NCBI GenBank assembly: GCA_905331295.1
Contig: CAJNYD010000459.1
Span: 186,001-250,000 of the forward strand
DNA from: Rotaria socialis
Taxonomy: Eukaryota
DNA: 64,000 nucleotides
Direction of reading: 5' to 3'
The notes under the pieces are model-generated. The model saw only the letters and a list, made by a program, of their open reading frames with translations, had not been told where the DNA came from and made no database searches. The position numbers and the translations under genes are program-made. Shown here in pieces: positions 1-64,000 of the stretch; position 1 is the first letter of the stretch; the number at the start of each line of letters is the position of its first letter.

Positions 1-2180
1 TCGTTTTTTTAAAATTTAAGTGTTATTTACTTCGTTAACTAATTCTACAAAATATTCAAAAAGTGTAAATACTTGTTCTTGTTCGCCAATAAAAGTTTCA
101 ACAGCTCGACTAAGTACTTTTTCTTTGAAAAAATCTTGATCAAAACCAATACGAAATAAATGCCGAAATTCATTGGCTGTATAAGCACTTTTTACTCCTT
201 GAGCACCTATTGATAATGATCGTTAAGTTCAGAGCAAAAAAAAGATAAATCAGCTTAGTTTATTACGTTTGCCAGAGAATAGTTCATTCAATCGAGTTTG
301 TTCTTGGCGTACATTGGATTTTTTTACAATAAAATTTTTCGATGCATAATTACTTTCAGATAATCGATCAAGTTCGCGAATATCATTTAGTAATTTCTTT
401 TCATCACGTTCATGTTGATCGCGTATAGCTCGCATACGTGCAAGCATATTTCGTCTAAAATTTCATTCATATATATCTAGCATAGATTTTCCAAGAAAGT
501 AGTAAATAGTTATGTCAGGTTGTGATTTTTCTGACTTCTGTTGAACGAGATTAATTGTGAATAGAGCACCTGTCATTATATCCGTTTTGTAGATTACTTC
601 AACATAACAGATCTCAGACACGTCTTTGCATTACTTATAAGAGATGAATCAATTCCCTCAATGTCATCAGCAGTACGACTTGAGCTATTTTGAGATATCT
701 TAAAATCTTCAATGAAATTTGTATCGCCACAATATATTCGTAAATATCCCATGCAGTGACGTTTCAGACTCATCCAGAGACAAAACGTTTTGTTTAGAAT
801 GTGAAATATGATGCATGTAATTGGAAGATAGCCTACGAACTGATCCCAATGATAACCTGTAGGAAATAATCAATATTAGTATTCTTTGCAATTTAAATCA
901 GTAACTAAAATAATACAAATGCTACTGTAAGGAAAGTTACAAGCGTATACTCCATTTCATTTTCCTCGGGTGTTAGATTGACAAATCTTTTTTCCTCTTG
1001 ATGCTGTACGATTCATTTTTAAAAGTAAAGATAAAATCATTGTTTTAAAATTAGCGTATCTTAATTTAGTTAATGACTAAACACACTCTAGATGGAATAT
1101 GGCACTTGAATCTTCATTTTTTTTACTCAGTTAAGGAAAACTGTTGCACGAGCAAATCTGTCTAATCTCATAAAAATCGTCATACCTATTAGCAAAACTT
1201 TCTGAACACTCGTGAGTTAATCGACGCGATTCATCAGTTGCATTTTGCAAGGCAATACGAAGTCGATTATATTCTTCAATCATTTCACGACGTTCATCTA
1301 ACATAAGTTTAATATTAATACGTAATTCAGCATTATTTGCACAAATTTTGCTTAATTCAAGATTCATCTAAACAATTAATATTATTTCTTGATGATCGAA
1401 AACAAAACAGATTACAGACGCGATGCAACTGATTTTCAGCTTGACTTAACTTTGTTTTATTATTATATTGTTCAGTATCATCTTGCTTATTATGCATTTT
1501 TCTAGTTCGCTCTGAATCTTTTTCTATTTCTTTTATCTAAAAGAAATATCGATGTCGTTATTTTTCTCGTAAGTCGTATTTCCAAATCTGAATATTACTT
1601 TAGTACAAAGAGAATCAATAGTTTTTTCAAGATTTTTATTATCTGCTTCGATATATTGTATATGACTCCAAACTTGTTTATAGTCTTTGGGTGGTTTTTC
1701 TTGTTGTATCAAACTCTGACGTAAAAGTAATTCATTTTTTGAACATTTTTCTATATTAAGTAGTTTTCTGAAAATTATCGAAATAATTATTATTTCGTTT
1801 TCTTTTTTTTCAACAGATGTAAAAAGAAAACCTAGTTTACTCTTGTATAACTATTGAATTATGCGTACGATGTAAAAATCGTTTTATGCGCATTTCTAAA
1901 CGTCGATGAAGACTTTTCAATTTAGTTTCTTCAGCTGTTAGGGCAGTTATTCGACTTGAAAATTCCATTAATTTCATCGGATCACTGTTCTGAAAGAATG
2001 CAATAATTATCCACATGTACAAAAACAAAGGAACTATTTATCGTACTTCTGATCTATGACAGGTATTGCATGCATCAAAATCAACATTGTTATTAATCGG
2101 AATGAATTCTTGTTTAATTACAAAGATGAAAATCAAATAAAAGAAACAGTTATATGCAAACTTTAAATCTACCTTCGACA
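1..2180 (-). CDS. Multi-exon coiled-coil protein, outer dynein arm docking complex ODAD1(CCDC114)/CCDC63-like; 3' end runs off the window
   Basis: Exons joined by eye give '...RLTHECSESFANR / NMLARMRAIRDQHERDEKKLLNDIRELDRL...KNFIVKK / ...VETFIGEQEQVFTLFEYFVELVNE', resembling the ODA-DC2 'FIE.E..NF.LF.YVNE' region. Short GT-AG introns. Start position uncertain. Confidence 0.55.
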
Positions 2181-2379
2181 TTATTTGAGTCTTGAATTAT
2201 TTTCAAAGACATAAGAAAAAGAGTCTTTAAATAACGAAATATAAAACCTTTATTTTTTGTTTTGTTTGTTAAATTATATTTCCCGCGTTACATTACATAT
2301 TAACACAAAAAATAGAATTATTCTTTATTTTATAAACGAATAATTTAGTACAAAAGAAATGAAAAAAGAAATACTAGTT

Positions 2380-5300
2380 TTACATTGCACGGTGATTACG
2401 TTCTAGATGAAATTCAATCAAGGAAACAGACAGATTATTCATCGAAAAAATACTTACTAGCACTAGCTCGAGTATTTTTATGTTTTGTCGTTTGTTCGTC
2501 GTCATCTAATAGAAAATAGTAAAAGATTTTCGGAATTAATTTTCGAAAAGCATACTTTTTATTTTTCTAAGCTTTTGTCTTCGCTTTTTTTCTTTTGATA
2601 ATTTTTCTTCATCTTCAATTATTGATAGTTTGACTTTTTTAAGTCTTGCAGAATTCTTTTTAAATTCATTCTGATTATTTGTAATATCATTTTTTTTTAA
2701 TTTTTTAGTTTTTCTTTTACTATTTTCTTTATCATTCAATATTTCTTCTTTATGATCATATTTATTTGATTGAGTTCGTCTTCGAGTTTTGCGTTTAGTT
2801 CTAGCTGGTTTATCATCATCATCATCATCATCATCATCGTCTTCAGATGTTTCGTATGGATGATGGTCGATTTTTGTTTTTTTATATAGTTTTGTTTTTC
2901 TTTTCTTGTTAGCTATTCGACTGAAGTTCGATTGTGATGCTGCCTTTTCATAATCTTCATCGGATGTTTCTGCTAGACGATCGATGGATTTCGATTGTTT
3001 ACGTTTTCGAGTCTTTCGTTTTTTTTCGATCGTTTTTTCTAATGCTGCTTTTACTGCAGTTGCCATCGCTGCTTCTCGTTCAGCAATGATTTTAGCAGCA
3101 CTTCGAGTTTTTCTTGTAGTAACAATAATTGATTTAGCTTTAACTTTAGTAGTAGTTGCACGTCGTCGCGGTTTAGTTGCTACTGTTTCTTGAACAGTTT
3201 TTGGTTCTCTAGAATAATCAAATAATTCGAAAAATTAGTAAATGTGACAACTTACTGTTGATTTGGAAAATGTGAACGACAATTAGCCGTATTGTTCGTT
3301 GTATCTGAATGAAAAGAGAGACAATGACTGAATTTTATCCAATGTGCTAAATTGTTCATTGAGAGCGTAGCGTTTCTTTTCTAATAGCTCAAATCAATTT
3401 ATTCGGTACATTCAAGGTAAGCTAATTTTGTTTTTAATAACTTACGAGAAATATATTCTAATGGTCGTATGAATGGATGAATTTCATCAATAATCACTAC
3501 ATCGTCATCATCTTGAATAGTTGGTCGTTTATATATCTTTTGATCATCACCACTTTGCTCTGTTTTAAGAGTATCAAGAAAAAATGTTTGACCAAAATGA
3601 TGATTATCTCTAGTGAATTGTTTAATATCTATGTAAAATCAAAGAAATCACATTAAAATTGAAACGAAAACAAATTTATCTATGCTACTTGTTCGATTCT
3701 GATCAAGTGATGTGAAAATTGCATTCATCAATACTTTATTGTTTTCATTAGTAGAGGAAGAAGATGTTTTGTTATTAGTATCATCTTCATTTGAGACAGT
3801 TGCATCTTGAAGCATTGTTGGTGAAAAACATAGTCTTGTTGGTATATTTGGTTGAGTATCGGTCAACAATGGATTCGGTTGTGTTACAGCTAAATATGAA
3901 TGATATTGTCGATGAGGAGCACGATATGTTCCATTTGCTTCATCATCATATTCGATGTTTTGTATTTCACCATCCATGAGAGTGTTTTCAGGTTTAACAA
4001 CAAATGTTGTTTCTATAATTTCAAAAGGTTGCCGAATTGTATTACGTGGTAACATATTCATGCTAAATCGATCATCTTTTCTGAACACGGAAATATCTTG
4101 TCCGCCAGGACTATGCACTTTAATGGATGGAACTACTGTAAGACGCTTTGGTTCTAGTTGTGATTCTAAATATTAATTATTATGATTATGTGATATAGTT
4201 TTTAAGAAAAACAAAAGATTTTTCGTTTACTGCGAATCATTTGTGATAATAATGGTGTTAATGTTTTAGTATTCTTTGAAGAGAAATAAACAAATCTTTG
4301 GAATAAAAAATGAATATTAAAATCTTATTTCAATTACCAATAGTCTGGATACACGTCTATTAACATTATCATCATCATCATCTACTTCTTCTATTGTTTG
4401 AATATTTGCTGCCGGGCTTTTTTGTACTACACGAGGATAATTATTATTACGAGAACGAATATCTCCAGGATTTAGTAGATTTCTATTTTAGTATCAAAAT
4501 TGGTTTTTCTTAAATATGAAAAAAAACGAAGTATAAATTAAAATGCATACTGGTTCATTATAGAGTGAATTTCTTTCCAATGTTCATCTTCTTCTTGAAT
4601 AACTTGTTCAATAGCATTGCAATGTTCTTTAATAATAGCACGTACACTTTCCATTCTCTAATAATAAAAACTATGTCATAGATCGATAGAAATCATACTA
4701 AGTACTTTATCAAAATAAATTCGAAGCGATTGTGAAGCTAATTCAATCATATTATCAAGTAAATGTAATTTATCACGATATTTTAATAGATGTTCATCAA
4801 TTTCAGTTATATTCTGTTCGATTTCAATATTATGAGAAAATCCACTTCTCATCTGTTTTTCTAGTTGAACTAAATTTTTCATACAAAAAAGAATGTTTAT
4901 TTTTTATTGATACATTAATTTATTGATTTACCATTAATACTAGTTTCAATAAGTTTTCGTGCTAATCGACGTTTATTATGTGTTGATAGAAATCGACGTC
5001 GATTCCAAATTAATGGAATATCGAACACAGTTCGATTCAGCACAGTCATTTATTATTTAAAAGGCAGGAAAAAAGAACAGCGTAATGAAATTAGATGTAG
5101 AAATGAATTTTTCTTTAGTATTAATCTTGGCGATTTTAACTACGAACGAACGAATACAATTATTTGTCTGAACCGTCGTAGTGATCGTATCTATTCTATC
5201 CAATACATTATCATGGATTACAGATGTCACAAATTGCATTTGTCAAACGAATATTTTAGTTCACTTATCTTGATCATAATCAATTTTTGGTTGGCACATA

Positions 5301-5600
5301 AAGATGATAAATTAGTTCGCCGAAGTAATTAAGGATATTTTGATCTAGATAAGAGAATAATCTGACTTAGAAAATATGCAGACTAGTATCGAACCTTCAA
5401 ATTAATTTATTATTTTGTATTGGAAAAATCAAGAAAAACTAATAGAGAGATCAGTTGTAGGATATAGAAATTGCCATTTTCTATAATTCTTCTTATTCTG
5501 AAGTTCTAGAAAAATCATAATCGATTAATATTTAACTCTTCGAAATCTTCTTCAATTGTTTATGTACGTGTTTTTACATGTCATAAGTGGTCGTGTCATT
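2380..5600 (-). CDS. Multi-exon uncharacterised protein: N-terminal helical/coiled-coil part, low-complexity middle, Lys/Arg/Asp-rich C-terminus; 5' exons appear to carry stops
   Basis: ORFs 2536-3066, 3648-4118 and 4676-4882 are flanked by GT/AG sites on the - strand. The last exon reads 'RNHRAM*' near 2380. 5' boundary uncertain. Confidence 0.5.
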
Positions 5601-7244
5601 TTTCTTGATATTAATCAACATTTTCGTCTACTTCTACAAAATGCCATGTTTGGAATGTATCATTTTTCTTTCATCCTATGCGCGTGTTTTTTTGCTGTAC
5701 ATCAAAGCAATTCGTTTCCTGTGATGATTTGAATCATTATATTTATTTTGTTTTTACCAAGGTTATTTAAATTTTTTTTTCTTCTGATTCATACAATAAC
5801 AAGATTCCTCTTTCATTTGAAAAACTAAATAAAATTGACATATGAGACGTTAGCAAATAAAAGGTTTTCAAATTCGAGCACATGCGTTCTTTGTTATAAT
5901 CAAAAAAATCAAAAGAATTCTGTCGATGTGAAGTTTAAGCATATCGTTACAGGTTAATTTTATCAATACAAGGGTCCTTCATCAATTGCTTCGGATTTTT
6001 TTTCAATGCTCTGCTGTCATTGAAAAAATAATGAAAGACTGCACATGACTTTTTAAGGTTCGAAAAAAAAGGCAGACATGTTGCAAACGAAACGATGCAC
6101 ATACAATGGAAACAATTGGAATGTTACTGCATAGTGATGAAATACATGAAAAGTATGTCGTGAATGTTTTGTTTATCTAACCGAATTCTATTGTGGCGGG
6201 ATGCAGCTTTTCTACATCCTTAGGCATTTTTTGATAGTGAAACGCGAGTGTATATTTTATTCAGAATTTATAACAAAAAAAATTCTGTTGAAATTTGACC
6301 TAGAGATGACATAGGTAAAGAGAAAATTTTCTATTCTATCTTTTTGATTATTTATTTATTGTTCAATAACTGTGTACTATAGATACAATTATTGTACGAT
6401 ATGTCTCATAAAAATAGAATAAATGAGAACATTATTGTTTGGAATTATTTCAAGCCTTTGAACAACTCTATAATGTGTGTGCCACCGTCTGTGACATAAA
6501 ATTAACGACGAGGCAATCGATAGCTTCACCACGGTTTCTATGAAATTTGAAGGTGAAATCTAATTACATAAGACGCATGATTTATTTTTTATTTAATATT
6601 AGATAATATTATACCTCAAACTATTATCAAGTGTTCATCGATTTAAACACAAATATAAAAGATATGAGCAATTATTTCGATGTAAAAAATGCTGTCATTC
6701 GCCCCAGGTTTTATTATTGTTGATAGCTATTGCTTAAAAATATTAAAATGTTACACACATAAAGTGAGAAAATAAAAATAAAATTCTAACTCCTTTACTA
6801 ACCATCTTAGTAGCAGATAGAGTAAACACATACGAAAATATGACCAATTATACAGTGTGCTCATCCTATTTGTATTCCATGGAGGTAATCCAATTTTAAT
6901 GGGGCTTATGCCAAAAGTAATTGGTATTACATTAGGTTATATTATATGTAATATCAATTAAAATTAGTTAGATTAACACTATATCGTAAAAATTTTATGT
7001 GATAGACTCAACAATAAAATCCAGTTAAATTCATTAATGTGTTGATTCCAAGCCAACTCTAAGAAATAATTCTGCAGATTCGTACTTCCAATAAGAAATA
7101 TGTACTTATCCTTGAAATTCACAATTTTGCTTTTAATTAGAGAAAGGAAGCATCGAATAGTTCTTATTTTCCGGATCCGATTGGTCAAACGGTGCAATCC
7201 GGATTCCATACCCGGATTGAAAACGGGCAGATCCTGGCTAGGTG

Positions 7245-7483
7245 TCTAGGTCGGAAACTATTCATATTCCTTCGTTTCCGATCGCCAAAAGGAAACGATC
7301 GGAAAATTACTCAGGAATCCTGCTGTAAACGGAAACCGTATCCGCTTATCGCTTCCGGAACCCAGAGTTAGCGGGGAATACCCGAGAAACAGAGATCGGA
7401 AAACTTTTCGGAATGCTGCTTCCTGGATTTGATGGAAAATCACCGGATCAGACTGTTTCCCCCCGTACGTATTTGGCCCGGGG
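7245..7483. mobile_element. Degenerate MITE with CCCAGGTCG-type termini
   Basis: GC-rich island in AT-rich DNA. Left end TCTAGGTCG, right end GGCCCGGGG followed by TA; both resemble the termini of the element at 9668-9898. A related GC-rich fragment lies at ~7170-7240. Confidence 0.55.
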
Positions 7484-7668
7484 TAGTATAATCTAGAGAA
7501 AACAAACAAGGCTTGTGTTCGAAGACAACAACGCTCCATTTATTTTTATGTGTTATTGCGAATTTGAATTAAAACGAAGCGAAACAAAATTGAATCGATA
7601 TATATTTTTAGTGTCCACACGAATAATTTTTTTAATTAATTTATAGATAATAGTGAACACTATAGCGT

Positions 7669-8070
7669 TCTCCATGTAATAAAAACCGCATGAAAATCGG
7701 CGGTTAACCACGGTTTTACCGGTCCGGTTACCGGCTCTCATTACCGCAGAACGGATAAATACCGCGGTTTACCACAAAAAATGATCAGGAATTTACACCA
7801 GTACTCNACCGCCGGTTTTGATTAATACCGCGGTTACCGCTAAAAAAGCGGTTAACCGGTTCATCTATAATTTTTGACAGAAAAAGTCTTCCAAATCATC
7901 AATTAAACTATTTTAAAGATCCTTTTTTTTACTTTTACACGTGATAAACATGCGCAAAAAACCGCCGGTTTACCGCGGTTTTACTGGTCCGGTTACCGGC
8001 TCCCATTACCACAGAACGGATAAATACCGCGGTTTACCGCAAAAATTGATCCAGTATTTGCAACATGGGT
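7669..8070. mobile_element. MITE-like element with an internal ~80-bp direct duplication and many ACCGCGGT/GGTTAACC palindromes
   Basis: CGGTTTTACYGGTCCGGTTACCGGCTCYCATTACCRCAGAACGGATAAATACCGCGGTTTACC occurs at ~7711 and ~7976. The ends CTCCATGTAATAAA and TTTGCAACATGGGT are imperfect inverted repeats. Contains one N (7807). Confidence 0.6.
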
Positions 8071-9667
8071 CACTATTACTTTTTGACTATTAGGTCCAGT
8101 CAAACTGTCGAAAAAAACATTCAACAAGGAACTTTTATTAATGATCTCGAAAACAATCGAAGAATAGTTAGTCATATTTCCTCTAATAACAAATGTCTGT
8201 TGATCAGGAAAAAATACTGAAAAATAAAAAAAACATTTTGTTCTATTTTAGCTGATTTTATTAAGCAGAGCTTCTATAATTGAAGAACAAACTAAAATAA
8301 GCTCAACTAGATATGTTTCTCTTTAACAATTCATTTAATTATTTTTGAAAGAGATTCTTCTGTGTAATGAACAGTCAATATCCCGTAGATCTTCCTTCTG
8401 TTTATTGTATTTGCCGTTATAAAGGCATTCGATGACGGTAGATATTGATGTAATCCCTTGTCATTGTGTACGAGACATATTCAAGTTAGGACATGTTTAT
8501 CATGTTGTATACACGTGCCACTATCTTTCAATATTCATCGCAAAAAGGTTATCACTTCTTTAATGAGGAGAAAACAAATGGACACTCACAATGCATTCTT
8601 ACAATCGATCATATCATAGAATTGTCTACATTGATATGTTGTGTGGATCATTTCTGAGGAAACAACTTCTTCACCGATATTCTCTCAAGAACTTATTTCA
8701 CCAGAGTAAACATCAATACGATGAACATAAACAATTATTTCAAAGAAGCTCTTTTAATAATCAATAAAAAACAGAAAACAACAAACGAACATAATCAAGA
8801 GCTTGAGAAAAAAGAAATGGTTAATAAGATAAAAATTGTCCAAAAACAATGACAACCGGTCTAAAAATACAAAAGAATATATTGAATTTGATAGAAATCT
8901 AAAAAAACATACCATGATCATGTTAATGAATAAATTTTCGATACATTAGTTCTTCAACTTCATCGCCTTCCATTGAAGTGGACATAATATCGCTATCATC
9001 AGTTTTTTTCGGACCATCACGATCACTTTCGAGGCATCATTTTTTAATTAAATGTTGAATTTGCTCAATTAATTTGTCATTAATGAGATTTATGATTGAT
9101 GGATCTTCATTATCTCTGTATATCCACTTAGTATAAGCTTTGCCATGGGTTGCATCAGATGAATAAAAATAACGATGATATTTTTTATTTAATGCATCAA
9201 TGTAAGATGAACATAGTAAACAAGGTATTTTCGAAATACTTATTTCAACTAGATTCAAATGATCTGCCTGATTGATGTTATTTTTTAATAAATAATCTAT
9301 AAGTAAGATTTCGGCACGTAGGTGGCCAACATAAATAGGTTTTTCGTCAATCATTTTCAATTTTCCTAAGTATTGCTTATAAAAAGTATCACTTGTAGTC
9401 TGTTGAAGAATTTCGAGATATTTTGATCTGATGAATGAATTAGATTTGTGAAAATGTTTTCAAATGCTTGTCGTGAAGTAACATTCAATTGGTGTGTTTG
9501 TTCAATTGGTGGAGCGAGTTTCCATGAGATATTTTTATATATTTGACCAAAATGCTCCTTATTATTAGACAAACATTTCAAAACAAGATTTTCTGACCGT
9601 AAATGAGCCGATGCCTTTTCAAAATAATGAACACCTTTATCAGCTGTTTTCACCGAATGATTAAGTA

Positions 9668-9898
9668 CCCAGGTCGATCAACTTGTGTCGTACACGGCCG
9701 TTTGGCCATAATTTACGGTCGTTTGGTATGCACCGTATTACGGTCGTTTTTGTATCGTGCTATAAACGATCGGATACGGTGCATGTCAAAACGTCAAGTT
9801 ACGGCCATTTACGGTGAGAAATGGCAGGAAACGGCAGTATACGTTAACGTTTACGGCCGTATGCGACCGTTTCTGGTAGCCGTAATGCTCGACCTGGG
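9668..9898. mobile_element. MITE, 231 bp, TIR CCCAGGTCGA, TA target-site duplication
   Basis: TA|CCCAGGTCGA...TCGACCTGGG|TA. Interior is rich in TACGGYCGT repeats. Excision restores the host reading frame. Confidence 0.92.
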
Positions 9899-10318
9899 TA
9901 TATATCGAAAAAAGCGTGATTGAAAAAGCATCGTGGCACGCTGTGCTGCTAAAATCAACTGTTGATCAGTTGGATTAACTTAATTTCCAAATATTTGATC
10001 ACGAGCTACTAAAAATTCATTAAGGCTTCTCAATAGAAATTTCATATAATCTTCTTCGGTGTCATTTTTTGATATTAGAAAGATTTTGTCAGTCATTAAT
10101 GGATAATTTCTGTAATATTCTTTATTGGATTGAAGTTCTTCAATAAAATGATACTTTTCATGTGTATTCCATCGAACCATTTTAATTAATCCATGAATGA
10201 CTTTAGAATTTCGACCAGCAAAATAATTGATGATTTTCTTCGAATTATATTCAAATATAATAGAATCCAATTGATCTCTAGCTTCTTCTATTGCTTTGTC
10301 TTTGATTGAAGACATATA

Positions 10319-10471
10319 TGTCAAACTTGAAAGTTGAATTCAATTGAATATTGAAATTTTCAACTTTTAAACCAATAGCATGCCGAAGAATCGTGACTCC
10401 CACCTTTATCACTATGAGTTGAAAGTTGAAATTTTCTATTTTCAACTGAATTCAAGTTTCAAGTTTGACAC
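10319..10471. mobile_element. MITE, ~153 bp, with ~30-bp TIRs
   Basis: TGTCAAACTTGAAAGTTGAATTCAATTGAA ... TTCAACTGAATTCAAGTTTCAAGTTTGACA, with TA on or next to both flanks. It interrupts the deaminase coding sequence. Confidence 0.85.
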
Positions 10472-10531
10472 TACTGATTAAACATAATCTGATATAAATC
10501 CGAATTTAACGAAAAAATCGATTGAAATATT

Positions 10532-10831
10532 TCCAGATCGCCTAATCCGACGACGGATCCTAAAACATTCTACTAACCGAGGAAATCCAGTTGGATTCTG
10601 GGTTTCGGAACTATTGACGGATCCGATGGAAGGATTTTAAAAAATATCAAAATTCTATTTAGTGCAAAAAAAGCTTTTTAGAGGCTGACTATAGCAGGCT
10701 TTTTGACGCATCGGATCCCAGAGTAGGATACGATCGGATAGTATCGGACTCCGAAGCCCGGAATCCGACGAAATCTGTTGGTTCTTCTCAGTTTTCATGT
10801 GAGATCCGATTGTAGGAATGAACGACCTGGG
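10532..10831. mobile_element. MITE, ~300 bp, CCCAGGTCG-type termini, interior rich in GGATCC/ATCCGA motifs
   Basis: Left end TCCAGATCG, right end CGACCTGGG. The host protein reads ...ITATDEQ before the element and YFNRFF after it. Confidence 0.85.
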
Positions 10832-11623
10832 CTGTTCATCAGTTGCTGTGATTGGTTCATTCCGAGCAATAAATATAACATGATCAGCTTCAGAAACATA
10901 AACAGCTGTACATGTTGCACTTCCATTTAGAAAAAAAACAAAACTAGAAAGAAATTTTGATCTGTCTGTCACATCTGTTGTTCGTATTTTTTCTTGAGAC
11001 CCAGATAAACCGTAAGATAAACATTCATAAAGGAGAATCTTACTAAGAATAAAATCACTCATTTCAAACCTAAAAAAGATTTCAATGTCTAATTTGAAGA
11101 CGAAGGTTAGAATTGTGAAAATTTTTCATAACTTCTTCACAAATATATATCAAGATTGATCTAAAATAAATTTTATTTAAACAGAGAAATGTTTGATTCG
11201 ACAAAGGAATCAATCAGCAGTGTGTCTTCTTTAATAAATAAAAAGAATTGTATATCATATCATACCTTCCTTTGTAAGAAGCCATCGATGGTCTCCATTT
11301 CTTTTTTTCCTCTTTGAACATGTCACGACCTCTATTGGTATGCCTAATAAAAAAACACGCAGAGATGGGGCATGATTAATGTAATAGCCTTACGTGTACT
11401 GAGCTGCAATCGTTTCAATTCGCCTAGTAACTTTTTTTTTATGCAATTTTTTTCTTTTTCATTTTTCTGAGAGAGCGTCATCATGCTTTCTGTTCTGTTT
11501 AATGGCCTGCTTGTCACTATGTGCCATTGTTAAACAGTATGTTTTTATTTTATTTTGACTCATTCTTCTCTACGTCTCTTTTTTTACATTTGAAAAGCTT
11601 TAACAAAGTACGATTTACGTTCA

Positions 11624-12694
11624 ATGTCTGATAGTGTAACTGTTAATTTTCTCTCTACATCAATAAATTGTGACCATTCAGCATCCTCGAATGCGCCGTC
11701 ATCATCTGATACAAATGGATATGATGTTAAGCCCGAAAATAATTCTGATGAATCATTTATTTCAAAGAAAAAATTAATACAATTTCAACCAACAGATCAT
11801 GATATATTTCATTCATCAAATTTCAATGGGCCATCATTTAAACAAATTATTGTTGTATTTTTCTTGCTTGTCATAGTTACATCATTATGTTCATATTTAT
11901 ATAAAGATTCATTAGTTAACATTTTACTTATTCTTGACACGTTACCGTGGTGGTGGACTTTCATATTTTTTTGTGTCCTATTTACACTTGTTTCCCTGCC
12001 GTTTGCTTGGGGTACGTACAAATTTAGGAAAAATTTATATATTTATAATTCAATGCATATGTTTTATTTAGGCTATATATTATTAAATATAGCATGTGGT
12101 TTTCTATATGGACTTCTGTATGGTATGATATTCATAATATTATACGTTAGTATTGGTTTATCCCTATCGTTTTTTATTTGTAATTATATTTTAACACATA
12201 ATTTTCGTATTATTAAAAACTTAAAAACAACATTTGAAAATAGTGAAGTAATTCAAACATTAATTAAAGTTCTCAATAGTGTAGATGGTTATAAAATTAT
12301 TTTTCTCAGTAGACTTACGCCAGTAAGTAATTTATTGCTTTCTTTTTAAAAATCTTATCAATATATTCTATTTCAATAGATCCCTCTTGGTTTACAAAAT
12401 GGATTTTATTCAATTAGTAATGTTCCTTTTCGCATTTATCTTTTTTGGTCATTATGTGGCTTGATACCAACTCAATTAATTTATTGTTTTCTTGGTTCAC
12501 GGCTACATTCAATGACAGATTTAATATTAATTGACAAACGAACGAAAACCGTTGGAATCGTGGTCGGTGTTTGTGAGTGCGTAATGACATTTGTTTTAAC
12601 TTATTATGTATTTCATACAGCTAAAAAAGTACTTAATAAGTTATTACTTGAAACATCGGCATCAAGTGAAGCTTTGATTGCAGTTAAACAATAA
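11624..12694 (+). CDS. TMEM64: Transmembrane protein 64-like (VTT/SNARE-associated DedA family), 3 exons
   Basis: 'LVSLPFAWG / YILLNIACGFLYG', 'IIFLSRLTP / IPLGLQNGFYSIS', 'GLIPTQLIYCFLGS'. Introns at ~12011-12071 and ~12323-12379. Confidence 0.85.
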
Positions 12695-13165
12695 AATAAT
12701 TGATTTGTTTTATTTTCTTACTATAATAAATCACTTTTGACTTAGTATTATTATTCTTATTTGGCACAATAAACAATCAGTTACGAAATGGATTTAACCG
12801 TAATTATATTTTCATTGATTTAAGTTGTGTCCATAATTTGAAAATTTTTATATTCAATGCTGGAGTTCAATTTCTACCTAGAATAACATTTTTTTTCTGT
12901 TTGGTGTTTTGATATTCTGTATGTTAAAATAATGAAAGAGTCACGATATAGATAACTATGTGATGGTGAGGATTGAATTCGTTAAACTTATAATTTGTAT
13001 TAAAAATAAATATAAAATGGCGAATACCCATAACATGCCATTAGTAACTACAAAGATAAAATGGTTGTAGATTAATTATGATAATTTAAAGATTTGCTGG
13101 GTATTATAAATACATATATGCTTAACATATTTAAAACTTAAAAAATAATCTGACTCTTGTTTGAG

Positions 13166-14641
13166 ATGAGTCTTTGGTGTGATAAATATCAACCGAAAAC
13201 TTTTAATGAACTTCACTATCAATTAGAACAGGCTGCATTATTGCAAGCCGTTGTAAATAAATATTTTCTTCTAAAATCTCGTGATATTTCCATAGATGAT
13301 TTAGGTAGCTGACGGTGATTTTCCTCATTTTCTAATCTATGGTCCTAGTGGATCAGGTAAAAAGACTCGTATAAAATGTTTACTTCATGATCTATATGGT
13401 GATGGTGCACAATCTTTACGTATTGAAAATCATGTATATGAAACACCATCACGAAGAAAAGGAGAAATAACTACAATTGGAAGTAATTATCATGTACAAG
13501 TTAATCCAAGGTCGATGTCAAGAATTTAATTATTTGTATTGAATAAGAACGAATGAAACCTACTTTTTTTTAGCGATGCAGGTATATATGATCGTATTGT
13601 TATTCAAGAATTAATTAAAACAATTGCACAAACAAAAGAAATAAATATCAACGAACAGCGATCATTCAAAGGTATACTAATATTGGTACAATTAATGCAA
13701 ATATTGATCTATTGAATTCATATTTATTTTAAAGTGATTGTAATTATTGAAGTTGATAAATTAGCTCGAGATGCTCAACGTGCTCTCCGTCGTACAATGG
13801 AAAAATATATTAGTTCATGTCGAATTATACTTTGTTGTAATTCAACATCGCGTGTTATACCAGCTATTCGAAGTCGATGTTTAGCTATAAGAATTGCTGC
13901 GCCAACGATTGACGAAGTTTATTAGTTTACCTATATCTATTTTCTTAAATGAAATCGTCGTCTATCTAGATCAATGGAGTTTTACAAAAAGTAACAAATT
14001 TTGAAGGCATTCAGTTACCAATTGATTTAGCCAATCGTATTTGTGAAAAAGTCAAAGAAATCTACGAAGAGCTTTACTAATGCTTCAAACATGTGCAACA
14101 CAAAAGCAAATATTTCATTTTCTAAACGAGCAAATGGAAAACTAAATTTTGCTTTTCTTAGACTTCCATTAACAACAGATCAGCAAATACTTGAGCCGGA
14201 TTGGGAAGTATATTTACGTGACACAGCACGAATGGTCGGTGAAGAACAAACACCTCAACGGTAAAAATCGTCTTCTCTTATGCTTACATTTGAAGGTCTT
14301 GATTATTTAAGAATTTTACAAGCACGCGAACGTCTTTATGAATTAGTTGCACATTGTATTCCAGCAGAAATTATTTTTAAAGTACATTAATCTATTTCGT
14401 TTTATTCCGAATTTATATTATCATAAAAAATTTTATTCTTAAGGTTTACTGGAAGAATTACTGACTAATTTTGATAATGTATTAAAAGTAAAAATAACAC
14501 ATAGCTGCGGAGTATGAACGTCGTCTTCGACAAGGTTCAAAAAAATTTTTTCATCTTGAAGCATTTATAGCAAAATTCATGTGTGTTTACAAAGAGCATA
14601 GGCTAACCGAAGCTACTGGTATTGATGAGGAGTTTGAATGA
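13166..14641 (+). pseudogene. RFC3: Replication factor C subunit 3; last exon has an altered acceptor and a frameshift (possible degenerate copy)
   Basis: 'MSLWCDKYQPKT', Walker A 'YGPSGSGKKTRI', 'EVDKLARDAQRALRRTMEKY', 'IRSRCL', 'FHLEAFIAKFM'. Lesions at ~14441-14444 and ~14497-14503. Identity is secure; pseudogene status is less so. Confidence 0.7.
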
Positions 14642-17272
14642 TTAAATAAGTAGAAAATTTCAATTGAATGAATTTGTTTTTTGTTAATTCAAAATTAATT
14701 AATAAAAATCCGAATGTGAATATTTAAAAATATATAATGTGTGTCAATCTCAATGCATTTCAAACATATTATTTTGTAGTTATATGATTAGACGTGTTAT
14801 TTTCTAACGTTTATCGTTTAGTAGCTGACAATAACAATAATTGATTGGAAAACGTCGGTCTGTAGAGATTTCATAACAAGTGCTAAATTTCCTGTGCTAT
14901 AATGTCATGACATTTTGACTGAATGAATGAGAGTTTATCAGAAAATAATAAATCACGATGGCCTTTCTTTGCAGTGTAAAGTGTTGTACAATTCCTTTGC
15001 AAATGAACATATCAATGTCAGCTGTCTAATTTTAATACTGTCTTCCTTAATCTATTTTTCCTTGCACCAATTTTTATTTATCTGATATTTCGAAGTTAGA
15101 CTTTATAGACATAGTCCTTTAGTATTCATTTAGAGAATAAAGAATTCTTTGATTAGTGATGAATACTGTTCCGAGTCTATCATTTTATTAAAAATAATCA
15201 TTGTAACAATCTTATGAATTTACAGTTAGTACTAGAATATCAACAAGGTTTATTTGTCAAACACGTAATTCAATGTGTTCTTTCGAATGACATCAAATTC
15301 AATGTGAAACTAGATATATGTTAAATCCACTTTAATCAGACAATTAGTTTCAACACTCAAGTTGTGTTCTTATTTAGTGATATTTGGCAGTTTTCGAAAA
15401 GAATAATCTCAGTTCGATTTACCAAACAAATGATATTCGTAATCAGAACATTTACTTTAAGTCTGCTGAACTATACAGATGGTAAAAGGAAACAATGATA
15501 CAAGGTTTTTTTTTGCAATACTCAAAGTTACCGTGGACGTGAAAATATGAGTTAGCAAAACGTTGTAAAATAATCGAGATTTAATGTTGATTGTGAGATT
15601 AATAAAATTAAGATCAAATATCGTTCAATCCAAGAATTTTATCTATTCTATCATCCCTCATACTTGACTTTCAACAAACTGCTGTTGTAATTGAAGCAAC
15701 TATATTGCACTGATCAGTTTTTAGTTTCACTACAAAGTGATGTAATTCTATACTTTAAAAATCGGTATCATGCATATATGATACATATTTTACGAAAATT
15801 CTATGGCTGTCTTTTATGCATTTTTTCAATTGAGATCACTAGTCGAAATCACATTGTTGGGAGTTCTAATTATAATGAAAGTCAATGTAATCAATGAATA
15901 AAATTAGTACTAAATGATATACTAAAATATTTGATTCAGAAATAAAATTACTTAGTGTGAATTGTTTATTAATATTAATGATGTTTTTGATGATTGCAAG
16001 AGCACGAGATTTACTTGTATGGCATCATGTTTTTGCAAGTACGAACGAATCGAATTTATATGATAGTTTTACACTAGATCAACTTAAAGTTGAAATACTA
16101 AAAGTACATCAAATAACCTAGATTTTCAAATGCCACGTGTTTTTATTCATTTAATAATGACTTAGAATCATAGTTCAAACCTTGAACATACACATGACGC
16201 AAGGTTTTTTCTCAAAACATGCTAACATCAGGCAAACCTTGAATAGCGACACGCAACAACTATATTCATAGAGTTTGACATTTACGAAATGCATATGAGT
16301 ACTTTTCATAATGTAAAAAAATATCGTTCAAATAAAAAGAATAATAAAGAAGTACCCAAATAATAACTGTTTCAAGCTAATTGGAAAAACTTATGTATAT
16401 ATATATCGTATCATGATAGGACGATTACGATAATTAATTTTTTACTTAATTTTATTTAAATGGGTATTGATGAGATTGAATGTATTGATTCGTTAAACAA
16501 CAGTGCATAAAGATCAAATTCATATGAACAAAAACCACCGCTATTCTATCGAACATTTTGAATTTTTCTCAATAGATAAATATTGAATGATACTCAATCA
16601 TACCATTGATTTTGAGAATGTGGACGTGGCCCCTCTCTCTCTCTCTCTCTCTTGACTTATACCCATCTACATCCTTTAAACATGACCCATGTTAGTTTAT
16701 GACTCATATAATATTTGTTACTACATTTGATTACAAAAAATATTCGTTTGAGTGGGCAAATTTTCAACTTGAAAAATTTGAACCTGATCAAAATATATAC
16801 AAGAATTGCCGAAACATTGCAGAGAAATTATTGAGAAGAAAATTTTTTCAGGAGCACAATATTGATTTCTCACTATTTTCATAAAAAGAATAGAATTCTA
16901 CTAACATTCTTCATTGTGAATACGAAATAGCATTACAGTAAAACCAAGTTAATACTTTGATCATTGAGAAAATCGTTTATTTAAAACTAATATGCAATAG
17001 ATGTTAATCTAATGCATACTCTTATCAATAAATTCATGTGATGGTATAAATATTTATTTAAGAAAAAATAAAAACGATCGAAAATATGACATAAGATAGC
17101 TTCATGCCATTGTTTTTTCGCACGATATGAGAAAATCGAACATCTGTATAGAATATGTTTGCACTTTTTTTATATAAAAAAAAGCCATCAACAAGTTTGT
17201 TCCATTCCTCTTTTTTGCCTTTTAGAAGCGAATTTCGAAAGAAATTAAATTAAGAGAAATTAACAAAATAAA

Positions 17273-19101
17273 ATGTTATTCGCCTGTTTAAGTATTATTT
17301 TAGCTTGTGGTAAGATCTTTTCGGTAAGGGGCTCCTTGTTTATAGTCACATATTTTGAGTAGGTGTTGCGTTTGGAGACGACTATGAACGAAATCATACT
17401 CCAGCTGAACGAATGAAAATTTTGGTAAAGATATTCGATATTAGTTGTCTAACTTTCACTCTTAATGGTTAGGGACCTTTGGCTTCTGCTAACACTCGTT
17501 TAGCATTCACCTGTCCAGCATTAACTGCATCGGCAAAAAAACCAACTTCAGGTTTCATTTTCTTTTAACATAAAATTTTTCATTCGTTGATGAATGATTT
17601 TTATTGTAATTGATTTTAGTTCATGCTTTACGGCCAGCTGATATTCAACATATAGCATCGATGGGTGACAGTTTAACAGTATGAAAACCAATAATATATG
17701 ATAGTAAATTCTTCTGGACATATTCTAGGCAGCAAATGGTGCCAAAGCAAAAACAGTGAGTGGTGTTCTAGTCGAATATCGAGGTGTTTCATGGAGGTAA
17801 AAACAAAAGTTTGTTCCTCAATTAGTTCTGTAATTACCATTCAAAATTTTAGTATTGGTGGAGACGACAATCTTCAAACAGTCGTCACCTTAGCCAGTAT
17901 ATTTATTCGATACTTTTAATCAATGAAAACATTGTTTTTTTCTCGCCGAATATTCTAGATATTTTGCGACAATATAATCCTTATTTAGACGGCTATTCGC
18001 GAGGATTTGGTAATCGAAATTCATCAAAAGCTGGTTTTAATGTTGCTAGAGCTGGTGCTGTTTCTCAGTGAATTAAATTAAAGATTAAAAATAACAAGAT
18101 ATATTTAGAAGATCTTGTTTCATATATATTACAGGGAAATGCCAACTCAAGCAAATATGCTCGCTGACCGAATGATTACTGCACTAGGTGCTGCAAAATT
18201 CGCTTCAGATTGGAAATTAGTTACATTTTTTATTGGTGGTAACGATCTGTGTAGTTATTGTAAAGCTACAGTATGCTGTTATTGTTGCATATCTTTATAA
18301 AATAAAATTGTTTATTTTTGTATTGTATTAGGACCGATTAAGTGCAGCTAATTATACAAACAATATCAAAACGGCATTAAATATTTTGAAAGCTCGAATG
18401 CCTCGTACTATAGTTAATTTAGTAACTGTTCTAAATGTTGCTGAACTTGAAGATTTACATGAAGGTGTTCGGTGTCAAACATTACAAAAGTAAGATCAAA
18501 TGGAGAACAATTGTTCGAATAATTTTTGAATTTTATAGCTTCATGTGTGATTGTGCAGTTGATCAGAAAACACGTGAAGTAGTACGCGTAGCAAATCTTG
18601 AATATCAACAAGCAACAAATGATTTAATTGATTCGGGTATCTTTGATACATCAGATGATTTTACTGTTGTTCGACAACCATTTATGGAACATATGGCAGT
18701 ACCTCTTAAGGTACAAACAAAACAGTTTTTCAAATACAGCTGGCTTCAGATAAGCTTCTTGTTTGTTTTTCTTGTATTTTAGAATGATGGTACAGCTGAC
18801 TTCTCATATTTCTCACCCGATTGTTTCCATTTCAGTCAAAAAGGCCATGAAGCCGCTGCTATTGAACTTTGGAATAATATGGTTAGAATAGTCCATGAAG
18901 TTATTTGAATTATTTATTATATATTTTATTTTGCAGATGCAAAAAGTTGGCGAAAAGACAACAAGCTGGAATCTATTGGGTACACTTGCTTGTCCACCTG
19001 CTGTACGATAATAATAATCGTTTTATTTTGTTGATTGATGATAATCATTCTTATTTGTTTAGGGAAATGGATATATCTACACGTCAAAGAACAGTGCTTG
19101 A
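17273..19101 (+). CDS. Secreted phospholipase B1-like GDSL/SGNH lipase, multi-exon
   Basis: Signal peptide; '[20 protein letters not shown] / AANGAKA', 'EYRGVSW / SIGGD', '[15 protein letters not shown]', 'FTVVRQPF', '[17 protein letters not shown]...LWNNM'. Confidence 0.9.
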
Positions 19102-19353
19102 TTTAACACAAAACTTTCATTGATCATTTGATTTTTGTTTTCTCTATCAATAAATAAATGCAAATGATAGAGCAATACATTGACCGTTTAAATGTTTATT
19201 TGATATTGATGCTACGAATAGTGTGAGGGTCAACGTGTCAAAATGAATGAACAAAAAGAAAAAGAACAGATACATATAGGAGATATGATTTAAGGAAAAA
19301 ATATAGGTTCATTCAAGTATTTATTCATTCGCGAAGAAAAGAAACTACGTAAA

Positions 19354-19749
19354 ATGCGACATTATCTTATTTTTATCGTGTTTATCATTTTCTGTTCATC
19401 CATCAATGCGCAATCAGAAGATAGTTCAACAGTATATACTATTGCTCAAAATGTTACTGAAGAAAAACCAACATTTGCTACAATTACTGAATATAACACA
19501 GCCACTGGTCAAAGCACTGAACAAAAAACAAACGATCAAGCTAGTATGATGTATACAATCTTAGACCCAACAACTTCTATATCGAACATTAGCTCGACAA
19601 CAACTGTTTCAAATAAACCACATCTATTTTCATATGTTGAACCGCCACCGCATCCACTTGGCTATTGTGTTCTTTCATTTTTACGTTGTTCAAAAATTCG
19701 TCGTTGCTGCAAAGGACCATGCGATGGCAATTCATTGAGATGTCCATAA
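19354..19749 (+). CDS. Single-exon secreted protein: signal peptide, Ser/Thr-rich stalk, C-terminal six-Cys knottin-like motif
   Basis: N-terminus MRHYLIFIVFIIFCSSINA. C-terminus CVLSFLRCSKIRRCCKGPCDGNSLRC = C-x6-C-x5-CC-x3-C-x6-C. AATAAA at ~19851. Confidence 0.75.
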   Translation: MRHYLIFIVFIIFCSSINAQSEDSSTVYTIAQNVTEEKPTFATITEYNTATGQSTEQKTNDQASMMYTILDPTTSISNISSTTTVSNKPHLFSYVEPPPHPLGYCVLSFLRCSKIRRCCKGPCDGNSLRCP

Positions 19750-21053
19750 TTCAAAGATATAACCACAGAGCACAACAGCATTCTATTGCTTTTTTCAATT
19801 GATAGAAGCTCTTCACTGATATACTACTTACAAATTGCTTTTAATTATATAATAAATTTCAATTAATCGAGCAGATTTTCCAATAAGAAAATTTGTGACT
19901 AGAATATTTGAAGTAATCCGAAAATCGCATAAAACTTCAATAAATCGAATTAGGATAAATGCATTTTCCATGTTTTACAACGAGTTTTTGGGTGAAAATG
20001 TTAACTGTAGGACTTGACTTTTTCTGAAAATTAGTTCAGTTTTACTGATCGAGAAATTCATCATACTTTCACTTTATAAATCCGTTATTTCGATTCAATT
20101 TTATTTTGTTAAATCTGAAACACATAGTAGTGCAATACAAAAGAAAGTTTCAAGTACAATATCTGTTCCTAGCTGAAAATGGCCTGATTTACAGAAAATT
20201 GAAAAACTACATGTTCTTATTGATCTCATCAAGTTCTATACAATTTTCATTGAGCAAAAGAAGAAGAAAAAAAGCTTATTGTTAAGTTTTATATATCTGA
20301 CACTTTACGGACTTTTTTTGACGGAGGCATATGATTGTGATGACATCAGAAAAATATGAAAATATATGGCCAAGTTAATTTTAAAAAATACAATAATATT
20401 AATTATCAAAAGTTTGCTGTAATGCACGTACAACTCTGTTGAATTGGTTATTGATCATGTTCGATGGATACATTGAAAAAAAACAATCGAAATCAATTGT
20501 CTATACTCACTTCACTCATGATAAAAAAATTACAGCTGAATTAAGAGAAAAGATATCGCTTTATAAGGAATAAAATGCTTTGTCTTAATTAATGTAAGAA
20601 TTCGTGTATTGCATATGTAATGCTTGTTGATTCAACATGAATCCTATCTTTCAGACAAAAAATGTATACAATCACCTTTCAACAGCTAATTATTTACATA
20701 TAAAACTATATTTGTGTATCTCATGCTGGTGCTTCATGTGGGTTTATTGATGGCGTTAATTTTATTTTACAATTCAACAGATTTGACAATCCTATTTCAT
20801 CGATCTTTGAAATTCGAAATACTTTTGAAAACTATTTGTCCTCTTAGATATTCTCACCTCACTCGATTGTTAAAGTTAAGTAGAATTATAAGGTACGTCT
20901 TTTTGCCAAACAAGAATACTCAATTAACCTTTGATGATTAGCGCCATCTATGATATATCTATTCTATTCACGTATTTGACTACCAGTATAGTATAAACAA
21001 AGAACAATATTGATTTGTTTTATTGGTATACAAAATATTATTTTTAAGATAAA

Positions 21054-23773
21054 ATGGCAACTCGGACATCAACTCGATCAACTAAAGCGGTCAAATTTGT
21101 CGATTCAGCTGAATCAGACGAAGATGAAGACTTAGATAAATCCTCGGTATTACCAATAAATAGTGTTAGTAAGAAACCTCGAGGTCGACCACCGAAATCT
21201 CGTCGAAGTCAGCCAAATGACGATGAAGAATGGGACGGAGGAAACGAACAAATCGATGAAGAAGACGATGAAATTCACGAAGATCATAAAATTGATATTG
21301 AACGAGATGTTACGAAAACCATGCATATGAATAGATCAACAGATTCCGTTTATGATTTTGGGTAAAGAAAAATGGAAGATTTTCTTATATAAATTCATGT
21401 GTTCTTTGTTTTTGATTTCGATTTAAGTGAAACATCAAGGAAATGGACGAAATCTACACCACAAAGGAATAATATTGTATCGAAAGCAAGTGTTAGTGAT
21501 AGCGGAAAAACGATGGAAAAACTGATGTGTTCGTATTGGTGAGTTGCTTCTAATCAAAAATTAGTATTTTATTTAACAAAATTATGCTTAGTAATTATAC
21601 AACAACGAAAAAATATCTTCTTCAAAGACACTTAAAATCTCATTCGACTGAACGACCACATAAATGTAAAAGTTTCAACTAGAAATCAAGCGAAAGCAGT
21701 ATGTATTTATTTTTTCAGGTGCATATTGTGATCGATCGTTTAAAACAACTATTCAATTAACTAATCATGTTAATACGCATCTGGGTGTTAAACCATTTCA
21801 AGTAAAAAATTTCTTCAGCAAAACATTCGATATACAATACATTTTTTATTTTTTCATTAGTGCAAATTTTGTGCGTTTTCATTTACAACAAGTGGAGAAC
21901 TGATTCGACATGTTCGATATAAGTAGGAGTATTCTTTTTCTTTTTGATTTTAAACAAAACTATTTCATTTTTCTTTGTGTTAGACATACACTGGAAAAAC
22001 CACATCGATGTGAAGAATGTGGCTATGCAACAGTTGAATTAAGTAAACTACGACGACATATTCGTACACACACTGGAGTATGATTAATAATGAATCATGA
22101 TAATTTTAATGTTTTTCTTTTGTTAATATGTAAATAGGAAAAGCCCTACGCTTGTCCGCATTGTTCGTATTGTAGTCCGGATACGTTCAAATTAAAAAGA
22201 CATTTGCGTGTGCATACAGGTAAGACGAGAGGTTTTCTAATGGGATAAAAATGTTTACCTTTTACTTTCTAGGTGAAAGACCATATCAATGTACAATTTG
22301 CAATTTTCGATTTACCCAAAGCAATAGGTAAGTTCATAGAAAAGATTCCGATGGTTATCAGTTTTTCATTGATTCGTTTATCTTAAACTGTTACATTTTG
22401 TTTTGTTGTGATTAAAACGATGACTCACACTCCCCTTTATTCAAATTGCAGAATGAGTAAAAATGATTGCCAATCGAAGTTAAGCGTCAATAAAGAGACA
22501 ATTATATAAAATTATGTTTGTCATCAATTTCTGATATAAGGTCCGATGCCTTTCTCGCATTGATCGAAACGCCTAGTACAACTATTCAACGGAAAAACGA
22601 TTTCTAATCGCATGTCAATTAATACGATAGATGAAGACTTTATTGATTAATTATTATTTTAGTTTAAAAGCTCATATGTTAACTCATCAAGCTGAAAAAC
22701 CATCATTTCCATGTTCGTATTGTCCATCTGTCATGGCTCGAAAATCTGATCTTCGTTATCATGTTAGTAAACAACATTCCCGTCAATCAGAACCATTGCC
22801 GTGTAACAAATGTGATGAAGATTTTCCTGATAAGTATGTTTCGCTTCGTTCAAGCTAAACTAAAAATTATAAAGAATTCGAAATTCTAGATATACATTAC
22901 GTATGCATGGAAAAACACACAAAGGTCAAACAATTCATTCGTGTACTAATTGTGAATTTTCTGCTAATACAAGTCAGCAATTAGAAGATCATATGAATAA
23001 ACATCGTGGCACTCGTCCATTCCAATGTAGTGAATGTGGCTTGATGTTTGCTGCTCGCGCTGATTTACGTGCACACATTACACGTACGCATAAGAATGCT
23101 TCAGCAGCAATCGTAACGAATCCACCAACGATTGGAAATCGTCGTCCACAACGACGTGCAGCATCATTACAACATCGTTATATTGGTATGTCATCAGGTC
23201 CTGAAGATGAAGAACAACAACATGAAGAAGAAGACGGTTATCATTGTTCAATATGTCAACGACAATTTACATCAGCACGTTTATTAGATCGACATACATT
23301 TGCTGTACATGAACAAAAACATGATGTATATGATGAAAGAGATTATCAAACAAATGAAATAAATGAAGATGACGTTCACGATTATGCTGATGATGAACTT
23401 GAAGAAAAAATCAATCATAAGATTATTAATAAAAATGAAAATATTGTTGAAGGAATGGAAGAAGATGATTATGATGAAGAAGAGGAAGATTTAGCACCAC
23501 ACGTTGAAGATATTGCTGAAGGTGATGAAGATATGGAACAAATACCGACGATTAAATCAGTATCATCAGCTAATAAAAAACAAATTGGAATAATAAGAAA
23601 ATCTGATGATCAGGAAAGTTTCTCAGATAAAAGAAAGTTTAACATTAATAGAAGTATGTTATTTTAAATATGAAACTTTTTTTTTTCTATAATATTTCTT
23701 TTATTTTTAAGCTACATTCATACCCAACGAAGATGAAAAACCCGACTTAGATGTATTCGGTTTTGATGGATAA
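21054..23773 (+). CDS. CTCF: CTCF (multi-C2H2 zinc-finger insulator protein)
   Basis: Finger array '[29 protein letters not shown] / [73 protein letters not shown] / SLKAHM', 'RKSDL..H', and the N-terminal 'VYDF' cohesin-binding motif. Confidence 0.93.
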
Positions 23774-24124
23774 TTTGCTTGTTGTTTTATTTATATATGT
23801 ATTCACTTTTTTCTTCTTTCTTTGTTTATATCCATTATTAGCTATTTTTTGTCTGTCTTGTTTATTAGATATTCATCTCACCGTATTCGTTTATGACGCT
23901 TATTTTGCGTGTAGAATTTTCTTTTGTTTGTTTGTTTGTTTGAGAGATAATATATTATTGTATCCGAGATTGAACTTTTTTTTGTGAGAACATCAATCCA
24001 GAATGAAATTATAATGAATTATAATGTTTATATTGTAGATTTTGTTGAAGGATCGATCACTGTGATATAATATCAATTCATTATACGAAGTAACTTGAAT
24101 CTTTTCATTTTCTGTCCTTTTTAG

Positions 24125-27481
<3,357 letters not shown>

Positions 27482-27706
27482 AAACGTTTCAATACAATGC
27501 AATATTAAATATCTTTCGACTGACATATAATTTGTTTTTCTTTTTTATTATTATTCATTCCTTTCTTTTCTTTTCGATTACACTGCAGAATAAAAAAAGA
27601 GCATGAATTTTGTTATAAATAAGTGTAATTATCTGTTTGTTTTTGCTTCGCTTGTCTTTAGATTTATTTACTTTTCTGATTAAATAATGTTGCTGCTACC
27701 GTTAGG

Positions 27707-30700
27707 ATGAGTTCAGCCAATCCTTTTCTTTCATCAACAGCTTATCACGCTTCGAATGCTCGATATGCTAGTTCACAAACACCATCAACATCGACATCAT
27801 CTTCATTTAATATTCTTTCGACTAGTGTTCAACAACAATTAAATGATTTAAATTCTACACGTTCATCTACATCTTCTTGCTCAACATCTCATTGTTTAAG
27901 TAATCAGTGTATTGAATGCACAACCATACTTTCAACAAGACCCTCACAATCAAGATGTAATCTGAATTCTTATATTGATCAATCATCAAATTCGCCTCAG
28001 TACGATTAAACTATGAGACACATACGAATCGATATAGAAAAAAATATATATATATATTTTTTTCTATTTGTTTAGTTTTGTACAAAATTGTTCGTGTGTA
28101 TCAAATTCAACATTAGACACTCATTCACAAATATCAACTTTTGATGATCAGCAATCAACAAGAATTTTATCTATGAATATTCCAGTCGATAATAGTAATA
28201 ATAATAATAATCATCGAAACGAAAATCCAATAAATTCTTCGTCATTAAATATCGAAATTGAAGAAGAAGAAGACGATGATAATGATCAAAGGATTCATTT
28301 ATTAAATGAATATAATGATCAAAATGAACAATTAGAAGTTTTCGTTGGTTTCTATCGGCCAGGAGAATATCAACGTGAAACAATTGAAGATGATGACGAT
28401 GATGATGACGCTAGTAAAACGAGCTATAAATCAGATTCGCAAAAAAAAGAAGAACAGGTTTGTTTAACACAATCTTTTTTGTTTTTAGATAGTCCCATAC
28501 TACTTGGAAATTTCATATGATAGGATTCTAGAACTACTAGAATAAATAAAAGTTCATCCTTTACTGATAAAAAGTATTGAACAGGTTCATTGTTTGATAG
28601 TCGTACAAAATGATAAAAAATATAAATTTCATGTATTATATCAGTTGGTCTTTCATTGAATAGAGCACAGGTACATATATTGGAAACAAGCATAGTTTAT
28701 TTCGTACAATATTGAGAAGTAAACGTAGTCAACCATAGACGACTAGTATCGTATTTCTGCATCTAGACGATCGAACTTTTCATTGCATAAACAAAATAGA
28801 ACACAGATCATCTTTTTTAACATGCAGTTATTACAAAATTTTGTTCAAGCGACGATGACTTTAATCGTAGTATTCCTCCATCGAGTTTTTATTGAATTCG
28901 CACAGGTTTTTTTAAGTAGGTTTCCTCAACATAGAATTGATTATTATAACTTTGAATTGAAATATAAAGATAAAATTTCATTTAATAAATAAATTCATAT
29001 TTTCTATTTTAGTCAACTCGAGAATTGATCAGTGATGAAGATGAAGGCAACGAAGATCAAGATTTTATTGATGAAGATCTATGTCCGAATCAGGATGATG
29101 ATAATGATCAACAACAAGCAGATGATGACATAATAAATGACGAACAATTGAATCCAAATATTCCTAATAATGATCATCAACCGTTTGAACAAAATCCATT
29201 TCCCATTGTTATTGTGCAAATAGATGAAGATGAAGATCAAGGTTTCGGTGCACAATTTAATGATGATTGTCAATCAAGTGACGATGAAAATAATCATTTA
29301 TCAACAATATCATTAAACAATGATAACAACGAAAATGAAAATGAATTAATCTATACGAAAAAGAAACCTCTACAGCATTCACAATCAGATTCAGCATTAA
29401 ACAAATGTCAATATCATACATTTTTTTCTTTACCATCGTTATCGATAAATTCACGAAGTCGATATGAAAAAATCGAACATATTATTATTGATGATCAACA
29501 GCCAACAACAACAATGTCGAATTTAATTATTAAAAAGAAACAAAATGACGATAATGATTATTTATTTTTACGAAAGAAAAAACTTCTAAGAAAATCATCA
29601 GAAGAAATTATGGTAGTATCAAACGATGACTCGCTACAGGTAAATATTTTTTAAAATCATCCTTTTTAGTTCTATTTCAAATTGAATTCGAAGGCCATTG
29701 TTGATGAAGCTGTTCGTGCTGTTGAACGTCATGTTATGCTATGGAATGATGATCATGCTCGACAAATAGATAATCTATCGTCAATACAACAAATTGTGGT
29801 ACAGAGATTTTAGAATTAAATATAAAAAGTTTTTATTCGTTAATAATTTTAGCAATACTTTCAACTGAATATCGATATTAATCTTGATCAGCAATCAAGA
29901 GTGCCATCAATTAGAAAAGAACTATTACTTGATTATCTACAATATAGAAGTGAAGCTGGTAAGAAATGGAGAACTTTAAAACGAAATTTTCGAAAACCTT
30001 TGGTTTCTGATAGGTAATGAATACGATAGCTGATATTCCTAGAGAGAACTTCTTCTTTAACCAATAAAACGAATTGATTCGACTTAAGATCTCCGTGATT
30101 GTTTTGATCGATTTCATTACTCAATGTAGACTTATCAAATGATCATCGATGAATCGGTCACTTTAGCTACATCTTTTATAAACAAAAGCTTCTTGTTTCT
30201 TTCAGTTTTAGAAAGGACAGATATTCAGTCAAATAGTAATGAGCAGATTTTATTTACGATCTCATTTTTTTTAGCATGTGAGTCGTATATTCTCAGTAGT
30301 CAAAAAGTTCTGCTGATTGAGGTAGACTCCGTTATCAAAATAAACCATTCTACTGTATAGAGAACAAAGCGTATTTTTGTCATTTATGATAGATATGTCT
30401 GCAAATGATTTACATGAAAATCTTCTTCAATATCCAGAATTTTCTTCTCAAATCCATAGTCGATTTTTTCCATTTTGGCCACCACGAGATGTTGATTTAT
30501 TACAATGGCTTTCTCATTGGATTAAACAAGGTAAATGAAAAACTTTTCTAGTCAAATAATTCTTATCTCCTTTTTCTATTTGCGTTAGGTGCTCTACCTA
30601 TTGCAATAATGAATATAGATCATCATAATCAATCTCAAAAAATTAATCTTTATAGTAAACTATCATCTTGGCAACATCGTATAATATATGGTATTGAACC

Positions 30701-31091
30701 TCGCGGAATATATTTAATGAATCCAATTCAAATTCAATCTCCTCAACAAGTCTACGAACAATTAACTATTGATTCCGTAACATATATAACACGTCAAGAA
30801 ATTGCTCAACGTTATAATCAATCTCCGATGTGTTTAACACCATTAGCAAGAAATAATAATAAATCAAGATTATTTTCAGATACAAGGTGGCGTACAATGA
30901 ATGTTCTTGGACAAGTTGTTAATGTTCTACGTGAAGATCGTCAATTAAACGAAAATGAAACACGTAATATTCCATATCGTCCAACGGTAACTCATGTTAG
31001 AATACCATCAACATGTTCATCTGGCATTTTAATATTTTCAAAAGATTATAATGAATTAATCAATGCGATTGACTTGCCATTAAGACAATAA
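27707..31091 (+). CDS. Uncharacterised protein: long Ser/Asp/Asn-rich disordered N-terminus plus a globular C-terminal domain
   Basis: ORFs 27707, 28068, 29025 and 30609 are linked by GT-AG sites. The C-terminal domain reads 'SRFFPFWPPRDVDLLQWLSHWIKQG / ALPIAIMNI...WQHRIIYGIEPRGIYLMNP'. Internal exon structure is approximate. Confidence 0.7.
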
Positions 31092-32423
31092 ATCTATATT
31101 TTATTTCTCTATTCATTGTAAATTGTTTACTTTTTATTTTGCTAGTTTACACCGGTTGTCTGTATGATTGAGCGATATTTGTTTTTTCTTTGTGGTTTTC
31201 AAAATGGAAATTCAATGTTATCATTGTTCATTATTTCAAAGTGTAGTACGATAGGAATGATAAATAATGATTTCATTCGGGCGCAACATTGGATACTTAA
31301 TCATGTTTTCTTTCGTGATCGTTTTAAAACTATTGGCGACTATAAATTATGATATCAAAACACCGCTACAAACACTTGAGACTTATAAATATTGAGATGA
31401 GTTTATATTAAGAATTCGAAATTCATTTCTCATACGATTCTTACTTATTTCTGTCCGGGTAAAAAAAACTCTGATGATGATGAATAATTTTATATTTCAA
31501 AGAGAAATGTTTGTTTTAACGGAAACTCTTATCTAACGTAAGAAATATTTTGTCTTGTTATCTACTTAGTGGATATATGAATATCATTTCAGCCGTCAAA
31601 CAAACGTACTCGATATTTTTCATAAGTTTCAATACGAAAAAGATCTTTGTTCTTTCCCATTCTAGAATTGTCAGAATGATATTTGCTTTCAAAAGCGGCA
31701 TAAAACAATACTTCTCATTTTTTTTCTTTTTATTCATATCCAACCTTTTCGAATATCAGATAATTCAATTAGACGCCTCAAGTATATCTTGAGTAAACTG
31801 TAATTTAATACAAAAATATAATCAATTTTTCTATTGGAATCCTATAAATGATGTAAACACGACATATGATAATTTAATGATGTAAACGATCATATGTATG
31901 TATTTGTTGGATAGAAATTATTATTCTAAACTAAATACGAATTGTTATAAATATGTACTTGTATTAAATGATAGGAAATCTTCTATTGAAAGCATGTAGT
32001 AACTAGATACACGAGTGAGTACATCAATAATGACTTGATCGATTTTCCTTTTAGAAATTCAATAATGTTTACAATGAACTAATCATGCAATTATGAAAGC
32101 AAGACACATTTATTGACGTTTTTAAATTATGGCATGCAGCCAGCGCGAAGATCATCAATACTATGCGTCTTTGATTTTATATTATTTTATAGGCTAAAAT
32201 AGAAACTTGATAATATTGTTGAACTATTTACACTTGAAGATTTATTGAAATATTGTCTCATTCGTATACATTTATAGCTTAGGATATATCGTTACAGTTG
32301 TTATTAATTATTAAAGAAATAGTAAAATAGAACTATTAATATCATAATGGCTCCAAAAAAGAATCAAGTTATGTCGTACAATCGATTTCTGTATTACATC
32401 ATTTAGAAATATAATATAACTAT

Positions 32424-33159
32424 TTAAATGTGGTCAACTGTAAAATGTTTCACATTGTTCAATAATTTCGATAGAATAAAAGCATAGCGAACAGTACAAA
32501 TCTAGAATAAAACAAAAAGAAACAGAATAGCTACAGAAATTTTCTAAGATAACGGAAATTACTTGAAGTAGTGAGGCTGTTAGACAAACGATAATAAAAA
32601 TAATAGCAACAATTATTCCTTTAGCAACACCTAGCCGTGATGTTGTAACAATAGTTCCAATAAGAATAACTAAGGCAATAACAAGTACTAAAAGAAGAGA
32701 CACCGAACCAAGCCAACCGAACTAAATCGAAAAAGGAAAATAACTTTTTTGTTCACTCGACATATAATCATAACATACGACAAGTAAACCTGTTTGATAA
32801 TAACGATAGGCTACTAGTAAACCAAAACCGTAATAAAAAATAGAAATAATAATTGATACAAATTGAGAACTATTATTAGGAAGTTCGCTGTGAAATGAAT
32901 CAACACTTGTATATGAATAAAGAATAAAGATAACATTTATGAAACTAAGAAACTTTAAAAAATGAAACGAAATATTCTTTTGACGTATACATTCAATGAG
33001 CTATGAATTACTGACCAGTAACATGCTAATTAAAATCAGTAGAATCTTTCGTACCCGATAAATTTCAGGCTCCGGTCCAAGTAATATAAATTTATTGTGA
33101 ACAGTAGAACTATCAGCCATCGATACTTTGTCAGACAATACTTCATTTTGTTGTTCCAT
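32424..33159 (-). CDS. Small multi-pass (about 4 TM) membrane protein, 4 exons
   Basis: 'MEQQNEVLSDK...IYRVRKILLILISMLL', 'FVSIIISIFYYGFGLLVAYRYYQTGLLV', 'FGWLGSVSLLLVLVIALV...LTASLLQ', 'ICTVRYAFILSKLL...DHI*', with GT-AG junctions. Confidence 0.75.
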
Positions 33160-35062
33160 CTGTATGTGTGTGTTTTTCTTCGCTATGTGCAGAGAAATCG
33201 ATTATTCGTATGGTTACAACTGATTGCAAAAGAAAAAAGAACGAAGCTGTGCTTTCGCTATAGTTTGTGTAATTCGACAAGAAAAAAAAACCAGAGAATA
33301 GTACAAGAACTGTGCCATGGGCATAATATTTTGGGTCATAGAATGACAAGACAAAAGAAACAAAAGAAGAATCTTACTCCTAATAGTAGAAGAATATCTT
33401 TTATTAATCTCCAAAAACTTGTCATTTTTATATATTTTAAATATATAATAATTGTCAAACTTGTGCAAATTGTTGTTTTCTTTTATTGATTTTCTCATAA
33501 AGAAGATTTATGTTAAGATTTATTATAGAAAAAAAAAACATAATTAAAATAATTGCTCTTCTTTTTCTTCACTCAATAGGACAGATTCTTTTTAATGCTT
33601 CATTAATTTTATCGGTTAGTCTATAGAATTAATTAACTTACGATAATTTTTGTTGCCAATAAAAATTAGATAAAGAAAAATACTCATTTCAAATTGATTT
33701 ATTATCATTCAATGTCTACTGTCCTTAGTATAAAATTACGTTTTCCATGGAAAATCTTGATATTTTTTCGACACTGTTCTATTGAGCAAGGAAAAAAACA
33801 TTGAATTATAGATTACAATCACGATTTCTATTCAAAATAGTAATAGCTTCAGATGGTTTACCTTCTTTTCTGTTTATCATCAGAATCGTCAGTTTTCTAA
33901 GTTAAATAGAAGATTTTGATTGTCAGAAAAACAAATATTATATTGAAGTGAACATGTGATTTTACAATTTAAATAGATTATGTGTTCACTGTTAAAATTA
34001 AACAGCTTGCCAAGAACAACAGCTCAGACTATCATCGATAAAACAGAACAGAAAAGACGCTGCTTATTCTCTGATGTTGTCATCTTTCATTAATCATCAA
34101 ATTTCTTTTGTTATTATGTTTAGATTTCTGATACTTTTACATTACACGTAGAGCTACATGAAATACACGATCATTGGATAATCATTTCAGTTGATTTCAG
34201 CTTTCGCTCGTAATCTGCTGTTATTATAAAGATATGTTGTGCTACGTCATCCATTGTTTTTTTTACTAAAACTAACTTTTATCTTTGGTGTAGAGAAATT
34301 TTCTATTGACGCCTGTCGTATCCTTTGACAGACGTATTCTTAGTGCATTTGCGGTAGAATACAACAGTTAACATCTTGATAACATATTTAGTATAAATAA
34401 TCAGATAGACAGAATATCCGAGCATTGATGATATGAGATATAGACTATTCTAACATTAATAAAAACACGCGAGTACTTTTCTCATAGTTTTAGTTAATGA
34501 TTAATCGAAAGAATTCGAAAATAGATAGCAATAGTAATAGAATCGATTTATAATTGTTGAAAAAATATAAGTGAAAATCCAGCCTCGATAGTCGAAGCAT
34601 CATCCGTTGAACTTTGATATAAACGACATTTCGAATGCTATACTAATGTGTGAAAGAGAAGAAAAAAAATCAACAGATTGCTAATAAGAAGCATCAGAAC
34701 CAGATTTGACATTAGTTTATTCTTGTTGAGTAGATTAATAGTATTTCAATGAAAGTTCTAAAATCTCATTTTTTTGAAATATCATGATCAGTTAAATCTT
34801 AGTTATCGGAATACACTACGTTAAATAGATGCTAGAGGAAAGACTTGTAAACCAGAAAAAAATGGAAGTTCCTGAAATAAGCGTTTGAAGAGAAGAAACA
34901 CATCTGTACATTTCTTTCTGTTATTTTGCTTTCATACATAGGAGTTAAGATCTGTGAGGATGATAATTACCAGAACTTCTCAAATATGTCAGACGGAAAC
35001 GAACGAATAAGAAAGCTTGAGCATTTCATCGATTTGTTGCACAATCAAATGAGACCAACATA

Positions 35063-35228
35063 GACGAGATGGCCGAGCGGTTAAGGCGTTAGACTGCTAA
35101 TCTAATGGGCTCTGCCCGCGTGAGAAATTTCATTCAATTATTACACATGCTCTTTTATCAAATGGTAATTTGAATTTTATTTTAAATGTCATATTTGACT
35201 CATTCCTGTTCAAATCTCACTCTCGTCG
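35063..35228 (+). tRNA. tRNA-Ser(GCT) interrupted by an 84-nt insert (35125-35208) between the 5' T-stem strand and the T-loop
   Basis: Acceptor stem GACGAGA/TCTCGTC; A-box TGGCCGAGCGGTTAAGGC; anticodon arm TTAGA-CTGCTAA-TCTAA (GCT at 35096-35098); long variable arm GGGC-TCT-GCCC; T-stem GTGAG (35120-35124)/CTCAC (35216-35220); T-loop TTCAAAT (35209-35215); discriminator G. Confidence 0.92.
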
Positions 35229-35233
35229 CCATG

Positions 35234-35238
35234 TTTTT
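35234..35238 (+). terminator. Putative RNA polymerase III oligo-T terminator of the tRNA gene
   Basis: TTTTT a few bases after the tRNA 3' end. Confidence 0.55.
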
Positions 35239-35619
35239 CTTCTCTTGGCTATTGAGTTTTTTCAGACAGTAGGCGTCATTTCTTTTCTTTGATTCGTTTC
35301 GTGCTTGTATGAATCATAAAGAGTAATTCAAAACGATCCTATGTCACATAAAAAAAATCGATAAATAGAGTGCTTTGTTGTTATATTCAAAGCTTCAGTC
35401 TTCTTCTTGAACAAATATAATATTCATCTATATTTATTTGCCTGTTTGACATGTTTCTTAGCCTGCTATTTGTTTTTGTAAGTAAAATTAAGAAAGACTA
35501 CCTGAATTTTCTCTGAGATAAACATGTTTAAGTCGTAATGACATCGTACATCGAAATTTTCTCACATATCCAATTCCGCGGGTTTTATTATCAATCATCA
35601 AAACTCGAGCTCAAATTTT

Positions 35620-37449
<1,830 letters not shown>

Positions 37450-37747
37450 ATTTTCTGTTAGCAAATAATTGATAAATAACTGTGTTAGTTGCGCTTTATG
37501 TGTACTGATAAAGAGGTGTGTAGTTAGCAACGTGTAAGCCCAGAATCAAAAGAGTCTGTATTGTGACTCATTGTTTTGTTTGTTATGTTATTTTTTAACA
37601 AATTTTACGAATTGAATCAATCAGCTTGCTTTATTTATTAAATCAGAGAACATATTTGTCAGTATGCCATCTTTAGGTTGCACCGTTATAGAAAGTTATT
37701 CGTGAACTGATGTTACTGTACATTAAGTCTACATAGATAATATTTAG

Positions 37748-38241
37748 TAGGGTGTGGGTGTTGATGTTCTGGACACACCCACACCCAGACCCTCAGGTTT
37801 TCAATACCACGGTTAACTGCGTTTTTTTCTACGAATTTTTTTTCGTGGGTAACATACCCTTCACCGTAGAATAGAAAACCCTTTTCAAGAAAGGATATAT
37901 TAGTATACCCTTGGGCATAGACTAAGAAATCCTTTTCATGAAAGTGCATATTAATATACCCTTCACCATAGAATAAAAAACCCCTTTTCATGAAAAGATA
38001 GAACAATAAACCCTTTTTTGCTACTCATAAACCCTTTTTATTTTCAAATACCCTTTTCCTCAGAAACCCTTTTACACTAAAACCCTTAAAGGGTTTGACG
38101 AACCCGAATAAACCTTTTAAGGGTTTAGGAAGACTTTCCAAATGTACTAGGGTTTATTGTTCTACGAATTTGTTTTACAGTGCAGTATTACTGGTGACCA
38201 GTATTACCAGCACCCAGTATACTGGTACGGATGAACCCCTA
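37748..38241. mobile_element. Cluster of MITE-like fragments including three 51-bp tandem units
   Basis: Hairpin GGGTGTGGGTG...CACCCACACCC; units starting ATACCCTT at 37854, 37905 and 37956; TCTACGAATTT repeated at ~37829 and 38161; CCAGTAT/ACTGG mini-repeats at 38183-38228. Confidence 0.6.
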
Positions 38242-38265
38242 ACAGAGACCCTGTTCGGTTGTGAC

Positions 38266-39045
38266 TTTTTTTTTATTTTTTAAATTTCGCTCTTTTATTG
38301 TTACACTTGGAAGTGCTTACAAGAGTTTCCGTAAGAATTTACAGCTGTTTGATTATCACGGCAATGAACTTTTAAACATACAGAAGAGAGAACAAAACAA
38401 TCATAAGATGACATGCTTGCTAGATAGAGTGTGATGTATAGAGTTATACATGTGAATAACTCGAAAAGGAAAAAGAAATTAAAGGAGAAAATGAGAATAA
38501 AGAAAAAGAAAAAGAAAAAGAAAAAGAAAAAGAACAAGAAAAATAGGGACGCGTTAAAAGAGCGAGAGCTAGAGAGCACGAAACATTAAACAAAAAAAAC
38601 AAAGAAACAAAAACCCACGGTTGAGTTCATTCAACTAAAAATTCAAGCCATTTCAGAAGCAGCGATTGATGTCTGTCACGTTTGCGTCTGACTCGCTTCA
38701 TTCGAAAGAAATGACCAAGGTGATCATTCTTATCTTTATGGAATGAATCCCAATAAAATATATCATTGTAGAAGGGCGAGCGACCTTAATCTGGTTTTTC
38801 AATTCGTTCTAATCTTTTCTTTATATATCGTTTCACATAGTCTTCTAAAGAGTCTTCTTTTGTTATTTGTAGAATGTTTGTTGCTCGAGCAAAGGGACAG
38901 CGATGAACCAGTCTTAATCCGCTTCTAAACTTTCTTAACAACAATTCTTTTTGGGTTTTCGGTAGGAATGGATACAGTGGAAACATCCAGGCAAAATACG
39001 GAAAACTGTAAGCAAAGAAACATCTTCTCAAAACGTCTGTTGAGA
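38266..39045 (-). mobile_element. 3' end of a non-LTR retrotransposon (RT thumb/C-terminus, 3' UTR, A-rich tail); 5' part cut by an assembly N
   Basis: 'YSFPYFAWMFPLYPFLPKTQKELLLRKFRSGLRLVHRCPF...LEDYVKRYIKKRL' resembles the post-RT region of LINE ORF2, with an in-frame stop at 38786. (TTTTTC)n tract in the UTR, then AATAAA and an A-rich tail ending at 38266. Confidence 0.75.
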
Positions 39046-39046
39046 N

Positions 39047-39777
<731 letters not shown>

Positions 39778-40560
39778 ATCGATAGAATCAATAAAAAAAT
39801 TAATCAATCGAACAGCTATGAAAATTTTTTTAATACTTCTTTTTCTTTTTTCTATCTTTTAAAACAACTATCTTCAATTTTTACTATTAGAATTGCACGC
39901 AAATCATATAGCCTGTTATCCCACTATAATGATGTATCATCATCATTATCACCTTTTTTCTTTTTTTTCTTTATCCTTTTTATTCATAATTTTGTGCAAT
40001 TAAAATAGCATATATTAACTCATTTTTGCTAAATAAATTTTAATAATCATCCTTTGGTATTATGACAAATATTTAACTACTTATATCATCATTTTAATAA
40101 TGAGAGAAAATTCTAATTTGTCAATTCTCATCTTATCAATTGAATTCTTTGTATAAAAATGATGATGCTAGAATACAATACATTGCATATTACACATTAA
40201 ACGTGGAAGTATCTTAGATGACGATTGAAGTAGTCCAATGAGAGTAGATTATGAAAACCAATCATTTATATCCATGATCATATGAATGAATTGAATATGA
40301 CAGCAATCATTATTAACTATTTTCTTCTATCACATTGTTTGTCTGAAAATAGAACTTGCAGTATTGATACTGGAATACTGTCTATTGGATTTTTCTACTA
40401 GAATTTTGTTTGCTGAAATATAAATAAGAAAATATATTTAACAAAAAAATAAATATACCAATTATAATACTTTAATACAATCGTCAAATAAAATCATTTT
40501 CCTTTTTTTTTTTTGAAATAGTTTGACAAAAACTGAAAAAATAATATATATAAGTGCATT

Positions 40561-42935
40561 TTAATTATACGCAAGTTTTCGTTTAGTTTCAGTTATATTA
40601 TGTTCATATAATTTTATATCAAAATGATCCATCGGTAATGTTGCTGTGGCTATAGCAAGCGCTTCATAATGATATAATAATGCTTGTTCGTAATGTCCCA
40701 TTTCATTAAAAACGCCACCTAAATTATTGTAGGTTCCAGCTACATCGGGATGTTTCGATGATAATACACGTAATTGTAATTCTAAGCAACGTTCAAATTC
40801 ACGTTGTGCTGCACGATATTCACCTTTATTTAGATACAATGTTCCAAGACCATCATGAACAAGTGCAATCGTTGGATGATTCGCTGTTGATAAATGACGT
40901 TTATATAGTTCCAGTGCTTGTTCATAATGTTTCAATGATAATAACCATTGCCGTCGATCACAATGTAAAAGACCAAGATATGAATGTATCATAGCTGTAT
41001 CTAAGGGATGATTCTTAACAGCTTCTAGTGCTCGTTCAAAAAAAATCAATGCTGTACTATATTCTTTTTGTAATTGATGATAGACTCCTAGATTTATATT
41101 TGAAATTGATTCCGTCTCTTTTTTCAAATGAGATAATGCTTGTGAAAACATTCGTTGATAAATATAACAAAGTCCTATGTTATTTTCTACTTTAGTTTGT
41201 TGATAATATGTTTGTGCAATATTGAATTGTCCCCAATTTCTGTAGATTTCTCCGACATGACTTAAAATTTCTTCTCCTTGTTTAAGCGCTAATTTAAAAT
41301 GTTTAACAGCTGCTAATATATCTCCCGTATCTCTATAAACAAGCGCTATTTGTGCGTGTGTACGATCAATATTTTCATAGGACGAAGAATTTGTTTGATT
41401 TTTTTCTTGATAAATTTTTAATGCTTGTTCATGATAATTCAACGCGGTTGCATATTGACATTTTAGACGAAATATAGCTCCAACATAATTACAGATTAGT
41501 GCTGTTTCTTCATCTAGTTTAGGTAAATGATCAATTAGTAAACGATAAAATCGATCAGCTTTTGATGATTGTTTTATTTTATCCCAAACAAGCCCAATAG
41601 TTAAATATGGATGTGGAATAGAGTCAATTTCACTCAACAAAATATTGATCTGCTCATTGATATCATCTTTTGCCATGAGATTTAAATGTACATGCCATAT
41701 ACCATCAAGTTGCATTCCAATATGTTGAATACGAAATAATGTACCAATCGAAAGAAGAACTTTATTATCTGATATTGATTTATATGAGTGACTTATGGAA
41801 AAATGGTATAAAACAGTTTCAAGTGTATTAGATTTTGATGAAACTTCGCTGATAGCTTCTTCAATAGTTTTACAAATATCAAGATAACGATTTATTGATA
41901 TAATACCATTTAAATTCATACGTAAACGATATAAATCATCAGCATTTACATTTTGTGCACGATAATAGGTTTTCGTTTGTAAGCTATCTGAATCTATTGA
42001 TGTGTTTTCATCTATTAAACGTTGTATATCACGAAAAATAAAACTATAATTAAATAGAAGTGAAAAATTGTGTGTCCGGCTAGCTTTGTGTAAAAGACGT
42101 GAAAGAAATTTCGTTCTTAAATACCAATCGATAGCTAATTCAGATTTATAGTTTTGTTCAAAATGTTTAATTTCATCTGAACGCTTATAATTATCACGAT
42201 AGTAATAATAGCATGAACGTAATATTCGTTGTATTTGTGATTTATCGATAGATGATGATGATAGGTGGAACAAAATATTTTGAAAAAATAAATGAAATAT
42301 AAGAAATGAACTTGCTTGTTTTAAATTTAAATTTTTTATCTGTGGACTCAAATATGTTACAGGGATTGAATCATGATCACAAACATCGCTAACGTCTTCC
42401 GTTAATTGTGAGAAACATTCTGTTGAATTTAAATAAACACCAGTTATTAATGGCTCATTAGTTTTAGCCCAAGTTTCTAATTGTGTTCTTTTTATCGTTG
42501 TAACAGTTGAATCGCAATAGACATAGATAGATGATAATGAACGAAGTTCAGCTTTAACGGAACATATTAGATGAACGTATTGACTGTAAAAATAAAAAGA
42601 AACAAGAAAAAAAGTATTAGTTAAAAGCTAATCAAATCAATAAATAATTCATACTGTGAAACAAAAAGAAAAACTTTATCATTAACAACCATTTTGATAA
42701 AATTAATGCAATCATTGGGATTATCAAATGTTTTTAAATTATTTATTATTTCTCGAGCATGATTGGATTCTTCTATCCAGTCATCATTATATTGATTAGC
42801 TGAGTCAAGCCAAACAAGAATACCTTCTTCAAAATCATCTTGATTTTCAGTGACTGATTTTGATCTCGTTGTTTTAGCTAAATTTGTTAATTCTAAACTT
42901 TCATTAGTATGTTGTTTATTCAATATCGAGCCCAT
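40561..42935 (-). CDS. TPR-repeat protein with an N-terminal receiver-like segment and a degenerate ADP-ribosyltransferase-like domain, 2 exons
   Basis: 'MGSILNK', 'ILVWLDS...LKTFDNPNDCINFI...KVFLFVSQ', 'AIDWY...FLSRLLHKASR', 'TYYRAQ...VLLSIGTLFRI', then kinesin-light-chain-type TPRs 'HPDVAGTYNNLGGVFNEMGHYEQAL'. Confidence 0.85.
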
Positions 42936-45900
42936 AGTGAGTGCGTATTTTATGCGAGCAAAGTAAAAGGGTGGTATCTTTGCTATCTGCTTAAAATTTC
43001 GTTGATATAAAGAATACAAACTCGCTCTATTCCTATTTTTTTTGTCATCTTAATTCGATAAAAGTACATCTAAATTTATTTTTTTGTTATCTCTTTTATT
43101 ATTGTAGAACTCCTGTAGACTTTATAGAGAACGAGTCAAAGAATTTCCACGTTTAAGAGAAAATCATTTGACACAATTAAATTTTTTTTCATTTATTTTC
43201 AACAAAAACTGATTTTATTATTGCAAACAACAATAGAAAGGTATTTGTTATTGAATAACTGAATTTGATGCATTGACTAGTTGATGTAACGACAGAAATT
43301 TGTAAGAACTTAAACATAAATAGAAATGCTTGTTGTGTTATCGGCGCTGAAGCAAAAAAAATATTCTTAGATAACAGACAATTCACAAGAATTTTAGGGT
43401 TATCTCAGTTCTAAATCGTCCATTATTATTTTCTGCATTGTTAAATGCAATTTCAAAATTCATCTACTTAATAATAATCATTTGTTGATGGTAATCTGTT
43501 CGCTACTTGAATAGATGTCAAGATCAATCGAATGTTTTCTATCAAATATACAAGCGTGCGTGTGCAGGGAGAATTAATAATGGTTCGATGTGCCCTAAAG
43601 CAGATGATGACCTACAGCAGTCTTGATTTGAACCTGCTGTAAATTTTCACAAAGAAAAACAACAAGAAAACTTTCGTTAATTGAAAACTTTGCTGCATCA
43701 CAAATTTCAATCGGATAGTCGTTAGAAAAAAACAGCTATAAGAAAATAGTCTGGCTAAAAATCCTGGCATTTAGAATGAAAATCGATAAATGCACAAAAT
43801 AAAAATTCATGATAAAAATAAGTTATGATATTTGATATAGGCCCAATGAAATCGATGCATTTTATTCGACAGTGTCAACTTTATCAGTCGAATGTTTTTG
43901 TAAGGCAAGGCGCATTTCAATGTGTCGGATATCCTTTGCATTCATATATAAATGAGTAATAGTCTTCTCACACAACACAAAAATTATTTTCGCCATCTAA
44001 AAAACTAAATCCATATAACAAGTAAGTGTATATCCGCAAAAATAAATACATATCGTTGATACTATGAATAAAACGATACGCTGTATTTGTCGGTGCTTGA
44101 CTTATATTTTGCGTTCTTTATTTTGATTGAAATAAAAGTAAAAGAAACATTTCAAATTATATTTTTACAAATAGTTTTCATCTTACGAAAAGTTTTATTT
44201 CATTCAAAGAAAAACAATTGAAGAATGTTTTCTTTTTGAAATGATGTATTATTATTATTATTATTATTGAATTCATAGAATTTAAAATAAATTCAGAGCG
44301 ATTTCATTTTCTATTTAAATAACGCACAAAAAATACCGAAGATTCATATTAGTACTTTTAACTGAAGTATTTTGTTGCTCTAATCGGATGCTTTGAGAAT
44401 CTTCTATAAGCCATTCAATTTTGTTCATAAAGGATCTAATTTTACTTACGGTCAAATAAATCCATTGACAATGTTTTCAATTAATGCATTACCAAATCGA
44501 TCATCGAACATGCAACCGGTTTGTTTTCAAAACAACACTTCAGCTTTTGTTATGAATAACAGTTTGAAAGAAAAAATCGCCTGATTATTATATTCACTAT
44601 TCCTCTTGTTAAACAATACGTATTGCATCAATGAATGTATAATAAAAAAAAAACATTTTATTCTAAGGGTACAGATGAAAGGAACGAAACAACATTTGAA
44701 ACAATTATATACGTATATGATGAATGTAATTTACAATTCGAAATGAGTAATTTTTAATACGTTCGTATTTTTTTTCCTCAAAAGCCTTCCGGACTCTGTC
44801 AGTGTCTGTATTCTATTCATACTTAGCTCTGAGCTATTCAGAAAAATCATACAGTAAAATAATCCAAATAGATTGTACAAAAGTAATCATATGAAATTAC
44901 ATCATAAAAATATGTTGCTTCACATTTAATGAACTGTAAAGTACTAACGAAAGACTTGAATTTCGAAAAGTATTTTTGAAAGAGTTTCATTCATCGATGT
45001 TAAATTGGAAAGCATATAGCTACCAGCAATCTACCTGTTTTGATGATTATGAAGAGAGAAAGAATTTTATTTTACATTGGATACATAAGGGCAAAACAAT
45101 ATTTTGCTACTCTCAGGTAAATTTCTTTTTCTTTACTAAATCGAATTATTTGCAGTAGTCAACAGGTATTCATTCGTCGTAATCCTTCGAGCTCGAATAT
45201 ATGCATTTATTTCAGTCTCAAGAATATTTACTGTGACATATAAGTAAACTATATATATATAAATATCTGATCACATCTATACATAATCGTTGAATATACA
45301 TGTGGTCTCCTGTTGATTGTTTCGTATTATCTTGACAAGAGGACATGCTGAAAGAAGGCTATGAATTAGAATAAAAATTGATGATAATTACACGCTCATT
45401 TACAATAAAATGTATTTTTTTTTCACTATTCGCTTTTCGTCGTTCTTTATAAAGTTGCGAGAACGAAATCAATCGATCTGAGTTCAAATTGCATATATAT
45501 CCGTATATGTATATATTCATTTAGTTGAAAAAAGAGAAGATAGAAGAACGGTAAGGCGTATGTGTATTTACAAATGTTAATCCAAAGTGTGTGCAGAAAA
45601 CGGATTGATATCACTTAAAAAAAGAAATTCATGTAGAAGACAAAGAAGTGCATGGTTCGCTACGGCAGAAAACATCGACGAAACGGTGAGTACCTGTAAT
45701 CATTTGACGCCCCTTGTCGTATAGCAGAATTTTGATGGCATTTAATAATAATAAAACGTATTTCATAACTTTTAATGTATTATTCCCTAGAAAGTACATA
45801 GTAATGCGCTGTTTTCAAACATAATAATACATTAAAATACACAAAATAATTTTCATGATCATGTAATTGCACCATTATTACCATAGGGGCTGCATCGATT

Positions 45901-46876
45901 GAGAAGGACAGAAAAAACACTGTGTTTTGTTTTTATTGATATTTTATAAACTAAAACCCTCAGTCAGCGACGAATTATTTTGCAATAGACAAACAAATAT
46001 TGACGTATATTAAAGGTCTCATTCATAATCATTTATCTCTTTTTAAACCATCATTCGTTTTGTTTATATTCACCAGATGTTCTATATAATTGTGCATAGC
46101 TAACCATTTATTACTACGACTATCAGAACAGTCGGAAACAATATGCGTGTACTTGTATATGAGTATTGATAGGGCTTTCTTTCTTTGTTCTGCTTGTCTA
46201 TTACTCTTTGGTACATATGCGATATGTACGCAAAAAAGAATGATTCTATTCTTCCGATGGCACAGCTATAAACAGCCGTATACATGCAGCTTAGGCAAAC
46301 AGAATAATCAAATACGTTTTTTTTTCTCTTCGTGTTCGTTTTTTTCTCAGCTCTCACGTATACCTTTTAGCGCTGCTTTCAATAACTTTGAAAGGATGTA
46401 AAGATGTAAAGAAGAGGACGAAAACGACAGCATGCATAAAATGAAGCTTCTGTATTGAAAAGATGGCTGAGAACGTTTAGAAGGTGAGACGATCGAACTT
46501 TTTTCTTTTTTTTAAGAAAATCATCACTATGAGAGTACACATCAGTACATTATTTCATTTTAAAATATGTATGTACATGAAGTGAGAAATGTTTAATAGA
46601 AACATCTAATTCTTTGGCAACGTTAACTGCTTTGAATGCTTACGGTAATGGTATTTACATTAAAAAGAAATGTATATTTACTTAAAACATTTTTTTCCCG
46701 TAATCTTGAATGAATTTAAAATTTTTTTATTTATGCTGCTGTTTTTTCTTCTAGTTCAATCCAACAATAATCGTCGTACATCATTAATAACAAAGAATAA
46801 TAGTATTCGTTGCTTTCCTTGTTGTTTAACGATTCATTCAAAACTGACTCAACTAATTAGTTATATATGTTCAACT

Positions 46877-49800
46877 ATGTCCCTTTTGTTCCATCGGACA
46901 CGTCTCAAGTCTCGCTATATATTATCCATATTGGTCGGACTGTCACTTGGTTTTGCATTGAGTTTAGCATGTCTGCCAATAATGAGCGTCTGTGACAATC
47001 CTCTCTCGCTTTTTTCTGAACCATTTTCATCGTCATTCAATAGTCATTTTGGCAATGAAACACTGTCGTTTAGTGATAGATTCGATCCATTTCGAATATT
47101 AAGTCGAGAACCACGTTCAGTTGTCGATGTAACACTCGTTGATTATGGTAGTAAAGATTATGAACCACAAATACATCCACCAAGATTAGAACTGAACTCG
47201 AATAATAAATCTTTCTCAACATCTACGCAATCGTCAAATACATCTAAAGTGACTCGACCGCGTTATATTGCTGATGAATTAGGTATACGTGAAAAAGTTC
47301 TTGTTGCTGTACTAACTGAACCACATCGTTTAAATACATTTGCATTTTTTATCAATCAAACATTACAAGATTATGTAAATCGTTTATTATTTTTTATTGA
47401 TGAAGATGTACAAGATTTTCCTCGAAGTATGCAAGTTATTGCAGTACACGATAAACGAGCTTATTTAAAACCATTTTATGTATTAAAATATCTTGCTGAA
47501 AAGATGATTAAATTATACGATTGGTTTGTACTCTTGCCGGATAACACCTATATACGAGGTTTTAAGGTAATTTCAATAGAAAAGAAGTTTTATAAAAATA
47601 ATTATTCGTGTTTTATTATATTTCAGTTGAATGAATTTTTGAATCATATCAGTATTAGTCAAGATCTCTATATGGGACAAGCATTTGATGATGTACATGC
47701 TGTTTATTGCTATTTTGGATCTGGTATCATTCTATCTGGAGTATGTATTTCAAAATTGAAATTATAGAAGGTCAATATTTTCTCGATTCGAAAATGAGCA
47801 ATCCATTTTTGCATAGACGGAAATTGAGCATGACCAATCACATTCGATTTCGGATCGAATCGAGATTTGTCGATAATAAGCTGATCATATATCGTTGCTG
47901 AGTTATATGACACAGTAAAAAAATGTAATGTTGTCTTCTTTTTCTTTTTGTCTATTGTAACTAATCTCACCAAAACACAAAGAAGCCGTTCGATCGTGTC
48001 TATTCGAAAGATGATATGTTTTTCACACAGAATATATATGAGACAGCACATGCTACTTGCATGTTATTCTCTGTAAATTTAACTTGTATTTGTTTTTACT
48101 AAACAAGACACTAATAGGAATTGTTTGTCTTTCAAGAAAAATAATCGACTAAATATATTTCTAGACTGTACTTCGGAAAATACTTGACGAGATTGATTGG
48201 TGTACAAATAATGCTTATTCGCAAGATCTAACCGACAACATTGGACGATGTGTTTTAAAAGCAGCTAAACTACCTTGTACAAACACAGCCAGTGTAAGCT
48301 TCAAGTTTCTTTTGTTTAACTTAAATTTCAAATAAACCTTTTATAGAATTATAAATATAATGCTTATGTTAATTATCGATTTGAATTCGATGCTGATATC
48401 GATCGATTATCTAAAAGTGAAGATTTCAATCAAACATTAACAGTTCATCCAATCAACGATCTTGAAACGATGCTTAAACTTCAAAAGTAGAATTAAATTT
48501 TGCTAGGGTATTTGTTTTTTCTAATCAACAAAATTTATTTCGTAAGATATTTCAATCAAGTTGAACTTGATGAGATGACGACAAGTATAGCAACATATGA
48601 AGAAAATATCGAAGAACTATCATGTTTTGCACCTGAAGGTTGTGGAAATATTCCATGGCCAGTTGGTGTACCACCACCTTTTAAACCACCAACAAGATTT
48701 GATGTTCTTCGTTGGGATTATTTTAATGAAACTCATATTTATTTAAAAACAGATAATGATGTGATCAGTCCGATGAATGGTTTGTTTTATTTTCTTTGAA
48801 TTCAAAAAGTCAAACTAAACTCGATTATGCTAACTTTCGTTTTCTTGTTCAAGGTGATGATTATGAAGATGTCCATGAAGTTATCGATCATGCTTTGGCA
48901 CAATTACAAAAAACATATAGCGTTTCGTACGAGTGATTACAGCTGTGTTCTTCTAATTGTTGAATACAATTTTTCTCTTTATAAAATAGATTGAATTTGA
49001 AAAAGTTACTAAATGGTTATCGCCAATTCGATCCAACACGAGGGACACATTACATTATGGATCTCTTACTTGTTGATCAAGATCAAGTTGAATATACGAA
49101 ACGGGTAGAGTTGATGCGACCATTAGGTAGGCTAAGTATACTTTTTATTATTCATTCTCTTTTACGGTATGCACTGGCAGTAGACTTTGAAATAAAGAAA
49201 ATTAAGTATTTTGTGTTCAATGTATGATCTACACTAATTAAATTGTACCGAGTATTCTAACTGAATAGACAACAAAGATGTTGAAAAGATTATTCTACAA
49301 TCATCGCTTTGGAAAATTCTAGATATACGTGTTCAAAGTGTATGCATGATGTCAGAGTTGATATATTTGAGAGAGAATAAAACAATCTATAAGTATTCTA
49401 CATGAGGTATTTCATACAATTTATTAATTGAATCTATTCTCTGACTGGAAAACAGACTTGTAAAATATTTAAAATTGAATTCAATAGAACTAATTTATTT
49501 CTATTTGAATAGAATTTTCAATCACTGTGTTAGTTACGTAAAGAAAAAGATCAGAAATATCCATATATGATTCTGAGAACAATAAATAGTTCGACGGCTC
49601 CTTGCGCAGAAAAGCAATCGTTTTCAAGAAAATATTGTAATTTCTTTTCTATCAGAACGGAAACTAAAGACTTACTATATCATTTTTAACTTGAGAAATT
49701 TGCGTGCTTCTACTACACGATATGATTATTCTGATTTCATGTTATTTCAAATGACACAATCAGTGTGTAAGAATGAATTTTAAAAAATCGGTGAAAATGT

Positions 49801-51271
49801 TGAGTGCGTAAAATGACTGCCTTCAAGTTCAATACACCACGAGTACCTTACTTCGTTAAAGAATTAAGTTATATGGATTCTCCAAGAAGTCAAACATTAT
49901 CTATGATGGAGTTAAAATTTGATCTAAAATAGCATTTTCTTTTATCGGAAAGGTTTCTCATTCAAGCGACTGATTCGTAAACACTGTTATTCAAATCATC
50001 AACTTAATAGTTCGTATTACACGTGAACCCTATGACAACCACAACAGAGCAGCTCCGATTACACATGTTAAAAGTCTATTGAAATAGAATCGATATTGAT
50101 GAATAATGCTTTTAGTTATAACTGAATTGACAAAGAAAAAAAGAGTTCTTGAGAAAAAATTAATCTATCAACAGTTGTTCCAAGCAGAATTACTCGTTCG
50201 ATATCCTACTGAAAATTAAAACAAAAATAAATACTACGATCACTATTTTTTTTTTTGAAATAATTAAAAAATAACATGAAGAATGTAAATCACGAAGCGA
50301 GAAGTCAAACGATTGATTAAATCATTTTGTTATTCTTTATTAAAATAAAATTTCAATTAAATATTTTCTTTTTAGGTCTTGTTGAAACTATACCAATGCC
50401 ATTTGTTACTGAAACAACTAAAATCTATCTTATTTTGCCTATCTATACAGATGAACAATCAGTTGCACTGCGTTTTCTTCGTCATGCTAATAAATCCTTG
50501 TTTGATAAAGAAACTCGTGATAAATTTGAATTACATCTTGCTCATATTGTTACAACAAAACATGAATTATCGCAAACACAAAAATGGTTTGATACTCTTC
50601 GGCATGAAGTTGATGTGTTACGTCGTACGAGAACCCAATTAGCAGTAACATATCATACTATAATTTTACCCTTATCAACAACAACACGTTATACGCAAGC
50701 AGCATACATATTGGATTTTTTTGCAACAAAATTTGAAACAAATTCCTTAATATTTATAACCAATCCATATGTCGATATTGAAGCAGACTTTTTAAATCGT
50801 TGTCGTTTAAATGTTATTGAAAATGTGCAAGCATTTTTTCCTATTGCTTTCTATCAATATCATCCGCATATTATTGTACGTACATATCACATGACAGACA
50901 ATTCTACAATTGATTTACATAAGTCTCATGGTTGGTTTAATTCCTATGCGTTTGATCATATTGGAATGTATATGAGCGATTATTTAAATTTGAAAAAGCT
51001 ATTATTATCAAATAATATATCATTGTCATCGATGACTCTTTATGATCTATTTGTACAAGTAACTGATATAAGTATTTTGCGTGCACCTGATCAAGCATTA
51101 CGTGTTCATTATCATCCAATAAAATGTGATTCAATAAAACGATCATATACACTTGAATATAGTCGATGTATAATGCAACGTGAAAAGGGTTTAGCATCAC
51201 GAAGTCAATTGGCTATGATTATTATTGAAAATGAACCAACGAAAAAGATCATAGCAAAGAAAAATACATAA
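46877..51271 (+). CDS. CHPF: Chondroitin polymerizing factor / chondroitin sulfate synthase 2
   Basis: Type II TM 'LVGLSLGFALSL', 'RPRYIADELGIREKVLVAVLT', 'YDWFVLLPDNTY', 'WPVGVPPPFKPPTRFDVLRWDYF', 'LLNGYRQFDPTRGTHYIMDL', 'DFLNRCRLNVI..QAFFPIAF', 'GLASRSQLA'. Confidence 0.93.
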
Positions 51272-53551
51272 TAAAAATGTTTTTCAGTCGTTTTATTGTG
51301 TTCAAGTGTTTTCTTTTTCTAAGCATTTTGTATCGTAATGAGAATTATTATTTTTTGCTGTTTATTAAATATCAAAATCAATGTGAACGAGTTTATTTTA
51401 CTAATTTAAGTTTTAAACATATACTCTATACGATAGTTGAGCAATAAAAACAACAATTTTATCGTTTTAATCTTAATTAATGATAATCAATTTCATATGT
51501 AGATGACTATAGTTTTGAAAATTTCACCCGAAAGGACATGCGTCTTTCTTAACATATTTCATTACTACGAAAAAAGTTATACCTTACGATTCGAGGGCGA
51601 AAGAGGACAGAAAAGGCGTGGTTCCAATAATGTAAAATGCAAGTCAAATCCATATAAATTACGGATGAAGAACAATAATATGAAGGCATAAGCGAAAGTT
51701 AATGCTTCAACGTACTGCATTGATATTCAAATTTTGAAGTATAAAAAATTCTTTAGGTTTTGCTTTCAAATGCAATTATATAAAATGAACTAGTGTTGAT
51801 ACATTCGTGACTCACGTTGATATTCAACTTTAATTACTTAAAAAGTTACCTTTTGATGTTGTTTTTCGTATGGAATACGAAACTCAACATACTACAAACT
51901 ACTGAAATCACGCTAAACGAATAAGATATGAATGGATTAAAACATGGATGTAGATGAGCATTCCCTTTTTGGATACATCAACACCCTCAAATAATTTCTG
52001 TACAAACTAAATCAATTGATTTTCTTGTACTAGTGATAGGATAGCTGCACGAAATTTTTTAATGAATAAAAGCCGTGTTGACAGTTATTTCATAACACTA
52101 AAAATAGTAGCTTCATGAAAAATGAATAAACATTCCTAAAGATTCTAAAATGTACTGAATTCGAGCATAAAAGTTTAACACTTGACAATATTTATTTTTG
52201 CTGAAAATAAATCATGACTAAATACGAGTAGAACAGACTGAGTCTCTAAATAGACACAAAATTATGAATTTACTTATCGAAGATATGTCGTTCTGAATGC
52301 TCAAGAAATTAGACGTAATGCATGCAGTTAGAATGATTATTTTTATGAATTCAAAAATTTGCACACTCATCTATCACTGATACCAATAAGCAATGCCGTC
52401 GATTTCTAATTGTAGCCCATGTTTCTCAACTATCCATAAAATAACAGTGAAAGAATCAATGAACATAGTTACGGCAAATTAGTACTGATTACATCCAAAG
52501 CAACGGTTCTAAGGTCAAACTCTAATACATGCGATTCGAGTCGAACATGATCAGATGTAGACAGTTATAGGATTCCTAGTCTCAGTTTGTTACCAAAACT
52601 TTATTGTAGTATTTCGACCAAGAGTAGCACGTCTTTGCAGCACTTGATGAACATGATACTCGCTTTGAATTGTTCGATTATCGTCGTTATGTTATAGTAG
52701 TAAATTATGATTTTATTCATGTTATTATGAACGCGATCAGAAATAGGCTATTGCAAACTATGGAATATCGCTACAAATGACTATTAATGCTAATGAAGCG
52801 CAAATGACGAAAACATGCATACAAAAACAAACAAACATGAAAGAATGAGAAAAAAAGTTTCATACACGAAAAGTACCGACAAAGAAAAGGCTCGCAGAGT
52901 ATTCGACGTGCTCACTGGATCACATTTTCACTTTTCTTATCGAAGACAAAACAAAAAATAAAGCAAGTTGATTCAGAAAACTAGAAATCAATGAAGTATA
53001 GATAAAGTCCACCCCAACAGTTAATCAGTAATCACCTAATCATGACTCGTTTAAAAGAAAAAAAAGAAGAGTAGTTCAATATTTTTGCTATGATAAAGGA
53101 TACGAAAAATTGTCCTATAAAGAAGAAACAATTCAATAGAAGCATATTTATTCTTTCCTTATCGACGAATTTCATATACTATTTAGAAGCTTTCTTTTTA
53201 TCAGATTTTTCTTCTACCACCAATCAAAAATAACTTTGTATAAATGAATTTGCAAAGTTTCAATTGCAATAACACAAGTATAGATGTAATTATAAAAAAA
53301 AATTGTTATCTACTATATGGATATAACTAAAATAACGTATCTCGAAAAACAAACAGAACAACATAATAACATGTTACTACGAAAAAAAAATATTCATACC
53401 TCTTTCGTTTCTGGAAAAGCTGCGACAAAAAGTCAAAGAGAAAAAACGGCTAATGCGAAATTTGTTAAACAAAAGTAAAAGGTACTGTAAAATTATGTTT
53501 TTTCTTCTTTAGCTTATATAAACAGCGAGCACATATGATATTGCTGTAATT

Positions 53552-54969
53552 TTAAAGAATCGGTTGATGTTTCGTATGATTTTGGAATAGACGTGTATCG
53601 TTAGGTGCTTGACGAGCGTAAGATTTTGCTTTAGAATCCCAAAATTCTGCATTTTTTTTCAATTCATTCATATTATCAAGTACTAATTGATCAGGAGTAC
53701 CATATGTTGGTACATCGGATTGCGTATCGTAGCCTAGTCTTTTGAGCATCGGTGCTAATGTATCTATTTCACTTTTGACATCACTGGGAATGTGACCAAT
53801 CCATCTTGTTAATGCGTCCAAATTAATCGGTTTAATAACTTGATCAGATGAATGTTCAGTTCTATGATAAACAACTAAAATTTCAGCTCTTATTTTCTCT
53901 TCATTTAAACTTACTTTGATAAAGATATTTTCTTTCCAATAAGTTCTTCGTGATGCAATACGCTATCAACCCAAGTTAAGTTTAAAAATTTCAAAATATT
54001 TTCGATAACGTTTTTCGGTTGTAAAACTAATTGTTCATAATAAACAGGTAAACATTTATCTTTACCAACTTGTGTGCACTGATCCATCATTGCTTCCATA
54101 CCTTTATTCCATACTTTTAAATTTTGTCTATAATCCAATAAACTAAAGCCAGTTATTGTAACTTTTCGTGTCATTACAGAATGTATGACAGCGCGTGCAT
54201 CACGTACTAGCAGAATAAATTTTGCATTAGAAAATATAGATGATATGTATGTTGCATATTTGAGTACAAAGGGATCTTTGTCGCAAAGAACATCAGCATA
54301 TTGATTATGATTAAGAAGAATTTCATAAATAAATGCTCGTACAGCTGAATCAATCATTGCTTCGCTTATACCACCAGCCATAAGTCTAGTAAAATAAATA
54401 GTAAATATATTTTTATTTATCAAATTCGGCATATCATCAGATGAAGCAAAGCAAACGATAGGATAATAATTATATCTCATAAAAGATTATAACTATCTAA
54501 CTATGCGAGTGAAAACAATTTGATTCAAAACATGATAAATCAACAAGTTTAATAATTTCTAAAAACGTTTTTTTCTATCAAATTAATTAACTTACCTACT
54601 CCATTCTAGATTAGATTTTTCCCATGCTACTCTCATATTCAATATTCTTGGTATAACTCTTGTTTCTTCACCACAACGAACAAGTGGATGTGAATCAAGA
54701 ATAGCACGCATCAATGTTGTACCACTACGTGGCATTCCACCAATAAATATGACCGGTCTTTCTAATGATGAGTTGTGATTTATATTGTTTTGTTTTCTAA
54801 ATGAATTCTGTCCTAGTAAACATTCTTGCGGAATATTTGATAAACGATATGCAAGAAGAATAACAATTATTATAGTAACAAGGAGTATAGTTATAAAAAA
54901 CCACCGACTACGTATAGTACGGTGATTTATATTGAATAATATACGACGACACATTAAATACAATGGCAT
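53552..54969 (-). CDS. TPST: Tyrosylprotein sulfotransferase, 3 coding exons
   Basis: '[37 protein letters not shown]', 'LCDKDPF', '[14 protein letters not shown]', 'YEQLVLQP', '[16 protein letters not shown]', '[10 protein letters not shown]'. Confidence 0.95.
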
Positions 54970-55108
54970 CGCCACTTCTATTGAATATTCATATCTAGAA
55001 CTGAAGAGCAAAGATGCTAATTAACAGCCAATTTTTGTCTTGATTTTTATTCCACAGAAACAAAGAAAAAAAGAATTTTCGAAGTAAATGAATACAAAAA
55101 TGTTCATA

Positions 55109-58100
55109 TTAATCAACAAGTCGTGATAATAATGTTTGTCGACGACGGCTCCTATTAAAAAATAAAAACGTCGAACTAATCAAATACTAAATAAAAACCA
55201 ATGACATACGAGCACGCTAAATCTAATTCAGCATCAATTAATAAGGGAAAACCAATGTATAAACGCCATATTTGTTGAGCAAGTAATGTAAAATGTTGTG
55301 ATAAATCAACATTGGAACTTCCGATTGGTGTTACCGACGCATTGATAATATCAGACAACAGCGATCGTTCCAATATCTAGAATAATAATAAAAAATAATG
55401 GATTATTCGATGATCTGTAAAATTCATATTGCATCTACATGAAATATAATGATTGTTCTATGCAACTCTATCAAGCAAATATTTTACTATTTTGCTATTA
55501 GTATTAATAATACTAATATATGTATATATATATATTTTTTTTTTTTGTTTTATTATTCATTGATTTATTAGTATTTATTTACATTTACAATTTTTTTATT
55601 ATTTTACAAACGTTTCGAAGGCGTCAGCTTTCTGCGTCAGTGTGTTTAAAACAGAACAAATAGAATAATGATGCGACAAGTGTGTGATGCTATATGTTTT
55701 TTCTTTTTCCTCTTCTTCTTATGATACTGGTACGGAAGAAGATACAATATAACCTATCTCGTCCAGTTTACCGTCTTGTTCATTCTTCCGTACCAGTATC
55801 ATAAGAAGAAGAAGAAAAAGAAAAAAAATATAGCATCACACACTCGTCGCATCATTATTCTATTTGTTCTGTTTTAAACACACTGACGCAGAAAGCTGAC
55901 GCCTTCGAAACGTTTGTAAAATAATAAAAAAATTGTAAATGTAAATAAATACTAATAAATCAATAAATAATAAAACAAAATATAATTTTTAAATTATTGT
56001 GGAAGAGTAGCAAAAACGAAACAAAATTATAGTGACCTTCCAATTAACCACAAAACAATATATATATATATATTATTCGAAGGAAGTCATTACTTATTAT
56101 TGACATATTTACGACTAATAGTTGAGTTTTTACTTGATCGAATGATAATTAGAGCTAGATCTAATAATTTACATAAGTGATTCTTGTTCTCAAACAAATC
56201 TTCGTAACTAAAAAAGAACTCTGTTATTCGGCATGTTCCTTCTATGTTGTGTGTTCACATCACGGTACTATTAGTTAAATAATGATTGTGAAAAAGTCAA
56301 TCGCGCAGCCATTTGACTCAAATCATCCAACAGATATCATGTAGGCAACGTTTTACCATACATGTGTTTTTAAGGTTAAGGATTATGTACTAAGAAACAC
56401 AAGTCATTGAATGGGAGAAACCAATACGTAACTCATCACATCGCAAGATAGAATTATTCTCGCTTATTAATGACTACATATCTTTCATCTGTCCTATTTT
56501 TATTAAGGTTCTATAGATTATGAAAAAAAATTTCTATCGATAATTCTTACTTTAATATTTTCACTATTAGCTCTTGTTCGTTCATTTGTCTTATTGCCAT
56601 TGATTGGTAATAAAAGTTTTAATAAGACGATTGATCTTGCTTGAGGATAATTTGCCGGCATAAAAATATGAGCATATAATGTTATTTTATTATTATCATC
56701 TGTGGATAACGATTGAAATTTACATTCGTATATTGATGTTGTTATACGATCAATTAAATTTTCATTAATTAGTGTTTGTATTTGTTGATATTTATTAACA
56801 TCGTCGAAAGATATTTCGCGCCATGAACGTAATATGGTCGTATTAGTTATTGAACGACGTAATGATGAATTAAGAATACTTGTTGTTTCGTTACCTTCAG
56901 CTAGTAATGGCATTTCATGTTTTTCTAAATTAACAAGTATTCGATCAAGTGCAATGCGTGCACGCATACGTTGTGTTAAGCGCTTGATTATTTCTGAACA
57001 GTCCGTTACAAGTTCTTGACGTTGTAATGGGACCATTTGACATTTGCATAATTGCTGAACCCAATGATATGGATAACCACCAATTGCATCAGAAAATATT
57101 GGTGCTGATTTTCTGGAAGAAGGAAATGATTAAATATATAATTTAGTTGTTTGCTGTTATGTCATCGCTTTCTTCTTACCCTAGTTGTTGAAAAAGAAAA
57201 TCAGCTGTTGGATTAGGTGATAATTGACCATTATCATTATCATCAAGTAAATTATGTAAAAATGTTGATATTAACGTTTGACTAAAATATTTTAGCGAAA
57301 TTTTCTATGATATATTTTAAATCATTAGTTTTTCTTTACTATACCTTTGTTGGGCTTTGAGACCTGATAATTTTCCTTGAACAGTAACTATATTTAATTG
57401 AGATAAATATGAAAATGTCAATTCTCCTGTATGATCAGCTAAAATAAAAATTAAAAAAACATGTTAGCTAACAGAGTATCAATTGATAAAAAATTACGAG
57501 AAATTATTAATGTAACTTTCACATGTAATGGATGTGGACGTAATAAAAATTGATATTGTTGATCACTATTTGTATTTATACCATCCGAATTAGTATCATT
57601 AGTTGTTGATGAATCCTCTTTTGAATCGATTTGACATGTTATATGACGACCTATGAGTAGAATGATACTTTATTCTTGGAAATTTTTATTCTCGAAGAAA
57701 CTTTCATGAAACAGAACAATAGTTTGCAAATAGTATAGAAAATTTTTATTGCACTTCAACAAAATTATAATTATATGAATTGCAAAGATATGTGTAATTA
57801 CTAAATGTATAAAAATGGACGCCGTGGAAAAAGCACATTGAAACATCAGAGGAAAAGAATATCGATAAAACTGAAACTTTGTTTTCCTATAGAAAGCTGT
57901 TCACACTTAATTTGAATCTAACGATTATCTATTTTTTTTTCTCTAGCAAATTGTTAAGATTAACTAAGAAAAATTCAACAGGATTTAAACAGTTCAAAAA
58001 ATAGCGTATAAACTTTGATGAAAAATACAAATAGTTGAGAAACTACGAAATAGTGGATTATTGCTTATGACGCTTTCAGAAACTGGAAAAATTCCCTTCG

Positions 58101-61100
58101 AAAAAATGATCGTCTAGAAGTAAATAAAGATTCGTTAGTTATTATAATTTCTTTCATAACTTAAGTTTAAATTAATACATTTTTTTCAGGCTCTGAGCCT
58201 GAGAAATATTTGAAAACTAAAGTTATTCGCATTTGCGAGACCTTGCCAATTAAAAATTAATGAATAGAAATGAAACACAATGAAAAATCTTCTGGGAAAT
58301 TTTTACACTTAGAAGATATTGACTAAAATCAAGAGATTTCAATTTACAAAGAGAAATTTATCATGATAAATATTTTTCATTTGAAATATTATATATCATA
58401 TAGCTATTCTCATACCAATCGTGAGAAGATTACTTTAATGAATCTGTGTTGGAACTCATTTCTTATCCGTAATTCTTCCTTAATGGAATGAGGAAGTTTA
58501 GTCGTATACGTTTTAAATCAGATACCATTTATATTCCATTCCAGATTCTATATAAATAGTTACTACAAAGAATGGCTCAGACTTTGATTTGCATAAGTTG
58601 ACATCTGTTCTAGATAATATTTCATAGAATAATAGTTTTTACTCAAAACATGTATACTGTTAGAATTTTCTTACGTACCATCACATTGTTGATAAGCCAA
58701 AACAAGACTATAGAGAACATAGAGTGGATCAGGTAATTTAGCAATCGATGGATTATTGATCGATTGAGAAAAGTTATTTGTATCATCAAATTGTGATTCA
58801 ATATATCGACGAACAGGATCTGTTGACTTTAAATTGAAACAAAAAAATTATTATTGTTATTTTACTTATTCAAAATAGAAATAAATGGATAGCTAATTTT
58901 TACTTTAACGACTTGTTTAAGTTTAGGTCGTAACGAACGAAGTCGTTTTCTTCGACGAACAATTTGTTTTTTAAGATCGCTTATTTCAGCTTGTAATCCT
59001 TTACAATCATCATGTAATCTACAACAATATATTCAATACTGTTTCCTTGAGACAGACAAAAGGAAACAATAGGATACTAACTTTTCTCGTTGCATCAATT
59101 CCCAATCAAGTTGAAATAAATGAAGTCGATGGGGATCATTCTCAGTGATTTTCTAAAAAATAAAACATTTTTTCCCTTTAGATTATAATCAAAACATATT
59201 ATATCTTACTGAATCAGTAAGTTCCGGTGGAGCATTTGTATAAAAATCTTCTAAACTCACTAGTTCCAATTGTTGATCCTTTGATCTAAATAAGATACTA
59301 ATGAAATTTGTTTTATTTTAATCAAAAAAATATCTTACTGAAATTCTTCGCAGCGTGCAATTTCTTTATTAATATGAGAAAGTTCATAGAGAAGATTTTG
59401 TTGTTCGAGTGTTTGATCATCAAGACGATTTCGATGCTAATAAAACATAACACAACATCTAGGAAATGTTTGAAAAAATTAGTCAAATAAAAAACCTCAG
59501 CAGTAATTTCTCGAGCTTTTTGTATGCGTGTACGACCCACTCGATTAAGCGAACGCAGTTTATTACATAAATGCATACCACGTGCATGCAGTTGAGACAA
59601 TTCATCTTTCTATTGAAAAATAAAAAAACAAAGATATTCCTAGATTTTAATTGCAAAAAGAAAAAGTTCTATTCAATTTAAAAATTCAATAGATCTTCCT
59701 GCTGTGCACTCATGACAACGAAAATATCGATGAAAATAACATTAAATAATTCTCTCGACATACATGAAATCATTTTGTACACGACAAAAATGTCTTCGTT
59801 TGATTCCTATCAAAAAGATGGCAATGACTTTGAATCGATTACTCGTATTATGGATGCAAGCTCGTTACTTCGATGCCCATTATGTAAAAACGACATTCAA
59901 GATCCACGCATACTTTGTTCAAATGGACACACGTTTTGTCATAATTGCATCACAGTAATCTTTTAAGAAATTGCATTAATTTAATTGTCAGCATTAAATC
60001 ATGTCTTTTTCTCTACATAGAATGCTTTACCGGCCGATGGTGTTCTCAAATGTCCTGTTTGTAATGAAGCACGTCGTTTATCGAGTATTCAAGAAGTCGG
60101 ACAATTAACCAAGAATCACACATTATTGACATTAAAAAAAGCTGAACATCATCGTCTTGCACAGCTAGGAATTTGTGAATTATGTAATAAAAAAACAGCC
60201 TATGGTCGATGTTATCACTGTCGATCATTAGCTTGTTTTAGTTGTATGGATGAACACGAGAAAACTCTTGCTAATGAACAAGCAAAAGAATATGCTGACT
60301 TAGTTAAAATACGTGAAAATTTAACTGAAAAATTATCACAATGGGATAATAAATTAGATCAATCTAAAGAAAATATTCGTGAATTAATTCATAAGGATGC
60401 TGAAAAACATATTAAAGAAATTCAAGGTAGAAAAATAGTTTTATTTAATATGTCAATGCATTCTAGAGTAATTACTTATTTTCTGATTCAGAACGAGAAC
60501 AAACTTTATACAATCAATTAGATGATCTTCATCAGAATTATTTGCTGACAAAAAATACTAAATTACAAAAATTAAGTTCTGATATTGAAAAAGATTCAAA
60601 AGAATTAGATAAAATTGATCCAAAAAATTGGACTATATCAGATAGACAACATTTAACTCAACATTGGCTTGATTTACAACAGAAGTTCGATGATCAATCG
60701 ATTAATTTTATTTATAAATCTAATGCATCATCAACAAATCATACTATGCTCGGTGAACTTCATCTTAAAACTGCAAATCAAGATAATGAACAGTTACAAA
60801 TGCATCGTTTACAACGACAACAACTTTTATTGATCGATCCGTTTGATAATCATGATGGAATTTACCGATCGAATCAAGTGAACAATGCAAAACTTTGCAA
60901 TACTAATAAAAGAAAACAATATTTCATTTGTTTTAGATTGTCAGTGGACGTGAATCAAAGGCATTAACAAGAAAACGTTTGATTATGAAAGAACAAAATT
61001 CAACAGGACATCCTAATGCATTTTTAACTCAATCAATACCATCCTACCATGAAAATGATCCTGAAGGAGGATATCGTGGTACAGGTTTTTCAGTTAAATT

Positions 61101-62591
61101 TAATACTAAAACTGATGGGTCGATATCTCGAAATCGTTCAAGACTTGATGATCAGCATTTAGAACAAGAAGGAAATGAATACACTACAAGAAAAGTTCTT
61201 CGCTCACATCAACCACCAAATCTATCGTTATCAAGTGGTTTTGAACAACAATCGCAAATCGAAGACAATACAATATTAACACCACGAATGCCTGTATCTT
61301 CAGTACAACTTAATGACTACAGTAAAAAAGCAATACAAGTTTTAGCAGGTCCCAATGAAACGGATAAATTCCTTGCGCCGAAAGCTATTGTTGTAACGGA
61401 TTCCAATCATTTATTAATTGCTGATACAAAAAAACATCGAATTGTTGTTTATGATCTTAATTTAGGAACAATGCGTGGTCTAAAAGGTTTTCTTTTTCCT
61501 GACGGACTTTGTTTAGCTGGTGAACAATTTGTGATTATAACAGATCGTCATCGAGTTTCAAAATATGATTGGTTACATGGAAAAATGATTAATTTTGTGG
61601 GAAGTAAAAAAGAAGGTTGTACACGTACGTCATTTTCATGGCCAAAAGGTGTTGCTATAGACAGTAATTATATATATGTATGTGATTCTTATAATTCACG
61701 TATGGTTGTATTTAATCATCAAATGAAATATGAAAATGAATGGATTATTATGCGAGGTGAGATGGAACATTTGTTTTTTGTTGCAATAATTTTTATATTA
61801 TAGGCTCAAAAAAACTTGATCCGCAATATATTTCAATATCAAATAATTTACTCTATGTAACAGCATGGCAAAGAGTTAAACCTGAATCATGTGCTTATAA
61901 TGCTGGATGTATTATTGTTTATGGATTAGATGGTAATGCGCAACGATTTATTGATACAGATGCGCAATCTTATCTGAATTTAAGCGTACCAGAAGGTAAT
62001 ACAAAGAATCGTTTCGGTAAAGATATCGAATTTTAAATTTTAGGCATTATCTGTGATAGTTCAAATCAATTGATTCTTGCTGATCGTTATACATCGAAAA
62101 TATTTGCTATGAGCGATGGAAATCAACAAGTTATTCATTTTCGTGGTGATAGAATGAAAGCACCACACTACGTATGTTTTACTAATGATCAAAATACGAT
62201 GATTGTTAGTGATGTTGGAAATAATACAGTACAATTTTATGAAAAAAACAAATAAAATGCTTTTCACTCCTTGTAGAAACTATTCCCGACAAGGAAAAAG
62301 AGACGTATATTTTTTTTTCTCATTCAAATAAATAAGATTCAGAAAAGATAAAACGTCATGAAGACTTACATTTTTATCTGGTTCTTGTTGGCAACGATGA
62401 ACTTGAAGAAAAATAGAACGTAATTCACTAATACATTGCCGATGATCATCGTCGTCTTCTTTTTGTTGATGAATTTTATTTGACGACTAGAAGGGCAAAA
62501 TTAAAAGAAGAATTCATTCAAAATAGAAAAAAACACCAATACGAACTTCGTCCATAGGAATCGATTCACTCATTTCAACATTATTAGTCAT
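55109..62591 (-). CDS. THOC5: THO complex subunit 5 (FMIP), multi-exon; intron 2 spans 59610-62369
   Basis: Exon 1 62591-62547 and exon 2 62486-62370 ('HRQCISELRSIFLQV') join in phase 0 to 'KDELSQLHARGMHLCNKLRSLNRVGRTRIQKARE'. Later exons read 'QNLLYELSHINKEIARC', 'ELVSLEDFYTNAP', 'LDWELMQR', 'LPDPLYVLY', 'RPHPLHV', 'PNPTADF', 'GYPYHWVQQLC'. Confidence 0.85.
55543..55980. repeat. Long inverted repeat (foldback): 198-bp arms, 42-bp spacer
   Basis: 55543-55740 is the reverse complement of 55783-55980, with 4 mismatches seen by eye. TA-rich flanks. Confidence 0.95.
59790..62255 (+). CDS. TRIM-NHL protein (RING, B-box, coiled coil, NHL repeats), nested in THOC5 intron 2
   Basis: RING 'CPLC...CSNGHTFCHNC / ...CPVC'; B-box 'CELC...CYHC..CFSCMDEH'; NHL repeats 'FLAPKAIVV...IADTKKHRIVVY', 'FSWPKGVAID...VCDSYNSRMVVF', 'VSDVGNNTVQFY'. 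An alternative in-frame ATG lies at 59712. Confidence 0.9.
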
Positions 62592-63637
62592 TTTTTTAAA
62601 TTTGATCTAAAAATGAGAAAAGTCTTATTCTAACTTTCGAATATGCTAACTTCATTTACAACTATTAAAAAATAAAAGAAAGAAAATTGCATGAAAATCA
62701 AGCGATTGGTACGAATAAGAACACTAACAAATACCATAGAGCGAATCTGTCACGATAAACGTATTCAATAATAGTTTAGATTATCAATCTTATATCTAAT
62801 AGAAATTAATTCTAGCTCATCCTTTTCTAAAAACGAAGAATAACATGAAAGCCTTTGACTGGTAAATTATTAATATTCAAGAGATTATTATCGCTGTCAT
62901 GAAACATCATTTAGAATTATCTTTATCCGTGATAGATATAAAGCTTAATAAAATTATTATCAGCATTTAATATCAATTCTAATTTAATTTTAGATTAGGC
63001 TAATGCTCTTCATATACATTCTATATTTATTACTGCTCCTTTTGTTTTGTATTCTTAACAAATACGCTATTTATTCTCTCGGATAATAAACCTTTGGTTA
63101 TTAATAAAAAAAACTTTAATATACACAATAATGCCAATGATCATTGGCGTTTTAGAAAACTTTAAAAATTCAACAGACGTTCTGGAATGTCAAAAGCGAT
63201 GTTAGCGTCTTGTACATGAAACGAATGCCGTCGTATCAAATAGTATATCATATTAAAGTAATATTCAATAAAACTTCTAATAGTAATAACTCTTTTTTAT
63301 AGTCGCTTTTCGATCGTCCTAGCGATCAATCTGTGAACTCATAAAACAAGATAAGCTTACGTATATCTTTATATCAGTTTTCTTTACAGAAAATATTCAT
63401 ACAAAACGCTCAAATTCAATTTATTTCAAAGTAACTAAACTACATAGTATACAGATAATACTATGACGATAATCTTTCAGAAAATCGAAAGTAGAAGAAG
63501 AAAAAAAATGTGCGAAATACAATTCTATTTATTCTACGTGTTCTTTCAGTAAGATAAGAACGTTAATTATCGATGATAGATAAATCGGCTTAGCGTAACA
63601 CATGGGGAGAAATACTTGGAAACAATAGACTCATAAA

Positions 63638-64000
63638 ATGACCACTGACCTGAAATATGAACTTGCTATGGCTGAGTGTGATTCTCTACGTCGACAATTA
63701 AAAGATGCTTATAGTAAATGCACAGCAATTTATGAAGCACTTTCAATACTTGATGAACACTCGACAAAGGAACGGACTTTACTTGAAAAATTAATTCTTG
63801 ATTTAAAACAAACAATAAAAGTTGAATTGGAAAAAAATATGAATTTATATGTTGAAAAATTACAAACTGAACAAAAAGAAAAATATTTTAAACGAGAACT
63901 ACATGATAAAACACAAGATCTTAATACGATGATGCTTAAATATCGGCGACTTTACATAAATAAGCAACAGGAAAAATACATTCAAGATAATCTCATTATT
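63638..64000 (+). CDS. Start of an uncharacterised coiled-coil protein (runs off the window)
   Basis: Open frame 'MTTDLKYELAMAECDSLRRQLKDAYSKC...LEKLILDLKQTIK...' continues to the end of the window. Confidence 0.6.
   Translation, partial: MTTDLKYELAMAECDSLRRQLKDAYSKCTAIYEALSILDEHSTKERTLLEKLILDLKQTIKVELEKNMNLYVEKLQTEQKEKYFKRELHDKTQDLNTMMLKYRRLYINKQQEKYIQDNLII

Follow-up and report, generated by a model that had tools for sequence, protein, structure and literature searches.

An AT-rich insert in the T arm of a Rotaria socialis tRNA-Ser(GCT) gene as a candidate tRNA-targeting mobile element of bdelloid rotifers

Dada is the animal family on record for insertion inside tRNA genes; its members are DNA elements that occupy one fixed site of multicopy tRNA or snRNA genes, and one variant, Dada-tS, targets tRNA-Ser (PMC3706591; PMC8869645). 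Sub-terminal repeats are documented in PMC3706591 for DNA transposons that target tRNA genes. In bdelloid rotifers, DNA transposons have been described as active, with recent and polymorphic insertions (PMC7943196), and an IS5-like element of bacterial origin has been recorded in a bdelloid (PMC10045372). As for tRNA introns, the heterotetrameric TSEN enzyme is reported to remove only those at position 37/38, and archaeal-type enzymes use a local bulge-helix-bulge (BHB) motif (PMC10485636); position 53/54 is described as a natural intron position in the tRNA-Ile(UAU) of the red alga Cyanidioschyzon merolae (PMC9602550). Regarding transcription by RNA polymerase III (Pol III), four consecutive T residues (T4) suffice for termination in mammals and yeast terminators usually have T6-T7, with some read-through even at T5, according to PMC3141230.

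The split gene and its insert

The window, that is, the whole stretch of 64,000 nucleotides of Rotaria socialis DNA that was analysed, contains at 35063-35228 (+) one match to Rfam RF00005 (model positions 1-71, 38.3 bits, gathering score 29), in whose alignment the T-loop measures 91 nt instead of 7 nt. When positions 35125-35208 are removed, ARAGORN calls a tRNA-Ser(gct) with fully paired acceptor (7-bp), D, anticodon, variable (4-bp) and T (5-bp) stems. A preliminary description of this DNA had proposed a tRNA-Ser(GCT) gene split by an insert at these positions and followed by a T5 terminator, and the proposal was confirmed by Rfam, ARAGORN and the sequence itself. Two of its further statements were also borne out: the insert lies at about 53/54 with a 1-nt ambiguity arising from a shared G, as only shifts of -1 and 0 among the nine registers tested give an identical mature tRNA (52/53 or 53/54), and the gene is missed by a standard tRNA finder, plain ARAGORN reporting 0 tRNA genes in the untouched 64-kb window. 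At a lowered threshold, the same program imposed a 75-nt anticodon-loop intron on the split gene, a call that is wrong, and made nine more weak calls in the window, none with Rfam support.

The 5' part of the gene (35063-35124, +; tRNA positions 1-53, delimited by Rfam and ARAGORN) comprises the 5' strand of the acceptor, the D arm with the A box, the anticodon arm with GCT, the variable arm and the 5' strand of the T stem, and it has zero differences over the aligned bases from seven of the 12 related genes described below. The 3' part (35209-35228, +; positions 54-73, delimited by ARAGORN and comparison with the related genes) is followed at 35229-35238 (+) by a genomic CCA (35229-35231) and the T5 terminator (35234-35238), both placed by sequence comparison. 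The B box of the window copy stays intact thanks to the final G of the insert. Position 57 (35212) is A in this copy and G in all 12 related genes, seven of which differ from the window exons at that position only, and the T5 terminator is the shortest among the 13 copies; the A57, unique among these copies, and the short terminator may be species variation or the first traces of decay. CCA is encoded directly after the discriminator base in 13/13 bdelloid Ser(GCT) genes (the window copy and those of loci L001-L011). A DNA-encoded CCA is unusual in eukaryotic nuclear tRNA genes.

The tRNA gene is intergenic and lies about 390 nt from the stop codon of a convergent carboxylesterase gene, upstream of which a tandem repeat with three copies of approximately 51 nt occupies 37850-38015. 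A TPR protein encoded in the window agrees with an origin from a bdelloid of the genus Rotaria or a very close one: the ten Atlas clusters listed for it are mostly rotiferan, and its best database relative, with 99% identity, is a Rotaria socialis protein, ahead of further proteins of Rotaria and Adineta. Several other features of the window were recorded. A long palindrome at 55538-55985, with 210-nt arms that are 96% complementary and a 28-nt loop, may represent a fold-back element or a source of hairpin RNA; a 152-nt MITE-like element with 52-nt inverted arms (88%) lies at 10319-10470; and a pair of 108-nt direct repeats (87%) at 7693-8065 is accompanied, at 7754, 7820 and 8019, by palindromic units that are shorter and have a GC core. 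A frame at 9037-9459 (-) has an OTT_1508-like deaminase domain (PF14441, E 8.8e-11), and uncharacterised frames at 9980-11125 adjoin it.

The insert (35125-35208, no strand assigned; located by Rfam and ARAGORN, and akin to a second insert in locus L010) has 84 nt and a G+C content of 23%, and an equivalent placement at 35124-35207, corresponding to 52/53, exists because one G is common to both junctions. A left sub-terminal arm of 12 bp (35134-35145, +) begins 9 nt inside the insert, at the same offset as in L010, and a right arm of 12 bp, inverted to the left one (35187-35198, -; identified by arm comparison with L010), stops 10 nt short of the insert end, the shared G being one of these 10 nt, so that counting this G as target gives a symmetric layout of 9 nt, arm, spacer, arm and 9 nt. 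Complementarity between the two arms is imperfect, with 10/12 positions in the window and 8/12 in L010. Between the arms, the alignment of both inserts revealed a conserved middle block (35151-35162, +), consisting of a T-rich run (T4 in the window versus T7 in L010) and then an incomplete copy of the motif seen in the arms, followed in the window by two more T4 runs (35175-35178 and 35180-35183, together 35175-35183, +), where the corresponding part of L010 has T6.

The joint inverted arm match amounts to 18/24 at offsets 9 and 10, and 5 of 1,000 shuffles reach it with all 441 offsets allowed; the score of the four arms taken together, which also contains the homology between the two inserts, is reached by 0/1,000 shuffles. 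Counted from the right end of the insert, all ten bases at positions 11-20 are identical between the window and L010, and the outermost bases are weakly kept (6/10 on the left, 4/10 on the right). Target duplication is absent beyond one G in the window, the junction ambiguity being 1 nt in the window and 2 nt in L010. The earlier statement that the insert shows no real target-site duplication is consistent with this, whereas the statement that it shows no TIRs is correct for the very ends and has to be supplemented for the interior, given the imperfect sub-terminal pair at 35134-35145 and 35187-35198. By eye, the right arm (35187-35197) is, in inverted form, also similar to the T-loop/T-stem of its own gene at 35210-35220 (9/11 in the window, 8/11 in L010), and its outer base covaries, across these two sequences, with tRNA position 65 (G/C in the window, A/T in L010); a hairpin of the right arm with the T-loop/T-stem is weak in RNA models.

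A second insert and its empty counterparts

A scan of metagenome contigs for exact occurrences of a 31-nt segment from the 5' half gave 12 matches in 11 loci (L001-L011). Any gene that departs from this segment escapes the scan, and the contigs covered are short; moreover, several of the 11 loci are related to one another, so the matches amount to fewer than 12 independent cases. Of the 12 related Ser(GCT) genes, 11 have no interruption, and one, in L010, carries an AT-rich insert of 88 nt at exactly the same base as the window insert and in the same orientation. Anchored at their ends and compared without gaps, the two inserts agree at 31/50 bases, a value that 0/20,000 dinucleotide shuffles reach, and their global alignment score is reached by 19/5,000 shuffles and by 0/11,580 window tiles; the agreement clusters in the left arm, the T-rich middle block and the right inverted arm. 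Judged from these sequence comparisons, the two inserts are homologous. Two checks suggested in the preliminary description, for a conserved position with diverged insert sequence and for uninterrupted Ser(GCT) genes, have been run with positive outcomes, the former in L010 and the latter in the 11 intact metagenome genes.

L010 is tied indirectly to bdelloids through L005: the downstream genes of the two loci share 39% identity, and the single database match of the L005 gene is a Didymodactylos carnosus protein. The upstream protein of L010 itself matched only four proteins, none of them named. At approximately 755-845 of L010, a small element that has inverted ends lies either within the gene that follows the tRNA or directly against it. 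Another locus, L009, holds two Ser(GCT) copies (190-271 and 2055-2136), 1.9 kb apart, with three variable-arm changes in common that are absent from the other 11 copies; these shared changes can be taken as a sign of homogenisation between tRNA paralogs.

The closest counterpart of L010 is L004, which is 97% identical to it (688 identical and 22 mismatched flanking bases, 4 gaps) and has identical exons, including the same five exon variants, without the insert. Two more distant loci, L011, which has the upstream gene in common with L010, and L005, which has the downstream gene in common, are also empty. Because all three lack the insert, it is the derived state in L010 and most simply a gain there. 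Orthology of the window and L010 loci was rejected on account of their unrelated flanks: when the two sets of flanks were compared by tblastx, no match had an E value below 0.008, and neither flank profiles nor a profile of the upstream protein hit anything near 35 kb of the window. The sole weak flank signal, between the region upstream of the window gene and L011 (z 3.3), is reached by 12/318 window tiles. At the level of sequence, the unrelated flanks of the window and L010 point to two insertions. That related inserts occupy the same base of two genes that are not orthologous implies either targeting or carriage along with the exons. That the window insert is an assembly artefact, or a chance insertion without specificity, is hardly credible and largely refuted, because an independent contig from an independent assembly carries a related insert at the same base.

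Searches for relatives beyond these loci were also carried out. Using nhmmer, neither further insert copies nor an autonomous partner were found in the window and L001-L011, a search space of about 84 kb that is too little to mean much. The exon pattern had 0 matches in viral contigs and 0 in prokaryote genomes. A motif combining the right arm and the B box had 8 matches in viral contigs and 30 in prokaryote genomes, and these were attributed to chance, as there was no tRNA in 38/38 by ARAGORN or in the 28/28 scanned by Rfam, and no match to the insert profile. The insert compared with phage and plasmid records gave no match over 80% of the query, with best E values of 0.02 and 0.05.

Splicing, transcription and competing explanations

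We favour, with a probability of about 0.55, the reading that the insert is a DNA element which is non-autonomous and specific for both site and orientation, and which inactivates redundant tRNA genes rather than being spliced from their transcripts. The observations that support it are the same base struck twice, the homology of the inserts, the arms at fixed offsets, the empty near-identical locus, the unrelated flanks and the internal T runs. The insert, represented by two copies, is real, recurrent and apparently undescribed. As an element, it would be inserted by a recombinase or transposase into tRNA-Ser(GCT) genes of bdelloids, always in the same orientation at position 53/54 of the T arm, and would produce no real duplication of the target. 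The sub-terminal arms, which do not pair in RNA models, would be protein-binding sites on the DNA, the partner enzyme would read its target as the T-arm sequence around the B box, and an autonomous partner with the same ends may exist or have existed. The element would survive because Ser(GCT) genes are multicopy and their loss tolerated; the interrupted genes are probably dispensable, since 11/12 related genes are uninterrupted. As the insert ends in G and leaves the B box whole, TFIIIC would still bind, and a truncated RNA ending in the insert T runs would be expected, with apparent certainty in L010 and only probably in the window.

The T runs of the two inserts differ in length. Among the related genes, terminators of T6-T10 follow 12/12 (three being cut by contig ends), and the window insert has three T4 runs as its longest, versus T7 and T6 in L010. 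Because the T7 and T6 are as long as the terminators of these genes, L010 very likely yields no full-length precursor. Read-through of the window insert is possible, with only T4 runs to pass; however, the absence of T5 there is no sign of selection, because 123/360 equally T-rich window tiles also lack it. Concerning splicing signals, a 4-bp central helix between two 3-nt bulges was present in 0/5 equivalent registers of the two precursors, the best register having 3 of 4 bp and no flanking helices, no equivalent register has GT-AG ends on either strand, and none ends in AG. These results agree with the earlier account, in which a strict BHB could not be built and the insert was said not to be GT-AG. 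The insert position, 52/53 or 53/54, is not the canonical 37/38. In RNA models, no fold common to the window and L010 precursors was found, the pairing probability of the left and right arms was 0.0 in both, and that of the T stem was 0.76 in the window and 0.0 in L010. The earlier account had left the choice between a spliced gene and a recent inactivating insertion; the insertion is favoured, but as a non-random event, given the same base in L010, and the spliced gene is disfavoured by the empty L004, L005 and L011, by the T7 and T6 of L010 and by the missing BHB.

The least unlikely of the alternatives, though a doubtful one, is a true non-canonical tRNA intron at 53/54 in Rotaria, cut by an enzyme that reads the conserved arms and differs from standard animal TSEN, in which case the L010 allele would be defunct or decaying and L004 would have lost its intron precisely. 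The same position with diverged yet related inserts, the almost unchanged exons, the runs of only T4 in the window insert against the T5-T10 terminators of bdelloid Ser(GCT) genes, the cloverleaf with T stem that forms in the window precursor model and the precedent of C. merolae (PMC9602550) would all fit an intron, but set against them are the lack of a 4-bp BHB helix and of GT-AG ends in every register, the restriction of heterotetrameric TSEN to 37/38 (PMC10485636), precursors without a common fold and, in L010, without a T stem, the T7 and T6 in the L010 insert despite intact exons, the unremarkable absence of T5 from the window insert and the predominance of uninterrupted genes. If it were an intron, the rule that restricts the introns of animal nuclear tRNA genes to 37/38 would no longer hold. 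Several of these points also count against the preferred mobile element: the window exons are nearly undecayed, with one change, G57A, that is compatible with function; the T runs of the window insert do not exceed T4, and the T stem still forms in its precursor model; and 53/54 is a natural intron site in C. merolae. Further points against it are that only two copies are known, that the terminal 9-10 nt are weakly conserved, unlike the ends of most DDE transposons, and that the homogenisation in L009 makes passive spread by gene conversion possible. A mobile non-canonical intron, which would have entered position 53/54 by an IS1111-like, duplication-free insertion (possibly RNA-guided and foreign) and whose Rotaria copy would be read through by Pol III and removed in a way that does not involve standard TSEN, would be the first in an animal, and we consider it quite unlikely.

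Passive spread would involve one old Ser(GCT) insertion carried between paralogs by duplication or gene conversion during DNA repair, with no dedicated enzyme, and would account for the identical site without targeting; the homogenised paralogs within contig L009 and the weakly conserved insert ends are compatible with it, and it is nevertheless unlikely, as conservation sits in symmetric arms at fixed offsets, which is not expected of neutral DNA, and conversion from the commoner intact copies would presumably sooner remove a non-functional 84-nt insert. We regard as very unlikely that the inserts are footprints (joined ends) of a larger site-specific element, excised or deleted independently in each lineage, or filler at a site-specific nuclease break. 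Both copies are indeed similar in length, and apart from a pair of end-like arms with a T-rich spacer they contain hardly anything. Yet the 84-nt and 88-nt sequences can be aligned over their whole length, middle block included, and a single family of mini-elements is a likelier source of this than two independent deletions. Whether mobile element or intron, genes interrupted in this way are invisible to standard tRNA finders and probably under-counted.

Comparison with known systems

A literature search in which few subscription journals were covered returned no description of a T-arm insert in nuclear tRNA genes of rotifers or other animals, and such an insert may sit in Repbase or in supplements as an unclassified repeat. 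The word tRNA is absent from the main text of the bdelloid transposon survey PMC7943196, and PMC4033280 and bioRxiv 10.64898/2026.10.13.758758, in the portions available, have no bearing on rotifers. An ordinary MITE was rejected as a description of the insert, as the repeats are sub-terminal, there is no duplication, and no further copy is present in about 84 kb, a span with low power for copy number. The Spy transposons of the PHIS superfamily (PMC4482050) are likewise eukaryotic DNA elements without target duplication; however, they are described as inserting within AAATTT and as having terminal inverted repeats, in contrast to the tRNA T arm and the sub-terminal repeats seen here.

The non-canonical tRNA introns of archaea and C. 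merolae, as described in PMC9602550 and PMC10485636, resemble the insert in the exact 53/54 position (C. merolae), in the intact exons and in being missed by standard finders, and removal of the insert restores a canonical tRNA. Unlike these introns, it has no BHB, contains internal Pol III terminators in L010 and is present or absent between near-identical loci. In the IS1111 group of the IS110 family (PMC11187229, PMC11208160, PMC12288879), sub-terminal repeats of 11-13 bp, no added target bases, one site and one orientation are reported, and MITE-like derivatives exist; the inserts compare well in their 12-bp arms (10/12 and 8/12 complementary), the lack of duplication and the same orientation in 2/2 cases. 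The extensions outside the repeats do not correspond, being 7 (or 6) and 3 bp in IS1111 and 9 and 9-10 nt here. The group is described as prokaryotic. Nothing is encoded in the 84 nt of the insert, in or near which no DEDD recombinase or bridge/seek RNA is apparent, and the likeness is anatomical only.

Like Dada, both inserts have short inverted repeats that are sub-terminal and none that are terminal (PMC3706591), and the fixed site in a multicopy small RNA gene is found here as well, with 2/2 inserts at the same base. Non-autonomous Dada derivatives are described as using the same site as complete elements, and Dada repeats resemble the target, to which the likeness of the right arm to the inverted T-loop/T-stem would correspond (PMC3706591; PMC8869645). 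However, Dada duplicates 6-7 bp of its target and at most 1 nt is shared in the window and 2 nt in L010, so that membership was rejected for want of this duplication. In addition, the Dada tRNA sites described are nucleotides 8-13 or the anticodon arm and not T-arm 53/54, complete Dada elements measure 4.7-11 kb (PMC3706591; PMC8869645) compared with 84-88 nt, and in a described non-autonomous family 231 bp and 1567 bp of end sequence are retained, against 84-88 nt in all. If the inserts do belong to a mobile element, bdelloids would have a tRNA-targeting element unmatched by Dada both in the place where it inserts, the T arm at the B box, and in its junctions, which show sub-terminal arms and lack a duplication. 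Its autonomous partner would then be a candidate for a new site-specific integrase in animals, and the 84-88-nt ends together with the empty and filled pair L004/L010 make the search for this partner direct.
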